Made by a program: the position numbers and the translations under genes. The notes beneath the pieces were generated by a model. The model saw only the letters and a program-made list of their open reading frames with translations, had not been told where the DNA came from and ran no database searches. A DNA stretch of 64,000 nt from an uncultured Chloroflexia bacterium (GTDB taxonomy: Bacteria > Chloroflexota > Anaerolineae > Anaerolineales > Villigracilaceae): NCBI GenBank assembly GCA_963809585.1, contig CAWEKL010000002.1, positions 46,050 through 110,049 of the forward strand, given 5' to 3'. Positions 1 to 64,000 of the stretch are shown here, in pieces; within the stretch, counting starts at the first letter, position 1, and every line of letters starts with the position of its first letter.

Positions 1-2
1 TC

Positions 3-194
3 GACCTGGAGGTCTCCTCCGTGCGCAAGAAGTGGAAGGACAAGGCCTTCGCCGCCGGAGCGGAGCGCGCCAACATCGAGACCGCCACCGCCGACTTCGG
101 CGTGGACATCTGGGAGCATGTCGGCAACGTCATCACCGCCATGCGCCGAATTGCACCAGAGTTGGGATTGGTAGGGAATGTGACCGCCCCTTAA
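3..194 (+). CDS. HD-superfamily metal-dependent phosphohydrolase, C-terminal fragment (5' end outside window)
   Basis: Frame 3 reads DLEVSSVRKKWKDKAFAAGAERANIETATADFGVDIWEHVGNVITAMRRIAPELGLVGNVTAP, then TAA at 192-194. The KKWKDKAFAAG...LGL tail matches my memory of the C-terminus of small HD-domain hydrolases (COG2316-like). It is absent from the ORF track because no start codon lies in the window. Confidence 0.5.
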   Translation, partial: DLEVSSVRKKWKDKAFAAGAERANIETATADFGVDIWEHVGNVITAMRRIAPELGLVGNVTAP

Positions 195-273
195 ATGTCA
201 TTGCGATTGGCCGCCACGATCGCGGAGCATCCCCGAAGCGAGGTGCCAGGGTCGGATCCGAGTAAAATCAAAA

Positions 274-307
274 AGTCCCACGGCGGGAAAGTGCCTGCCG
301 CGGGACT
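274..307. terminator. Hairpin between convergent genes (HD hydrolase and gyrA)
   Basis: AGTCCCACGGC (274-284) pairs with GCCGCGGGACT (297-307), 11 bp with one mismatch. On the minus strand it is followed by TTTTGATTTT (complement of 264-273). Confidence 0.5.
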
Positions 308-338
308 TCTACTTATTCAATCTCTGATTTTCTAATCC

Positions 339-3002
<2,664 letters not shown>

Positions 3003-3164
3003 CTAATTCCGCTGACAATCTTAAGGGGAAAGGGGCCGGGCGTCAAGTGTGCAGGCTCATCCTCCCAATAGGTGATAGCCCCCGCCGTTCCTATTCGATA
3101 CAATCCGTCCAATTAAGCGCGGCCCGGCCTTGCCGGGGTCATCTTTATTTACGGGAGGGTTCTG

Positions 3165-3599
3165 ATGAAAATGGATTCAGCCAAAAGCGTTTGGGCAGGG
3201 AGGGGTCTGACCTGGTTGGTGCTGTTGGGGGTTTCCTGCGGGATCGTCTTCCTCAGCTCGTTCATGCTTGGGCCGGCCCTCTTCTCCAGCGATGCTGTTG
3301 GCCGCAAGGTGGCGGTGAGCATCTACTGCCCCGGCGCGGTCTCCGTCACCGAGCAGAACGGCGCCTCCACCCAAACCACCACCAGCCCCAGCGGTCCTTA
3401 CGGTCACACCGTGGAGATCACTTGCAGCATGGCCGACGGCTCCACGCAGACCATCCGCAACGAGCAGTACGCCCTGGCCTCCATCGGGAGCATGTTCGGA
3501 GGCGGAGCGCTCTGCGGCCTCGGCATCTCGCTGCCCCTCTTCCTTATCCCCTTCTTCCTCTTCCGCCGGAAGAAGAACCTCTCCGTCATTCAGTCCTGA
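3165..3599 (+). CDS. Hypothetical membrane protein (N-terminal TM and C-terminal TM)
   Basis: 144-aa ORF. It has hydrophobic segments LTWLVLLGVSCGIVFLSSFML and GGGALCGLGISLPLFLIPFFLF followed by RRKK. GGAGGG lies upstream of the ATG. No family was recognised. Confidence 0.5.
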   Translation: MKMDSAKSVWAGRGLTWLVLLGVSCGIVFLSSFMLGPALFSSDAVGRKVAVSIYCPGAVSVTEQNGASTQTTTSPSGPYGHTVEITCSMADGSTQTIRNEQYALASIGSMFGGGALCGLGISLPLFLIPFFLFRRKKNLSVIQS

Positions 3600-4392
3600 T
3601 ACCAGATCAGCCAGCCCTTCGAAAGCCACTTGGTGCGCAGGTCCACATGATAGCCGCGCGCCGCCAGCCCCCGGGCAGCAGCAGCGAACCACTGCCTCAG
3701 CCCAAAGACCTTCGCCGGGGTGCTTTCCGACGCGCGCGCTTCCAGGCCTCGAAGAAATCGTGGATGGCCTCTCCCGGCCTCACACGGTGGATCAGGTTCT
3801 TCGGCAGGATCGTCTGGAACTCGCTCACCTCAAAGCCCAGCCGGAAGTTGGTGCTGAACACCAGCGCCTCCATGTTCCATCCTTCGGCTTTGCGCCGCGC
3901 CAGGTTGGCGGCCCATAACTGCCCGAAGGGAGTGGAAGTCCCCTCGATCATCAGCCCTCCTTCCAGCACGCTTTCCCCCAGTCGCGCGTACGCCGGCGCG
4001 AAGTCCTTCTCCTCGTACTGCCGCAGGACATTGAAGGCGCGGATCAGCCGCACGCGCTCCCCCGGAAGCAGTGGCAGGTTGAAGCCGCCCAGCCGGAAGA
4101 ACGTGCGCCCATCCGCGTAGGGCAGGGCCGCTTCCACGCGTTCCTTGTCGATCTCCACCCCCAGAATGCGCAGTTCGGGATTGGCTTGCCGGAACCGCCT
4201 TGCGCTCTCCAGCGTGGTGCGCGCGTCGAAGCCGTAGCCCAGGTCCACAAACAGCGCCTCCGCGAAAGGGCCGTCCCTGCGGGTCAGCAGCGCAGGCTCG
4301 TACATCAACAGGAAGTTATCGACGCGGCGCAGGCGGTTGGAGGCCGTCTTACCGCGGGTGGGCACTCCTTCAGGTTTGGCTGGGCGGGGCAT
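3590..4392 (-). CDS. Class I SAM-dependent methyltransferase-like protein (probable frameshift near 3700-3720)
   Basis: The ORF 3697-4392 contains FVDLGYGFDARTTLE (motif I-like) ...ILGVEID. After a GCGCGCGCG run, another frame continues as ESTPAKVFGLRQWFAAAARGLAARGYHVDLRTKWLSKGWLIWYQD, ending at TGA (complement of 3590-3592). Confidence 0.55.
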
Positions 4393-4408
4393 GGCTGCAT
4401 TATAAAAG

Positions 4409-4434
4409 CAGAGACGCCATTGCTGGCGTCTCTG
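4409..4434 (-). terminator. Rho-independent-type terminator downstream of rpoC
   Basis: Perfect 11-bp stem CAGAGACGCCA / TGGCGTCTCTG with a 4-nt loop. On the minus strand it is followed by CTTTTATAAT. Confidence 0.6.
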
Positions 4435-4455
4435 TGAATGGTTATGGGGCGATGT

Positions 4456-8872
<4,417 letters not shown>

Positions 8873-8944
8873 TTATCATCCAACCCCTATATTATACGCC
8901 GAATTAAATGAAAGTCAAGGACTTTCTCTCTGGAATTCCCATTC

Positions 8945-9628
8945 CTAAGGTACCACCGGGGGCTCCGTTGCCGTAGGTTCTGGCGTATTCGTATCCGGTG
9001 GGACCGGCGTATCGGGAGTAGGCGTATTCGTATCCGGTGGGACCGGCGTATCGGGATCGGCGTATTCGTATCTGGCAAGGGCGTATTTGTGTCCGGCACC
9101 GGAGTATTTGTTGGCCTCGGAGTATTCGTCGGCCTCGGTGTACTGGTCGGCAGCGGAGGTATTCGTCGGCAGCGGAGTATTCGTCGGTTTGGGGGTGGAT
9201 GTTGTCGGTTCGCCGGGGTGGCTGTTGGGACGGGTGTTCGCGAGGGAGGCACCGGACTGGTAGTCGGACTGGGTTGACGTCCTCTTATCGCGCGGGGTGG
9301 GCGTGTAGGTGCCAAACGGCGTCCGGGTCGGCGTCATGAAGGCTGTCGGCGTGAAGGTGGCCCTGGGGGTATTGGTCGGGAAAACGATATCGGTGGCGAT
9401 CTGGACGAACTGCGCCGAAAATGGCGCCTGGTCTGTCGCGAACGGGTTCGCCTGCCCGGTGGGTGTCGCGAACCCCCCGCCGCTCACCGGGATGATCTCC
9501 GCCGCCTGGGCCTCTTTCCCTGAATAATCGCCGTACACGTAATAGGAAATAAAATAAGGCAGGCAGAGCCCAAGAGCAACCGCCAGGACAGCTCCCATTA
9601 GCAGTTCGTATTTTCTGATTCTCAGCAT
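8945..9628 (-). CDS. Membrane-anchored Pro/Thr-rich repeat protein
   Basis: N-terminal TM is LLMGAVLAVALGLCLPYFISYYV, with RBS GGAAGGAG. The C-terminal half is built of (P)TNTP / PDTNTP repeats. Between about 9060 and 9180 the PT repeat continues only in another frame (PTSTPRPTNTPRPTNTPVPDTNTPLPDTNTPIP). This suggests two compensating indels. Confidence 0.55.
   Translation of the reverse strand: MLRIRKYELLMGAVLAVALGLCLPYFISYYVYGDYSGKEAQAAEIIPVSGGGFATPTGQANPFATDQAPFSAQFVQIATDIVFPTNTPRATFTPTAFMTPTRTPFGTYTPTPRDKRTSTQSDYQSGASLANTRPNSHPGEPTTSTPKPTNTPLPTNTSAADQYTEADEYSEANKYSGAGHKYALARYEYADPDTPVPPDTNTPTPDTPVPPDTNTPEPTATEPPVVP
8982..9059. repeat. 39-bp perfect-core tandem duplication inside the PT-rich gene
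   Basis: GGCGTATTCGTATCCGGTGGGACCGGCGTATCGGGA occurs at 8982-9017 and again at 9021-9056. Degenerate GGxGTATTCGT units continue to about 9190. Confidence 0.85.
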
Positions 9629-9795
9629 GGTCGCTCCTTCCGTCCTCTACCTCTAATGGTAAGGCTCAAATCCTTTCTGTCATGGCTTGGGGCCGATGCT
9701 GTCCGGGGGAAGGCTATCCTGATCCCCAGTATCCTTTATTATAACAATTACCGGGGACAAACCCACTCCCCTGAAAGTCCTCTCCCCCCTTTCCC

Positions 9796-10413
9796 CTACG
9801 GCGCCCTGCCAGCCCGGTTCCGGTACAGCTTCCCGTCCGGCACCGCGCGCATCTTCTCCTCGTCCAGGTCCATGCCCAGGAAGGCAGCCACGCGCCGGCA
9901 GGAGGTCCCCGGGTCCGCCATCATCCGGTTGTAGTCCACGTACAGCACTTCGATATTCGGCTGGCGCGGCAGCCAGTACTTCGCCGCCGCCAGGTGCTTC
10001 TCGAACTCCTCCCGCATCTGCACATCGCCCGCGCCGCCCCGCTCCTGCCGGTTCGCCAGCATTTTTTGCTGCGAGGCCAGCACCTCCTCCATGGCGCGCT
10101 CCATGAAGATGACTTTGTAGCGGTGGTCCGGCGGCAGGTATTCCAGCAGAGCTGAGATCACCTTCACCGCCTTGCCGCCCGCCTCCCGCAGCCATGCCGT
10201 CTGCCCGGCGGACATCTGCTTGACCGCCTCCAGCTCATAATAACCGTTGGGGTTGTCCCGGTCCGCCATGCGCATGGCGTCGCTGACCACCGCCAGCCCG
10301 CCCGCCTCCAGCATCTTCATCATCATGGAGGTCCCCGAGCGCGGCAGCCCCGAGACCACCACGATATCCTTTTTCACCGGCGCGGCTTGCTTTGCGAACA
10401 GTTTCCCGAACAT
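9796..10413 (-). CDS. Sulfotransferase family protein
   Basis: 205 aa. It has the PAPS-binding P-loop-like motif VVVSGLPRSGTSMMMKML and a size typical of bacterial Sulfotransfer_3-type enzymes. The start lies 3 nt after the stop of the upstream gene. Confidence 0.7.
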   Translation of the reverse strand: MFGKLFAKQAAPVKKDIVVVSGLPRSGTSMMMKMLEAGGLAVVSDAMRMADRDNPNGYYELEAVKQMSAGQTAWLREAGGKAVKVISALLEYLPPDHRYKVIFMERAMEEVLASQQKMLANRQERGGAGDVQMREEFEKHLAAAKYWLPRQPNIEVLYVDYNRMMADPGTSCRRVAAFLGMDLDEEKMRAVPDGKLYRNRAGRAP

Positions 10414-10416
10414 GCT

Positions 10417-12243
10417 CTAGAGATACCCCAGCCCTTTCAAGCGTTCCTCCAGGTCCTTTTGTCCCTGCGAACCCGTCTGGGAGGGCGGCTTGATGTACGA
10501 TTGGTCCAGGTGCTTGCCCAGCGCCAGGAAGGGGATGTCCCGGAAGGACAGCCCGGGCATGTTGCCGAGGTCCCGGTTGGCGAACAGCACCGCCGGCACC
10601 GCCAGCGAATCGATGCAGTGATCGCCGCCCCAGTGGTCGTGGTTTTCTTCCAGTTCCGTCTGCCCGATCTTCCCCAGTCCGGTCTCGGAGGAAGCCCGGT
10701 AGCGCGGCGCGTAGCCCACCACCAGGTCCGGCCCCAGGCGCGCATACGGCCCATTGAAGGCCTCGTGCTTGGGTACCATGCGGCTGATCACCGCGGTTCC
10801 GTCCGGCCCGCGCCACTCCAGCAGCCGGGTGCGGATCTCCTCCAGCAGGCTCTCCAGTTCCGCGGCTTGCACGATGCCCTGCCCCTCCCGGCCTGCCACG
10901 TTCAGGTACAGGCTGTTCAGCCCCAGCGCATAAGCCCTCGTCTGCGACCAGTCCACCCCGCTCAGGTCTGCCGCGGCCGGGTCCTTCAGCGTCATGTAGC
11001 CGTTCCGGGAAAGCCAGTAGTTGAGATTCACCTTGTGCTCGAAGGTCTTGAAGCCGTGGTCCGAGAGGAACAGCAGGCGGTATTTGTCCAGCCCCAGCGC
11101 GTCCATGCGCCCCTGCACTTCGCCCACGAACCCATCCAGCTTGAGATACCAATCCTCCACGATGTCCGTCCGGCCGCGCAGGAACATGTGCTGCACCCGG
11201 TCAAGACAATCGAAGACCCCCGCCAGCACGCCTTCCTTGAACCCCTCCAGCCGCCGGAAGAAGATGCGCTTCCTGGATTCGAAGATCGAATCGCACAGGC
11301 TCAGGAACTGCTCGTCGGTGATGCAGCCGTCCTCCAGCGCAGTGGTATCCTGCGGCCAGCCCAGCGTCAGGTACGGCCCGGCGTTCTTCCAGGCGTCCTT
11401 CACCAGCGAGGAAGGCGTGGCATAGTGCCAGGGCGAGTGCAGGGGGTGGATCTGCAATGGAAGGAAGTACAGGCTCACCCGCTCCCCGGCCTCGGTCAGG
11501 ATGGCCTGCGTGATCGCATGCACCGTGTAGGCGAACCCCGCCGGGAACTGTACCTCGAAGATCGGGCTCCACTGCCCGACTTTCAAATCCAGTCTCTGTT
11601 TGTCCACCGTCAGGCGCGCCGTCCCGCCCTCCAGCAGTTCCAGCGTGACGGACTGCGTCACCGCCTTGCTGCCCTCTTTGGTCTTGGTCTGCGGCCCAAC
11701 CAGCAAACCCCGGTATGTCCCCCGCCCTGAGGATTCCAGTTTCCCGACCCTTACCTTCTTTCCCTCCGCGGAGGGCTCCGTGCTCAACCAGGTCCCCACC
11801 CCCAGCTGGCCGCGGATATCCGGCGTGCCCAGCCCCGGGATGGTCGCCACGGGCAGCTCTGGCCGCGCCGGGAACAGCGCCGGCCACCACAGCGCGGTGG
11901 CAGGGTAGCCCAGTTCGGCTGCCTCATGGAACAGGGTCTTGGTCGTATAGGGAGGCAGGAACTGCTCCCCCACCGCGCTCTGTTTGGTGGGCAGCAGCGA
12001 CACGTAGGGGATATAGGTGGCCGGATCGCGGTGGACGAAATCGAAGATGCCGTGTGACCCGGGGTCTACGCCCGTGGCAATGCACGTCCACGAGACCTCC
12101 GTCTGCGGCGGCGAGCAGACCTCCAGGCGGGAATAACCGCCCGCGCCTGCAACCCTGCCCAGGTTGGGCAGCTTCCCGCTTTCGTACAGCTTCTCGAATG
12201 TGCCCGGATCGAAGGAATCAAACCCCACAATGACGGTGCGCAT
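10417..12243 (-). CDS. Alkaline-phosphatase-superfamily protein (type I phosphodiesterase / nucleotide pyrophosphatase-like)
   Basis: 608 aa. N-terminus is VIVGFDSFDPGTFEKL...CSPPQTEVSWTCIATGVDPGSHGIFDF, followed later by LFLSDHGF...GGDHC. These are metal-ligand motifs typical of the AP superfamily. Confidence 0.8.
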   Translation of the reverse strand: MRTVIVGFDSFDPGTFEKLYESGKLPNLGRVAGAGGYSRLEVCSPPQTEVSWTCIATGVDPGSHGIFDFVHRDPATYIPYVSLLPTKQSAVGEQFLPPYTTKTLFHEAAELGYPATALWWPALFPARPELPVATIPGLGTPDIRGQLGVGTWLSTEPSAEGKKVRVGKLESSGRGTYRGLLVGPQTKTKEGSKAVTQSVTLELLEGGTARLTVDKQRLDLKVGQWSPIFEVQFPAGFAYTVHAITQAILTEAGERVSLYFLPLQIHPLHSPWHYATPSSLVKDAWKNAGPYLTLGWPQDTTALEDGCITDEQFLSLCDSIFESRKRIFFRRLEGFKEGVLAGVFDCLDRVQHMFLRGRTDIVEDWYLKLDGFVGEVQGRMDALGLDKYRLLFLSDHGFKTFEHKVNLNYWLSRNGYMTLKDPAAADLSGVDWSQTRAYALGLNSLYLNVAGREGQGIVQAAELESLLEEIRTRLLEWRGPDGTAVISRMVPKHEAFNGPYARLGPDLVVGYAPRYRASSETGLGKIGQTELEENHDHWGGDHCIDSLAVPAVLFANRDLGNMPGLSFRDIPFLALGKHLDQSYIKPPSQTGSQGQKDLEERLKGLGYL

Positions 12244-12405
12244 TTACTCGCTGTCCTCGTCCTTATCCTTTCGCATCCTGCGGCGCAGGCGCGCCACCCC
12301 CTGCCGGATCTTTCCCGAGAAGATGAGCAGTGCGCCTGAAGCCACTGCCAGGAGGGCGGCCAGCACCTGGAACAGCACGCCGCCGGTATTCGGATCGATA
12401 TACAT
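12244..12405 (-). CDS. Small membrane protein (53 aa), below the ORF-track cutoff
   Basis: ATG (complement of 12403-12405) opens MYIDPNTGGVLFQVLAALLAVASGALLIFSGKIRQGVARLRRRMRKDKDEDSE. The TAA (12244-12246) directly abuts the ATG of the phosphodiesterase gene as TAAATG. It has one clear TM helix and a basic/acidic tail. Confidence 0.5.
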   Translation of the reverse strand: MYIDPNTGGVLFQVLAALLAVASGALLIFSGKIRQGVARLRRRMRKDKDEDSE

Positions 12406-12561
12406 ATTGCCTCACATTCTTGTTATAAGATCGCCGCGCCGGTAATGGGATTAACGGTCTTCCTGCTATTTTGCACCGCGCTGCGGGAGCGATGGTCAAG
12501 GGTTAATTCAGTCTTCAGGCAGGTATTTTACCATCCCGCCGGTCCCGGGCCGCTTCCATGC

Positions 12562-12590
12562 TTGACATACCCCCCCGCCTCAGTTAGAAT
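12562..12590 (+). promoter_or_regulatory. Sigma70-type promoter for the tRNA-Ala pair
   Basis: TTGACA (12562-12567), a 17-nt spacer, then TAGAAT (12585-12590). It lies about 20 nt upstream of the first tRNA. Confidence 0.65.
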
Positions 12591-12609
12591 ACGGTTCGCC
12601 TGTTTACAA

Positions 12610-12682
12610 GGGCCTGTAGCGCAGTTGGGAGCGCGCCTCAATCGCACTGAGGAGGTCAGGGGTTCGAATCCCCTCAGGTCCA
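12610..12682 (+). tRNA. tRNA-Ala (anticodon CGC)
   Basis: Hand-folded cloverleaf: acceptor GGGCCTG/CAGGTCC with the G3:U70 Ala identity pair, D-arm GCGC-AGTTGGGA-GCGC, anticodon arm CCTCA-ATCGCAC-TGAGG, and T-arm AGGGG-TTCGAAT-CCCCT. The 3' CCA is not encoded. Confidence 0.9.
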
Positions 12683-12774
12683 CAGATCTTTCCGGTCCAC
12701 CCCACCGTTCCGCAAAGGGGCGATTGCTTGCGCGATCGGAAACGTGGATCTGAAAGCGGCAATTTGTCAGAACC

Positions 12775-12850
12775 GGGCCCATAGCGCAGTTGGGAGCGCG
12801 TCTCAATGGCATTGAGAAGGTCGGGGGTTCGAATCCCCCTGGGTCCACCA
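12775..12850 (+). tRNA. tRNA-Ala (anticodon GGC), CCA encoded
   Basis: Acceptor GGGCCCA/TGGGTCC with G3:U70, anticodon arm TCTCA-ATGGCAT-TGAGA, and T-arm GGGGG-TTCGAAT-CCCCC. It is followed by ACCA. Confidence 0.9.
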
Positions 12851-12882
12851 GTGAAGGGCGGCGTCATCAGGCGCCGCTCTTG

Positions 12883-12891
12883 TGCTATAAT
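12883..12891 (+). promoter_or_regulatory. Extended -10 promoter (TGcTATAAT) for the leuS T-box leader
   Basis: TGCTATAAT lies at 12883-12891, just after a hairpin (GGGCGGCG...CGCCGCTC) that follows the second tRNA. No good -35 element is present. Confidence 0.45.
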
Positions 12892-12897
12892 TAAAAG

Positions 12898-13180
12898 ATA
12901 TCTTAAAGGTCACGGCAGGAGTAGTAAGTCATCCCGCCAGCGAGCCGGGAAAGCAAGGTGCAAGCCCGGCATGGTGTCCGCGGGAACGCCGCAAGACCCA
13001 ACTCGCCTGTCCACTCGCAAGAGGACCTCGCCGGTGAAACCCGCCCAGGGAAAGTAGTCCGCGACGGCATTGGCCCGTTACCGCCAGCACGAGCGCGCTG
13101 CGCTGGAGATCCAGCCGGCGAATTCGGGGTGGTACCGCGGAGCAGCCCTTCGTCCCTGACCGGATGAAGGGCTTTTTTGT
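12898..13180 (+). promoter_or_regulatory. T-box riboswitch leader (Leu), upstream of leuS
   Basis: The canonical T-box sequence AATTCGGGGTGGTACCGCGG lies at 13121-13140. UGGU matches a tRNA with discriminator A73. An AGTA element lies at about 12921, a stem-I distal region is CCAGCGAGCCGGGAAAGCAAGGTGCAAGCCCGGC, and candidate CUC specifiers are at 13002-13004 or 13014-16. A terminator hairpin with a T-run follows immediately. Confidence 0.8.
13144..13178 (+). terminator. T-box terminator hairpin
   Basis: AGCCCTTC (13144-13151) pairs with GAAGGGCT (13165-13172) and is followed by TTTTTT. Its 5' arm overlaps the T-box antiterminator region. Confidence 0.75.
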
Positions 13181-13383
13181 ATTGGAGGTCAGCTTGCGAG
13201 ACGTGACGTCGAAGCAACTCCTGTTTCTCTATTCTATAAAGGAGGCTCGAATGAAACCTGTGGTCCGTATCAACTGCATCTTCTGGAATGAAGGCCCTCT
13301 TCTTCCTCGCGCCTCCTCCCCCGCCGCCGATTCCGGGTAGCCCCCGCTCTCCAGCTTTTAATCCTTTACCTTCTGAGGTCCGA

Positions 13384-15922
<2,539 letters not shown>

Positions 15923-15937
15923 CCCCCTGAAAAACCG

Positions 15938-15965
15938 TTGGGCCGGACTTCATTGTCCGGCCCAA
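15938..15965 (+). terminator. Hairpin downstream of leuS
   Basis: TTGGGCCGGAC / GTCCGGCCCAA, a perfect 11-bp stem with loop TTCATT, 16 nt after the leuS stop. There is no strong T-run. Confidence 0.55.
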
Positions 15966-16050
15966 TATGTCATTGCGAGGAGTGTGGCGCCCGTGGCGCC
16001 ACCGACGAAGCAATCTCCTCCTACCCTGAAGCTGATACGATAGATAACTT

Positions 16051-16500
16051 CTATATTCTATCTGCCGCGGTCCTCGGCGCCTGGAACAGGTCTCTCAGCA
16101 GCAGGACACCTCCCACTCCCATCACAACCACCAGCAGGGCATACACAACGATCATCCCCAGCGTCAGCGCCCACTGCCAGCCCGTCGCTTCGATCGCCCC
16201 CGATGCCAGCCCGGTCATGACGGCCAGCCCCTGGGAGCCGAACAGCAGAACTACCGCGGCAAGCAGGCTCCAGCCGATCAGCCCTCGATGCAAACGCGCC
16301 CGCACGGCTGACCACAAGAGCAGTCCCCCGCCGATCAGCACGATCGGGAACAATTCAGCCGGCATGAGGTAATCAAAAAGGAATTTGCCACTTTGCACTC
16401 CCCGGGCCGCGGCAAAAAGAACAGGCGCCAGGATGGGAAGCCATATCATCACCGTCCCCACGACGGCCAGCAATTTGGTAAGCAGATCATTTCTGCCCAT
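16051..16500 (-). CDS. Hypothetical integral membrane protein (4 predicted TM)
   Basis: 149-aa ORF composed almost entirely of hydrophobic helices (LLAVVGTVMIWLPILAPVLFAA, LFPIVLIGGGLLLW, etc.). No family was recognised. Confidence 0.6.
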   Translation of the reverse strand: MGRNDLLTKLLAVVGTVMIWLPILAPVLFAAARGVQSGKFLFDYLMPAELFPIVLIGGGLLLWSAVRARLHRGLIGWSLLAAVVLLFGSQGLAVMTGLASGAIEATGWQWALTLGMIVVYALLVVVMGVGGVLLLRDLFQAPRTAADRI

Positions 16501-16586
16501 GGTTGCCCTCCCGATTTCGACTGCTGCGGCTGGTCGATTTACCAGCCCATCCCCAGTATATACCTGTTCTTCACCCGCTTTCTATA

Positions 16587-19500
16587 TTAATTTCCATCCG
16601 GCCACTGGCTGCAGGTCTTTCGATAGGCAGCGCCCGGGAAGAACTCCAGCCACTCCGCCTGGCTGAGATTGCGCCCGGCGATTTCACAGGCACGTCCGGC
16701 CAGGGATACTGGATCGGTGTTCCACAGGATGATGGTATGGTCGTCGCTGGCTGAGGCCAGCATCTTCCCCTCCGGGCCGAAGGTGAGGTCATTTACCGCA
16801 GCTGTGTGTCCCAGAAGTGAAGTAATCTGTCTCGGTGCAGCAGGGTCGGAGATGTCCCAAAGCACGATCGTCTTGTCGCCGCCAGTGGAAGCCAGCGTCC
16901 TGCCGTCGGGGCTGGCAGTCACGTCGAACACCGGTCCGGTATGCCCACTGAGGGTCGAAAGTTGGCGGGGATTGGAGCTGTCCTTCACGTCCCACAGGAT
17001 CACGTGGGTATCCGCGCTGCCCGAGGCCAGCACCGTCCCATTTTGGGCAAAAGCCAGACTGTAGACCTCGAGCGTGTGACCCGTCAGCACGGATAATTTT
17101 CGCGGCGCGGATGGATCGCTGACATCCCACAGGATAATCGAATGGTCCGCGCTCCCGGAGGCGAGCGTCTTCCCGTCAGGGCTGAAGGCCAGGCTGTTCA
17201 CAAAACCCGTATGCCCGTCGAGCTCCGCGATCCGATGCGGTGTGGTCGGATCTGCGATGTCCCAAAGGATTATTTGGTTCGCGTGGTCGCCCGATGCCAA
17301 TATCTTCCCATTCGGGCTGAAGGCCAGGCTCAGCACAGAATCCGAATGACCCTCGAGTACTGATATTTGGCTGGGGGATTCGGGGTCCGAACTGTCCCAA
17401 AGGATGATTTTGTGATCCCCGCCGCCCGAGGCCAGGATGCGCCCATTCAGGCTGTAGGCCAGGCTGAACACCCCCCCGGGGTGGCCATCCACCGAGGCCA
17501 TTCCATACTCCTGCGTGACCTCCGGGATGGAGGCATCCCGCAGCGTGATCGCTCCGCTGTAACCTCCGGAGGCAACGGTCTTTCCATCCGGGCTGAGCGC
17601 CAGTCTTGTGATCCCCTCGTTGGGATCTATGAAATTACCAAGTTCGCGGGGCGAGTTTTGATTTATGACATGCCACAGGATGATCCGCTCGTCACCGCCC
17701 GCCGAGGCGAGGGTAAGGCTGTCCGGGCTGAAGGCAAGGCTGTACACCACTGCCGAATGGCCCGTGAGCTGCTTGAACGACCCCCAGTTCGATTGATCCC
17801 ACAGGATGATCGTATTATCCTCACTGCCTGAGGCCAGAATGGTACCGTTTGGGCTGAACGCCACGCTGCTGACCGCATCGGTATGGCGCGAAGGCAGGGG
17901 AGACAGTTCTGTAAGCTCCGACCCGCCCGGTGCCGTAAATGTAAATGTATCCACCATATTGTCGATGCCCGCAGCCAGTTCTTCTCCATCCGGGCTGAAT
18001 GCGAGGCTGTAGATAATGAGACCCTGGGTTTGTGTGGTCGGAAGCGGGGAAAATACTCCGGGTATCAGCACATTCCCCGTCGTGACCGGCAAAGATTGCA
18101 GTTGTTTCGGCGAGCCGGGATCCGAAACATCCCATAAAATGATGGTTTGATCATCGCCTCCGGAAACGAGCAGCGGCCGTTTGGGGTTAAAGGCCAGGCT
18201 GCGTACCCGGATCTTGTGTCCTCTAAGCGTCGTCAAGAGACGCGCTGCCGCCCGGTCCGACACATCCCAGAGCAGGATATCGCCGCCTTCACCACCCGCC
18301 GCCAGCAGGTTTCCATCGGAACTGAAGGCCACAGTATAAATAGAACCTGGATAGCCGGTCAGCCGGGCGAATTGGACTGGGGATTTCGGATCGGAGATGT
18401 CCCACAGGATGACCGTCTTGTCATTGCTCCCCGAGGCAAGTGTTTTCCCGTCCGGACTGATGGCCAGGCTCGTGACCCAGTTCTCATGTCCATTCAAGGT
18501 GGCAAGTTGGTGCGGCGCGTTCGGGTCGTGCATATCCCACAGGATGATCGACCGGTCATGGCCCCCCGAGGCGAGCAACGATCCCATCCGGGCTGAACGC
18601 CACCGCGCGCACCGGCCCCGAATGTCCCGCCAGGAAACGGTCGAGGTACGGGGTGGAGAGCGTCCCGAAGAGACTGCTGCGGGTCTGTGCGCTGTCCTGC
18701 TGGCGGAAGGCCTCCACGCTGAGCAGCAGCGAAAGGTCCAGTTTCTTGTCGAAATAATACAGCGCCTGCGCCGAAAGCTGCCCGGCGCGCGCCAGCACTG
18801 CCTGCCGCCGGGCCTGTGCCGCTTGCGACAGCCCGAAGATCGCCAGCGCCAGCATTACAACCGAAACCGCGACCGAGGCAATCACCACCGCCAGCCTGCG
18901 GCGCTCGACCGCGGCCTGCTCGCGTTTTTGCAGCGCCTCACAGGCGTTGAGGTAATCTTGTTCCTCTTCGTTCAGGCTGAAGCGCGACCCCTTGCTCAAC
19001 TGGACCGCGTCTTCCAGCCGCCGGCCGCGATGCACCAGCAGGTTCTCATCCTTATTGGCGGCTTGCCATTCCAGCGCGGCCTCCCGCAGCCCCTCGCGCA
19101 CCCGCAGCCCGGCGCGGTCCTCCTCCAGCCAGTCCCGCAGGCGCGGCCAGTGGCGGATCAGTGCCTCGTGGGCCACCTCCACTTCATCCTCGCCCGTGAC
19201 CGGGTTCACGCTCGTCACTGCCAGGCGCGCGTCCGCCAGATGCTGAACCAGCGCCAGCGTGGCAGCCTCATCTCCGCCTGCCGGGACCAACTCCTTGAAG
19301 CGCACCCGCCGCCGCGTATCCCGTCTCTCGCCGCTGGCGGTCTCGTCGTCCAGCCGGGTGAGCCGCAGGAAAATATCCCGCATGCGCTCCTTCCCGTCCG
19401 CGGAAAGCCCGGCATAGACCTCCTCGGCCGTATGAGCGATGGCCTGCTGGACCCCTCCGATGGCGCGGTATTCGGCCGCGCGCAGCCAGCGCCCGTGACG

Positions 19501-21484
19501 CCGTTCCCAGAGCAGCAGGAGGGCATGCTGCAGCAGCGGCATCGCTCCAGGCTCCCCCTGCACATCATCCAGGATGGTCTGGGGCAGGTCGGCCTCAAAG
19601 CGCAGCCCCACGTGCACGGCCTGCTGCTCCATGGCCGAGCGCAGCTCGGCAGCATCCATCGGTGCCACCAATTCCTGGTGCGCCTGCATCTCCTCCTTCA
19701 GCGACTCGTACGCAGCCACCTCCCCCCAGAAGTCGGCGCGCATGGTGAGCACGACCGGCTGTTTCTCCTTTAACTGGAGCAGGCGCTCGATGAAATTCCG
19801 GCGCTTGGTTTCCTCCACCGTCAGCGTGAACAACTCTTCGAACTGGTCCGCAACAATGATCTGATCCCCGGAATGCAGCGCGGAATCAAGCTGGCTCAGC
19901 GGGTCGGTCCCCGGCGTCAGGTAGGCCGACTCCCGGTTGAGCGCGGGGACCAGCCCGGCCATCACCAGCGAGGATTTGCCGCTGCCGGAAGGCCCGAGCA
20001 CGGCCAGGAATGGGTGGTCCTTGATGCGCTCCGCCAGTTTTGCGATCAGCGCCTCCCGCCCCATGAAAGAACTCCCGGTCTTCGGTCCGGAACGGGTAGA
20101 GGCCGCGGAAGGGACAGCGCGCGTCATAAGCCGGAGGCGTCTGCCCCATTGCCAGCGCGTTGAAGGACAGGTCACAGACCTCCAGGGAGGTCTGGTTGAG
20201 GGCGGTCAGGGCAGCATCAAAATCCGCGCGCGTCGCCCCGCTGAGCGTGGCGCTGTCCGCCTGGAGGCCCGGTTGGAGGCGGGCTGCCTGGGCTTCAAAG
20301 TCCGGCAGGAGCACAGGAGCCCGCACCTGCATCAGGCTTCTCATCGTCTCCACCCCAAACTTGATCTCCTCGGAGGTCAGCGGGCGGTTGAGGGATTCAG
20401 AGAACAGGGGCTGCCCGCCCAGGCGGCTGAAGAGCGCCGGGACGGTGACGTCCTCCTTGCCCTGCAGGCCGGCGAAGGCCTCGCCCAGCGCCCGATCCAC
20501 CTCGCCGTGCTCCCGCAGGCGGGCATAGAAGGTGGCGGCCAGTTCCCCTGCAGTGTTGATGCTGATGCGGTCGGTCATGGCCAGCACCGCCGGCATGCCC
20601 AGCTCGCGCACCAATCTCTGCCCCAGGCCGCCCAGCCCGTTCTCCGCCTCGGGCAGAGCCGAGGCGCAGGTGGAGAGGAAGGTGAAATGCGGCAGCTGGT
20701 CCAGCCGTCCCAGGCGCGTGATCAGTTCCGTGCCGGTGACAGGGCTCCCGTCCCCATCCTTTGGAAAGTACAGGGCGGTTTCCCCCTTGCTGCTGATGTA
20801 TTTCCCATGACAGACGATATGCAGCAGGGTCGGGCGCAGGCTCGTGATCTGCGCGCATAGTTCATCCAGCGTTGCCTTTCCCGCGGCCCCGGCGACCGAT
20901 CCCAGCACCGTGCAGGGGATCTCCCCCAGCGCAGCGCGGACGCTGGCGGCCGTGGCCTCCCGGTCGAAGGATTCCAATCCGTAGTCCCCACCCATGTCCT
21001 CGGGGCCCGCCACCAGCAGGATCGCCCGCAGGTCGCGGCGGCCGAAGGGCGCAAAGCGCCGCTCGATCTGGCTGGGGAGGTACAGGGAGAACGGGGTCTG
21101 CTGGCTGAGCAGGAGATAATCCCAGCCGCGGTCGAAGCGCGCACACAACCGTTCCCAGTGCAGCCCGCGGCAGGTCTTCCGCCTCTACGTTGAGCAGGAC
21201 GCGCAGGGCCTCGTTGTCCGTTCGGGCCTCCGCCACCGCGCGCACGAAGGCGTCCTGGATCTCCTCATGGAAGATCGCCTTTCCCAGCGCCTGGCCGTAC
21301 TGCTGTTCAGCATTCGCGGCCGCGTCCAGCGAGGCAAGGTCGAGCTCGAACGTCCCCGAGCTCCACAAGGCCAGGCTGCCCTCGCCGCGCTCATGGCATA
21401 CCGAGACCGGCCAGGTCGGCCCGGCCTTGCGCTCAATGGTGATCTCAAAGGTATTCAGTCTCTTAACCTCCCGCGGCCATCCAT
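16587..21484 (-). CDS. Giant CHAT (caspase-like) protease - STAND P-loop NTPase - TM - WD40 (about 14 repeats) protein; 3 or more apparent frameshifts; 5' end uncertain
   Basis: The CHAT dyad context is LLHIVCHGKY and FLSTCASAL (ORF 19886-21148). The STAND entry motif is CPFRGLYPFRTEDREFFHG/REALIAKL, with Walker A LAVLGPSGSGKSS and VEVAHEALIRHWPRLRDWLEED (ORF 18556-20175). The TM is LAVVIASVAVSVVMLALAIFGL. About 14 repeats of the type GHxxxVxSxAFSPDG...SGSxDxTIILWD fill ORF 16587-18587. Fragments abut with continuous homology near 18590, 20060 and 21160. Confidence 0.85.
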
Positions 21485-21497
21485 CAAATAAACAACC

Positions 21498-21528
21498 GTG
21501 GGCAGGTCACAAGATGTGACCTGCCCAC
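21498..21528 (-). terminator. Terminator downstream of the lipoprotein gene
   Basis: Perfect 14-bp stem GTGGGCAGGTCACA / TGTGACCTGCCCAC with a 3-nt loop. On the minus strand it is followed by GGTTGTTTATTT. Confidence 0.65.
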
Positions 21529-21534
21529 CAGAAT

Positions 21535-22581
21535 TCAGTTGCATACACAGGCCACTGGATCCCAGTTGTTGCAGCCCGTAGGCGCCGGGCAGGCGTTATT
21601 ATCAGAAGGCTTGGATGGCGTGTTCTTGACCGGACACCCCTGCGGCTCGTTCCCGGTCAGGTTAAATCCCACCCCTGTTCTGCACACATTATCCAGGCCG
21701 AACAGGGACTTCAGCGGATAATCTGGATTACCCCTCACCGGCGACCCGGCCTCTGCTGAGGTGAACCGGTCGTTGTAATCCATTTTGGTCGCATCCTTGA
21801 GGCCGCCATCCGCCAGGACGCCCAGCATGAACTTGGAGGCGCCCAACGACTTCTTGAAGGCGAACTGGATCTGTGTCGAGGGTCCAACGTCCATCCGCAC
21901 CCAGGCCAGGTCGGGGTCGGCATCCCCCGCGCCGCCGTGGAAGACCAGGGTTTCGTACCCATCCCCGGTCAGCGGCGCATCCGACTGCGTGCTGGATTTC
22001 CCGCCGGTGTCGTGGTTCATGTCCGCATACACACGGACGTCGCTGGTATTCCATTCGGTCGTGTAAGGAGGCTGCGCCTGGATCAGGGTGTCCCCATACC
22101 CGTCTGAGTTCAGGTCGATCTCAACGCCATAATCGATCGCCGGGCCGTTGCCTGGTTCCTTGCCAACCAGCGCGATCGATACATAATACCAATCGCTGTC
22201 CGAGCTGACGCTGTAGCTGAGGATGTCCAGGTTGGGGACATAGCTCATTTTCTGGAGGAATGGGCGCTCAAAGCGGTTGATGCGATATGAATCGCCGTAA
22301 GGAGCGCGCTTCTCCGGCGCGGTGCCCGAGGAATTGACATCATAGACCGGCTTCCCGGCCGGGGGGGAATCAGAGGGCTTCATGATGTGGTTGACATCCG
22401 CGGGGACGGGGGTGGCGGAGGCGCCGTTTGGCGAAGGCCCGGCCGTGACCGAGATCAGCACATCGGCGGTCGAGGTGGCTCCGGTCGCCGGGATCGCCCC
22501 CTCAGGCGTGGAGGGAGTGGCGCCGCAGCCCGCAACGAACCAAAGCATGCCAACAGTAAGAACAACAACCCTTGCCTTCAT
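21535..22581 (-). CDS. Secreted lipoprotein of unknown function with Cys-rich C-terminus
   Basis: The signal peptide plus lipobox is MKARVVVLTVGMLWFVAGC. A Ser/Thr/Pro linker follows. The C-terminal 60 aa contain 6 Cys (CRTG...GCPV...ACPAPTGCNNWDPVACVCN). Confidence 0.65.
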   Translation of the reverse strand: MKARVVVLTVGMLWFVAGCGATPSTPEGAIPATGATSTADVLISVTAGPSPNGASATPVPADVNHIMKPSDSPPAGKPVYDVNSSGTAPEKRAPYGDSYRINRFERPFLQKMSYVPNLDILSYSVSSDSDWYYVSIALVGKEPGNGPAIDYGVEIDLNSDGYGDTLIQAQPPYTTEWNTSDVRVYADMNHDTGGKSSTQSDAPLTGDGYETLVFHGGAGDADPDLAWVRMDVGPSTQIQFAFKKSLGASKFMLGVLADGGLKDATKMDYNDRFTSAEAGSPVRGNPDYPLKSLFGLDNVCRTGVGFNLTGNEPQGCPVKNTPSKPSDNNACPAPTGCNNWDPVACVCN

Positions 22582-22777
22582 TCATACTCACTTCCATTTA
22601 CCAATAATGGGCCGAACGATTCTGCGCTGCAATCTCCCCCCGACCCCTGAGGAGCCAAGTGGCAGTATACATAACAACGTTAACCGAGTCAATCCATTTT
22701 GTGCAATTTGGCATATGGGACAAACGCATTCATGCTTGCATCCCGCCTCCCCGGGTGTAGAATCCACCCGATCTCCC

Positions 22778-23779
22778 ATGCCCATCATCCAGGTCGAACA
22801 CCTCCGCAAAGTCTTCAAGGTCCCGCACAAGGACACCGGCCTGCGCGGCGCGGTCAAGGCCCTGTTCCTCCCCAAATACGAGGACAAGGTCGCCGTGGAC
22901 GATATCTCCTTCGGGCTGGAGCCCGGCGAGATGGTCGGCTACATCGGCGTCAACGGCGCGGGCAAGTCCACCACCATCAAGATGCTGACCGGCATCCTGG
23001 TGCCCACCGGCGGCAGCGTGCGCGTGCTGGGACGCGACCCGCACCGCGAGCGCGTGGCCAACGCCCGCGAGATCGGCGTGGTCTTCGGCCAGCGCACCCA
23101 GCTGTGGTGGGACCTGGCCTTCATCGAGTCGCTCAACCTGGTCGCCAAGATCTACCAGGTCCCCGACGCCCGCTACAAGCAGTTGCTGGACGACTTCGCC
23201 GAGACGCTGGAGCTGAAGGAACTGCTGCACGTCCCCATCCGCAACATGTCGCTCGGGCAGAAGATGCGCGCCGAGCTGGCCGCCACCCTGATCCACGAGC
23301 CGCAGGTCGTCTATCTGGACGAGCCCACCATCGGCCTGGACCTGATCGTCAAGGAGCGCATCCGCGAGTTCATCCAGGAGCAGAACCGCGAGAAGGGCAC
23401 CACCGTCATCCTGACCACGCACGACCTGGGCGATATCGAGGAGCTGTGCCAGCGGGTCATCATCATCGACGCCGGGCGCCTGATCTACGACGGCCCCATC
23501 GACACCATCAAGGAGCGCTTCGGCAAGTACCGCGAGATCACCTTCGAAACCACCCGCGCGGCGGAGCATGTCTCCGTGCCCGAGGGCGCCGAGATCACCA
23601 GCGTCGAGCCGCGCCGCCTGACCCTGCGCTTCGACCGCACGCTCACCACCGCCAGCCGGGTGGCCGCCTCGCTGATGAACCAGGTGGAGGTCACCGACTT
23701 CTCCCTCTCCGAGCCCGACCTGGCCTCCATCATCAAGCAGATCTACAACGGCGCGCTGAGCGAGGAGGCCGTGCCATGA
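22778..23779 (+). CDS. ABC transporter ATP-binding protein (COG4586-like, ABC-2 type system)
   Basis: Walker A GVNGAGKSTT, signature LSLGQKMR, Walker B VVYLDEPTIGLD and H-loop TTHD are all present. The true ATG is at 22778 (MPIIQVEHLRKVF), downstream of the ORF-track start. Confidence 0.9.
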   Translation: MPIIQVEHLRKVFKVPHKDTGLRGAVKALFLPKYEDKVAVDDISFGLEPGEMVGYIGVNGAGKSTTIKMLTGILVPTGGSVRVLGRDPHRERVANAREIGVVFGQRTQLWWDLAFIESLNLVAKIYQVPDARYKQLLDDFAETLELKELLHVPIRNMSLGQKMRAELAATLIHEPQVVYLDEPTIGLDLIVKERIREFIQEQNREKGTTVILTTHDLGDIEELCQRVIIIDAGRLIYDGPIDTIKERFGKYREITFETTRAAEHVSVPEGAEITSVEPRRLTLRFDRTLTTASRVAASLMNQVEVTDFSLSEPDLASIIKQIYNGALSEEAVP

Positions 23780-24589
23780 TCCAGTCACTGCGGCGCGGCG
23801 CTTCCATCTACGGCGCCGTCGCGGCCACCGCGGCCAAGGCGCGCCTCGCCTACAACATGTGGGTGTGGGCGGACTTCTTCGTGACCTTCGCCTCCATGTT
23901 CATCTTCGTGTACTTCTGGCGGGCGGTCTATGAGGGCGCCTCCACCCTGGGCGGCCTGAGCCTCTCGCAGACGATCAACTACATCCTGCTGGCGCGCCTG
24001 CTGGCTCCCCTGATCGAGAGCCGCACCATCTTCTTCTTCGGCTTCATGATCCGCCAGGGACAGATCGCCGTGGAGATGACCCGCCCGCTGGACATGCAGC
24101 TGCGCATCTTCGTCGAGTCGCTGGCCGAGATGGGCACCTTCCTGGTCCAGCGCCTGCCGCTGTTCGTCATCGCCTGGCTGCTCTTCGGGCTGCAGCTGCC
24201 CTCCAGCCCGGCGCTGTGGGGCGCTTTCCTGGTTTCGCTGATCCTCGGGAGCACGCGTGCTCTTCCTCTTCGACTGGATGTTCGCCTGCCTCGCTTTCTA
24301 CGTCACCGAGACCTGGGGCCTGAGCGTGGTGCGCATCGGCGTGGGCTCCTTCTTCAGCGGCGCCCTCGTCCCGCTGGCGATGATGCCCGGCTGGCTGCAG
24401 AAGCTGGCCGCCTCCATGCCCTTCGCGCAGGCGCTGTCCGTGCCGGTCTCCTTCCTGAGCGGCATCACCCCGCTGGCGGAGGCCCCGCGCCTGTGGCTGA
24501 TCCAGCTCGCCTGGCTGGCGGGCCTGCTCGTCGTCTCGCGGCTGGTCTTCCGCGTCGCCATGCGCAAGGTCACCGTCCAGGGCGGCTGA
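23776..24589 (+). CDS. ABC-2 family permease (one apparent frameshift near 24250)
   Basis: The ATG overlaps the ATPase stop as ATGA. Hydrophobic MIQSLRRGASIYGAVAATAAKARLAYNMWVWADFFVTF... continues after the frame change as LFLFDWMFACLAFYVTETWGLS... (ORF 24257-24589). Confidence 0.75.
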
Positions 24590-24592
24590 ACC

Positions 24593-25381
24593 ATGCTCCG
24601 CTACCTGCGCCTCTACCGGCACTTCCTGCTCCAGCGCTTCAAGATCCTGATGGAATACCGCCTGAACTTCTTCATCGGGTCGGTCTCCACGATGATCCTG
24701 CAGGCCGCCTCGCTGGGGGCCATCTGGGTGGTCATGCGCCAGATCCCCTCGCTCAACGGCTGGACGTTCTACGAGGTCATCCTGATCTACGGCCTGCTGA
24801 CCATGGGCAAATCGATCACGCACATGTTCGCCGACAACCTGTGGACCATCGGCTGGAACTACGTGCGCAGCGGGGACTTCGACCGCTTCCTGGTGCGGCC
24901 GATCGACCCGCTGTTCCACCTGCTGGCGGACCGCTTCTGCCACGACGGCATCGGCAACTTCCTCACCGGCGGGGTACTGATCGGCGTGGCGATGAAGAAC
25001 CTGGGCATCGCCTTCAGCGCCCTGCATCTCCTGTACCTGGTGGTGAGCGTGCTGAGCGGCGGGCTGATCTTCATCGCCCTCAACCTGATCACCGCCACCT
25101 CGGCCTTCTGGATGATCGAATCGATCCCGGTCACGCAGATCGTCTTCAACCTGAACGAGTTCGCCAAGTACCCGCTCAACATCTATCACCAGGGCATCCG
25201 CATCCTGCTGACCTGGCTCATTCCCTACGGCTTTGTCTCCTTTTACCCGGCCAGTTACCTGCTGGGGCGGGACGTGGGCCTGCTGGTCTGGCTCAGCCCG
25301 GTGGTGGCCGGGGTGCTGATCCTGGTGGCGTACCGCGTCTGGCTCTTCGGCCTGCGTCACTACTCCGGCACGGGGTCGTGA
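24593..25381 (+). CDS. ABC-2 family permease (second membrane subunit)
   Basis: 262-aa multi-TM ORF starting 3 nt after the previous stop. The sequence MLRYLRLYRHFLLQRFKILMEYRLNFFIG is typical of the paired permeases of this transporter type. Confidence 0.8.
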   Translation: MLRYLRLYRHFLLQRFKILMEYRLNFFIGSVSTMILQAASLGAIWVVMRQIPSLNGWTFYEVILIYGLLTMGKSITHMFADNLWTIGWNYVRSGDFDRFLVRPIDPLFHLLADRFCHDGIGNFLTGGVLIGVAMKNLGIAFSALHLLYLVVSVLSGGLIFIALNLITATSAFWMIESIPVTQIVFNLNEFAKYPLNIYHQGIRILLTWLIPYGFVSFYPASYLLGRDVGLLVWLSPVVAGVLILVAYRVWLFGLRHYSGTGS

Positions 25382-25854
25382 GGGAAGGAGGGAACCCTCA
25401 AGAACCACACTTCGGCTGATGAATTGCATTATGAAACAATGAGGATCAATTCCGATTCCCGGGCTTGAGAAGGGCTTTTTACGGGTAAGCCGGCGACCCT
25501 GCTCGCCTGATTGAATTGTTGTTTTGTTCATTTTTGCCCCGTTTTTTTGCGTTTTTCCGCAAAATATGGATGCCGGAACAATCAAGAACAATTATCCGCT
25601 CAATCGAGAGGGTAGCTCCGGCGCTCCGTGCGCCGCACCTTCGCATCTCCTTCGCTTCGCTCGCTTCGCTCGGAGTGCTACGCAATGCTCGGTGTGCTTC
25701 GCGAGAGCGGGCGATACGGGTGCTTCGGATGCTCGCGAATGCCCGCTCGCCCGCCGGAACAATTGCAACAATTCGAAGCTGAGAAAAGAATCGCTATTCG
25801 AGAAAATAGGGAGTCGAGCCAGGAGGTAAGTTTCGAGATCCAAGTCGAGGATGA

Positions 25855-25946
25855 AAAATCACAAAATTCAAAGTCCACCGCTATGCGGATACCGGAAAGG
25901 GGAATGGAGGTGAGGAGAGAAAATTGATCCTGACAAGATTTGCATC
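25855..25946 (-). ncRNA. Candidate short divergent transcript (copy A); hypothetical
   Basis: Predicted from the minus-strand promoter at 25953-25981. It has a CU-rich body (CTCTCCTCACCTCCATTCCCCTTTCC) and a small hairpin CCGC-ATA-GCGG (25878-25888), then a U-rich tract (complement of 25853-25874). Confidence 0.25.
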
Positions 25947-25952
25947 GATGCA

Positions 25953-25981
25953 AGTATATAGAATATATGTTCCAGAGTCAA
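25953..25981 (-). promoter_or_regulatory. Near-consensus sigma70-type promoter on the minus strand (copy A)
   Basis: The minus strand reads TTGACT (complement of 25976-25981), a 17-nt spacer, then TATACT (complement of 25953-25958). The same architecture is conserved at 35164-35192. Confidence 0.5.
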
Positions 25982-26171
25982 CCGATGAGCAAAAAACGCA
26001 TCCCGGCACGGGATGACTTCCTGGTGACATTCTTCCCTTCCCGGAAGCGCCTGGGATTTGCTACACTCAATGTACCGCTCGCAGGTGGGGAGTAGGAACT
26101 TGCCCCGGGTTATAGACGGATGGCGTTGGAGGTGGAATGGAAATGACGCAAAAAGAGGAGACCTCCGGTCG
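25955..26171 (+). repeat. Conserved leader element, copy A (217 nt)
   Basis: About 90% identical to 35166-35382, with only 2 mismatches across the roughly 105-nt core GGGATTTGCTACAC...GACGCAAAA. The 3' 150 nt are also homologous to 26570-26723. It ends in GGAGGTGGAATGGAAATGACGCAAAAAGAGGAGACC. Confidence 0.85.
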
Positions 26172-26238
26172 TGGCCCCTCTGCTGTCGCCTTCGGGGTGT
26201 TGCGCGAGCGGCGGGGTCGGGAGACTGCGGAGGTTTAA

Positions 26239-26532
26239 ATGGCAGAGAAAATCATGAATTTGATTTTTATATTTAACTTCATCCTTTTAATTGGATTGGT
26301 AGTAGGGATTATGTGGTGGCAACAAAAATATGGCAGACTAACCGCAAATAAATTTGCGGTTTTGCTAACCGGATATTTTAGCTTTGCGTTCATAACCACT
26401 TTATCACCATTTTTGATCACCAATACAAGCATAACTATTACAGTTGATATCGTTTTTATATTGATATTGTGGTGCATTGGATTCCCTTGGTTACGCTGGG
26501 TATATAGCAAATTCAGTTCATCAAAACAGTGA
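26239..26532 (+). CDS. Small AT-rich-encoded integral membrane protein (97 aa, about 3 TM)
   Basis: MAEKIMNLIFIFNFILLIGLVVGIMWW...VDIVFILILWCIGFPWL. The local G+C is under 40% by hand count. The ATG directly follows the TAA of the leader mini-ORF. Confidence 0.55.
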   Translation: MAEKIMNLIFIFNFILLIGLVVGIMWWQQKYGRLTANKFAVLLTGYFSFAFITTLSPFLITNTSITITVDIVFILILWCIGFPWLRWVYSKFSSSKQ

Positions 26533-26569
26533 TCGCTCCTCCAGCAAAAAGACGAACCAGACTGAAAAC

Positions 26570-26723
26570 AGTCAAACTTCCTGGTGATATTCTTCCCTTC
26601 CGGGAAGGGCCGGGATTTGCTACACTGACGGTACCGTTCGCGGGCGGAGTTGGATCGCCGCGGTAATAGGGAGGGTGTCGGAGGTGGAATGGGAATGACG
26701 CAAAAAGAGGAGACCTTGCGGTC
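26570..26723 (+). repeat. Conserved leader element, copy B (3' 150-nt portion only, no promoter segment)
   Basis: ACTTCCTGGTGATATTCTTCCCTTCC...GGGATTTGCTACAC...GGAGGTGGAATGGGAATGACGCAAAAAGAGGAGACCTTGCGGTC aligns with copies A and C. It sits between the 97-aa ORF and the hydrolase gene. Confidence 0.8.
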
Positions 26724-26760
26724 AAAAAAACGGCCAGGTCGATCCTGGGAGCATCAAGCC

Positions 26761-27846
26761 ATGAAGATCTCATTCTTCAAACAATTACTGTGGTTAGGCA
26801 TGCTAGCTGCTTTTTTGTCCAGCAGTTGCTCTCTGGCCCAACCGACATTGGCAGCCCGCCTTTCCGGATACATGAAAACGGAGCAGCCAAACTTCAGCGG
26901 GACCATTCTTGTGGCGCAAAAAGGCGAAATCATCCTCAGCCAGGGATACGGTTTGGCAAATCAGGAATGGGATATCTCCAATACCTCACAAACCAAGTTT
27001 GCCATTGGATCGATGACCAAGGCATTTACAGCCATGGCCATTATGATATTGCAAGAGCGAGGCCAGTTGTCTGTGCAGGATTCGATCTGCGATTACTTGT
27101 CTGATTGTCCAGCGGACTGGAAGTCCATTTCCCTGCATGATCTTCTTACTCATACGTCCGGTATTCGTAACTATACAGATCTATACACCCAACTAAAAGA
27201 CAATGTTAATATTTGTCGTGAATACAGGCCGGAAGAGGTCGTTGCCTTCTTCAAAGACCTGCCCCTCGACTTTGAACCCGGCAGTAGTTGGAATTACAGC
27301 AATTCAGGATATTTCCTACTGGGGATTGTGATCGAAAAGGTGTCCGGCGAAAGCTATGAGACCTTTATTCAAAAGAACATATTGCAGCCATTAGGCATGT
27401 CCGAGACAGGCTACGATCGTGCAAGTACAGTTGTCAAAGATCGAGCTTCAGGATATTCGTGGAATGGTCGTATTCTCAATGCAGTTTGTGAGGACGTATC
27501 GATCAAGTACGCGGCTGGTGGGCTATATTCCACCGTTGGAGATTTATACAAGTGGGATCAAGCACTGTATACCGATCAATTGGTTTCCAAAGAAACTTTG
27601 AACATGATATTTAATTCCACTATGCCCATGCAGCCTGGTGGAGACATGTATGGCTACGGATGGATAATTTCCAAACACTTTGATCGTCTGGTGATTGAGC
27701 ACAGTGGGGGCCTTTTTGGGTTTGCCACCCAAATTGCGCGCTATCCGGATGATCAAGTAACAATCATTGTCTTATCGAATACGGACTTTCAAGACCCCGT
27801 GGCGATTAGTGTGAAATTAGCGGGCATCGTGTTTGAAGGCAAGTAA
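26761..27846 (+). CDS. Serine hydrolase, beta-lactamase / PBP4*-type family, secreted
   Basis: The signal peptide is MKISFFKQLLWLGMLAAFLSSSCSLA. The SxxK active site is FAIGSMTKAF, with a downstream YSNSGY motif. The region is AT-rich relative to its flanks. The ORF-track start at 26650 lies inside leader copy B, and the leader ATG at 26689 is in frame. Confidence 0.85.
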   Translation: MKISFFKQLLWLGMLAAFLSSSCSLAQPTLAARLSGYMKTEQPNFSGTILVAQKGEIILSQGYGLANQEWDISNTSQTKFAIGSMTKAFTAMAIMILQERGQLSVQDSICDYLSDCPADWKSISLHDLLTHTSGIRNYTDLYTQLKDNVNICREYRPEEVVAFFKDLPLDFEPGSSWNYSNSGYFLLGIVIEKVSGESYETFIQKNILQPLGMSETGYDRASTVVKDRASGYSWNGRILNAVCEDVSIKYAAGGLYSTVGDLYKWDQALYTDQLVSKETLNMIFNSTMPMQPGGDMYGYGWIISKHFDRLVIEHSGGLFGFATQIARYPDDQVTIIVLSNTDFQDPVAISVKLAGIVFEGK

Positions 27847-28052
27847 TGAACAGTTCAGTCAACACGGAGAGCCCCCAGCTGGTGGGACTCGCCGTGTTTT
27901 CAAGCAGTTGCGTTGCGGATTGGCTGCCGGTCTTCATCGAGACGACAAGTGCAAGATATAAGCTTTTAGCCTGCTACTTCGGAAGTAAAGATCGTCTGCT
28001 GGTATCATTCCATCCTGGGCCAGTGACCTGCCCCAATAGTATGTACCAGAGT

Positions 28053-28372
28053 TTATGTTAGTCCAGACCACACCAGAGGCGACACAAACCAAGCTTGGGG
28101 TGCCGGGGGACGATATCCCATTGAGCTGTGCGGTCGAATTGTATTATATTTCTTTCTCCAGCGTTCGATCATCTGTGCCTGCGGCAAGGTGCAGGCAAGA
28201 TCCAGGCTTCCTGCAGAGTGTAGAAGATCTCCCGTTTCAACAATTCATACCGCCTGTATGCCACCCTTGCCGAGGTTTCAGATCCTGAAATCCTAAAGCG
28301 CATTGAAGAGATCAGCAATCCCTGAAATTGATCTGGCTTTATTTCACGGTCACTGCGTGCAGCGAGCCGCAA
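28053..28372 (-). pseudogene. Remnant of the C-terminal end of an IS3-like (rve/DDE integrase-fold) transposase
   Basis: The minus strand reads ...YELLKREIFYTLQEAWIL.. and, after a frame break, AQMIERWRKKYNTIRPHSSMGYRPPAPQAW. This is the canonical ...EIFYTLxEAxxLIExWRxxYNTxRPHSSLGYRPPAP tail. No catalytic core, N-terminal part or inverted repeats were found. Confidence 0.7.
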
Positions 28373-28561
28373 TTGCTCTTTGTGGTGACAGAGGTATTCT
28401 CCCTTATTGGGAGCCTCGACCGCCGCGAAGACCCTGCATGGCTGGCCTGATCGTCCCTACACTATCGACGGGCGGTTTTCTGTAATATGTCTGTAAGCCT
28501 GTTTTGGCAGGCAGGAGATAGAATCGATCTATCTTCCATCCGCCCGCGGGGTGCCGAGCAC

Positions 28562-30577
28562 ATGGAAAAATCCATGAACTGCGCACGAATCCTCATCATC
28601 AATGACGGTCATGACAGGGGGCCTGAACTGCAGGACCGGCTGCTCTCTGCCGGCTACGAAGTCCTCAGCCTCAGCCTCATCAAAGGCCGCGCCCTGGAGC
28701 AGGTGGGCGAATTGCATCCGGACCTCGTCCTGATGGATATCGGCCTGCGCGGCAAGGTGGACGGAGTGCAGGCCGCGGATGATATCCAGACCCAGCTCGA
28801 TATCCCGGTGATCTACACCATATCGCACCAGGATTACGGCCAGGCGACCCTTCAGAGGTCAAAGGCGACAGGGCCTTTCGGCTACATCTTTGAGCCCCTG
28901 GATACCAATCAGATCGCCAGCACGATCGAAGTTGCGCTGGTCAGGAATCGGCTGGAGAGGCAAATCAAGGAAGGCCAGCAGTGGCTCAGCACCGTGCTCA
29001 ACAGCATCGGGGACGGGGTCGCAGCTGTGGACGACCAGGGCTTGATCACGTTCATCAACCCTGTGGCGGAGATCCTGACCGGCTGGCAGGCCAAAGACGC
29101 GATCGGCAAGCCCCTCTACCAGATATTTTCCATTTCCGAGGCGAAGGCGCGTGAGATCATCGATGCCGCTTTAAACAATGTGCCCGGCGTGACGCGGAGA
29201 TTGCAGGGGGATATCCATACACTGTTGACGTCACGGATGGGGGGCGAGATCCCGGTCGAGATCACGATCTCGCGGATAAGAATGCGCAAGGAGACCAACA
29301 AAGGCGTGGTGCTTGTCTTCCGCGATATCACCGAGCGGCTGCGCGCCATGCATGAGATCCGCAAGCAGGCGAACCGGGCAGAAGCGCTGGCTTCGGTCGC
29401 CTCGCAGCTCAACAAGCAGATCGAGCTGGGCTCTCTCCTGGAAACCGTCTGCGTGACCACCAATAAGACCCTCAGGGCGGCTGGTACGGCGGTGTTCCTG
29501 CCGGATGCCCGGAATGAGATCTTTCGAAACCGGTCCGCCTTCAGCGAGGTGCCCATGTTCAAGGCCTTCGAGGGGAGCCGGTTCGAGATCAAGAGGGAAA
29601 CCATCGAACAATTGGTCACCCGCGAGCATCCGGTGATGGTGCTCCAAAATCTTCAGGATTTTCCGGATTTGCCTTATGTGGATTCGTTGCTGGGGTTGGG
29701 CATCCGGATCGTGGTTCTCTCTGCCTTGTATCTGCGGGAGGAACTGATAGGGGCCTTGATCTCTATCTTCGGAGATTCGCGCCCGGCGATCACCGAGGAC
29801 GACATCAGCCTGCTCACCGGATTGGCGGACCAGGTATCGAGCGCGATCCAAAATGCGGAACTGTTCGAGCAGATCCGCATGGGACGTGAACGGCAGCGGG
29901 TCCTGTCCAAAAGCCTGGTGGAAGTCCAAGAATCCGAGCGCCGGCACGTAGCCCGAGAACTTCACGATCAACTTGGGCAGTCGCTCACGGGCTTGCAATT
30001 CCTGTTGCAGAGCGCAAAGAGCCACTCGGAGGGTTCACAAAGGGAGCAGCTGGAAGATATCCAGCATTATGTCAGTGAGATCATGGAGCAGACGCGCGCG
30101 ATATCGCTGCGTCTGCGCCCCGGCCTGCTGGATGATCTGGGACTCCTGCCCACCCTTCGGTGGCATATGGACTCATATACCAAACAGACCGGGATCCGCG
30201 TCCATTTCCAGACCAATGAACCCGTGGACCGCTGCCCGCCGGAGATCGAGACCGCGGCCTACCGGATCATTCAGGAGACGCTTACGAACGTCGCCCGGTA
30301 TGCCTGCGTGGAGGAGATCTCTGTGACCTTGAACGCGGAGAACGACATCTTGTGGCTGGAAGTGGTGGATAAAGGGAAAGGCTTCAACGTATCGAGGGAA
30401 TTGGAGAAACCGTCTTCCGGGCTGGGAGGCATGCGAGAACGAGCCAGCCTGGTGGGAGGCTGGCTGACGATCCATTCCAGTCCGGGGCAGGGAACCCGGA
30501 TCACTGCCAGCCTTCCCCTGAAAGGGCAGGTTCTCGAACGGAGGAAACATGACCGTGACCGTACTGATTGCCGATGA
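28562..30577 (+). CDS. Hybrid sensor: receiver-like domain - PAS - GAF - HisKA_3/HATPase histidine kinase
   Basis: The receiver-like domain is ARILIINDGHD...DLVLMDIGL, with the conserved Lys replaced (YIFEPLD). The PAS region is WLSTVLNSIGDGVAAVDDQGLITFINPVAE. The H-box is RHVARELHDQLGQSLTGL, with N/G boxes TNVARYA...DKGKGF...GGLGGMRERA. Confidence 0.85.
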   Translation: MEKSMNCARILIINDGHDRGPELQDRLLSAGYEVLSLSLIKGRALEQVGELHPDLVLMDIGLRGKVDGVQAADDIQTQLDIPVIYTISHQDYGQATLQRSKATGPFGYIFEPLDTNQIASTIEVALVRNRLERQIKEGQQWLSTVLNSIGDGVAAVDDQGLITFINPVAEILTGWQAKDAIGKPLYQIFSISEAKAREIIDAALNNVPGVTRRLQGDIHTLLTSRMGGEIPVEITISRIRMRKETNKGVVLVFRDITERLRAMHEIRKQANRAEALASVASQLNKQIELGSLLETVCVTTNKTLRAAGTAVFLPDARNEIFRNRSAFSEVPMFKAFEGSRFEIKRETIEQLVTREHPVMVLQNLQDFPDLPYVDSLLGLGIRIVVLSALYLREELIGALISIFGDSRPAITEDDISLLTGLADQVSSAIQNAELFEQIRMGRERQRVLSKSLVEVQESERRHVARELHDQLGQSLTGLQFLLQSAKSHSEGSQREQLEDIQHYVSEIMEQTRAISLRLRPGLLDDLGLLPTLRWHMDSYTKQTGIRVHFQTNEPVDRCPPEIETAAYRIIQETLTNVARYACVEEISVTLNAENDILWLEVVDKGKGFNVSRELEKPSSGLGGMRERASLVGGWLTIHSSPGQGTRITASLPLKGQVLERRKHDRDRTDCR

Positions 30578-31202
30578 CCATCCGCTGGTGCGCTTCGGGC
30601 TGCGGAACCTGCTGGCCTCCGAACCCGACTTCACCGTGGCGGGAGAGGCGGAGGACGGGCTTAAGGTGCTCGCCCTGGCCGAGAAGATCCGCCCCGATAT
30701 CCTGGTCGTGGACCTGATGATGCCGAATCTGAACGGCCTGGAGGTGATCCGCACAGTCCGGCACCGCCTGCCGGGAACGCGAATGATCGTACTCTCAATG
30801 CAGCGAGCCGACCCCTATATCGTGGAGGCGTTCAAGGCCGGCGCCATTGGATATGTTTTAAAGGATGACGCCCCGGGGGAGGTGATCCATGCCATCCGGG
30901 AGGCCCTGCGGGGAGTGGAGTACCTCAGCCCGGGCCTTTCCGACAGGCTGGTGGAAACGGCTGTCAAAGACGTTCAGAATGCTCCGCCGGATGCTTACGA
31001 ACTCCTCACAGAAAGAGAGCGGCAGGTCTTTCAACTGGCGGTGGAAGGGAAAACCGCCCCCGAGATCGCACGGGCTCTGTTCATCAGCCCGCGGACGGCG
31101 GAGGCCCACCGCAGCCGGGTGATGGACAAGCTGGGAGTCCATAACCAGACCGACCTGGTCAAATATGCGCTGAAGCGGGGCGTCCTCTCCATGGAGGCTT
31201 GA
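30549..31202 (+). CDS. NarL/FixJ (LuxR-type HTH) response regulator
   Basis: The receiver is canonical (VLIADDHPLVR, DILVVDLMMPNLNG, GYVLKD). The C-terminal HTH is LTERERQVFQLAVEGKTAPEIARALFISPRTAEAHR. It overlaps the kinase gene by 29 nt, and GGAGGA precedes the ATG. Confidence 0.9.
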   Translation: MTVTVLIADDHPLVRFGLRNLLASEPDFTVAGEAEDGLKVLALAEKIRPDILVVDLMMPNLNGLEVIRTVRHRLPGTRMIVLSMQRADPYIVEAFKAGAIGYVLKDDAPGEVIHAIREALRGVEYLSPGLSDRLVETAVKDVQNAPPDAYELLTERERQVFQLAVEGKTAPEIARALFISPRTAEAHRSRVMDKLGVHNQTDLVKYALKRGVLSMEA

Positions 31203-31346
31203 TGCCGGATCCACTGCTTTCCTGAAGAAATGGGGGAGTTCAGGGTCGGGTCGTAAAAATAGGTAGGTGTACGTATTCCCAGGACCGGCAAGGGGGCCCA
31301 TAATGTAGGTCAGGAGCCATTCAAGCTCATCAAAGGGAGATAACTC

Positions 31347-31556
31347 ATGAAAAAATTCATCCAGGTATGTTTGGTCGCGGCCCTGCTGCTCGTGCTCGTA
31401 CTCGGCACCGTCCCGATGTTGAAGATCGGCGGGGGTCTGCCGGGTCCCCAGCCGAATGTCGGCTGGAACACCGGTATCGGGTGGGAGACTCCCGATGCAG
31501 CCCCGCTCGCATTCACCATCATTGTCATCAGGCCGGACGTCGGTTGGAATACTTAA
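31347..31556 (+). CDS. Small exported peptide with three (V/I)GW(N/E)T motifs (69 aa)
   Basis: MKKFIQVCLVAALLLVLVLGTVPML is signal-like, followed by GGGLPGPQPNVGWNTGIGWETPDAAPLAFTIIVIRPDVGWNT and a stop. AGGGAG lies upstream of the ATG. Confidence 0.5.
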   Translation: MKKFIQVCLVAALLLVLVLGTVPMLKIGGGLPGPQPNVGWNTGIGWETPDAAPLAFTIIVIRPDVGWNT

Positions 31557-31601
31557 TAAAAATTGTCATGCCTTACGACCAGAGTCAATAAGGGGTTCCA
31601 T

Positions 31602-31727
31602 ATGATTGAACATCTGTTGATCCAGGCAATTCCATTGGCGGTCTGCCTTCTCTTGACGATACTGATCGCTCTGCACCAGGGCAAAACCGGGACGCCCACC
31701 TATCTTGCCAGTGTTGGCTGGCACTAA
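31602..31727 (+). CDS. Small hydrophobic peptide ending in SVGWH (41 aa), below the ORF-track cutoff
   Basis: MIEHLLIQAIPLAVCLLLTILIALHQGKTGTPTYLASVGWH. AAGGGG lies 7 nt upstream of the ATG. It shares the C-terminal VGW motif with the preceding ORF. Confidence 0.35.
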   Translation: MIEHLLIQAIPLAVCLLLTILIALHQGKTGTPTYLASVGWH

Positions 31728-31750
31728 AAAACACAGAAAGATCAAAGCTC

Positions 31751-31784
31751 AGTGATCCCTCCGGAATATTCCGGAGGGATCACT
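31751..31784 (+). terminator. Long perfect hairpin after the peptide ORFs
   Basis: AGTGATCCCTCCGGAA-TA-TTCCGGAGGGATCACT, a 16-bp perfect palindrome. No T-run follows. Confidence 0.55.
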
Positions 31785-31983
31785 GTCTACCTGATTAACG
31801 GATCATTACCATCCACCATGTCAATTTGCTTGCTGTTTACCCCACGGGAGCGAAGAAATGATATGATCGGAAAAAGGCGAAAGCCGGATGCAAGTGAAGG
31901 CTGGGCGCTTTCCACCCGGGGGGAATGGCGCACTCCCCAAAAAGGATAAAAGCCGGGCATCCTCATTCCGCGAGGGGTTTGAC

Positions 31984-34758
31984 ATGAAAGATCTTTCCCT
32001 GAAAGCCAAGACTTACATGCTCGCTGTATATGCGGTGGGTGCGGGGATCCTCATCTGGCAGCTGACGAAACTAAAGCTGGATGAACCGATCTTCCTGCTG
32101 GCGCTTTGTCTGACGGGCTCTCTGGCCTCCATCTATAAAGTGGATGGGGCCACAATCCGCTCGCACTACTCCATTAATTTTCTGGTCTATGGCTTTACCT
32201 TCGGGCAGCTGGGGATCTCCGCAGCCCTGCTGGTTATCGTGGTATCGAGCATCGTCGAGGGGGTCTGGCATCGCACGAAATGGTACATTCAGGTCTTCAA
32301 CGCAGCCTGCTATGTTGTCGTGATGTACGCGGCCAGTCTGGTCTATGGATGGATCAATCCCCCGATCGATACCAGGTCCATCCTGGAAATCGCGGCGATC
32401 CTTGCCGCGATGGGGGTCTTCACCCTCCTGAATCATGTCATGGTGGGTCTCATCCTCTGGTTCGCCCGCGGGGAGAATTTTCGCAAATCGGGCATCTTTG
32501 AATTTCTGCCTCTGATGATCGACATGACGCTGATGAGCCTCGGCGCCAGCCTGGTCATCGTATGGCATCATAATCCCTATGGCCTGATCCTGTTCCTGCT
32601 GCCGCTTTATCTCATCTACAGCACGCTGCGCGTCCCCGCACTGGAACGCCAGACAGAAATGGATTCAAAGACCGGCCTCTTCAATCATGGTTATTTCATG
32701 CAACAGGTGGAAAATGAGTTGCGCCGGGCCAGTCGCTTTGACCGTCCCGTCTCGATCATCATGGCCGACCTGGACCTGCTCCGAAATATCAACAATACCT
32801 ACGGCCACCTGGCCGGGGACGAGGTGCTGATCAAGATCGCATCGATCCTGAAAGAAGCCGTGCGCGAATATGATGTGGTGGCGCGGTTCGGCGGCGAGGA
32901 GTTCGCCATCCTGATGCCCGAGACGGATATTTCCAAGGCCTTCGCGCGCGCCGAGAGCATCCGCCAGACGATCGCCAGGACCGCCTTTGTCATCCCGACC
33001 AGTGTCACACCCATCAAGGTCACGATCAGCATCGGCATTGCCGGCCGTGAGCGGTTTGACGAGCCTGCGCTGGAGATCATCCACAATGCGGATACGGCCC
33101 TGTATCATTCCAAACTCAAGGGCCGCAACCAGACCTATATCTGTACCAATGAGGCCTATGCCTCTTTCCAGCCTGATCAACCTGTGAACCTGCTGCACAA
33201 AGTGCATGCGGAACCAACCGAAGAGGCATCCCCCGCAGATGCCTGCACAGATCCCGTCACCTATCGGGCAGCGGACGCGGTCCTGGTACGGCCCGGCGAT
33301 ACCGGGCCGGATTCCCGGGTATACGGTACCGAAGCCGAACCTACGCCGGCCCCCGTTAGCGAAAAAGGCATTCGCTTGCAGGTGAACGTGTACATCGGTT
33401 TCGTGATTGCCATCGCGTTGTTCCTGTTCGCCTGGGTTCTGAGACAAACCTTAGGCAATTGGGGATTATCCGAGCCAATCAATGTCCTGGCGCTGGCGGC
33501 CTGCGCGGCTGCCGTCATCTTGACCGAATGGCTCTCCATTGAGCTGTACGTAAAGAAAACGACCATTTCCACCTCGGCCGTGCCTATCCTTGCCGGGACT
33601 CTACTGTTCGGGCCGCTGGCCGCCTTCATCCTGAGCGCGACCTTTGCAGCCACGGCTTTCATTAAATACCGCAGCACTTTCAGCCGCCTGCTCTTCAACT
33701 TTGGCAACCAGATGATTGCCGCGATGATCTATACCGGTCTGATCGCGCTGACAGGCCGGAGCTTTCTGCAGGAGAGCGTGCTGTTCCAATTGATTGCCTG
33801 CCTTGCGGCTTCCTGCATCGTCTACGTGGTGACAACAGCGCAGGTGGCGATGGGCGTGAGCATTGACCTTAAGCAGCCTGCGCTTCAGATCTGGAAGGAG
33901 CAGTATGGCTGGATGCTCACCTCCTACATCGGCATGGGCTTCATCGCCTGTGCGCTGATCTTTGGTTACAAGTACGCCCACCTGCTCGGCATGGCCCTGA
34001 TGGTGGTGCCGATCATGCTCCTGCGACTGAGCCAGAAGCAATACGTCGAAGGAACACGGATCATGGTGAACGAACTCCATGAGAAACAACGGACGCTGGA
34101 GAGGACTTCCGAGGAGATCCAGGCTCTCAACAACGGGCTTCTGGATACCCTGGCAGAAGTAATCGACCTGAGCGACCCTTATGTGCTGGGCCATTCGATA
34201 CGGGTGGCGGATTTGGCCGGGAATATCGCTGTCCGGCTTGGGCTGCATAAGAAACAGATCGCGCTGATCCGCAGTGCCAGCATGCTGCACGATATCGGCA
34301 AGCTGGGCGTTTCCCCATTGATCCTTTCCAAACCTTCGAAATTGACCCCCGAGGAATATGAGAACGTAAAGAAGCATGTCACTCTGGGCTATGCCCTGTT
34401 GGAGAAGAGTCCTTCCCTGAAGCAGCTTGCTCCGATCATCGGGGGGCACCACGAACGCTATGACGGAAAAGGGTATCCTCACGGGCTGCGGGGCAGTGAC
34501 ATTCCATTGGAAGCGCGGATCATCGCGGTCTGCGATGCCGTCGAGACCATGAATTCGGACAGGCCATATCGAAGACGGCTACCCGTGACGAGCATCATTG
34601 AAGAACTGGAAAATTGTTCCGGGACACAGTTCGATCCGCAAGTGGCGCAGGCTGCCATACAATTATTGACCCCCCTCATCGCATTGGATCGTGCGGTCGG
34701 GGATCTGGATGCATCGCCGGAGGTCGGCCCCTTGGTCGTGCCGGTCGCGGATAAGTAA
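31984..34758 (+). CDS. Membrane-bound GGDEF diguanylate cyclase - second TM block - HD-GYP phosphodiesterase
   Basis: An N-terminal block of about 7 TM precedes the GGDEF domain (GLFNHGYF...RFGGEEFAIL). A second multi-TM block follows, then HD-GYP (HSIRVADL...LHDIGKLGV...GGHHERYDGKGYPHGL). The ATG at 31984 (MKDLSLKAK) is preferred over the ORF-track start. Confidence 0.85.
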   Translation: MKDLSLKAKTYMLAVYAVGAGILIWQLTKLKLDEPIFLLALCLTGSLASIYKVDGATIRSHYSINFLVYGFTFGQLGISAALLVIVVSSIVEGVWHRTKWYIQVFNAACYVVVMYAASLVYGWINPPIDTRSILEIAAILAAMGVFTLLNHVMVGLILWFARGENFRKSGIFEFLPLMIDMTLMSLGASLVIVWHHNPYGLILFLLPLYLIYSTLRVPALERQTEMDSKTGLFNHGYFMQQVENELRRASRFDRPVSIIMADLDLLRNINNTYGHLAGDEVLIKIASILKEAVREYDVVARFGGEEFAILMPETDISKAFARAESIRQTIARTAFVIPTSVTPIKVTISIGIAGRERFDEPALEIIHNADTALYHSKLKGRNQTYICTNEAYASFQPDQPVNLLHKVHAEPTEEASPADACTDPVTYRAADAVLVRPGDTGPDSRVYGTEAEPTPAPVSEKGIRLQVNVYIGFVIAIALFLFAWVLRQTLGNWGLSEPINVLALAACAAAVILTEWLSIELYVKKTTISTSAVPILAGTLLFGPLAAFILSATFAATAFIKYRSTFSRLLFNFGNQMIAAMIYTGLIALTGRSFLQESVLFQLIACLAASCIVYVVTTAQVAMGVSIDLKQPALQIWKEQYGWMLTSYIGMGFIACALIFGYKYAHLLGMALMVVPIMLLRLSQKQYVEGTRIMVNELHEKQRTLERTSEEIQALNNGLLDTLAEVIDLSDPYVLGHSIRVADLAGNIAVRLGLHKKQIALIRSASMLHDIGKLGVSPLILSKPSKLTPEEYENVKKHVTLGYALLEKSPSLKQLAPIIGGHHERYDGKGYPHGLRGSDIPLEARIIAVCDAVETMNSDRPYRRRLPVTSIIEELENCSGTQFDPQVAQAAIQLLTPLIALDRAVGDLDASPEVGPLVVPVADK

Positions 34759-35074
34759 GACAATAAACTGCACCACCTAAAACCTTCCCTGAAGTCCCTC
34801 CACAACTGGATCGTATCGCTTCGGCTGTTTCTTCCTGTTGTTATAATCCCAGTGTGCCTCTCATCCTTTCGATCTCCATCGTCAGCCAGTGCCGGCTGGC
34901 CCTGGAAGAACGCCACTCCCTCCGCAATACGTCGAGAGTTCTCCACGAGGGTGCTCTCGCGAATGGCTCTCGGGGCCACTTTGCCCGCTCGGCCGCCGGA
35001 ACAATTGATAACAAATAGGGAGCGGAAACCAACGATCAAAGAATAGAGCGCAGCGAGCCAGGAGCCTATCGAAG

Positions 35075-35157
35075 AAAAGAGGTAGAAATCAAGCACCCCG
35101 GCCAAGTTTGGACGGGGTGGCATGAGCCTGGAAGGGGAAAGAGGTCCTGATATCACA
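35075..35157 (-). ncRNA. Candidate short divergent transcript (copy C); hypothetical
   Basis: It lies downstream of the minus-strand promoter at 35164-35192. It has a CU-rich 5' part (CTCTTTCCCCTTCC), then hairpin CACCCCG-N12-CGGGGTG (35094-35119) followed by CTTGATTTCTACCTCTTTTCTT on the minus strand. Confidence 0.3.
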
Positions 35158-35163
35158 GAGGAT

Positions 35164-35192
35164 ATTGTATAGAATATATGTTCTGGAGTCAA
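35164..35192 (-). promoter_or_regulatory. Near-consensus sigma70-type promoter on the minus strand (copy C)
   Basis: The minus strand reads TTGACT (complement of 35187-35192), a 17-nt spacer, then TACAAT (complement of 35164-35169). Confidence 0.5.
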
Positions 35193-35382
35193 GCGATGAG
35201 CAATGAGGGGGGACCCGGCACCGGATGACTTCCCAGTGACATTCTTCCCTTCCCGGCACGCCTGGGATTTGCTACACTCAATGTACCGCTCGCAGGTGGG
35301 GAGTTGGAACTTGCCCCGGGTTATAGACGGATGGCGTTGGAGGTGGAATGGGAATGACGCAAAAGGGGAGACCTTGCGGTCG
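35166..35382 (+). repeat. Conserved leader element, copy C (217 nt)
   Basis: See copy A; same orientation. It ends in GGAGGTGGAATGGGAATGACGCAAAAGGGGAGACCTTGCGGTCG, with a 1-nt deletion relative to A and B inside the mini-ORF. Confidence 0.85.
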
Positions 35383-35519
35383 CGAAAACGGCCCGGTCGG
35401 GCCCCTTACGCTACGCTCGCTTCGCTCGGGGTGCTAAACGCGAAGACCCGGGCCGAGCGAGGGCGTAGCAATTGATCTAGAGTAGTACTAGGTACACGTC
35501 CATAATTTGAGGTTTGACA

Positions 35520-35723
35520 ATGAAAAAATGGTTCACTCCCCGAATAATTATTATTGGTTTGTTTTCTTTGATTATAGCGTTAACGACAGCATATGTTGTT
35601 GGCTTGGCAATTTTGAAAATGCCGCTTTGGTATGTTTCCATCATGGCCTGTTTGGTTATTGTATCCGTTTTGGTAGGGATTTTATTAAGCATTTGGATAG
35701 AACAAAAAGGCCGAAGAAGGTGA
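35520..35723 (+). CDS. Small AT-rich-encoded membrane protein (67 aa, 2 TM)
   Basis: MKKWFTPRIIIIGLFSLIIALTTAYVVGLAILKMPLWYVSIMACLVIVSVLVGILLSIWIEQKGRRR. GAGG lies upstream. The local G+C is clearly below that of the flanks. Confidence 0.5.
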   Translation: MKKWFTPRIIIIGLFSLIIALTTAYVVGLAILKMPLWYVSIMACLVIVSVLVGILLSIWIEQKGRRR

Positions 35724-35726
35724 AAA

Positions 35727-35912
35727 ATGAGTCCAGACCAATACGCAATGATAATTCTGGCGGTTTGTTGCGTGACACTGGAAATTTCGGGGTTTGTGTT
35801 AATGCGGCTTCGCCAACATCCTTCATTTCCCTTCCTGAGGCAAATTGGGAAAATAATATGCTTGATAAGCCCTATAATCTTTCTTTTAGGCATCGTGGCT
35901 TTCTATATTTGA
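35727..35912 (+). CDS. Small AT-rich-encoded membrane protein (61 aa, 2 TM)
   Basis: MSPDQYAMIILAVCCVTLEISGFVLM...IGKIICLISPIIFLLGIVAFYI. It starts 3 nt after the previous stop, and GAAGGTG lies upstream. Confidence 0.45.
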   Translation: MSPDQYAMIILAVCCVTLEISGFVLMRLRQHPSFPFLRQIGKIICLISPIIFLLGIVAFYI

Positions 35913-36167
35913 CAACAAAGTAAGAATCAAAGCATAACGAATATGGTTGCAGAGCAATGCGGTGTCGGGGCTGTGACGAGCGGAGGATGCCCGCAGGGAG
36001 AAACCTGCGACCACGACCAGGCGCCCCCCTCCTTTCTGCCGGAAGAACACCGGGACGCTGCGCGGCCCCCAAATGCCCTCCGCTGTCGCCTTCGGCGTGC
36101 TTCGCGAGCTTCGGGGACTATGTGCGCCGAGTTATGGATGGGCATGGTTTGGATAGGCGCATTTAGG

Positions 36168-36263
36168 GGGAGACTCGAGGCCAGCGGCAACCAGACGACG
36201 AGGACGATCAATGGGATGACGCTCACATTAGCCTATGATGCGGAGGGGCAGGTCACTCACATT
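36168..36263 (+). pseudogene. Isolated YD/Rhs-repeat-like fragment
   Basis: GRLEASGNQTTRTINGMTLTLAYDAEGQVTHI resembles one YD repeat (G-x-L...Y-x-YDA-x-G-x). There is no flanking Rhs core and no credible start. Confidence 0.3.
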
Positions 36264-36291
36264 CTCCCGCTGTATAACTACTATTCCTCGA

Positions 36292-36459
36292 TTAACTGCT
36301 TGCCGGCAGCTCCCAGAGTTCCACCTTGTTCCCGTCCGGGTCCATAAACCGGCCAAACTTCCCAAATTCGTATTCCTCGATCTCGCCCAGGATCTCAGCG
36401 CCTCCTTCCTGCACGTGCCGGAGCGCCTCTCCCAGATCATCCACGATCAGGTTGAACAT
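36292..36459 (-). CDS. Truncated VOC (glyoxalase/bleomycin-resistance fold) half-domain, 55 aa
   Basis: MFNLIVDDLGEALRHVQEGGAEILGEIEEYEFGKFGRFMDPDGNKVELWELPASS matches the C-terminal beta-alpha-beta-beta-beta module of VOC proteins. GGAGGAG precedes the ATG. It is below the ORF-track cutoff. Confidence 0.5.
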   Translation of the reverse strand: MFNLIVDDLGEALRHVQEGGAEILGEIEEYEFGKFGRFMDPDGNKVELWELPASS

Positions 36460-36498
36460 GTGGTCTCCTCCAGACGCACGATGCGCTGAAAGATCTTC

Positions 36499-37509
36499 TC
36501 AAGGCATCCTCAGCGTACTGCCCATCAAAATCCCATTCGCCCAGTAGTACCCCGTAGCCCCTTCGGGCAGCAGATCATAAGTCGCTGATCCTTGATAAGG
36601 GATCCGTTCCACCAGCGTAATGTGTGCGCCGTCCAGCCTCTCACCCACCCGCAACGCCCCCAGCCAGCGACCGTCCGCAGTCGGGTGCCCCGGCGAGGCC
36701 CACAGCTCGCGCCCATCGCTCAACCGGATATGGACCACCTGATGTGTGGACGGAACCCTCACACTTCCGAACTTCAAGATTTTCCCAACCACCTTCTCCC
36801 CCGCCGCGTTCATCGTCCAGACTAAATCCCCCATATGCAAATCTTCCACCGGCTCGGCGCCGCGCGGTGTGTCGATGAGCGTCCCTGCCGCCAGACAGAT
36901 GGGACAGGTGAGAAACCCGGGGCTACGTTCCTGCACGTCGATGGAGCCGCGGCCATCTATCGTCCCCTTGACCACAACTCCCTGGCCGCCTTCCTGCCCG
37001 GTCTGGATCTGGAACTGATACACCACGCCTGCCGGCTCAAAATTAACCGCATTCAGCTTCTTATGCTCCCGATAGATCAGCAATTTCTGGTCATCGGTGA
37101 AAGTTGTCAACCCGCTCAGCCCGGTATGACTTAAGACCGCCTGAAATTCCTCCTGATCGGCCTGCAATTCCGGGAAGCGCTCCCGAGCCAGTGACATCTC
37201 ATCATCCCGAGCGACCGGGTAGAAATCAGGATCGCAGAAAAAGAAATCGGGGAATTGCTCAAGCACTTTGTATTTCAATTCGCTGAGCGAGAGTGCTGCC
37301 AAGGGGAGCGTGGGGATGGCGGTTGGCGGTTCCGGCGTCAGAAAGGGGACTTCCGTTCCAGCCGGAAGCACTGTGCCGGCAATCGCTGTGCTGGCCACGC
37401 CGGTCATGACGATGGGAGTGGAACCCCCTCCCCCTTCCCGGGGCAGGATCGGTGCGCACGCACCGAGGAACAGCGCAAACAGGATGGTCAATTCGCCAAA
37501 TCTTCTCAT
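36499..37509 (-). CDS. Lipoprotein with C-terminal Hint (Hedgehog/intein) domain
   Basis: The start at 37509 (MRRFGELTILFALFLGAC, lipobox LGAC) is preceded by AGGAGG. The Hint module begins CLAAGTLIDTPRGAEPVEDLHMGDLVWT and ends ..YDLLPEGATGYYWANGILMGS. Nothing follows the Hint domain. Confidence 0.8.
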   Translation of the reverse strand: MRRFGELTILFALFLGACAPILPREGGGGSTPIVMTGVASTAIAGTVLPAGTEVPFLTPEPPTAIPTLPLAALSLSELKYKVLEQFPDFFFCDPDFYPVARDDEMSLARERFPELQADQEEFQAVLSHTGLSGLTTFTDDQKLLIYREHKKLNAVNFEPAGVVYQFQIQTGQEGGQGVVVKGTIDGRGSIDVQERSPGFLTCPICLAAGTLIDTPRGAEPVEDLHMGDLVWTMNAAGEKVVGKILKFGSVRVPSTHQVVHIRLSDGRELWASPGHPTADGRWLGALRVGERLDGAHITLVERIPYQGSATYDLLPEGATGYYWANGILMGSTLRMP

Positions 37510-37749
37510 ACCAGCCTCCTGATCTTGACTGAGGACTTTCAAACGGGCTCCAGTGTTCCCCTGGCTCAAAAAGTATCGCGCCTTTGCCTTAATCATTGAT
37601 AAAAGAAGGCGCCCTCCGCTCCATTCTGCGGTGCTCCAATCTCCCATGATCCCGTCCCCTAGTCACTCGTCCCTCTTCCCTTCCCTTCAAATTGGATTAA
37701 AATCCCCCCGTCCGGTCCCATTGGGATCTTATCCGTACAAGGAGCCGCC

Positions 37750-40041
37750 ATGCCCGACCCGGCCTTTTTCCAGTGGCAGAACGATGTCCTGCTCAAGACC
37801 ATCTACCCCCTGCGGGAGATGAAACTCCGTGATTTCCTGATCTTCTATCAAGAAATAGACCTGTGGGCGCAGTACAAGTCTGCGAACCTTGCCTCGGTGC
37901 AAAGCGAGTACACCGCCGCCCGCCAGAAAGCCACCCGCGACGCCTACAACATGTACAGCGCCCGCCGGGCTTACTTCCTCAAGCCGGATGCCCGCGCCGA
38001 CTATGCCGCCCTGGCCCCGCTGGACGAAACGGAACTGGCGCGCATCAATGCGCTGCACCAGACCTTCGTCTCCTCCTTCAAATACGCGGACGTGCGCAAG
38101 GAGATCAACTTCGTCACCGACCGCATCTACGAATGGCAGATGCACCGCGACGAGGATCAGCGTCTCGCCGCCTCCAAACTGCGCCGCATCGCCTCCATCA
38201 AGGAGAACAACCCGGCCTATCCCAACATGGCCAAGGAGGAGCAGGAACTCAAGGCGCTCCAGTCCGCGCTGGCGCTGGCGGAGGAGGAACTCAAACGCCT
38301 GTCCTCCTTCCTCGCCTCTTTCGACAAGATCCAGAAGCGCAAGCTCGACCTGTTCCGGGCCAAGGATGACGCCCAGCGCCAGAAGGCCATGCTCGCCCCG
38401 CGCCTGACCGATCTCAACGACCAGGTGGCCTCGGCCCGCCGCAGGAACATCGACCCCAAGCAGATCGCGACCACCCAGACGGATGCCGATAAATTCGCCT
38501 CGCAGATCCGGGACCTCGACCAGACGATCAACACCCCCGAGGAGGCCTTCGTCTCCACATACGTCCCCGAAGGCCCGCTCACCCCGCAGCAGGTCGCGGC
38601 CTGGAAGCTGGAGGAATACAAGGCCAAATTGGACGGCATGAACCACCAGCAACTGCTCGAGGAGATCGTCCAGCGCTTCGTCAGCCAGCCGCAGCGCTAC
38701 CCGCTCTGGCTGCAGTACATGGTCATCCACTTCTCGGGCATGCGCTACGCCAGCGCGCACGGCTCCTGGGCCGACCCCAAGGAACTGCTGATCAGCCTGC
38801 GCTCCGCCGACATCGCGGCGGACCTCAAGACCCTGGGCGAGGAGGGTGTCGCGGCCCTGGCGCAGAAGACCCTTTCCGTCTATACCAGCCCGGCCGCCGT
38901 GCCCGGCGCGCCCAAACTGGCCTCGGCGACCGATCCCGACTGGAAGCAGAAAGTGGCCTGGCATCTCAAGGGCCTCGCCTCTCCCAGCCCCAGCACGCAG
39001 CGCAACGCCCTGCTCAACCTGCGCACGGATGAAGAGAACTACGAGGTCGATGCCCTCGCGCCGGATGCCGCCCTGGAGGCTCTCAAAGCCTATAAGGACT
39101 CCCTGCCGGAGTGGATGTGGAAGGAGATCACCGGCCTGACCCAGCTGCGCGTCACCGAGGCCAAAGACCCCAACTGGAACAAACTGACCTCCGAGGAGCA
39201 GGAGGAGCGCTACTCGCAGGAGGATGCCAAATATCGCCAGATCCTGGATACCTGGGAGAACGCCAACATCACCGGCTGGCGCGAAGAGCACGCCGCCACC
39301 AGCCAGCTCATCGTCACCCGCGCGGTGTGCAACGAGGTGGCCGAGCACATCCAGCACCTGCGCGGCTGGGCGCCTCCCGGCGGCCTGACCCCCAAGGCCC
39401 CCTGGTACAAGAAGGCCGAGACCGAGAACAGCGTCCCCGGAAACCCGCGCCCGTATTACAAGAAGCCCGCGGCGGGCAGCGATTACACCCCGGGCGCCAG
39501 CATCCTGTGGCTGCGCTTCGTGGACAAGGCGCCCAACGCCTGGCAGAAGGCCATCCCCATTTCCACCAAGGCCGGCGAAGGCCTGCTCAACCCGGCCTTC
39601 CTGACCAAAAAAGCCGGCCCTGCGGCGGCCGCCTCGTGGAACTATGCCATGACCGATCCCATCACGCGCACGCGCACCTTCACCAACGACAAGAAGGTCT
39701 CGGTGAAAGTGCTGCAATACCTGCGCTGGATCCACGAGGCCACCGTGGTCGAGGTGGCCGACACCGCAGAGGGGACGGTCGTGCTGACCTTCGAGCCGGC
39801 GCTGCCCTACGAGGACCGGCGCATGTCCTCCATCGGCGTCTTCAAGCACACCCTGCCGGAGATCGTCTCCGAGGGCAGCGAGGACGGATACTTCCGCTCC
39901 TTCGTCGGCTACATCCCGGAGGGGAATGTCCCTTACGACGAATTAAAAGGCATGCTGGATTGGAACAAGATCCTGCGCCGCCCCTTCATGAACCCCCAGC
40001 AATTGGCAGATTACCAGAATAAAAACGTCCGCAAGGTGTAG
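37750..40041 (+). CDS. Large orphan cytoplasmic protein (763 aa), no recognisable domain
   Basis: Uninterrupted ORF with RBS AAGGAG and coding-like composition. No TM or signal was seen. A long charged, probably coiled-coil stretch spans roughly residues 150-290. I recognise no motif. Confidence 0.7.
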   Translation: MPDPAFFQWQNDVLLKTIYPLREMKLRDFLIFYQEIDLWAQYKSANLASVQSEYTAARQKATRDAYNMYSARRAYFLKPDARADYAALAPLDETELARINALHQTFVSSFKYADVRKEINFVTDRIYEWQMHRDEDQRLAASKLRRIASIKENNPAYPNMAKEEQELKALQSALALAEEELKRLSSFLASFDKIQKRKLDLFRAKDDAQRQKAMLAPRLTDLNDQVASARRRNIDPKQIATTQTDADKFASQIRDLDQTINTPEEAFVSTYVPEGPLTPQQVAAWKLEEYKAKLDGMNHQQLLEEIVQRFVSQPQRYPLWLQYMVIHFSGMRYASAHGSWADPKELLISLRSADIAADLKTLGEEGVAALAQKTLSVYTSPAAVPGAPKLASATDPDWKQKVAWHLKGLASPSPSTQRNALLNLRTDEENYEVDALAPDAALEALKAYKDSLPEWMWKEITGLTQLRVTEAKDPNWNKLTSEEQEERYSQEDAKYRQILDTWENANITGWREEHAATSQLIVTRAVCNEVAEHIQHLRGWAPPGGLTPKAPWYKKAETENSVPGNPRPYYKKPAAGSDYTPGASILWLRFVDKAPNAWQKAIPISTKAGEGLLNPAFLTKKAGPAAAASWNYAMTDPITRTRTFTNDKKVSVKVLQYLRWIHEATVVEVADTAEGTVVLTFEPALPYEDRRMSSIGVFKHTLPEIVSEGSEDGYFRSFVGYIPEGNVPYDELKGMLDWNKILRRPFMNPQQLADYQNKNVRKV

Positions 40042-40099
40042 AACGCGGCATGAACGACATGCTATCCTCCCACGGCAAGCTGCAACCAAACAGCTGACT

Positions 40100-41119
40100 T
40101 TAGGGGCTGGCCATGTCGACCGTGATGTGGCCCCCGTAGGCGCTGGCTGACGAGTAGGCATAGCCGATGCCGATCTCGGTCACGTTGCGGTCGGTCAGAG
40201 CATTGCGGTGCAGGGCGTCATCGTTCCACTGCGAGAGGGCATCCTGCGGCGTCCCGACCGCGATGATCTCGATGTAATACGAGGCGGCATAGCCCGCGGC
40301 GGCGATGCGCGAGCCGATGGTCGAGCCATCCGAGCCGGTGTGGCTGATCAGGCTGTGGCAGGCCATGTCGGCGCTGTGACCCTGGGCTGCGGCGCTCAAC
40401 TGCGCGTTCAGCGAAACCGCCGGGACGCCCGCATCCGCCCGCGCGGCGTTGATCAGCGAGAGCAGCTCACTGACGTAGCCATCATTCCCGGTGGTCTGGC
40501 AGCTCCCCGAGCCGCCCCCTCCGCTGGAAGGCGTGCCTGCCGCGCTCGTGGAGACGGGCGTGCCCCCGGCCCCCACCACGATCTTCACCCAGAAGGACTT
40601 TTCCAGGCCGATGGGCACGACTTTGCCCTCTGCGTCCTGCAGCTCGAAGAAGCCGGTATAGGTCCCGTCGGAGGTGGGCGCCACCAGGTCCACAGAGATG
40701 TTCACCATGTCACCCGCCAGCGTCTGGTCCACCGGCGCGGTCTCGGGGGCGCCCATGCGGTCGCCGCTGACGAAGCCCAGTTGATAGCCCTGCCACGGGC
40801 AGGTGCCGGTGTTCTTGAACTTCCAGGTCTTGGTGAACGCCTTGCCGCGACTGATCTGCGTGCCGTCCGGGATGGTCACATCCTCGATCAGCACCGCCAC
40901 CACCTTGCAGTCCGCCGGGACCGTCACTGCCAGCGTGGGCGTGCCCGGCGTTCCGGTCACCCCGGCGGTGGCCGTGGGGCGCGACACCAGAACCTTCGTC
41001 GGCGGCAGCGTGGAGGTCACGAAGGTGATCGCGGTCGGCGCTTCTGTTTTGGAGGCGAAAGTGATGCAGGAGGTCACCAGCATCGAAAACACAAGCAGGA
41101 GGGGAAGGAGTTTCTTCAT
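40100..41119 (-). CDS. Secreted lipoprotein: NBR1-like (FW) domain + CAP/SCP (YkwD-like) domain
   Basis: The signal and lipobox are MKKLLPLLLVFSMLVTSC. The NBR1-like motif is FTKTWKFKNTGTCPWQGYQLGFVSGDRMG...ISVDLVAPTSDGTYTGFF. The CAP domain is LINAARADAGVPAVSLNAQLSAAAQGHSADMA..SHTGSDGS...WNDDALHRNAL. Confidence 0.8.
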   Translation of the reverse strand: MKKLLPLLLVFSMLVTSCITFASKTEAPTAITFVTSTLPPTKVLVSRPTATAGVTGTPGTPTLAVTVPADCKVVAVLIEDVTIPDGTQISRGKAFTKTWKFKNTGTCPWQGYQLGFVSGDRMGAPETAPVDQTLAGDMVNISVDLVAPTSDGTYTGFFELQDAEGKVVPIGLEKSFWVKIVVGAGGTPVSTSAAGTPSSGGGGSGSCQTTGNDGYVSELLSLINAARADAGVPAVSLNAQLSAAAQGHSADMACHSLISHTGSDGSTIGSRIAAAGYAASYYIEIIAVGTPQDALSQWNDDALHRNALTDRNVTEIGIGYAYSSASAYGGHITVDMASP

Positions 41120-41122
41120 CGT

Positions 41123-43332
41123 TTAGAACATCATCAACTGGCCCTGCGCCTGTTCCACCGGGTCGCTGTTGATCTGCTCCTCAAAGGTTTGCCGGTTCAG
41201 CACCGGGATATCGGCCAGCGAGCGCAGCAGCCGGAATTTGAGCAGCCGCATCGGCCGCATCTTCTCATCCAGCGCGGGGTCGCGCTGCTGTTTGTAGGCT
41301 GCCAGAGCGGCGCGGCCGCCGGGCAGCACGATGACGCATTTCTCGGGGGGATGATCGTTATTCCTCACCACCCGCCCGAGCAGCGCCGAGGCCAGCAGGA
41401 AGAAAACACGCCCGGTGGTCCCGGCCTCCACCCAGAGCAGGCTGCCTTCCTGCTCGAGCGTCTCAAAGCCCAGCCGCTGCCCCACCTGGCGTACCAGCGC
41501 GGCCATCTGCTGCAGGTCCTCGCGCCGGCTGGCAGGCCGGTCCTCCTCGCGCAGGCGCCAGGCCCCGCCTTCCCGCCGGGCGTACGAATATAACACGGAA
41601 TAGATCAAGCCCTTGGAGGGCGTGAGCAGCCCCCGGTAGCGCTCATTCAATTCCTGCTCGATCTCCAAAAAAAGCCGGTCGGGGTTCTTCTGCAGGAAAC
41701 TTACCACGGCCATCTCCGTCCGGTCCGCCAGCGAATCCGTGCCTGCGTCATATTCGTGCAGGCCCCACATGCCGGTTTCCACGCCTTCCCCCGCGCCGAA
41801 ATGAGCAAAGCGCGCATCCGTGGAGAGCGCAGTTTCGATCAGCGAATTGACACTGCGCAGCGAGTCTTCCACCTCTTCCCCCGGTTCCAGCAGCGCGTGC
41901 CGGTCGCTGAGGTGTACCAGCGCGGCGGTATGGAGGTGCAGGTAGGGCACCGGCTCGGCGCGCTCGATCAGATATTCGTGAATGGAGCGCCGCACCGCCT
42001 CCAGTTCCCGCGGGGAGGCAGGCTGCTCCCCTTCCACCTCGTTCCATTCGATCTGCAGCGGGTCCTGCTCATCGCGGAGCGCCAGCCCGCCCAGATGGAA
42101 ACCCGCATGTTCGGCGGCGATGACCGCCGAGCTGACGAACGAGGCTTCGGGCTCGCCCAGCAGCCCCAGCACCGGCGTATCCTTCGGCAGCAGCCCGGCC
42201 AGGTTCCGGAAAGCCGAGTGGAGCGCGGTGGTATTCCATGCCCAGTCGTAGCGGCGGCGGCGCAGCCCGATCTTGAACGGCTCGGCGGCTTCCCGCCCCC
42301 ACAGCCACCCGGCCCAGAGCGAAGAGAGCGTCCAGAGGGCCTGGTTGGAACGCGGCACCGCGCCCACCACCGCCTGGATGGGGATCTCCTTGCGCACTTC
42401 CGCGGCCAGCGCCTTCAAGCGGCCGTCGAAGAGGCAAATGCCGCTCTCCGGGATCTTGTTCGGCCAGGCCTCGCAGGCCACCGGTGATCCGGTCTCCGCC
42501 CACTCCCCCACCGCCCGCTCCAGCGCCATCCAGATATTGCGCTCCCGGAACTGGGGAGGAACGCTCAAGCGCTTGGGCCTCTGCCGGTCGATGGACCACA
42601 GGGAATTGCCCGCATCGAAGGCCGCCAGGGCCAGCGCGGTGATCAAGCGGCGGCGTTCCGCGGTGACATCCAGCCCGTCGATGCGGTTGATCAGCGTCCC
42701 CAGCGCATAGATGGCGCGCGGCAGATAGACCTGCAGCGCCTCCTCGGCATATTCCCGGTCGGGGTCACCGGGCGGCGCCACGCGCTCCAGCACCCGCGAG
42801 CGGTGCAGCTGCGCGCTGCGCGTGATCTCCTGAGCCCGCTCCATATCCTCCGGCTGGGAAAGGCGTTCCCCTGAATCGCCGCAGTGCGGGCATTCATAGA
42901 CGCGCGGCATAGGGGGTATCGGCATCCTTGTTCCACAGGAAAGCCCTTGCCTGGACCGGCTTCCCGCATTTCTCGCAGGTCGTCAGATACAGGGATTGCA
43001 GCCGCGTCTCCAGCCGCTCATCCGATTTACGCGAGGCGCCCAGCTCCGCCAGGGCCGCGGTCAGATCGGCCTCTGCGGGGGCTGAGGCGGCCATTTCAAT
43101 GAGGAAGCGCACGATGGGATTGTAGGCCGTCACCAGCACGCGGTACCCGGCGCGCGCCAGCCTCCAGCACCAGGCGCGGCGAGGAACCGAAGGGGTCCAG
43201 GACCCAGCTTCCCGTGGGGATGCGCCCCGCCAGCCAGGCGGCAGCAGTCCCCTCCTCCAGCGGCGGGAGGAAGCGCGCCAGCAGGCCGGGGTTGGCCGGG
43301 CGGGTTCCTGGCAGATAGGGCAGGGCATCCAT
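41123..43332 (-). CDS. Uncharacterised 736-aa protein with N-terminal methyltransferase-like motif and CxxC...CxxC zinc ribbon (2 apparent frameshifts)
   Basis: MDALPYLPG...WVLDPFGSSPRLVLEA/ARAGYRVLVTAYNP is a degenerate motif-I-like DPFGxS. The ribbon is CEKCGKPV..(23 aa)..CPHCGDSG. About 570 aa of unrecognised sequence follow. Frame breaks lie near 43150 and 42900 (a GCGCG run). Confidence 0.55.
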
Positions 43333-43411
43333 AAGAAAAGTATACTTTGCGCCACCGAAATGACAAAGGGAGGATACGGGAGCGCTGCTCCCGTAATTTT
43401 GCCCCCTGCGG

Positions 43412-44393
43412 CTACTCCAGCGCCTCCGTCAACGGCTGGCGGGGCACAGAGTTCATATCGATCTCGATGGCCGAGAGCAGGAACTGGATCCCAAGGATCA
43501 ATGCCAGGGTGGGAAGGATGACGGTACCGGTGGGCGCGGGGATCCCCAACCCGGCATACTTGATCCACTTGACGATGCCGAAGATCAGGCCGAAGAGGAT
43601 CAAAGGGACGCCGGTGATCAAATAGATGGACATCATGGAAAAGTCGTAGAGGAAATACTTCAGCCACAGCCGCCGCGGCAAGGGTGGCAAGCAGTTTGAG
43701 CGGAAATTCCAGCGCGGCATGCTGCATGGAAAGGCTGGACCTCTCGTTCCCGTAACGGGCGGGCATGGGCACATCCACCACATACGCGCCCTGCAGGTAC
43801 AGGTTGGCCAGCATCCAGGTCTCGAAAAAATAACGCCGGTCCACGCGTTCCAACGGGAGCTGCGCCAGCACCTCGGAGCGCACCGCGAAATAGCCGTTGG
43901 CCGGATCGAAGCAGTTCCAGTATCCACTGGCCGCCTTGGAGGTAAAGCTCAAGGCCATGTTGGCGATCCGCCGCCCAAAGGGCATCTGCCTCAAGGCCTC
44001 GAAATCACGGAAGCGGTTGCCCTTGGCATAATCCGCTTTCCCGTTCACCAGCGGGCTGAGCAGCGCGGGCATATATTGCGGGTCCATCTGGCCGTCGCCG
44101 TCGATCTTCACCACGATCTGCGCGCCCAGTTCCAGCGCCTTGCGGAAGCCGGTTGCCACCGCGCCGCCCACGCCCTGGTTGCGCTCGTGGGTCAGCAGCA
44201 GGATGCGGGAATCGCGCTCCGCCAGAGCCGACACCTTGCTGCCTGTCGCATCGGGCGAAGCATCGTCCACCACGATGATGTGACGCAGGAAGGCGGGCAG
44301 GCTGCAGATCACCTGCTCGATCTCGGCCTCCACCCGGAAGGCAGGCACGACCGCGGCGATCCCATATTCCTCGAAGCGGGGCGGGGTTCTCAT
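43412..44393 (-). CDS. Family 2 glycosyltransferase with C-terminal TM helices (one apparent frameshift near 43690)
   Basis: VVPAFRVEAEIEQV...IIVVDDASPDATG...KIDGDGQMDP are GT2 DxD-type motifs. The C-terminus in the shifted frame is YFLYDFSMMSIYLITGVPLILFGLIFGIV... The ATG overlaps the stop of the GH13 gene as ATGA. Confidence 0.85.
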
Positions 44394-46001
44394 GCGAGGG
44401 CACTCCTCAACAGGCAAGCCTCGTACGGCTCCAGGATGAGGCGGTCCCCTTCGAAGGCGTGAGGCTCCACGCCGAAGCTGGAAAGCAGCGGATCCCAATC
44501 GAGGGGCTGCGTTCCACGGGGCAATTTCACGGGAGTACGCTGTCCCTTGAAATTCAGGGCGACCAGCAGCGTTTCTCCTGGAATCTGGCGCTGGTAGACC
44601 AGCGCGTCCCGACTCTGCTCCTCCGGCAGGATGAATTCTCCCTGCCGCAGGGCGGGATGCTTCCGGCGCAGGCGGATCAGCGCGCGGGTAAAGTTCAGCA
44701 TCGAAAGCGGGTCCGCACACTGGTCCTGCACGTTCCGGTGGAGGTAGTCCGGATGGACAGGCAGCCAGGGCTGAACGGTGGAGAAACCGGCGTACTGCGT
44801 GCCATCCCACTGCATCGGCGCGCGGCAGCCATCCCTCCCCTTGTAGAACGGCCAGTATTTCTTCCCGGGCGGGTCCTGGATCTGGCTGCGCGGCAGGCGT
44901 ATATCGCGCATGCCCAATTCCTCGCCATAATAGAGGAAGGGCGTGCCGCGCTGCGTCAGCAGGAGCGCCATCATCACTTTCGCGCGGGCGTCATCTTCGC
45001 CCCGGGTATGCCGGGTGGCGGTGCGCGGGACATCGTGATTGCTCAAAACATGCGTCGGCCAGATCCCCTGCCGGCGCTCCAATTCATAGGAGGCCTGCAG
45101 ATGCCCCAGCAAACGTTCCGCCTGGAATGGCGCACCGGTCAGGCCAAAATCGAAGGCGGCGTGAAGGCGGTCCGGCCCCACATATTCCCCGATCTTGGAT
45201 GGCTCGGAGAGGAAGGTCTCACCTACCGCGTAGCGCTCGGGGTAGCGATCCAGCAGACCGCGCAGCTCCTGCAGCAGCGGGATCAGCTCGGGACGGTCAA
45301 TATCGTAAATGTGCCGCTGGCGTTCGAAAGCGCGCAGTCCCAGCCGGGGTGGATTCCCGCGAAACCGGTCATCCTTGAAGTAGACATTGAACACATCCAG
45401 GCGGAAACCATCCGCGCCGCGCTCCAGCCAGAACCGCACCACATCCAATTGCGCCTGGCGCACCTGCGGATTGCGCCAGTTCACGTCCGGCTGCTGGCGG
45501 ACGAACATGTGATAATAATATTGCCCACGCTCCGGCGACCATTCCCAGGCCCGCCCGCCAAAGACGGACTGCCAGTCGTTGGGGAGGCTGTCCTGCCAGA
45601 TATACCAGTCGGATTTCGGGTTGTCCCGGGAGAGGCGCGATTCCTCGAACCAGGGATGCTGGTCCGAGGTGTGGTTGAGCACCAGGTCCAGGATCACGCG
45701 CAGGCCGCGCTGGTGCGCCGCCTCGATCAGCACATCGAAATCCGCCAAGCGTGCCGAAACGCGGGTCCACATCGGTGTAATTGCTGATGTCGTAGCCGAA
45801 ATCCTTGTCCGGCGACGGGTAGAAGGGGGAGAGCCAGAGGGCACTGATCCCCAGGTCCGCCAGGTAATCGAGACGGGAGGTGATGCCCGCCAGGTCCCCC
45901 AGCCCGTCCTGGTTGCTGTCGGCGAAGGAACGCGGGTAGATCTGGTAAATGACGCCATCGCGCCACCATAGATAATCCTGCATAACGAAATTGTAATCCA
46001 T
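44390..46001 (-). CDS. GH13 alpha-glucosidase / oligo-1,6-glucosidase-like (one apparent frameshift near 45780)
   Basis: [62 protein letters not shown], then [18 protein letters not shown] and GFRLDV. Confidence 0.9.
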
Positions 46002-46075
46002 ATCCTTGCGGAGAAAGCGGAGGCCAAAAGTGATACAATTCTCAAATCACTCCAGACTGAAAAATACGGGATATT

Positions 46076-47245
46076 ATGGGATCTCAAAGAGAGAATGTCC
46101 TGGTCGTCGAAAGCGACCCCGCCATCAGCGACCTGATCGTCCGCCAGACGTTGAAACCCCTCGGATACCAGGTGGCAGTGGCCCATGAGGGCACTGCGGC
46201 CATCCAACTGGCGCTGCGCTCCGCTCCAGATCTCATCATTGCCAACCTGAACCTGCCCGGACTGAGCGGCAAGGACCTGCTGGTGGCATTTTCCTCCCAG
46301 GGCCTGCGCGCCCCGCTCATCGTCATCGCCGAGAAGGGACAGGAAAGCGATGTGATCCAGGCCTTCCGCCTGGGCGCGAACGATGTGCTCTTCTGGCCGG
46401 CCCGCGATGCCGAGGTGGCAGCCGTGGTCGAGCGGGCGTTCGCGCAGACGCGCGATTCACGTGCCCGCCAGCGGCTGGACCAGAAACTCAAGAGCACCAA
46501 CGACGAACTGCAGCGGAAAGTGCAGCAGTTAACGACCATCCTCGCCACGGGCAAGGCGGTGGTCTCGCTTACCGATCAAAAACAGCTCTTCAATCGCATC
46601 GTGGAGGCCGCCGTGCAAGTGGCGGAGGCTGAGGTTGGCTGGCTGGTCCTGCGGGATGACCAGAGCAAGAGCTATATCCTGGCGGCTCACCGCAACCTTC
46701 CGGAAGGCTGGGCGAAGAAGATGAACCAGCCGCTCGAGGACGGCATCAGCCCATTGGTGGCGCTTTCAGGGCAATCGCTGGTCTTGAACGGCAAGGCACT
46801 GGAGCAGTTCCCGGTGGCCGCCCTCGGCAGATCGGCGGGCGTGATCCCGATCAAGGTTCAAAATGAGGTCATCGGCCTTCTGAATGTCATGCGCAAGGCG
46901 GATGTCGAGATCAGCCGGGAAGCCCAGACGCTCCTGGAGGCGATCTCGGACTTTGCCTCCACGTCCCTGGTCAATGCGCGCTTATTCCGCGCTCTCGAAC
47001 ATGCTGCGGATGCGGCCCGGGAGGGTGAAAAACGCCAGAACTCCATGCTCGAGCGCATGCGCTCCGCGGTCGTCAGCGAGACGCAGGCCGCCAGCGTCCC
47101 GCTCAAACTGCTGCTCTCGGAAAAACCCGGGAGATTGAACGAGCCGCAGAAGCATGCCCTCCAAACCCTTCAGGAGGCGCTTCAGCGCCTGACCCGCGCC
47201 ACGGAAAAAACACTGCCATCCAACCCACCCAACGTCAAAAAATAA
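46076..47245 (+). CDS. Receiver-like domain + GAF domain protein (phospho-acceptor Asp replaced by Asn)
   Basis: VLVVESDPAISDL...PDLIIANLNLPGLSG. The position normally occupied by the phosphorylated Asp reads Asn, and the conserved Lys region reads VLFWPA. The GAF-like region is FNRIVEAAVQVAEAEVGWLVLRDD...VIGLLNV. Confidence 0.75.
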   Translation: MGSQRENVLVVESDPAISDLIVRQTLKPLGYQVAVAHEGTAAIQLALRSAPDLIIANLNLPGLSGKDLLVAFSSQGLRAPLIVIAEKGQESDVIQAFRLGANDVLFWPARDAEVAAVVERAFAQTRDSRARQRLDQKLKSTNDELQRKVQQLTTILATGKAVVSLTDQKQLFNRIVEAAVQVAEAEVGWLVLRDDQSKSYILAAHRNLPEGWAKKMNQPLEDGISPLVALSGQSLVLNGKALEQFPVAALGRSAGVIPIKVQNEVIGLLNVMRKADVEISREAQTLLEAISDFASTSLVNARLFRALEHAADAAREGEKRQNSMLERMRSAVVSETQAASVPLKLLLSEKPGRLNEPQKHALQTLQEALQRLTRATEKTLPSNPPNVKK

Positions 47246-47249
47246 ACCC

Positions 47250-48713
47250 ATGTCAAATCAGGAACTGCTCCTGCTGGCTCTGGACAACACACCCACACTG
47301 CAACTGCTGCAAAGAGCCCTGAGCGCCGCCGGCTATGAACTTGCCCTCGTTCAGGATGTCCGGGGATTGCAGATGGCACTGCAGAACTCCAACCCGGCGC
47401 TGGTCTTCATCGGAGAGGATTTCTCCGGGGAGAAGGGGCTCAGCCTCTCAGAAGGAATGCTGGAACGATTCCCCACGCTGCCCATCCTGCTCTTTGCCGC
47501 ACAGGATTCCACCCGCATTGCGAAGGATGTGCTGAAAGCCGGTCTCTCCGGCTATCTGTGCCCACCGCTTAAATCGGAAGATCTCCACAGGGCTGTGGAA
47601 CGGAGCCTTTTGCGTGCCCGCCGCCTGGGCGATTATCTCCGGCGCGAGGTGAGGAGGACGACCACCTCTCTCGAGGAGCGGGCCAGGTTATCCGAATCCG
47701 ACCGGGCGCGCTATGAGGCTCTCTTCTCCACCATCCAGGACGGCGTGATCGTGATGGACAACCGCAGGAACATTCTCTTCCTGAACCCGGCTGTCCGCGA
47801 AATGTTCCAGGTGAGCGCGGAGGACTTCCTCGGCAAGCCGCTGCTGGATGTGATCGCGCATCCCGATCTGCGCTCGCTGCTGGGGCGCGCCACCACCCAG
47901 GCACTCAAATATCACGAGATCAACCTGGACTCGGGCCAGGTATTGAACGCCCAGTTCACCCCCATCCCGGGCATCGGGTCGGCCATCACCATGCAGGACA
48001 TTTCCTACTTAAAGGAACTGGACCGCCTGAAGAACGATCTGGTGCATACGGTATCCCATGACCTGCGCTCCCCGCTGACCGCCCTGCTCGGCTATGCCGA
48101 ATTGATCGACCGCATCGGGCCGCTCACCGATCAGCAGCGCGAATTCCTGCGGCGCATCGAGGCGAGCGTGGACCATATCACCACACTGGTGAACGACCTG
48201 CTCGACCTGGGACGCCTGGAGGCTGGTTTCGATGCACGCCGCGAGACGGTGCAGATCGACAGCATCCTCAAGTACACGCTGGATAACTTTGATCATCAGG
48301 CGCGTGAAAAAGGGATCGAGCTTTCCTCCTCGCTGGGCACGGAGATTCCCTCCCTGCGGGCGAACCCGATCCGCATCCGCCAGTTATTGGATAATTTGCT
48401 GGGGAACGCGATCAAATATACCCCTGCGGGGGGAAAGGTCTATATCGGGGTCGAATCCCGGGATAACCAGATCATCATCGAGGTGCGCGATACAGGTCCC
48501 GGCATTCCCAAAGAAGAGCAGAACCGCATCTTCGATAAATTCTTCCGCGCCAGCAACGTGCCCGAAGGCATAGAGGGCACCGGACTGGGCCTGGCGATCG
48601 TGAAATCGATCCTGGAAGTCTACCAGGGCCGGGTATGGGTGGAATCAAAGGTCGGGGAGGGATCGGCGTTCTTCGTGGTGCTGCCCGCACTCGACCCGGT
48701 CGCATCCGTGTAG
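47250..48713 (+). CDS. Sensor histidine kinase: degenerate receiver-like domain - PAS - HisKA - HATPase_c
   Basis: The H-box is VHTVSHDLRSPLTALLGY, the N-box LLGNAIKYT, and the G-boxes VRDTGPGIP and GTGLGLAIVK. The N-terminal domain lacks the acidic pocket (LLLALDNTP; ALVFIGEDF). Confidence 0.85.
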   Translation: MSNQELLLLALDNTPTLQLLQRALSAAGYELALVQDVRGLQMALQNSNPALVFIGEDFSGEKGLSLSEGMLERFPTLPILLFAAQDSTRIAKDVLKAGLSGYLCPPLKSEDLHRAVERSLLRARRLGDYLRREVRRTTTSLEERARLSESDRARYEALFSTIQDGVIVMDNRRNILFLNPAVREMFQVSAEDFLGKPLLDVIAHPDLRSLLGRATTQALKYHEINLDSGQVLNAQFTPIPGIGSAITMQDISYLKELDRLKNDLVHTVSHDLRSPLTALLGYAELIDRIGPLTDQQREFLRRIEASVDHITTLVNDLLDLGRLEAGFDARRETVQIDSILKYTLDNFDHQAREKGIELSSSLGTEIPSLRANPIRIRQLLDNLLGNAIKYTPAGGKVYIGVESRDNQIIIEVRDTGPGIPKEEQNRIFDKFFRASNVPEGIEGTGLGLAIVKSILEVYQGRVWVESKVGEGSAFFVVLPALDPVASV

Positions 48714-48748
48714 TTCGGTGCGAAGGGGGCAGGACAGGTGTATTAAAT

Positions 48749-48781
48749 GCCTCCGCCGGGGGAGAACCCGGCGGAGGCTTT
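48749..48781 (+). terminator. Rho-independent terminator after the kinase gene
   Basis: GCCTCCGCCGGG-GGAGAA-CCCGGCGGAGGC, a perfect 12-bp stem, followed by TTTCGCC. Confidence 0.7.
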
Positions 48782-48902
48782 CGCCAAAGGAGGAGACAGT
48801 GAGGAGCATTTGGAGGTGTCTTTGTTCCGTCTCCATCGCTATAATAACTGAAACGGCGCTTTTCCGTTATCGCCAAATGTCATCGAATATTAGTGATTTT
48901 AT

Positions 48903-49319
48903 TCACAAATAACCGGCGAGGAATTCCCAGACCGTTTCCAGTGCCTGACCTGAATCCCTGTAAGTACTGACCCGCAAACCGGATGCCGGGTTGCCGCTGA
49001 TCATTTTTGACAGGGCTCTCCCCTGCTGAACCAGGCACAGCACCGGCTTGCCTTTTTCCAGCGCATAAGCGATCTCATAACCCACCCCATGCGAGGGCAC
49101 ACTGACCTCGGCGATCAAAACATCGCAGGCACGGATCCAGGCGGTATCGCGCTCATAAACCTCACGCGGAGCAAGCACGGCCTCGGAGGTGACGTTTCGC
49201 GCGGCAAGATGTGCCGTGGGCACATCGTGGCCGGCCTCCAGCAATGCCGACACCAGGGTTTCATACACGGACTGAAATTCTCTTCCCCCGGTGATGGAGC
49301 AGGCAAAGTAAATGTTCAT
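48903..49319 (-). CDS. DNPH1/Rcl-like (nucleoside 2-deoxyribosyltransferase fold) protein
   Basis: MNIYFACSITGGREFQSVYETLVSAL...DVLIAEVSVPSHGVGYEIAYALEKGKPVLCL closely parallels the IYFCGSIRGGRED...ADVVVAEVTQPSLGVGYELG pattern of 2'-deoxynucleoside 5'-phosphate N-hydrolases. The ATG overlaps the upstream stop as ATGA. Confidence 0.75.
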   Translation of the reverse strand: MNIYFACSITGGREFQSVYETLVSALLEAGHDVPTAHLAARNVTSEAVLAPREVYERDTAWIRACDVLIAEVSVPSHGVGYEIAYALEKGKPVLCLVQQGRALSKMISGNPASGLRVSTYRDSGQALETVWEFLAGYL

Positions 49320-49930
49320 CGGTGCGGCAGGCGCGAGAGGAGGGATTGATCTCTGCGCGGCCTGGGCGCCGGCTCCATGCCGGTCCGCAGGCTTTCCAGC
49401 TCGGCGCTGAACTGCATCCAATCATTGACCAGCAGGACGAAATGCGGGGTCTTATCCTTGAAGAAAAAGGGGGAAAGGTAAAAGCGCAGGAGGCTCTGGG
49501 ATACAGGGTGACCATTCAGGTCCACCACGATGGCGGTCTTGTGGGCCAGGGGTTCCAGGATCTCGCGCTGCCAGCTCCTGACGCTGGACGGCGGGAACAA
49601 GCCTTCCATGGTCGTAGAGCTGGTGCGCACCACCCGCTTGTAGGAAATATTCAGGCGCAGAAAGGGGGTGACCAGGCGAAGATGGTCGCGATGCAGTTGA
49701 ACATAGGCGGCTTTGCGAAGGATGAACAGGAAGAGGGCAAACAGCAGGGCAAAGCCGCCCACACTGGAAAGGGTGATCCACTGCCAGTCATAGACCGGCT
49801 CCGGATAATATTCTTGCACCGCCCAGGCCAGGGCAAAGAGCGCCAGCCCCAGAGCCCCGACAGCAGGCCACCACCGGTCGAGCATGCGCGTATATAGGAG
49901 CAGGGGATAACGACGGCCGCGGCGAGCCAT
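49316..49930 (-). CDS. Hypothetical membrane protein (2 TM + soluble C-terminal domain)
   Basis: 204 aa. TM segments are WWPAVGALGLALFALAWAV and LSSVGGFALLFALFLFIL. No family was recognised. Confidence 0.6.
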   Translation of the reverse strand: MARRGRRYPLLLYTRMLDRWWPAVGALGLALFALAWAVQEYYPEPVYDWQWITLSSVGGFALLFALFLFILRKAAYVQLHRDHLRLVTPFLRLNISYKRVVRTSSTTMEGLFPPSSVRSWQREILEPLAHKTAIVVDLNGHPVSQSLLRFYLSPFFFKDKTPHFVLLVNDWMQFSAELESLRTGMEPAPRPRRDQSLLSRLPHR

Positions 49931-49933
49931 GCG

Positions 49934-50614
49934 TCAGTCTTGATCTTGAATCAGCGAGGGACCGTCCGCTTCCCCCGGTAATTCCCCGCTCAATTCCGAC
50001 CTGAGCCTGCCGATGGCCTGCTCCAGATGCTCCCCCCGCAGGCTGAAGGTGATGTCGCCCCGGGTCTTCTCGATGATGCTGCGGGCGATGTCGGTCTGGC
50101 GGCGCAGGCCATTGGTGATGGCATCGGGATAATCCATCGTCACCAGGACGGAGTAGATCTCGTCCATGATGCCCAGCAGCCGTTCCACCTCGGCTGAATA
50201 TCCATGACGCAGGATGTCCAGCGTTCGCCTGCGCAGCTCGCCGATCACCTCTGCGAGGCCGTTCAGGTAAGTGGCATCCTCCACGCCCAGTTCCATGGGG
50301 GTATGCAGCGGAAGGTTTTGGATCAGCGCGCAGGTGACATTGGCTTCCACAAATTCCTTGAGAGCATCCTGGGTGTATCCGGCATAGAAAATGTCCGGAT
50401 GGTTGGCAAGGTTGACCCGCAGGTTATTCGCCAGGGAACGCGCATCGGTCAGATGCCCGGTCATGACATCCGACTCGCCGCGGTGCACGGCGCGGATGGC
50501 CAGCGAGCAGGCGCGGGTTAACTGGCGGGCGGTGGCCAGGGCCTGCTCGCGTGCCAGCGTGCGCGCGTCGAACCTCTCCCGGATACTGTCAGCAATGCTC
50601 TCAAGTTTATGCAT
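49934..50614 (-). CDS. Translin-family protein (bacterial homologue)
   Basis: 226-aa all-helical sequence. The central motif is YLNGLAEVIGELRRRTLDIL, compared with the translin/TRAX YLxGLxDxxGELxR. Length and pattern fit the haloarchaeal/bacterial translin-like family. This assignment is from memory. Confidence 0.6.
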   Translation of the reverse strand: MHKLESIADSIRERFDARTLAREQALATARQLTRACSLAIRAVHRGESDVMTGHLTDARSLANNLRVNLANHPDIFYAGYTQDALKEFVEANVTCALIQNLPLHTPMELGVEDATYLNGLAEVIGELRRRTLDILRHGYSAEVERLLGIMDEIYSVLVTMDYPDAITNGLRRQTDIARSIIEKTRGDITFSLRGEHLEQAIGRLRSELSGELPGEADGPSLIQDQD

Positions 50615-50619
50615 GGGTT

Positions 50620-50955
50620 TTACTCCTGGTCGGGGGAATCCGGCGGATGCAGGCGGAACAGGCTCTCGGCCAGGGTGGAGTTTCCGGGGACGGTGATCTC
50701 GCCAAAAGCTGCCTCATAACGGGCAAGATTTTCGGTCAAGGCCCTGAGCAGCAGCTTGGCGCTGAGCGGGGTCATCAGCACGCGCGAAGTCACTCTGGCC
50801 TGGGTCTCTCCAGGGAGCAGGTGCGCAAAATCGATCACGATGTCCGCCGGGGAATGGGAGATCCTCGCCAGGTTGGCGTAGAGGGGTTCCAGACCCGCAG
50901 GGATGAGGAGCGTGGGGCCGGCTGGCTTCTGTGGATTGGCCATGAGGTTCTCCAC
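50620..50955 (-). CDS. DUF3467-like small protein
   Basis: LYANLARISHSPADIVIDFAHLLPG...RVLMTPLSAKLLLRALTENLARYEAAFGEI matches my memory of the DUF3467 pattern (YANxxxxxxxxxEFxxDF...MSPxxAKxLxxxLxxxxxxYE). Confidence 0.55.
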   Translation of the reverse strand: MENLMANPQKPAGPTLLIPAGLEPLYANLARISHSPADIVIDFAHLLPGETQARVTSRVLMTPLSAKLLLRALTENLARYEAAFGEITVPGNSTLAESLFRLHPPDSPDQE

Positions 50956-50958
50956 CCG

Positions 50959-51384
50959 TTAGAACGGGATATCGTCCTCGGGAGGAACCTCAGCCAACCC
51001 TGTATCGCCGCCCGCCACCGGCATCTCCCCGGCCTCATTGCGCGAGGAGAGGAAGCGTACCGTCGAGGCGGTAACCTCGAACGAGGAACCGATGCTGCCG
51101 TCCTGTTTGGTCCAGACGCGCGGTCCTCCCGTATTCTTGTCCGGAGTGAGCCGTCCCTCGATCAACACTTTGGAGCCCTTGCGGAGATACTGGTTGCAGA
51201 TCTCCGCCTGTTTTCCCCAGGCGGAAATGCGGAACCAGATGGTCTCTTTGACCTGTTCCCCGCTGGATGCGGTGTACTGGCGGTTGGTAGCCACCGAGAA
51301 CGAGGTGACCGCCTGCCCGGAGGGCGTATAGCGCATCTCGGGATCCTTCCCGACATTGCCGACAATGATGATCGTGTGATACAT
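50959..51384 (-). CDS. ssb: Single-stranded DNA-binding protein
   Basis: The OB fold is IIIVGNVGKDPEMRYTPSGQAVTSFSVATN...WFRISAWGKQAEICNQYLRKGSKVLIEGRL, with the acidic tip ending DDIPF. The ATG at 51384 is preceded by GGAGGA. Confidence 0.9.
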   Translation of the reverse strand: MYHTIIIVGNVGKDPEMRYTPSGQAVTSFSVATNRQYTASSGEQVKETIWFRISAWGKQAEICNQYLRKGSKVLIEGRLTPDKNTGGPRVWTKQDGSIGSSFEVTASTVRFLSSRNEAGEMPVAGGDTGLAEVPPEDDIPF

Positions 51385-51604
51385 GGGAATTTTTCCTCCA
51401 GAGGTCAAGGTACCCGCTCTATCGCAGCGGGAGCTAAGTTATCGAGTCAATTTTACCCCACTTCACTTATGGATAACCACCCGGCACGGGCTTTGAAATG
51501 CAATTGGAAGATGCCTGCACCCGGACAAAAAGCGGGAACTTTTTCCAGGAGCCAGTCGTCATTGCTCCACTGATTATTAAAAGTTATTCATTTGTGAGGT
51601 AAAA

Positions 51605-52545
51605 ATGAAGCTCAGCAGTATCCAAATCATTCTTCTCGCCGTCATTGTTTTTCTGGCCATGCTGGCCTGCCTGCCGATCGCGCTGATCGGGCTGGAAAGT
51701 GCTCCTTCCCATGCGCAGGCCACCCAGAACGCGCAGTCCACGCAGCTGGCGGCCACCCTGCAGGCCTACATGACCCAGATCGCCGTCACGCCCACCGCGC
51801 TGCCGGTCACTCCCACCGCCACCAGCCTGCCGCCCACGCCCGCGCCCACCTTCACGGCGACGCCGGTCACTTTCTGCAACCAGATCCAGTTCGTTGGAGA
51901 CGTATCCTTCCCGGATGGCAGCGTGCTCATGCCTGGAGAAACCTTCACCAAGATCTGGCGCTTGAAGAACATCGGCACCTGCGCCTGGACCACTGACACC
52001 CGGCTGGTCTTCATCAACGGGGCGCAGATGGGCGGACCCAGCGTGGCGGCTCTCCCCGGCTACGTCGGCCCCGGACAGACCGTGGACATATCCGTCAGCC
52101 TGATCGCCCCCTCCCAGCCCGGCCACTACACCGGCTACTGGCTCCTGCGGGCTCCCGATGGCACCCAGTATGGCAGCGGCCCCCGGGCACAGAACGCCTT
52201 CTTCGTGGACATCACCGTCAGGGACGAACTGCCGCATGGCACCGTCACGGGCAGCTTCTGCTACCCCAGCGAGTTCAACCCTCCCTTGATCCTGTACTTT
52301 GAAAACGCAACCACCGCCGAGTTGATCCAATTCTCGATCCCCGAGAACCACATGAACTTCAGCGTGCTGCTCCCCAACGGCGTGTATTATGCCTACGCCT
52401 GGGCTCCCAATTACAACCTGGAAGGGGCCTATATCAACAACTCCGACCGGACGATGAAGACCCTGGTCGTGAGAGGCGGGCAGACAACGGACGGCATCGC
52501 CATCTGCGACTGGGATACAGCTCCATCACAGCCGCGGCCAATAAA
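51605..52545 (+). CDS. Membrane-anchored NBR1-like (FW) domain protein; 3' end uncertain
   Basis: An N-terminal TM and PT linker precede FTKIWRLKNIGTCAWTTDTRLVFINGAQMGG...ISVSLIAPSQPGHYTGYW. The ORF-track frame runs through the terminator and into the convergent gene. A 1-nt shift would give a TAA stop at about 52543, just before the terminator. Confidence 0.65.
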
Positions 52546-52548
52546 TCC

Positions 52549-52578
52549 AAAAGGGCATTCCATTCGGAATGCCCTTTT
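52549..52578. terminator. Bidirectional terminator between convergent genes
   Basis: AAAAGGGCATTCC-ATTC-GGAATGCCCTTTT, a 13-bp stem. It is flanked by an A-run and a T-run, so it can function on both strands. Confidence 0.75.
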
Positions 52579-52588
52579 TCTTATTACT

Positions 52589-53780
52589 TTAGATCTCCAG
52601 CGTGAAGAGGGGGATCTCCATCTCCTCCGGCGACAGGCCGCCGTGATGGCCGTAATAGTTCTGCTCGAACCTGTCCTTCACATACCACCAGACGGATTCA
52701 TGCGCTTCAGGGAGGATCACCAGGTTTCCCAGCCGCCCGCGCAGTTCCAGCGGAGATCACCGGCCCGAAGTAGCCCTCCGCCAGCAGGTCGCTGATGCGC
52801 ACCACCGCCGCCCGTCCCGCCAGCCGATCCGCCAGAAAGCCCTGCGCCTCGTCCAGCAGATCATCACGGATATACAGGAACATATCGCGCGGGGACCCGG
52901 CCGGCACCAGCAGGTCACCCTGCCGGTTGGTCTTCAGAAACCTTTCCACGCCCGCGAAGCCCGGATCGGTGTTCAGGTACACGGTCTTCTTGGGATCCAC
53001 CTGCATGGACCCATGATCGGCGGTCATCAGGAACAGGACCTTCTTCCCGCACATGAAGACCGTCTCGAAGAAATGCTCCATGACCAGCAGGAAGGCCTCG
53101 ATCTCCGCCTCCACCTGCGCGGATTCCGGCCCGTACTCATGGCACAGGCTGTCAATCCTGTCGAAATAAAGATGGAAGTAGGCGGGCTTTTTCTGCGCCT
53201 TCAATAAATGCCCCATATTCACCAGAGCCTCGGGGAGCGTCTTAAAGCCCATCAGTTTTGCGCCGCGCATGACGACATTCGAATACGTGGAGGGCGTGTA
53301 CTCGCGGGCGCCAAAGACAAAGGAGTCCACGCCCTGCTCGCGCAGCCAGGGATAGAAGCCCCCAGCCGGGAAAAGCCGCCGCGCATGGAGCCCGGCGGCG
53401 CGCAGCGCATCGCGCTCCTTGTCGCCTGCAAAGGAGAACAGCAGCGGCGCGATCACGCGGTCCGCCAGCGGCTCATAATAGAACCACTCATAGACCCCGC
53501 TCTCGCCCACCGTCAGCCCGGTATGGATGGTGGTCACGTGCGCGGCTGTGGTGGGAGGGAACTGCGAGGTCAGCTTCTCCAGCCTGCCTGCATGCATCAG
53601 GCGCTGAAAAAAGGCCGAGGTCTGAAAGCGTTCCATGAAGCGCCAGCCCAGCCCGTCCACCAGGAACAGGACAACGGCATCATATTTCCCCTGCGCGAAT
53701 GCCTCACGGATGCGCGCGGGAATCCCTGCGAACCCGCCTGCATCGTAACGCGGCTGGATGGTTTGGCTGCCGCTCATCAT
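52589..53780 (-). CDS. Alkaline-phosphatase-superfamily phosphodiesterase-like protein (frameshift near 52745)
   Basis: [13 protein letters not shown]...[15 protein letters not shown]...LMTADHGS. After the frame change the C-terminus reads [47 protein letters not shown], then TAA (complement of 52589-52591). The proposed start ATGATG is at 53775-53780. Confidence 0.75.
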
Positions 53781-55077
53781 TTCCGGTCCGAGGCCAGGAT
53801 CATCGGCCGCGGCGCGCCGGCCGATCTCGACGGCGAAGTTGGTGCCGCGGTCCCAGGGATACACCTGGCTCATGGAGGCGAAATACAGTCCCTCCACGGG
53901 CGTCTCCACGGGCGGGATATTCCTTGAGTGATTCAGCAGCGGCACGGGTTGGGCGTACTGGGTCTTGAAACACGCGCACCTTGTTCACCCAGTCCCGTTC
54001 AAAGGCCGGGTTGAACTTCTTGAAGGCAGGCAAAAAGCGTGCCAGCAGTTCCTCATCCGTCAGGGTAAAGTACTCATGCCCCGCTTCCAGGTAATCCCCG
54101 GCATAGACGATATGCTCGCCGCCGAAATGTTCGGCGGCTGACGAAATTGGTGTGCTCCACCAGCGCCAGCATCGGGATACCCGGCCTCCTTGGGCAGGTT
54201 GAACCAGTAATATCCCTGCGGTGGATAACTGGTGCTTGAGCGAAACCACCATCACGACCGCGCCCATGGACTTCAGGGCCAGCAGGCCCTTAAGGTATGC
54301 CTCGGGCAGGTCCGGGCACAGCCGGGCCAGCAGGTTGGGCGAGGTGGTCACCAGCACCCGGTCGAAGGTTTCCAGCTTACCGGAATCGATGGTCAGACCG
54401 CCCGCCTCGCCATGCCGGATGGACTTCACCTGCGCTTCCAGCCGCAGGTCCACGCCCATCTCCACAAGGCGCTCGGCGAACCGGTCCGCAAAACGCTGAA
54501 AGCCTCCCTGGAAGGTGCCCAGCCGGGTGGTGCGCGCCTTGATGCGCGCCCACATCCAGGCCATGTTCACATCCCGGTAATAGGGACCGAACTTGCCGAT
54601 CAGCAGCGGCTTCCACATCTTCTCGTAGACCCGCCTGCCCGCCCACTTCTGCATCCACTGGTCGGCCGTGACGCGTTCCAGCGATTTCCAGTTATTGGTC
54701 AGGCGCAGGAACAGGCCGACAAGCCCGAAGCGGATCTTATCCAGCCCCCAGCCCAGCCCGGGGAAGAGCGCCATCTTCAAAATGGAATCGAATGGGTAGA
54801 ACCTGCCTGCATGGTACATGACCGTCAGCGGGCGGGGGAAAAGCACCTGGTCTTCCCAGCCCAGTTCGCGGATCAATCCCAGCATGTGCCGGTCGGATTG
54901 GAACCAGTGATGGTAGAACTTTTCCACCGACCAATCCCAGTCCGGCTCCTTAAAGCCCGAGGCCAGCCCGCCCACATAGTTGGCGGCTTCGAAAATGGTG
55001 ACCTCATGGCCTGCCTTGCGCAGGTCATAGGCAGCCGCCATCCCTCCAAAGCCCGCGCCGATCATAGCGATCTTCAT
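53777..55077 (-). CDS. FAD/NAD(P)-dependent oxidoreductase (amine-oxidase / phytoene-desaturase-like fold), several apparent frameshifts
   Basis: The dinucleotide-binding motif is MKIAMIGAGFGGMAAAYDLRKAGHEVTIFEAANYVGG. The C-terminal portion continues in other frames (GYYWFNLPKEAG..; ..TQYAQPVPLLNHSRNIPPVETPVEGLYFASMSQVYPWDRGTNFAVEIGRRAA). The exact 3' end is inferred. Confidence 0.7.
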
Positions 55078-56123
55078 GATCCATCCTTTACGCCGGGCGA
55101 TACGCCCGGCTCTAACTGTTCTAGTTCCGTCTCGGCACGCAGGGTATCGCTCCACTTGATCCCCTCGCGCGCCAGGTAATAGGCTCCCAGCAGGGTGATG
55201 GGGAACCACAACGCGACGTGCAGCACCAGGGTATAACCGGTCGCCACCGCCTGGTCCACTCCATAGGCGGTCAGCACGGCGATTCCCGGGGCATCGAACG
55301 TCCCAATGTAACCGGGAGCGGAGGGGATGGTCGTCGCCAGGTTGACGATGCCATTCATGAGCATCAAGGCAAAGAAATTCACCTGGAACGGGAAGGCATG
55401 CATGACGAACCAGTATTTGCCGGTCTCCAGCAGCCAGATGATCACCGAGGTAAGAAAGACCATCAATACATTGAAGGGCGAGCGCAGGGAGGCCAGGCCC
55501 TCCAGGAAACGATGGACCAACTCCAGCACACGCGCCCGCAAGCGCGCCGGGACCAGACGGTCAATGAACCAGGAAGCCACGCGAGTGGTCACCTGCGGGA
55601 ACATGGCCGCCAGCAGGAAGACCGCCAGCGCCCCGATAAAAACCCCCGTCCCGATCACGGCCACCTGCTGGATATTTCCCACAAACCCGGAAGCGCTGGT
55701 CAGCCTCGCCAGCTCGGGCAGGTTGACGAACACAAAGGCCAGCATGACCACGCCGTCAAAGATGCGCTCCACAATGATGGTGGCCAGCGATGCCGAGACA
55801 GAAACCCCCTCCCGCCGCTTGAGGATGACCGCCCGCAGAACCTCCCCGGCGCGCGCCGGGTAGATGTTGTTGCCCATATAACCGATGGTCGTGATGGGGA
55901 ACATGGTGCGGGTGGGGATCTTCTTGACGGGTCCCAGCAGGTAATGCCAGCGCCAGGCGCGGATCCACACGCCGACGAAATAGACCGCAATGCCGGGCAA
56001 AAGCCACCAGTAATTGGCGCTCCGCACGGTGGCCCAGAAATCCTGAAGCCGCAGGCCTCTCAATGACAGCCAGAGAAAGACGACACTGATCAGGACTCCG
56101 ACCCAGATCTGCCATTTTTTCAT
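55074..56123 (-). CDS. Flippase-like (UPF0104 / LPG-synthase TM-type) membrane protein
   Basis: MKKWQIWVGVLISVVFLWLSLRGLRLQDFWATVRSANYWWLLPGIAVYFVGVWIRAWRWHYLL is the characteristic N-terminus of this family. It has 8 or more TM. The stop overlaps the next ATG as ATGA. Confidence 0.75.
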   Translation of the reverse strand: MKKWQIWVGVLISVVFLWLSLRGLRLQDFWATVRSANYWWLLPGIAVYFVGVWIRAWRWHYLLGPVKKIPTRTMFPITTIGYMGNNIYPARAGEVLRAVILKRREGVSVSASLATIIVERIFDGVVMLAFVFVNLPELARLTSASGFVGNIQQVAVIGTGVFIGALAVFLLAAMFPQVTTRVASWFIDRLVPARLRARVLELVHRFLEGLASLRSPFNVLMVFLTSVIIWLLETGKYWFVMHAFPFQVNFFALMLMNGIVNLATTIPSAPGYIGTFDAPGIAVLTAYGVDQAVATGYTLVLHVALWFPITLLGAYYLAREGIKWSDTLRAETELEQLEPGVSPGVKDGS

Positions 56124-56171
56124 GACTGGGATTTTATCATGGGGGGATGGGCGCGGTCTTATAATGAAGGC

Positions 56172-56679
56172 ATGCCTGAATTAGACCGTCCCGCCCCCGA
56201 TTTTGAATTGCCGGACCTGGAGGGTATCTTCCACAGCCTGTATGATTACCGGGGCAAAATCGTGGTTGTGAACTTCTGGTCCTGCGAGTGCCCGCACTCC
56301 GAGCGGACCGACCGCTCGCTGATGGCATGCCTTGTCCAATGGGAGGATCAGGTCGCCTTGCTGAACGTGGCCTCCAACCGAAACGAAGAACCGGAGGCGC
56401 TGAAAGAGGCCGCCCAGCGCCCACCGCCTGCCGCTCATCCTGCATGACCCCGAGGGTGCCGTGGCGGACCTGTATGAAGCGCAAACCACACCGCATGCCT
56501 TCGTCATTGACCGCCAGGGAGTCCTGCGCTACGCGGGCGCTGTGGACAACGTCGCCTTCCGCCAGCGCACCGCCACACGATTCTACGTGGAGGAGGCGGT
56601 GGAAGCCCTGCTGGAAGGGCGCCAGCCGCCCGTCAGCGAACAGCCGCCCTTTGGCTGCGCGATCACGCGTTTCATTTAA
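56172..56679 (+). CDS. Thioredoxin-fold redoxin (AhpC/TSA/TlpA-like), one apparent frameshift near 56420
   Basis: APDFELPDLEGIFHSLYDYRGKIVVVNFWSCECPHSE... continues in a second frame as ..DLYEAQTTPHAFVIDRQGVLRYAG. Confidence 0.75.
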
Positions 56680-56694
56680 TGCTAGAATCAGTCC

Positions 56695-58392
56695 GTGATT
56701 TCCATAGATGCACGTGTCACGCTGCTGAAGAAGATCCACCTGTTCAATGAACTGAGTGACGAGGAGCTGCAGTATCTCGCCGGCAAGTTCAGCGAGGTAC
56801 AGTACGCGGCCGGGGATGTCATCATCGAACAGGGCAGCCGGGGGGAGATGTTCTTTCTGATCTACAAGGGGAAAGTCCGCATCAGCCGAAAAAAGGACAA
56901 CAAGGAAGAGCAGCTCGCCGTGCTGGTGGATAACGATTACTTTGGCGAGATGGAACTGATCTCGCGGAACCTGCGGAGTGCCAGCATCAAGGCGCTCACG
57001 CCGGTCACCGTGCTGGTCCTTTCGAGAGAGAATTTTGAGGAACTGATCCGCCAGAATCCGCTGCTCAAGCCCAGCCTGGAGGTGACCATCCGCAGCCGCT
57101 CTCTGGCGCGGCAGCTGCAGTTCAAGTGGCTGCGCGCCGACGAGGTGGTCTATTTCCTCGCCCGCAAGCACCCCGTCATCTTATATGAGGCTATGGGCGC
57201 GCCGGCGCTTGTGCTGATGGGCGCCGTGGGGCTCGCCCTGTGGTCCGTGCTCACGGGCGCTGTCACCCCGGCGGCTGTCGGAGGCGTGCTTTTCATCGGC
57301 GATATCGGCTGGGCAGTCTGGCGTGCCATTGACTGGAGCAACGATTACTACGTGGTCACCAATGAGCGTGTCGTCTGGCTGGAGAAGGTTGTGGGACTCT
57401 ACGACAGCCGCCAGGAGGCGCCTCTCAGCACAGTCCTTTCCGTAACGGTCGAGACCGATATGTGGGGGCGGGCTTTGGATTACGGCAATGTGGTGGTGCG
57501 CACGTTTGTGGGCAAGATCCCCTTTTCCCAGGTCCCGCATCCCAACCAGGCGGCCCACGCGATCGAGGAATACTGGCAGCGCGCCAAGCAGCAGACTTCC
57601 ACGACCGAGAAGGACGCCATGAAGGATGCCATCCGGCGCAAGCTGGGGTTGAACCCCAATCCTCGCACGGCCAAGACCGAGCAGGTCCCCTCTGCGGCGC
57701 CCACAAGCCAGACCCGCAACATCGTGATGAAGGCACTGGGAGCCAACACCTTAAAGATCCGCTATGAGATCGGCGATACGGTCATCTATCGCAAGCACTG
57801 GTTCGTGCTGCTCCAGCAGGCGGGCTTGCCCGCCCTCATCATCCTGACACTGGCGGGCCTGCTGGTCCGGCACCTCTTCTTGCTTGCCTTCGACCCCAAC
57901 ATAGCGCTGCTGCAAAGGACACCCGGGGGCTGGCAGATCGATCCTACCTCGCTGCTTTTCCCCATCTTGATGATCCCCTGCTTCCTGTGGTTACTCTATC
58001 AGGTCATTGATTGGAGCAATGATATCTTTCAGGTCACCCAGGACCAGATCATAGACCTCGATAAGACGCCATTCGGCACCGAGGAAAGGCAGGCCGCTCA
58101 ACTGGAGAATATCCTGGCCACGGAATACCGGCGCGAAGGGCTGCTGGGCAATCTTTTCAACTTCGGTACGGTCTACATCACGGTCGGCGGGACACAGTTG
58201 GAATTTGAGAATGTGGTGGATCCCGGCACGGTGCAATCGGATATCGACCGGCGCCGCATGGTCCGCATGGCCAAGATCAACGAATCCAAGATCTCCGGCG
58301 AGCGCGATCGAATGGCGGAATGGCTGGCTGCCTACAACGAGAACGCCGATGAATTCCAGGGGCGGCCTGAAGAAGGGCGAAAAAACGAGTAA
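56695..58392 (+). CDS. Cyclic-nucleotide-binding domain protein with TM segments and bacterial PH (YdbT-like) domains
   Basis: The cNMP-binding region is LFNELSDEELQYLAGKF...GEMFFLIYKGKV...FGEMELI. TM pairs follow, each succeeded by a DWSNDYYVVTNERVVW / DWSNDIFQVTQDQIID bPH-type module. Confidence 0.8.
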   Translation: MISIDARVTLLKKIHLFNELSDEELQYLAGKFSEVQYAAGDVIIEQGSRGEMFFLIYKGKVRISRKKDNKEEQLAVLVDNDYFGEMELISRNLRSASIKALTPVTVLVLSRENFEELIRQNPLLKPSLEVTIRSRSLARQLQFKWLRADEVVYFLARKHPVILYEAMGAPALVLMGAVGLALWSVLTGAVTPAAVGGVLFIGDIGWAVWRAIDWSNDYYVVTNERVVWLEKVVGLYDSRQEAPLSTVLSVTVETDMWGRALDYGNVVVRTFVGKIPFSQVPHPNQAAHAIEEYWQRAKQQTSTTEKDAMKDAIRRKLGLNPNPRTAKTEQVPSAAPTSQTRNIVMKALGANTLKIRYEIGDTVIYRKHWFVLLQQAGLPALIILTLAGLLVRHLFLLAFDPNIALLQRTPGGWQIDPTSLLFPILMIPCFLWLLYQVIDWSNDIFQVTQDQIIDLDKTPFGTEERQAAQLENILATEYRREGLLGNLFNFGTVYITVGGTQLEFENVVDPGTVQSDIDRRRMVRMAKINESKISGERDRMAEWLAAYNENADEFQGRPEEGRKNE

Positions 58393-58420
58393 AATCGGTG
58401 GACTTATCGAGGTAAATAGA

Positions 58421-58948
58421 ATGAGCACAAGGATTATCGCCACCCTTCCAGACCCGGTTCTGCGCCGCAAGGCCCGGACGGTGACCGCCTTCGATGACCG
58501 GCTCCAAACGCTGATCGATGACATGGTCGAGACCATGCGCGAGGCCCCCGGCGTGGGATTGGCCGCGCCGCAGGTCAGCATTCCGGAGCGTCTTATCGTG
58601 GTCGAATACGGCGAAGAAGAGGAAAACGAGGACGGCACGATCACCGAAATGCCGAAGAAACTGTACGTAGTGGTCAACCCCGAGATCGTCAAGACCTCGC
58701 AGGAAACAGAATTGGGCGTGGAAGGCTGTCTCTCAATCCCCGGCGTGGTGGGTGAGGTCGAGCGTTTTTCGATGGTGCAGATCAAAGGCCTGAACCGCCG
58801 GGGCCAGCCGTTGAAGCTCAAAGCCGAAGGCTGGCTGGCGCGCATTTTCCAGCATGAGATCGATCATCTCAACGGCGTACTTTTCCCCGACCGCGCCACC
58901 AAAGTCTGGAAACCGGAGACAGACCTGGCCGAGGAACAGGAAGTCTGA
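58421..58948 (+). CDS. def: Peptide deformylase
   Basis: All three motifs are present: GVGLAAPQ, EGCLS and HEIDHLNG. Length is 175 aa. Confidence 0.95.
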   Translation: MSTRIIATLPDPVLRRKARTVTAFDDRLQTLIDDMVETMREAPGVGLAAPQVSIPERLIVVEYGEEEENEDGTITEMPKKLYVVVNPEIVKTSQETELGVEGCLSIPGVVGEVERFSMVQIKGLNRRGQPLKLKAEGWLARIFQHEIDHLNGVLFPDRATKVWKPETDLAEEQEV

Positions 58949-58988
58949 CAGCAGTCCTCCGGCTCTCTCCCTCGGGGTAACGGACTTT

Positions 58989-60200
58989 ATGTATCTCAAG
59001 CATCTCTCGCTGACGAACTTCCGCAACTTTACCCGCCTGGACATTAAACTGCCCCGGCGGGTTATTGTGCTGGTCGGGAGAAATGCACAGGGCAAGACCA
59101 GCGTGCTGGAGGCCATTTATTTCCTGGCCGCCTTCACCTCCTTCCAGACCCATACCGACCGGCAGCTGGTGAACTTCATCGCCGCCCGCGAGCCGCTGGC
59201 CGTGGCGCGCCTGACCGCGGAATACACACGCGGCAAATCCAACCACCGGCTGGAAGTCCGCCTTATCCTTGAGCCAACGGGGACCAACGGGCAGCGGCTC
59301 CGCCGGGAGATCCTGGTCGACGGGGTAAAGCGGCCCACCACCGAGGCTATCGGTCAGTTCAAGGCCGTTCTGTTCGTCCCGCAGATGTCACAGATTCTGG
59401 AAGGCGGGCCGGAAGACCGCCGCCGCTACCTCAACCTGACCCTGGCGCAGGTGGTCCCGGCGTACACCAGTGTCCTGAGCGAATACCATCAGGCACTCAC
59501 CCAGCGCAATGCGCTGCTGAAAGCCCTGAGCGAACGGGGCGGGAACAGCGAACAGTTGGAAGTATGGGATCAGGAGCTGGCCCGCACGGGGTCGCGCATC
59601 ATCCTGTGGCGCATTCAGGCGGTGCAGGAGATCGAGCGCCTGGCTGCCCGCGCGCACAATGAGCTCACGCGCGGGGAGGAAATTCTGCGGCTGGCCTATG
59701 AGCCGGCCTACGATCCGCTGCCAAAGCCCAACGGGCAGATGGGACTGCGCATCAAGACGGTCGTGGACCGTTCCACGCTCGACCTGAAGATGATCGAAAG
59801 CGGGTTCCTGGAGCGGCTGGAAGCTCTGCGCGGGGAGGAGATCGCCCGCGGCGTGACCACCATCGGCCCGCACCGGGACGAGCTTCGTTTCTATGCCAAC
59901 AACGTAGACCTGGGCGATTACGGCTCACGCGGCCAGGTGCGCACCACCCTGCTGGCGCTCAAATTGGCCGAGGTATCCTGGATGCGCGAACGGACCGGGG
60001 AGTGGCCGGTCATCCTGATGGATGAGGTCATGGCCGAGCTTGACCTGGGCCGCCGGGCCGACCTCCAGAACTATCTCAGCGGCGCGGAGCAGGTGCTTTT
60101 CACCAGCGCGGACATCAACCTGTTCAGCCCTGAATTTGTCGCCGGGGCAGCTGTCTGGGAGGTGCAGGGCGGCCTTGTCCAGGAGCGCAGCAAGGCCTGA
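58989..60200 (+). CDS. recF: DNA replication and repair protein RecF
   Basis: MYLKHLSLTNFRNFTRLDIKLPRRVIVLVGRNAQGKTSVLEAIYFL carries the Walker A motif. The signature and Walker B region is GSRGQVRTTLLALKLAE...VILMDEVMAELD. Confidence 0.9.
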   Translation: MYLKHLSLTNFRNFTRLDIKLPRRVIVLVGRNAQGKTSVLEAIYFLAAFTSFQTHTDRQLVNFIAAREPLAVARLTAEYTRGKSNHRLEVRLILEPTGTNGQRLRREILVDGVKRPTTEAIGQFKAVLFVPQMSQILEGGPEDRRRYLNLTLAQVVPAYTSVLSEYHQALTQRNALLKALSERGGNSEQLEVWDQELARTGSRIILWRIQAVQEIERLAARAHNELTRGEEILRLAYEPAYDPLPKPNGQMGLRIKTVVDRSTLDLKMIESGFLERLEALRGEEIARGVTTIGPHRDELRFYANNVDLGDYGSRGQVRTTLLALKLAEVSWMRERTGEWPVILMDEVMAELDLGRRADLQNYLSGAEQVLFTSADINLFSPEFVAGAAVWEVQGGLVQERSKA

Positions 60201-60245
60201 CCCGCCCGCGCCTGGATAAAGGTGTAACCATCAAAGGAGGCTGTT

Positions 60246-60611
60246 ATGACCGTCAAACACTCGCAGGATGTGGAAGCCAAAGAGGTAGCCGCGGGGAAGG
60301 ATACGACCATCCAGGTGCTGATCTCTTCCAAAGAAGGGCCCAACTTTGCCCTGCGGAAATTCCGCATGCAGCCCGGCGGAGGCATGCCGCGCCATACCAA
60401 CACGGTGGAGCATGAACAATATGTCCTGAACGGGCAGGCCCGCATCGGCATCGGCGCGGAGATCTTTGATGTGAAGCAGGGCGACACGGTGTTCATTCCG
60501 GAAGGCGCCGTGCATTTTTACGAGAATACGGGGGAGGAACCTTTTGAATTTCTGTGCATCGTGCCCAATAAGGAGGACACGATCACGATCGTGGATGAGA
60601 ACGCCTGCTGA
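60246..60611 (+). CDS. Cupin domain protein
   Basis: 121 aa. The metal-site pattern is MPRHTNTVEHEQYVLNG...GDTVFIPEGAVHFYEN. Confidence 0.75.
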   Translation: MTVKHSQDVEAKEVAAGKDTTIQVLISSKEGPNFALRKFRMQPGGGMPRHTNTVEHEQYVLNGQARIGIGAEIFDVKQGDTVFIPEGAVHFYENTGEEPFEFLCIVPNKEDTITIVDENAC

Positions 60612-60617
60612 GATCGC

Positions 60618-61328
60618 TTAAAGCGGCATCTTGGCAGGGGTGCCGGGCTTGCGGGGATATTTCGGAGGGGTGGCGGCCGTCTTTTCCACCAGGATGAGAT
60701 AGCGGTCATCCACCACCCTGGGCAGGTTCACCGGCAGGATGTTCTTTAGTTTTCCCCCCAGGATCTTCATGGCATGTTCCGCGGCCTGCGCTTCCGCCGG
60801 GCCGCTTTCGCCTTTCTGCGCCAGCATCCTGCCCCCCACCTTCACCAGCGGCAGGAGATATTCGCTGAGCACATTCAGCTTGGCCACAGCCCGCGCGACA
60901 GCCCAGTCATACATCTCACGGTGACGGGGGTCCTGCCCAACTTCCTCGGCGCGCGCCTGGATGACCTCCACCCCCTCCAGCGCGAGCATGCGGGTGATGT
61001 GCTGGCAGAACATGGCCTTCTTCCCCACCGATTCGATCAGGGTCAAACGCAGGCCGGGATAGATGATCTTCAGCGGAATGCCCGGGAAGCCGGCGCCCGT
61101 GCCCACGTCCGCCATGCGCGCCGGCGGGGTGTTCTTCCATGCCAGCACACATGAAAAGGAATCCAGATAATGCTTGGTGCGGATGGACTCCTCGTCGCGG
61201 ATGGCGGTCAGGTTGAATTTCCGGTTCCAGTCCATCAGCTCGCGCTCATAGATTGAGAGTGCCTGCACCTGTCGTGGGCTGAGGCTGATATTGAAAAGCG
61301 CGTGGGCTTCCTGAGCGAGTTGTTCCAT
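60618..61328 (-). CDS. rsmG: 16S rRNA (guanine527-N7)-methyltransferase RsmG (GidB)
   Basis: WNRKFNLTAIRDEESIRTKHYLDS...VGTGAGFPGIPLKI...LTLIESVGKKAMF. The start at 61328 (MEQLAQEAH) is preferred over the ORF-track start. Confidence 0.9.
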   Translation of the reverse strand: MEQLAQEAHALFNISLSPRQVQALSIYERELMDWNRKFNLTAIRDEESIRTKHYLDSFSCVLAWKNTPPARMADVGTGAGFPGIPLKIIYPGLRLTLIESVGKKAMFCQHITRMLALEGVEVIQARAEEVGQDPRHREMYDWAVARAVAKLNVLSEYLLPLVKVGGRMLAQKGESGPAEAQAAEHAMKILGGKLKNILPVNLPRVVDDRYLILVEKTAATPPKYPRKPGTPAKMPL

Positions 61329-61350
61329 GGGAGAAATGATGATGCAAAGA

Positions 61351-61373
61351 GGGGCAGGCTTTTGGCCTGCCCC
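61351..61373 (-). terminator. Hairpin downstream of the DUF4349 gene
   Basis: GGGGCAGGC-TTTTG-GCCTGCCCC, a 9-bp perfect stem. On the minus strand it is followed by TCTTTGCAT. Confidence 0.5.
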
Positions 61374-61384
61374 ATTGAGTGATT

Positions 61385-62328
61385 CTACTTCTTGGCGGAT
61401 TCTTCGACGACAGGCTGCTTGACCTTCGGCTTGCGGAACCGGCGCACCAGCGCCCGTACGCCCAGGAAGATCAGATAGACCGGGATGGCGATCAGGATGA
61501 GCGCCGGCAGCACCAGCAGCACGAAGCGGATCATGAAGTCCACAAAGTCCTGGAAGAAGAAGACCAGCGACTGAATGGCATCGCGCGCCACGCCCTGGGG
61601 TTTCCATCCGGCGATCTCGATCGGCTGGATGCTCGCCTCGGCGATGATGTGCACGCTGACGGCGGAGAGCGCCGCGGATTGCTCGTAATATTTCATCTGC
61701 CCCTTGACGGTCTCGATCTGCCCGCGGATGGAGGACAACTGGTTGAAGACGTTGAGCACATCCTCCGTGGCTGTGGCATTCTCCATGATCTTGACCAACT
61801 GCGCTTCGGTAGCCTCAAGGTTGTTGAGCTGCGACTGGAGGTCCACATATTCCGCGGTCACATCCTGTCCCGACCTCGACTCGCTCTGGACCTCGACCAC
61901 ATCCGCCTTGATGCGGTCCAGGGCCTCGTCCAGCTTCTCAGCCGGGATGCGCATGACAACCTGGGCCTCGGGCGCCTCGCCGCCGTTCCGGGTGGAGGCC
62001 TGGTACTTGTTGGATGAGACGACGTAGCCGCCCATCTCCACGGCCATGGCTTCCAGCGCCTTCATGCGCGCTTCCACATCGGATACCACGATGGCAAGGT
62101 CCGCGTTCTGGATGACCAGACGCTCGATGGCCGCAGCCTCTCCGCCGCCCGCAGCGACCGGCGCTTGCGTAACCGGCTGTTCGGGAGCCGGCGCGAACGA
62201 TGGAGCGCCGCCAGCGTCCTGCGGACCTCCAAATCGGGGAGTTCAGGCTGCGGTTGTCTGCGGACGGCGCGCCACAGGCCGCCAGCAGCGCGGCCGCGAT
62301 CATGATAATGAACAACTAGGCGTTTCAT
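61385..62328 (-). CDS. DUF4349-like lipoprotein with C-terminal TM anchor (about 3 apparent frameshifts in the 5' third)
   Basis: The ATG at 62328 is preceded by GGAGGAG. The signal is MKRLVV/FIIMIAAALLAACG. Then comes ..AAIERLVIQNADLAIVVSDVEARMKALEAMAVEMGGYVVSS...RIPAEKLDEALDRIK with coiled-coil LNNLEATEAQLVKIME, ending in a TM plus a Lys-rich tail. Confidence 0.7.
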
Positions 62329-62393
62329 TTCTTTTCTCCTCCGGGATGACATCTTTCCATCCAGGGACGATCCACCCCGAGAAAATGTTCCCC

Positions 62394-63126
62394 CTACCAG
62401 CCCTCAGCCAGGCGCAGGGCATGTTTTTCAGGCAGGCTGGCAGCGCGGATGCGCTGCTGGACCTCAGTGATGGGATATTTGACGCGGTGCGGGGTCCATG
62501 TTTTGGCCTCGCTGTCATAAATGGCATATGCGGAGCGTGCGTCCCGGTCGCGCTGGCTGCCCGACCGAACCCGGGTTGAGGATCATGCGCGGCACCAGGG
62601 GCGTGCTCCGGTCTTCCTTGACCACGTCCAGCGTGATGCGGTCGTTCTCCTGGTCCAGTTTGAACAGGCACTGGATGTGTGAGTGCCCCACAAAACACAG
62701 GGGGGTGTCAAAGTGATCGAAATTGAGCCGGGCGGAAAGCGTATTGAGCACGTATTCCCACAGCGGGTCGCGCGGGCTTCCATGGGCAAGGGTCACCTCG
62801 CCCCGGACGCGTGTGCTTTGCGGGATGGAGCGCAGGAAGTCCATGTTGTCCGCGGTCAGGACATTCTCCGTCCACAGGAGTGACCGCCGGGCATCGCCGT
62901 TGAAGGTTTCGAAGGGCATGCGCCCGATCACGGCCACATCATGATTGCCAAGCAGGCAGGTGAGGTGGGGCAATTCGCGCATTTTCTCCACCACCAGGTT
63001 GGGGTCCGGGCCGTAGCCGATCAGATCTCCAAGGCACCAGATCTCATCCACCGCGCCGGCATCCGCCAGCACGGCCTCCAGGGCGCTGTAGTTCGAATGA
63101 ACATCAGAGATAACTAGGACCCGCAT
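62394..63126 (-). CDS. Metallophosphoesterase (YfcE/MJ0936-type), one apparent frameshift near 62540
   Basis: MRVLVISDVHSNYSALEAVL...CLGDLIGYGPDPN...GNHD...AHGSP..GHSH. After the frame change it reads NPGSVGQPRDRDARSAYAIYDSEAKTWTPHRVKYPITEVQQRIRAASLPEKHALRLAEGW, then TAG. Confidence 0.8.
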
Positions 63127-64000
63127 TAATCCTCCAGCAGCGCGGCGACATGTTCCATGAGGATCTCGGCGACTTCGGCCTTGCTCATCATGGGCAGGTC
63201 CACGCGCTGCCCGTTTGAGAATAGCAGGGTTACCCGGTTGGTGTCTCCAGCAAACCCCGCTCCTTTTTCAGAGATGTCATTGGCGGCGATGATGTCAAGG
63301 CCTTTCGACCTCAATTTTTCATCGGCATTTTCCAGCAGATCACGCGAACTCGGCGGCAAAACCGATCACCACCGGAGGGCGCATGCCCTGTTCGCCGGTC
63401 ACCGCTTTCAAGATGTCGGGGGTGGGCTCCAGCTCGATGGTGGGAACCCCATCCCGCTTCTTCATCTTATCGGCAGCAGCACGCTTCGGGCGGAAATCCG
63501 CCACCGCGGCGGTCATGATGAGAGCCGCGGCTCCCTTCAGTTCGGCCATCACCGCATCGCGCATCTGGAGAGCGGTCTGGACGTGGATCAGACGCGCGCC
63601 CACCGGCGCGGTCAGCGCGGTAGCGGTGCTGATCAGGCACACTTCCGCACCCAGGTCAATGGCGGCCTGCGCCACGGCATACCCCTGTTTGCCCGACGAG
63701 CGGTTGGTGAGCATACGCACAGGGTCCAGCGGTTCCTGTGTCCCTCCGGCGGTGACGATCACCTTTTTCCCGGCGAGTATTCCTGATTTTCCCAGGACCA
63801 CACGAATGTGACCGACCAGGTCCGCAGGCTCCAGCATGCGCCCGGTCCCCACCAGCCCAGAGGCGAGATGCCCCTCGGCCGGCCCGGCGACGTGGAAGCC
63901 GCGCTCCTTCAACACCTTCAGGTTCGCCTGGGTGGCAGCCGCCTGGTACATGCCGCCATCCATGGCCGGCGCGAGCAGGATCGGGCAGGTCACGGCCAGC
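63126..64000 (-). CDS. coaBC: Bifunctional phosphopantothenoylcysteine decarboxylase / phosphopantothenate-cysteine ligase, 5' end outside window (one apparent frameshift near 63350)
   Basis: ILLAPAMDGGMY...GHLASGLVGTGRMLEP is the end of the CoaC half. VIVTAGGTQEPLDPVRMLTNRSSGKQGYAVA...AAVADFRP...IAANDIS belongs to the CoaB half. Confidence 0.9.

Follow-up and report, generated by a model that had tools for sequence, protein, structure and literature searches.

A candidate promoter and translation-start module repeated before three unrelated low-G+C genes in an Anaerolineales genome

Introduction

Putative mobile promoters (PMPs) are highly similar upstream regions found before non-homologous genes, and the operational definition set out in their description is an identity of 80% or more across a minimum of 50 nt in front of genes with non-homologous coding sequences (Matus-Garcia, Nijveen and van Passel 2012; PMC3575422). 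A repeat with three copies (A, B, and C) was analysed here in a 64,000-nt stretch of DNA from an uncultured Chloroflexia bacterium (hereafter the window). Identities between copies were 90% over 217 nt, 83% over 156 nt, and 81.5% over 173 nt, and the proteins encoded downstream (hereafter cargo) were unrelated; the module therefore falls under the similarity definition of a putative mobile promoter, its promoter activity being putative. Module and PMPs were alike in having no associated known mobile element and no Rfam family and in their possible role as promoter or in post-transcriptional control, but they differed in three respects: (i) the repeat reached the cargo itself, taking in the Shine–Dalgarno sequence (SD), two start codons, and a leader ORF on the way; (ii) one cargo was demonstrably foreign and was joined 10–12 nt before its ATG; and (iii) copy B had no promoter part and lay in an operon-like arrangement.

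The integron platform combines the Pc promoter, attI, and ORF-11, a short frame boosting the translation of cassettes without their own initiation region. The module was comparable in that a fixed upstream unit would give transcription plus short-ORF ribosome delivery to promoterless ORFs near the join, but it was itself repeated three times, instead of forming one platform with a cassette array, and the join positions varied between copies. Leader-peptide control and translational coupling are exemplified by the erm and cat attenuators and secM-secA. Copy A had a similar geometry, its short ORF overlapping the arm of an SD-sequestering hairpin and its stop adjoining the downstream start, but this geometry was absent from copies B (fusion) and C (separate SD), no arrest motif is known for it, and the best-conserved part was the untranslated region rather than the hairpin. 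Correia, ERIC, and REPIN elements are likewise short intergenic repeats that may carry promoters, are co-transcribed, and may form RNA structure, whereas the module had neither inverted ends nor target duplications, very few copies, and a fixed orientation. Riboswitches and other Rfam cis-regulatory leaders shared with it a conserved leader of ~120 nt before the SD and a possible SD-occluding pairing, but the module displayed no model match, no stable shared fold, unrelated cargo, and no phylogenetic spread.

Copies and mosaic conservation

The copies were delimited as follows.

25955–26171, plus strand: copy A, as aligned with copy C by BLAST
26569–26741, plus strand: copy B, with the core at 26575–26688, the SD at 26680–26687, and ATGs at 26689 and 26695; promoter-proximal block missing
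35166–35399, plus strand: copy C, with the promoter-proximal block at 35166–35203, the core at 35227–35347, the SD at 35339–35346, and ATGs at 35348 and 35354

BLAST and nhmmer searches within the window recovered the three direct copies where the sequence-only reading had placed them, at similarities far above chance: by BLAST, A and C shared 89.9% identity over 217 nt (E 3e-76), and the two comparisons with B gave 83% over 156 nt (with A) and 81.5% over 173 nt (with C), at E values from 5e-34 to 2e-34. No fourth full copy was found in the window by nhmmer. All three had the same orientation and each was located directly upstream of unrelated low-G+C gene(s) encoding secreted or membrane proteins, and the blocks listed earlier were all found, in an order common to A, B, and C. 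The copies lay where first stated, but the similarity of B and C ran 18 bases further, to 26741 and 35399; likewise, A and C differed at three positions within 108 nt of core (26094, 26141, and 26154) and not at the two first counted.

The homology of A and C extended beyond the 217 nt, over ~330 nt upstream (25627–25954 versus 34853–35165) and ~75–100 nt downstream, with only 52–55% identity in both flanks. Segment by segment, A and C agreed at 95% in the core leader, at 89% in both the promoter-proximal block and the opening 9 codons of the leader ORF, at 58% in a 23-nt hairpin, at 55% in the upstream region, and at 52% over the remainder of the leader ORF. Such patchy conservation points to constraint on particular blocks, rather than to a single recent duplication or conversion tract. 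The core of B was 80% identical to that of A, against 95% for A and C, and this 20% divergence indicates that the constraint was non-uniform. The cores of A and B were separated by indels of 1, 2, 2, 3, and 2 nt, breaking any long reading frame across the core; together with the lack of translated similarity, these indels spoke against identifying the repeat as a conserved 5′ fragment of a protein-coding gene.

Anatomy of the module and its flanks

The following components were recognised.

25627–25954, plus strand: upstream region of unit A, ~55% identical to 34853–35165 (local alignment score 102 versus a shuffle maximum of 54)
34853–35165, plus strand: homologous counterpart of 25627–25954 in unit C, holding TGCCCGCTCGGCCGCCGGAACAATTG (34982–35007)
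25955–25992, plus strand: promoter-proximal block of A, 89% identical to that of C and missing in B; AT-rich, with a plus-strand TAGAAT
25993–26015, plus strand: variable hairpin 5′ of ACUUCC in copy A, CATCCCG-GCA-CGGGATG
26016–26136, plus strand: core 5′ leader of A, composed of ACTTCC, the CU tract, GGGATTTGCTACAC, a hairpin, and the SD; identity 95% with C and 80% with B
26137–26238, plus strand: leader ORF of A, 33 codons (MEMTQKEETSGRGPSAVAFGVLRERRGRETAEV), its TAA (26236–26238) adjoining the cargo ATG at 26239
35400–35475, plus strand: long, GC-rich hairpin downstream of copy C, with weak homology to the leader ORF of A in its 3′ half
36076–36116, plus strand: stray 41-nt piece after cargo C, 85% identical to 26176–26216 (leader ORF of A, 3′ half)

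The upstream region of A contained a conserved 26-nt block TGCCCGCTCGCCCGCCGGAACAATTG (25740–25765) plus GC-rich GCTCGCTTCGC repeats. The variable hairpin was represented by GACTG-AAAA-CAGTC in B (26560–26573) and by a weak version in C; its sequence was unconserved (58%), while its position was occupied in A and B and only weakly in C. Within the core, the CU tract TTCTTCCCTTCC started at 26030 in A (ending at 26041), 26590 in B, and 35242 in C, and the GGGATTTGCTACAC block started at 26053 (ending at 26066), 26612, and 35264, respectively. These were followed by the hairpin, GGGG-N12-CCCC in A (26087–26106) and equally in C, and GCGG-N10-CCGC in B (26644–26661), and by the GGAGGTGGAATGGRAATGACGC block starting at 26128, 26680, and 35339 in A, B, and C, respectively. 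Each copy had the SD GGAGGTGG (26128–26135 in A) and then two ATGs. By direct reading, the core had eight GGA motifs, of which one fell in a hairpin loop and several overlapped the SD and ATG. Beyond copy C, the fold of 35385–35530 (−52 kcal/mol, z −2.17) was more stable than that of shuffled sequence, and the long hairpin ended at a GC-to-AT junction (CAATTGAT). The stray piece after cargo C had a reciprocal counterpart, in that the C-type piece 35404–35436 recurred upstream of A at 25649–25680 with 91% identity.

A promoter part had been assigned to A and C and denied to B. The block itself was present in A and C and missing in B, which lay between two plus-strand ORFs, but its plus-strand match to the sigma-70 consensus was weak: the scan scored 9/12 for C and called no match for A. 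For A as well as C, the highest-scoring match (10/12) was on the minus strand, facing away from the leader, and in A it took the near-consensus form TTGACT-17-TATACT (25981..25953). A degenerate promoter block in B was considered and rejected, its alignment being no better than those of shuffles.

Leader reading frames and cargo genes

Three cargo units followed the copies.

26239–26532, plus strand: cargo A, encoding 97 aa with three hydrophobic segments at a G+C of 0.34
26751–27900, plus strand: cargo B unit, with 10 nt of native 5′ UTR, an ORF at 26761–27846, and its own terminator-like hairpin at 27880–27900
35520–35912, plus strand: cargo C, with ORFs at 35520–35723 (67 aa) and 35727–35912 (61 aa), G+C ~0.38

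All copies shared the SD, two ATGs, and a short frame M-E/G-M-T-Q-K-E-E-T (MxMTQKEET...), and the SD, ATGs, and first 9 codons were nearly unchanged throughout (96% between A and B). The leader ORF met its cargo differently in each copy: (i) in A, the 3′ half of the leader ORF formed the 5′ arm of a hairpin (−41.4 kcal/mol, z −1.44) that paired CCUCC (26162–26166) with the cargo SD GGAGG (26229–26233); (ii) in B, the leader ORF was in frame with cargo B, and the public annotation P0002 (383 aa) began with MTQKEET; and (iii) in C, the leader ORF, which as read spanned 35348–35437, ended 44–82 nt ahead of cargo C, which had its own SD, only a weak 5-bp outer helix of the long hairpin reaching that SD in the predicted fold. 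The frame of C was shifted by a 1-nt deletion near 35366, and with the missing base restored it would reach a TGA at 35473–35475; since leuS in the same window was frameshifted near 14786, the deletion may be an assembly error. Setting this single base aside, the A/C indels downstream of the start totalled 9 nt, so the frame was kept. The earlier statement that the elements do not translate into a conserved protein went too far: the SD, ATG, and a short ORF were kept in all copies. The 90-aa ORF through copy C had no relative among 5.8 billion proteins and no Pfam matches, and searches for sequences identical to the leader peptides or ORFs gave no matches.

The low G+C noted for the cargo was reproduced (0.34 for A, 0.47 for B, and 0.38 for C versus 0.61 for the window), as was the joining of a modular leader to unrelated cargo, for which the join was mapped in B. 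Cargo A belonged to a small, conserved protein family with members of ~90–100 aa (31 cluster representatives, best E 2e-23), and homologue alignments beginning at residues 1–4 supported 26239 as the true start. The cargo C ORFs had two hydrophobic segments each, and the first had its own GAGG SD. Neither the cargo A ORF nor those of cargo C matched a Pfam, NCBIfam, or PHROG family; their low G+C suggests that they too were horizontally acquired.

Cargo B encoded a lipoprotein serine hydrolase of class C beta-lactamase/AmpH-like type (PF00144, E 5e-65) with an N-terminal lipobox-like signal (MKISFF...SSC). From window position 26751 to ~27900 it was 90% identical at the nucleotide level to a metagenome contig (L035, 47% GC); the join was located at 26751, 10–12 nt before the ATG, and the sequence upstream of it was unrelated to that contig. 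By this comparison cargo B was demonstrably acquired horizontally from another organism, and the 90% nucleotide identity to a donor-like sequence dates the acquisition as recent. Since all homologues began with MK..., the true start is probably MKISFF and the public MTQKEET start wrong; the leader ATG at 26695 was in frame with the cargo.

We tentatively read the three copies, with a probability of about 0.45, as paralogues of a lineage-specific promoter/5′ UTR/translation-start module re-used before acquired genes. The module would consist of the promoter-proximal block (confined to A and C), an untranslated 5′ leader of ~120 nt, the strong SD GGAGGTGG, two ATGs, and the short ORF, and it would supply foreign ORFs that have no promoter or initiate poorly with a transcript plus a ribosome-loading site. 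Translation of the leader ORF in copy A would melt the hairpin burying the cargo SD, giving translational coupling; in copy B, the leader ATG would act through its in-frame fusion to the lipoprotein ORF; and in copy C, the leader ORF would stop before a cargo bearing its own SD. Plus-strand transcription, coupling, and anti-SD control are what we infer for the module as a whole. The three cargo joins differed (coupling, fusion, and separate SD), so that no one mechanism was conserved; this, together with the weak plus-strand promoter match, the frameshift of C as read, and core folds no more stable than those of shuffles, weighs against the module reading.

Genomic neighbourhood and distribution

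The copies sat at both edges of a block composed of a histidine kinase, a LuxR regulator, and a GGDEF-HD gene, and all three lay within 10 kb. Related Anaerolineales genomes kept the HK-RR-GGDEF synteny and had no leader within the short flanks read; at either side of the block, the synteny with these relatives ended precisely where the leaders sit. One further feature was recognised ~150 nt beyond cargo B.

28053–28372, minus strand: residual C-terminal part of an IS3-type transposase (rve_3)

A weak RHS-repeat fragment was also seen in the neighbourhood. Six-frame comparison of the upstream regions detected no conserved minus-strand protein.

Searches for further copies were made at several scales: (i) an exact two-block pattern gave 2 chance matches in 185,579 GTDB representative genomes; (ii) a 19-base SD/start pattern gave 32 matches in JGI metagenomes, each confined to the pattern itself; (iii) two patterns gave no matches in IMG/VR; (iv) blastn gave no copies in plasmid and phage collections; and (v) nhmmer and blastn detected no leader in 11 relative loci (9 around GGDEF-HD orthologues, of 63–77% aa identity, and 3 around hydrolase homologues). 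With only three copies, all within 10 kb and none found elsewhere, their conservation could reflect gene conversion instead of function.

This bears on the possibility that the copies are a functionless relic, in which a promoter/5′ region of ~600 nt would have been duplicated segmentally in a decaying region prone to recombination, its core gene-converted, and its downstream part replaced by insertions, so that the leaders would precede the inserted genes by accident. The nearby gene debris (transposase remnant, RHS-repeat fragment, and the stray 41-nt and 33-nt unit pieces), the synteny breaks at the leader loci, and the confinement of copies to the 10-kb stretch in the collections searched all fit such a history, and near-identical A and C cores beside a 20% diverged B are what conversion between two of three copies would give. 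A single conversion tract, in contrast, does not accommodate the 23-nt segment at 58% that interrupts the conserved blocks; the SD, ATGs, and first 9 codons were almost intact in all copies; and an intact plus-strand ORF came directly after 3/3 copies, with one precise stop/start junction and one in-frame junction. We regard the relic as unlikely.

Predicted RNA structure of the leader

In agreement with the earlier remark that the element resembled no named RNA family, a whole-window scan against Rfam 15 found only two tRNAs, and a permissive scan of 25500–26850 (E up to 10) gave noise matches only, none of them meaningful to the core. A tRNA- or tmRNA-like element was rejected, ARAGORN giving only two tRNA-Ala genes located elsewhere. 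Minus-strand RNA was rejected as well: it folded no better (z +0.85 to +0.92), and the minus-strand promoter faces away from the core.

A structured cis-regulatory RNA would have the ~120-nt core sense a ligand or bind a protein and thereby gate the SD/start, with a CsrA-like protein recognising GGA in the loop AGUWGGA and at the SD as a candidate factor. The core was indeed the best-conserved part of a far more diverged duplicated unit and contained the eight GGA motifs, a hairpin of unrelated sequence occupied the same site 5′ of ACUUCC in A and B, and a consensus closing helix was formed by ACUUCC/GGAGGU. The 36 pairs of helices 1–3 comprised 26 invariant pairs, 3 with two-sided changes, and 4 that are disrupted in B, counts that derive from three sequences with A and C nearly identical, hence just two effectively independent ones, and from a structure built on the same alignment, which makes them circular; one of the two-sided cases was a G-U/A-U/G-C series of one-sided changes. 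The swap from GGGG/CCCC to GCGG/CCGC, put forward at first as covariation of the hairpin stem, was genuine but amounted to a single compensatory pair seen in a single independent comparison. Each copy had a different minimum-energy fold, and none beat shuffled sequence (plus-strand z-scores of +1.40, −0.35, and +0.78 for A, B, and C), which speaks against the proposed regulatory RNA; moreover, helix 32–36/97–101 and the AGUWGGA hairpin compete for the same bases, and no homologues were found for covariation. A structured RNA of this kind appears quite unlikely, and nothing in the evidence shows the leader to be a new riboswitch.

In its minimum-energy fold, C had the CU tract paired to the SD/start region, and in the consensus fold ACUUCC was paired to GGAGGU. 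Given the complementarity of the upstream ACUUCC and CU-rich tract to the SD/start region, anti-SD pairing may keep the module self-inhibited until some signal or factor opens it.

Mobile-element, platform, and peptide readings

A non-autonomous mobile element or IS end carrying promoters, of Correia/ERIC/MITE type, would fit the size of 150–220 nt, the near-consensus outward minus-strand promoter with which A and C begin on the left, and the nearby transposase remnant, and promoter carriage is documented for such elements (PMC3575422). It is nevertheless improbable: an inverted-repeat search revealed no terminal inverted repeats, no target-site duplications occurred at the ends, the A/C homology faded gradually on both sides with no sharp ends, the orientation to the downstream ORF was fixed in 3/3 copies, and the 3 copies of the window had no counterparts in the plasmid, phage, IMG/VR, GTDB-representative, and JGI collections.

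A cassette system in the integron sense, as proposed in the sequence-only reading, found no backing: attC cores (RYYYAAC/GTTRRRY, 40–150 nt apart) were absent from five intergenic stretches on both strands; the inter-ORF element B did not form a single long hairpin when folded; a crude scan of all six frames of the window for IntI, i.e. for tyrosine-recombinase motifs, found no box I; and Pfam scans of neighbouring ORFs detected no integrase, the transposase remnant aside. One chance box II-like string was seen in a WD40-type repeat gene (16587–18854). A broader version would make the module a self-propagating "plug-in" platform of a Chloroflexi lineage, capturing promoterless foreign genes just before their start codons without integrase or attC and placing them under common post-transcriptional control, in which a signal or RNA-binding protein would lift the anti-SD pairing; we consider this very improbable.

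Least probable of all is that the short ORF yields a functional Arg-rich peptide of ~33–43 aa (MxMTQKEET-LRSKKRPGR-...GVL...) with the leader as its ordinary 5′ UTR: the ORF was present in all copies, the A/C indels preserved its frame, assembly frameshift damage was seen in leuS, and over the ten codons after ETL 3/6 nucleotide differences between B and frame-corrected C were synonymous third-position changes, but the untranslated core was more conserved than the ORF body (95% versus 52%), the ORF of B had no stop of its own and continued into the hydrolase, six codons of B and C were missing from A, no related peptide or ORF occurred among 5.8 billion proteins, and by our estimate a 40-codon open frame would arise by chance in about one case out of three at 67–69% G+C.

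Implications

Were the copies only a duplicated relic, they would have little importance beyond annotation, e.g., the start of the hydrolase, probably to be corrected to MKISFF. If the re-used promoter and translation-start module is functional, it would offer a mappable case of a high-GC bacterium expressing AT-rich foreign genes through one re-used unit, with three solutions at the join, namely coupling, in-frame fusion, and a separate SD; among them, the recent joining of cargo B would be an event open to experiment.

Three direct copies of a leader element

The sequence-only reading had reported three direct copies of a leader element, and these proved real once the ends of B and C had been slightly adjusted:

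25955-26171 (+), copy A, direct repeat, non-coding element
about 26569-26741 (+), copy B, direct repeat, non-coding element
35166-35399 (+), copy C, direct repeat, non-coding element

Copies A and C displayed 89.9% identity over 217 nt (E 3e-76), and B was less similar to both (83% to A over 156 nt; 81.5% to C over 173 nt; E about 1e-34). Every sequence block reported earlier was found, in common order, in all three; A and C differed at three positions in the 108-nt core, not at two as first counted. A/C homology exceeded 217 nt, spanning some 600 nt between about 25627/34853 and about 26233/35469. With an HMM made from all three copies, no further complete copy was detected in the window; the only extra matches were a 41-nt fragment (36076-36116) and, near 25641-25686, a weaker one. 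The leaders had G+C of 0.53–0.57 and the downstream genes (cargo A, B, and C) 0.34, 0.47, and 0.38, respectively, versus 0.61 for the window, in agreement with the low cargo G+C noted before.

Cargo genes and their joins

The leader-cargo joins were of three kinds: (i) stop/start overlap in A, (ii) in-frame fusion in B, and (iii) a 44- to 82-nt gap followed by the cargo's own SD in C. The cargo A product had 97 aa and three hydrophobic segments and belonged to a small family of similar-length proteins; since family alignments began at residues 1–4, they support 26239 as its true start. Cargo C comprised two small hydrophobic ORFs without family matches, and CAATTGAT marked the GC-to-AT junction before it (35471).

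Cargo B encoded a lipoprotein serine hydrolase of the class C beta-lactamase/AmpH-like family (PF00144, E 5e-65). Its closest relative, P0003 (83% aa identity), lay on a 1.8-kb JGI contig with 47% G+C, and DNA identity of the two was 90% from window position 26751, which precedes the ATG by 10 nt, up to and including the stop codon; the match extended further, with a short insertion, to a common terminator-like hairpin (about 27880-27900). Before 26751, the two sequences were unrelated. Such identity to a 47%-G+C contig, beginning at 26751, indicates that cargo B came recently from a lower-GC organism and was joined to leader B. The join, mapped within a few bases, lay 10–12 nt before the start codon and created GGGAG just upstream. 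An IS3-type transposase C-terminal remnant (rve_3, E 3e-9; 28053-28372, –), interrupted by stop codons, was located about 150 nt past cargo B, between the hydrolase and histidine kinase genes. The public annotation (P0002, 383 aa) starts the hydrolase at MTQKEET within the leader (26695); every homologue began at the MK... signal peptide (window 26761), so, barring genuine translation of the fusion, the annotation probably places the start 22 codons too far upstream.

Gene debris was present past cargo C (35936-36460): the fragment 36076-36116 was a copy of the 3' half of the A leader ORF, one RHS/YD-like repeat lay at about 36150-36350 (E 0.021, below cutoff), and minus-strand 36292-36459 read like the C-terminus of a putative glyoxalase/VOC protein (...FMDPDGNKVELWE). 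A Hint-domain protein came next (36499-37647, –).

Neighbourhood

Between B and C lay a histidine kinase / LuxR regulator / small-peptide / GGDEF-HD block that was conserved in relatives. The comparison covered nine loci (G+C 0.60–0.62) from assemblies and metagenomes of Anaerolineales type; gene order was the same in all loci long enough to show it, and nucleotide identity was 77–82% in the two closest (L037 and L038) and 72–78% in L039, so the host of the window most likely belongs to this Anaerolineales-type group. The block had other neighbours in relatives, and no leader, GC-rich hairpin piece, or GGAACAATTG block was detectable in their available flanks; the leader-cargo loci thus lay exactly at both synteny breaks.

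Two small ORFs (31347-31553 and 31602-31724, +) between the LuxR regulator and GGDEF-HD genes were conserved in relatives (L037 6768-7239; L038 6018-6464); their peptides repeated VGWNTG or ended in VGWH and may be modified-peptide precursors. A subtilisin-like S8 peptidase gene followed them in L037, L039, L040, L041, and L042, and was missing in the window and L038. A GCCGGAACAAT-N4/5-AACAA(T) motif, which may serve in protein binding or recombination, occurred upstream of A (25573 and 25754, +) and C (34996, +), with an inverted version at about 25510-25530. Elsewhere, genes for a protein of at least 10 WD40-type repeats of 135 nt (16587-18854), for an nSTAND1 NTPase (18556-20205), and for a CHAT protease-like protein (19886-21184) formed a minus-strand cluster (16587-21184) that resembles a STAND-type system for conflict or signalling. 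Tandem 18-nt plus 39-nt repeats (GTATTCGTCGGCCTCGGAGT-like) in a GC-rich stretch (8982-9196) are probably a repetitive coding segment.

Conservation along the unit

Identity between A and C was strongly mosaic:

Identity of A and C by segment
Upstream segment, about 330 nt: 55%
Promoter-proximal block, 38 nt: 89%
Hairpin segment, 23 nt: 58%
Core leader, 121 nt: 95%
Leader ORF, first nine codons: 89%
Leader ORF, remainder: 52%

B shared 80% identity with A in the core and 96% over the first nine leader-ORF codons, and alignment gave no significant similarity to the promoter-proximal block in B. The 23-nt segment directly 5' of ACUUCC formed one hairpin in A (CATCCCG-GCA-CGGGATG), another of unlike sequence in B (GACTG-AAAA-CAGTC), and a weak one in C. 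A functionless duplicated relic, homogenised by conversion, is an unlikely explanation of the element. Since the core was conserved, the flanks were far more diverged, and a variable segment lay between, block-specific constraint accounts for the profile better than a single recent event of duplication or conversion would; conversion is possible, because B was much further diverged than A from C.

RNA structure

Rfam gave no family match to the element even at E up to 10, bearing out the earlier statement that it belonged to no named RNA family, and ARAGORN found nothing within it. The consensus fold paired ACUUCC with GGAGGU, continuing as a long closing helix, and contained a few compensatory changes, pair counts resting on two effectively independent sequences from which the structure itself was derived. 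The GGGG/CCCC to GCGG/CCGC swap was real, amounting to a single compensatory pair from one independent comparison. Minimum-energy folds of the three cores were all different, and none was more stable than shuffled sequence (z +1.40, –0.35, and +0.78; minus strand no better); a structured riboregulator is quite unlikely. Structures predicted after the leaders were more convincing than that of the core: a –41 kcal/mol hairpin after A (z –1.44) paired leader-ORF CCUCC with cargo SD GGAGG, and a –52 kcal/mol structure after C (z –2.17) ended at the junction.

Promoter signals and mobility

A plus-strand consensus scan called no site for A and one in C (CTGATA-17-TAGAAT, 9/12), and better sigma-70-like sites (10/12 each) were found on the minus strand at the left edges of both copies:

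25981..25953 (–), copy A, near-consensus promoter-like site TTGACT-17-TATACT
35192..35164 (–), copy C, near-consensus promoter-like site TTGACT-17-TACAAT

The plus-strand promoter of the leader is therefore only inferred, and the AT-rich block may be bidirectional. The minus-strand sites faced away from the leader, into a poorly conserved upstream region encoding no conserved ORF.

The element fits the class of putative mobile promoters as operationally defined (PMC3575422). Unlike that class, it extends all the way to the cargo start and has datable foreign cargo. Pattern scans (GTDB representatives, JGI metagenomes, IMG/VR) and blastn searches (plasmids, phages) gave only chance matches or nothing; the element was a three-copy family at one locus, with no outside homologue found in the collections searched. 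A promoter-bearing mobile repeat is improbable, and a dedicated capture-and-expression platform highly improbable. Integron-like capture was rejected, no attC-type cores being found in the intergenic stretches examined and no recombinase motifs in a crude scan of the window; a MITE was unsupported, with neither inverted ends nor sharp homology borders.

Leader ORF and interpretation

All copies ended in GGAGGTGG followed by ATG-GRA-ATG and a short ORF. The A leader ORF (26137-26238, 33 codons) ended in a TAA directly abutting the cargo A ATG (26239), the B leader ORF was in frame with the hydrolase gene, and that of C was shifted by a 1-nt deletion (CAAAAGGGG against CAAAAAGAGG). With this deletion restored, the C ORF would reach TGA 35473-35475, exactly at the GC-to-AT junction; the remaining A/C indels within it totalled 9 nt, which would keep the frame. 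In the same window, leuS (13255-15922, +) was split between at least two frames, with an apparent extra base near 14786:

13731-14882 (+), leuS editing domain
14780-15922 (+), leuS catalytic C-part and anticodon domain

Either assembly indel errors or a broken essential gene would account for this split, which points to indel damage in the assembly, so the C frameshift, though present, is an unsafe argument against translation. The claim that the elements do not translate held for a long frame, none persisting through the core, where 1- to 3-nt indels separate A from B, but not for the SD, ATGs, and short ORF of every copy. A 90-aa ORF running by chance through copy C had no relative among 5.8 billion proteins; a small peptide gene is a very improbable explanation.

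The element is provisionally placed with known cases of promoter/leader re-use. Our best-supported, though tentative, reading (probability roughly 0.45) is a lineage-specific expression module re-used before low-GC genes, one demonstrably acquired. Such a module would consist of promoter-proximal block, 5' leader, strong translation start, and short leader ORF; pairing of its CU-rich/ACUUCC stretch with the SD/start region may be inhibitory, and the module would bring ribosomes to the cargo through coupling or fusion.
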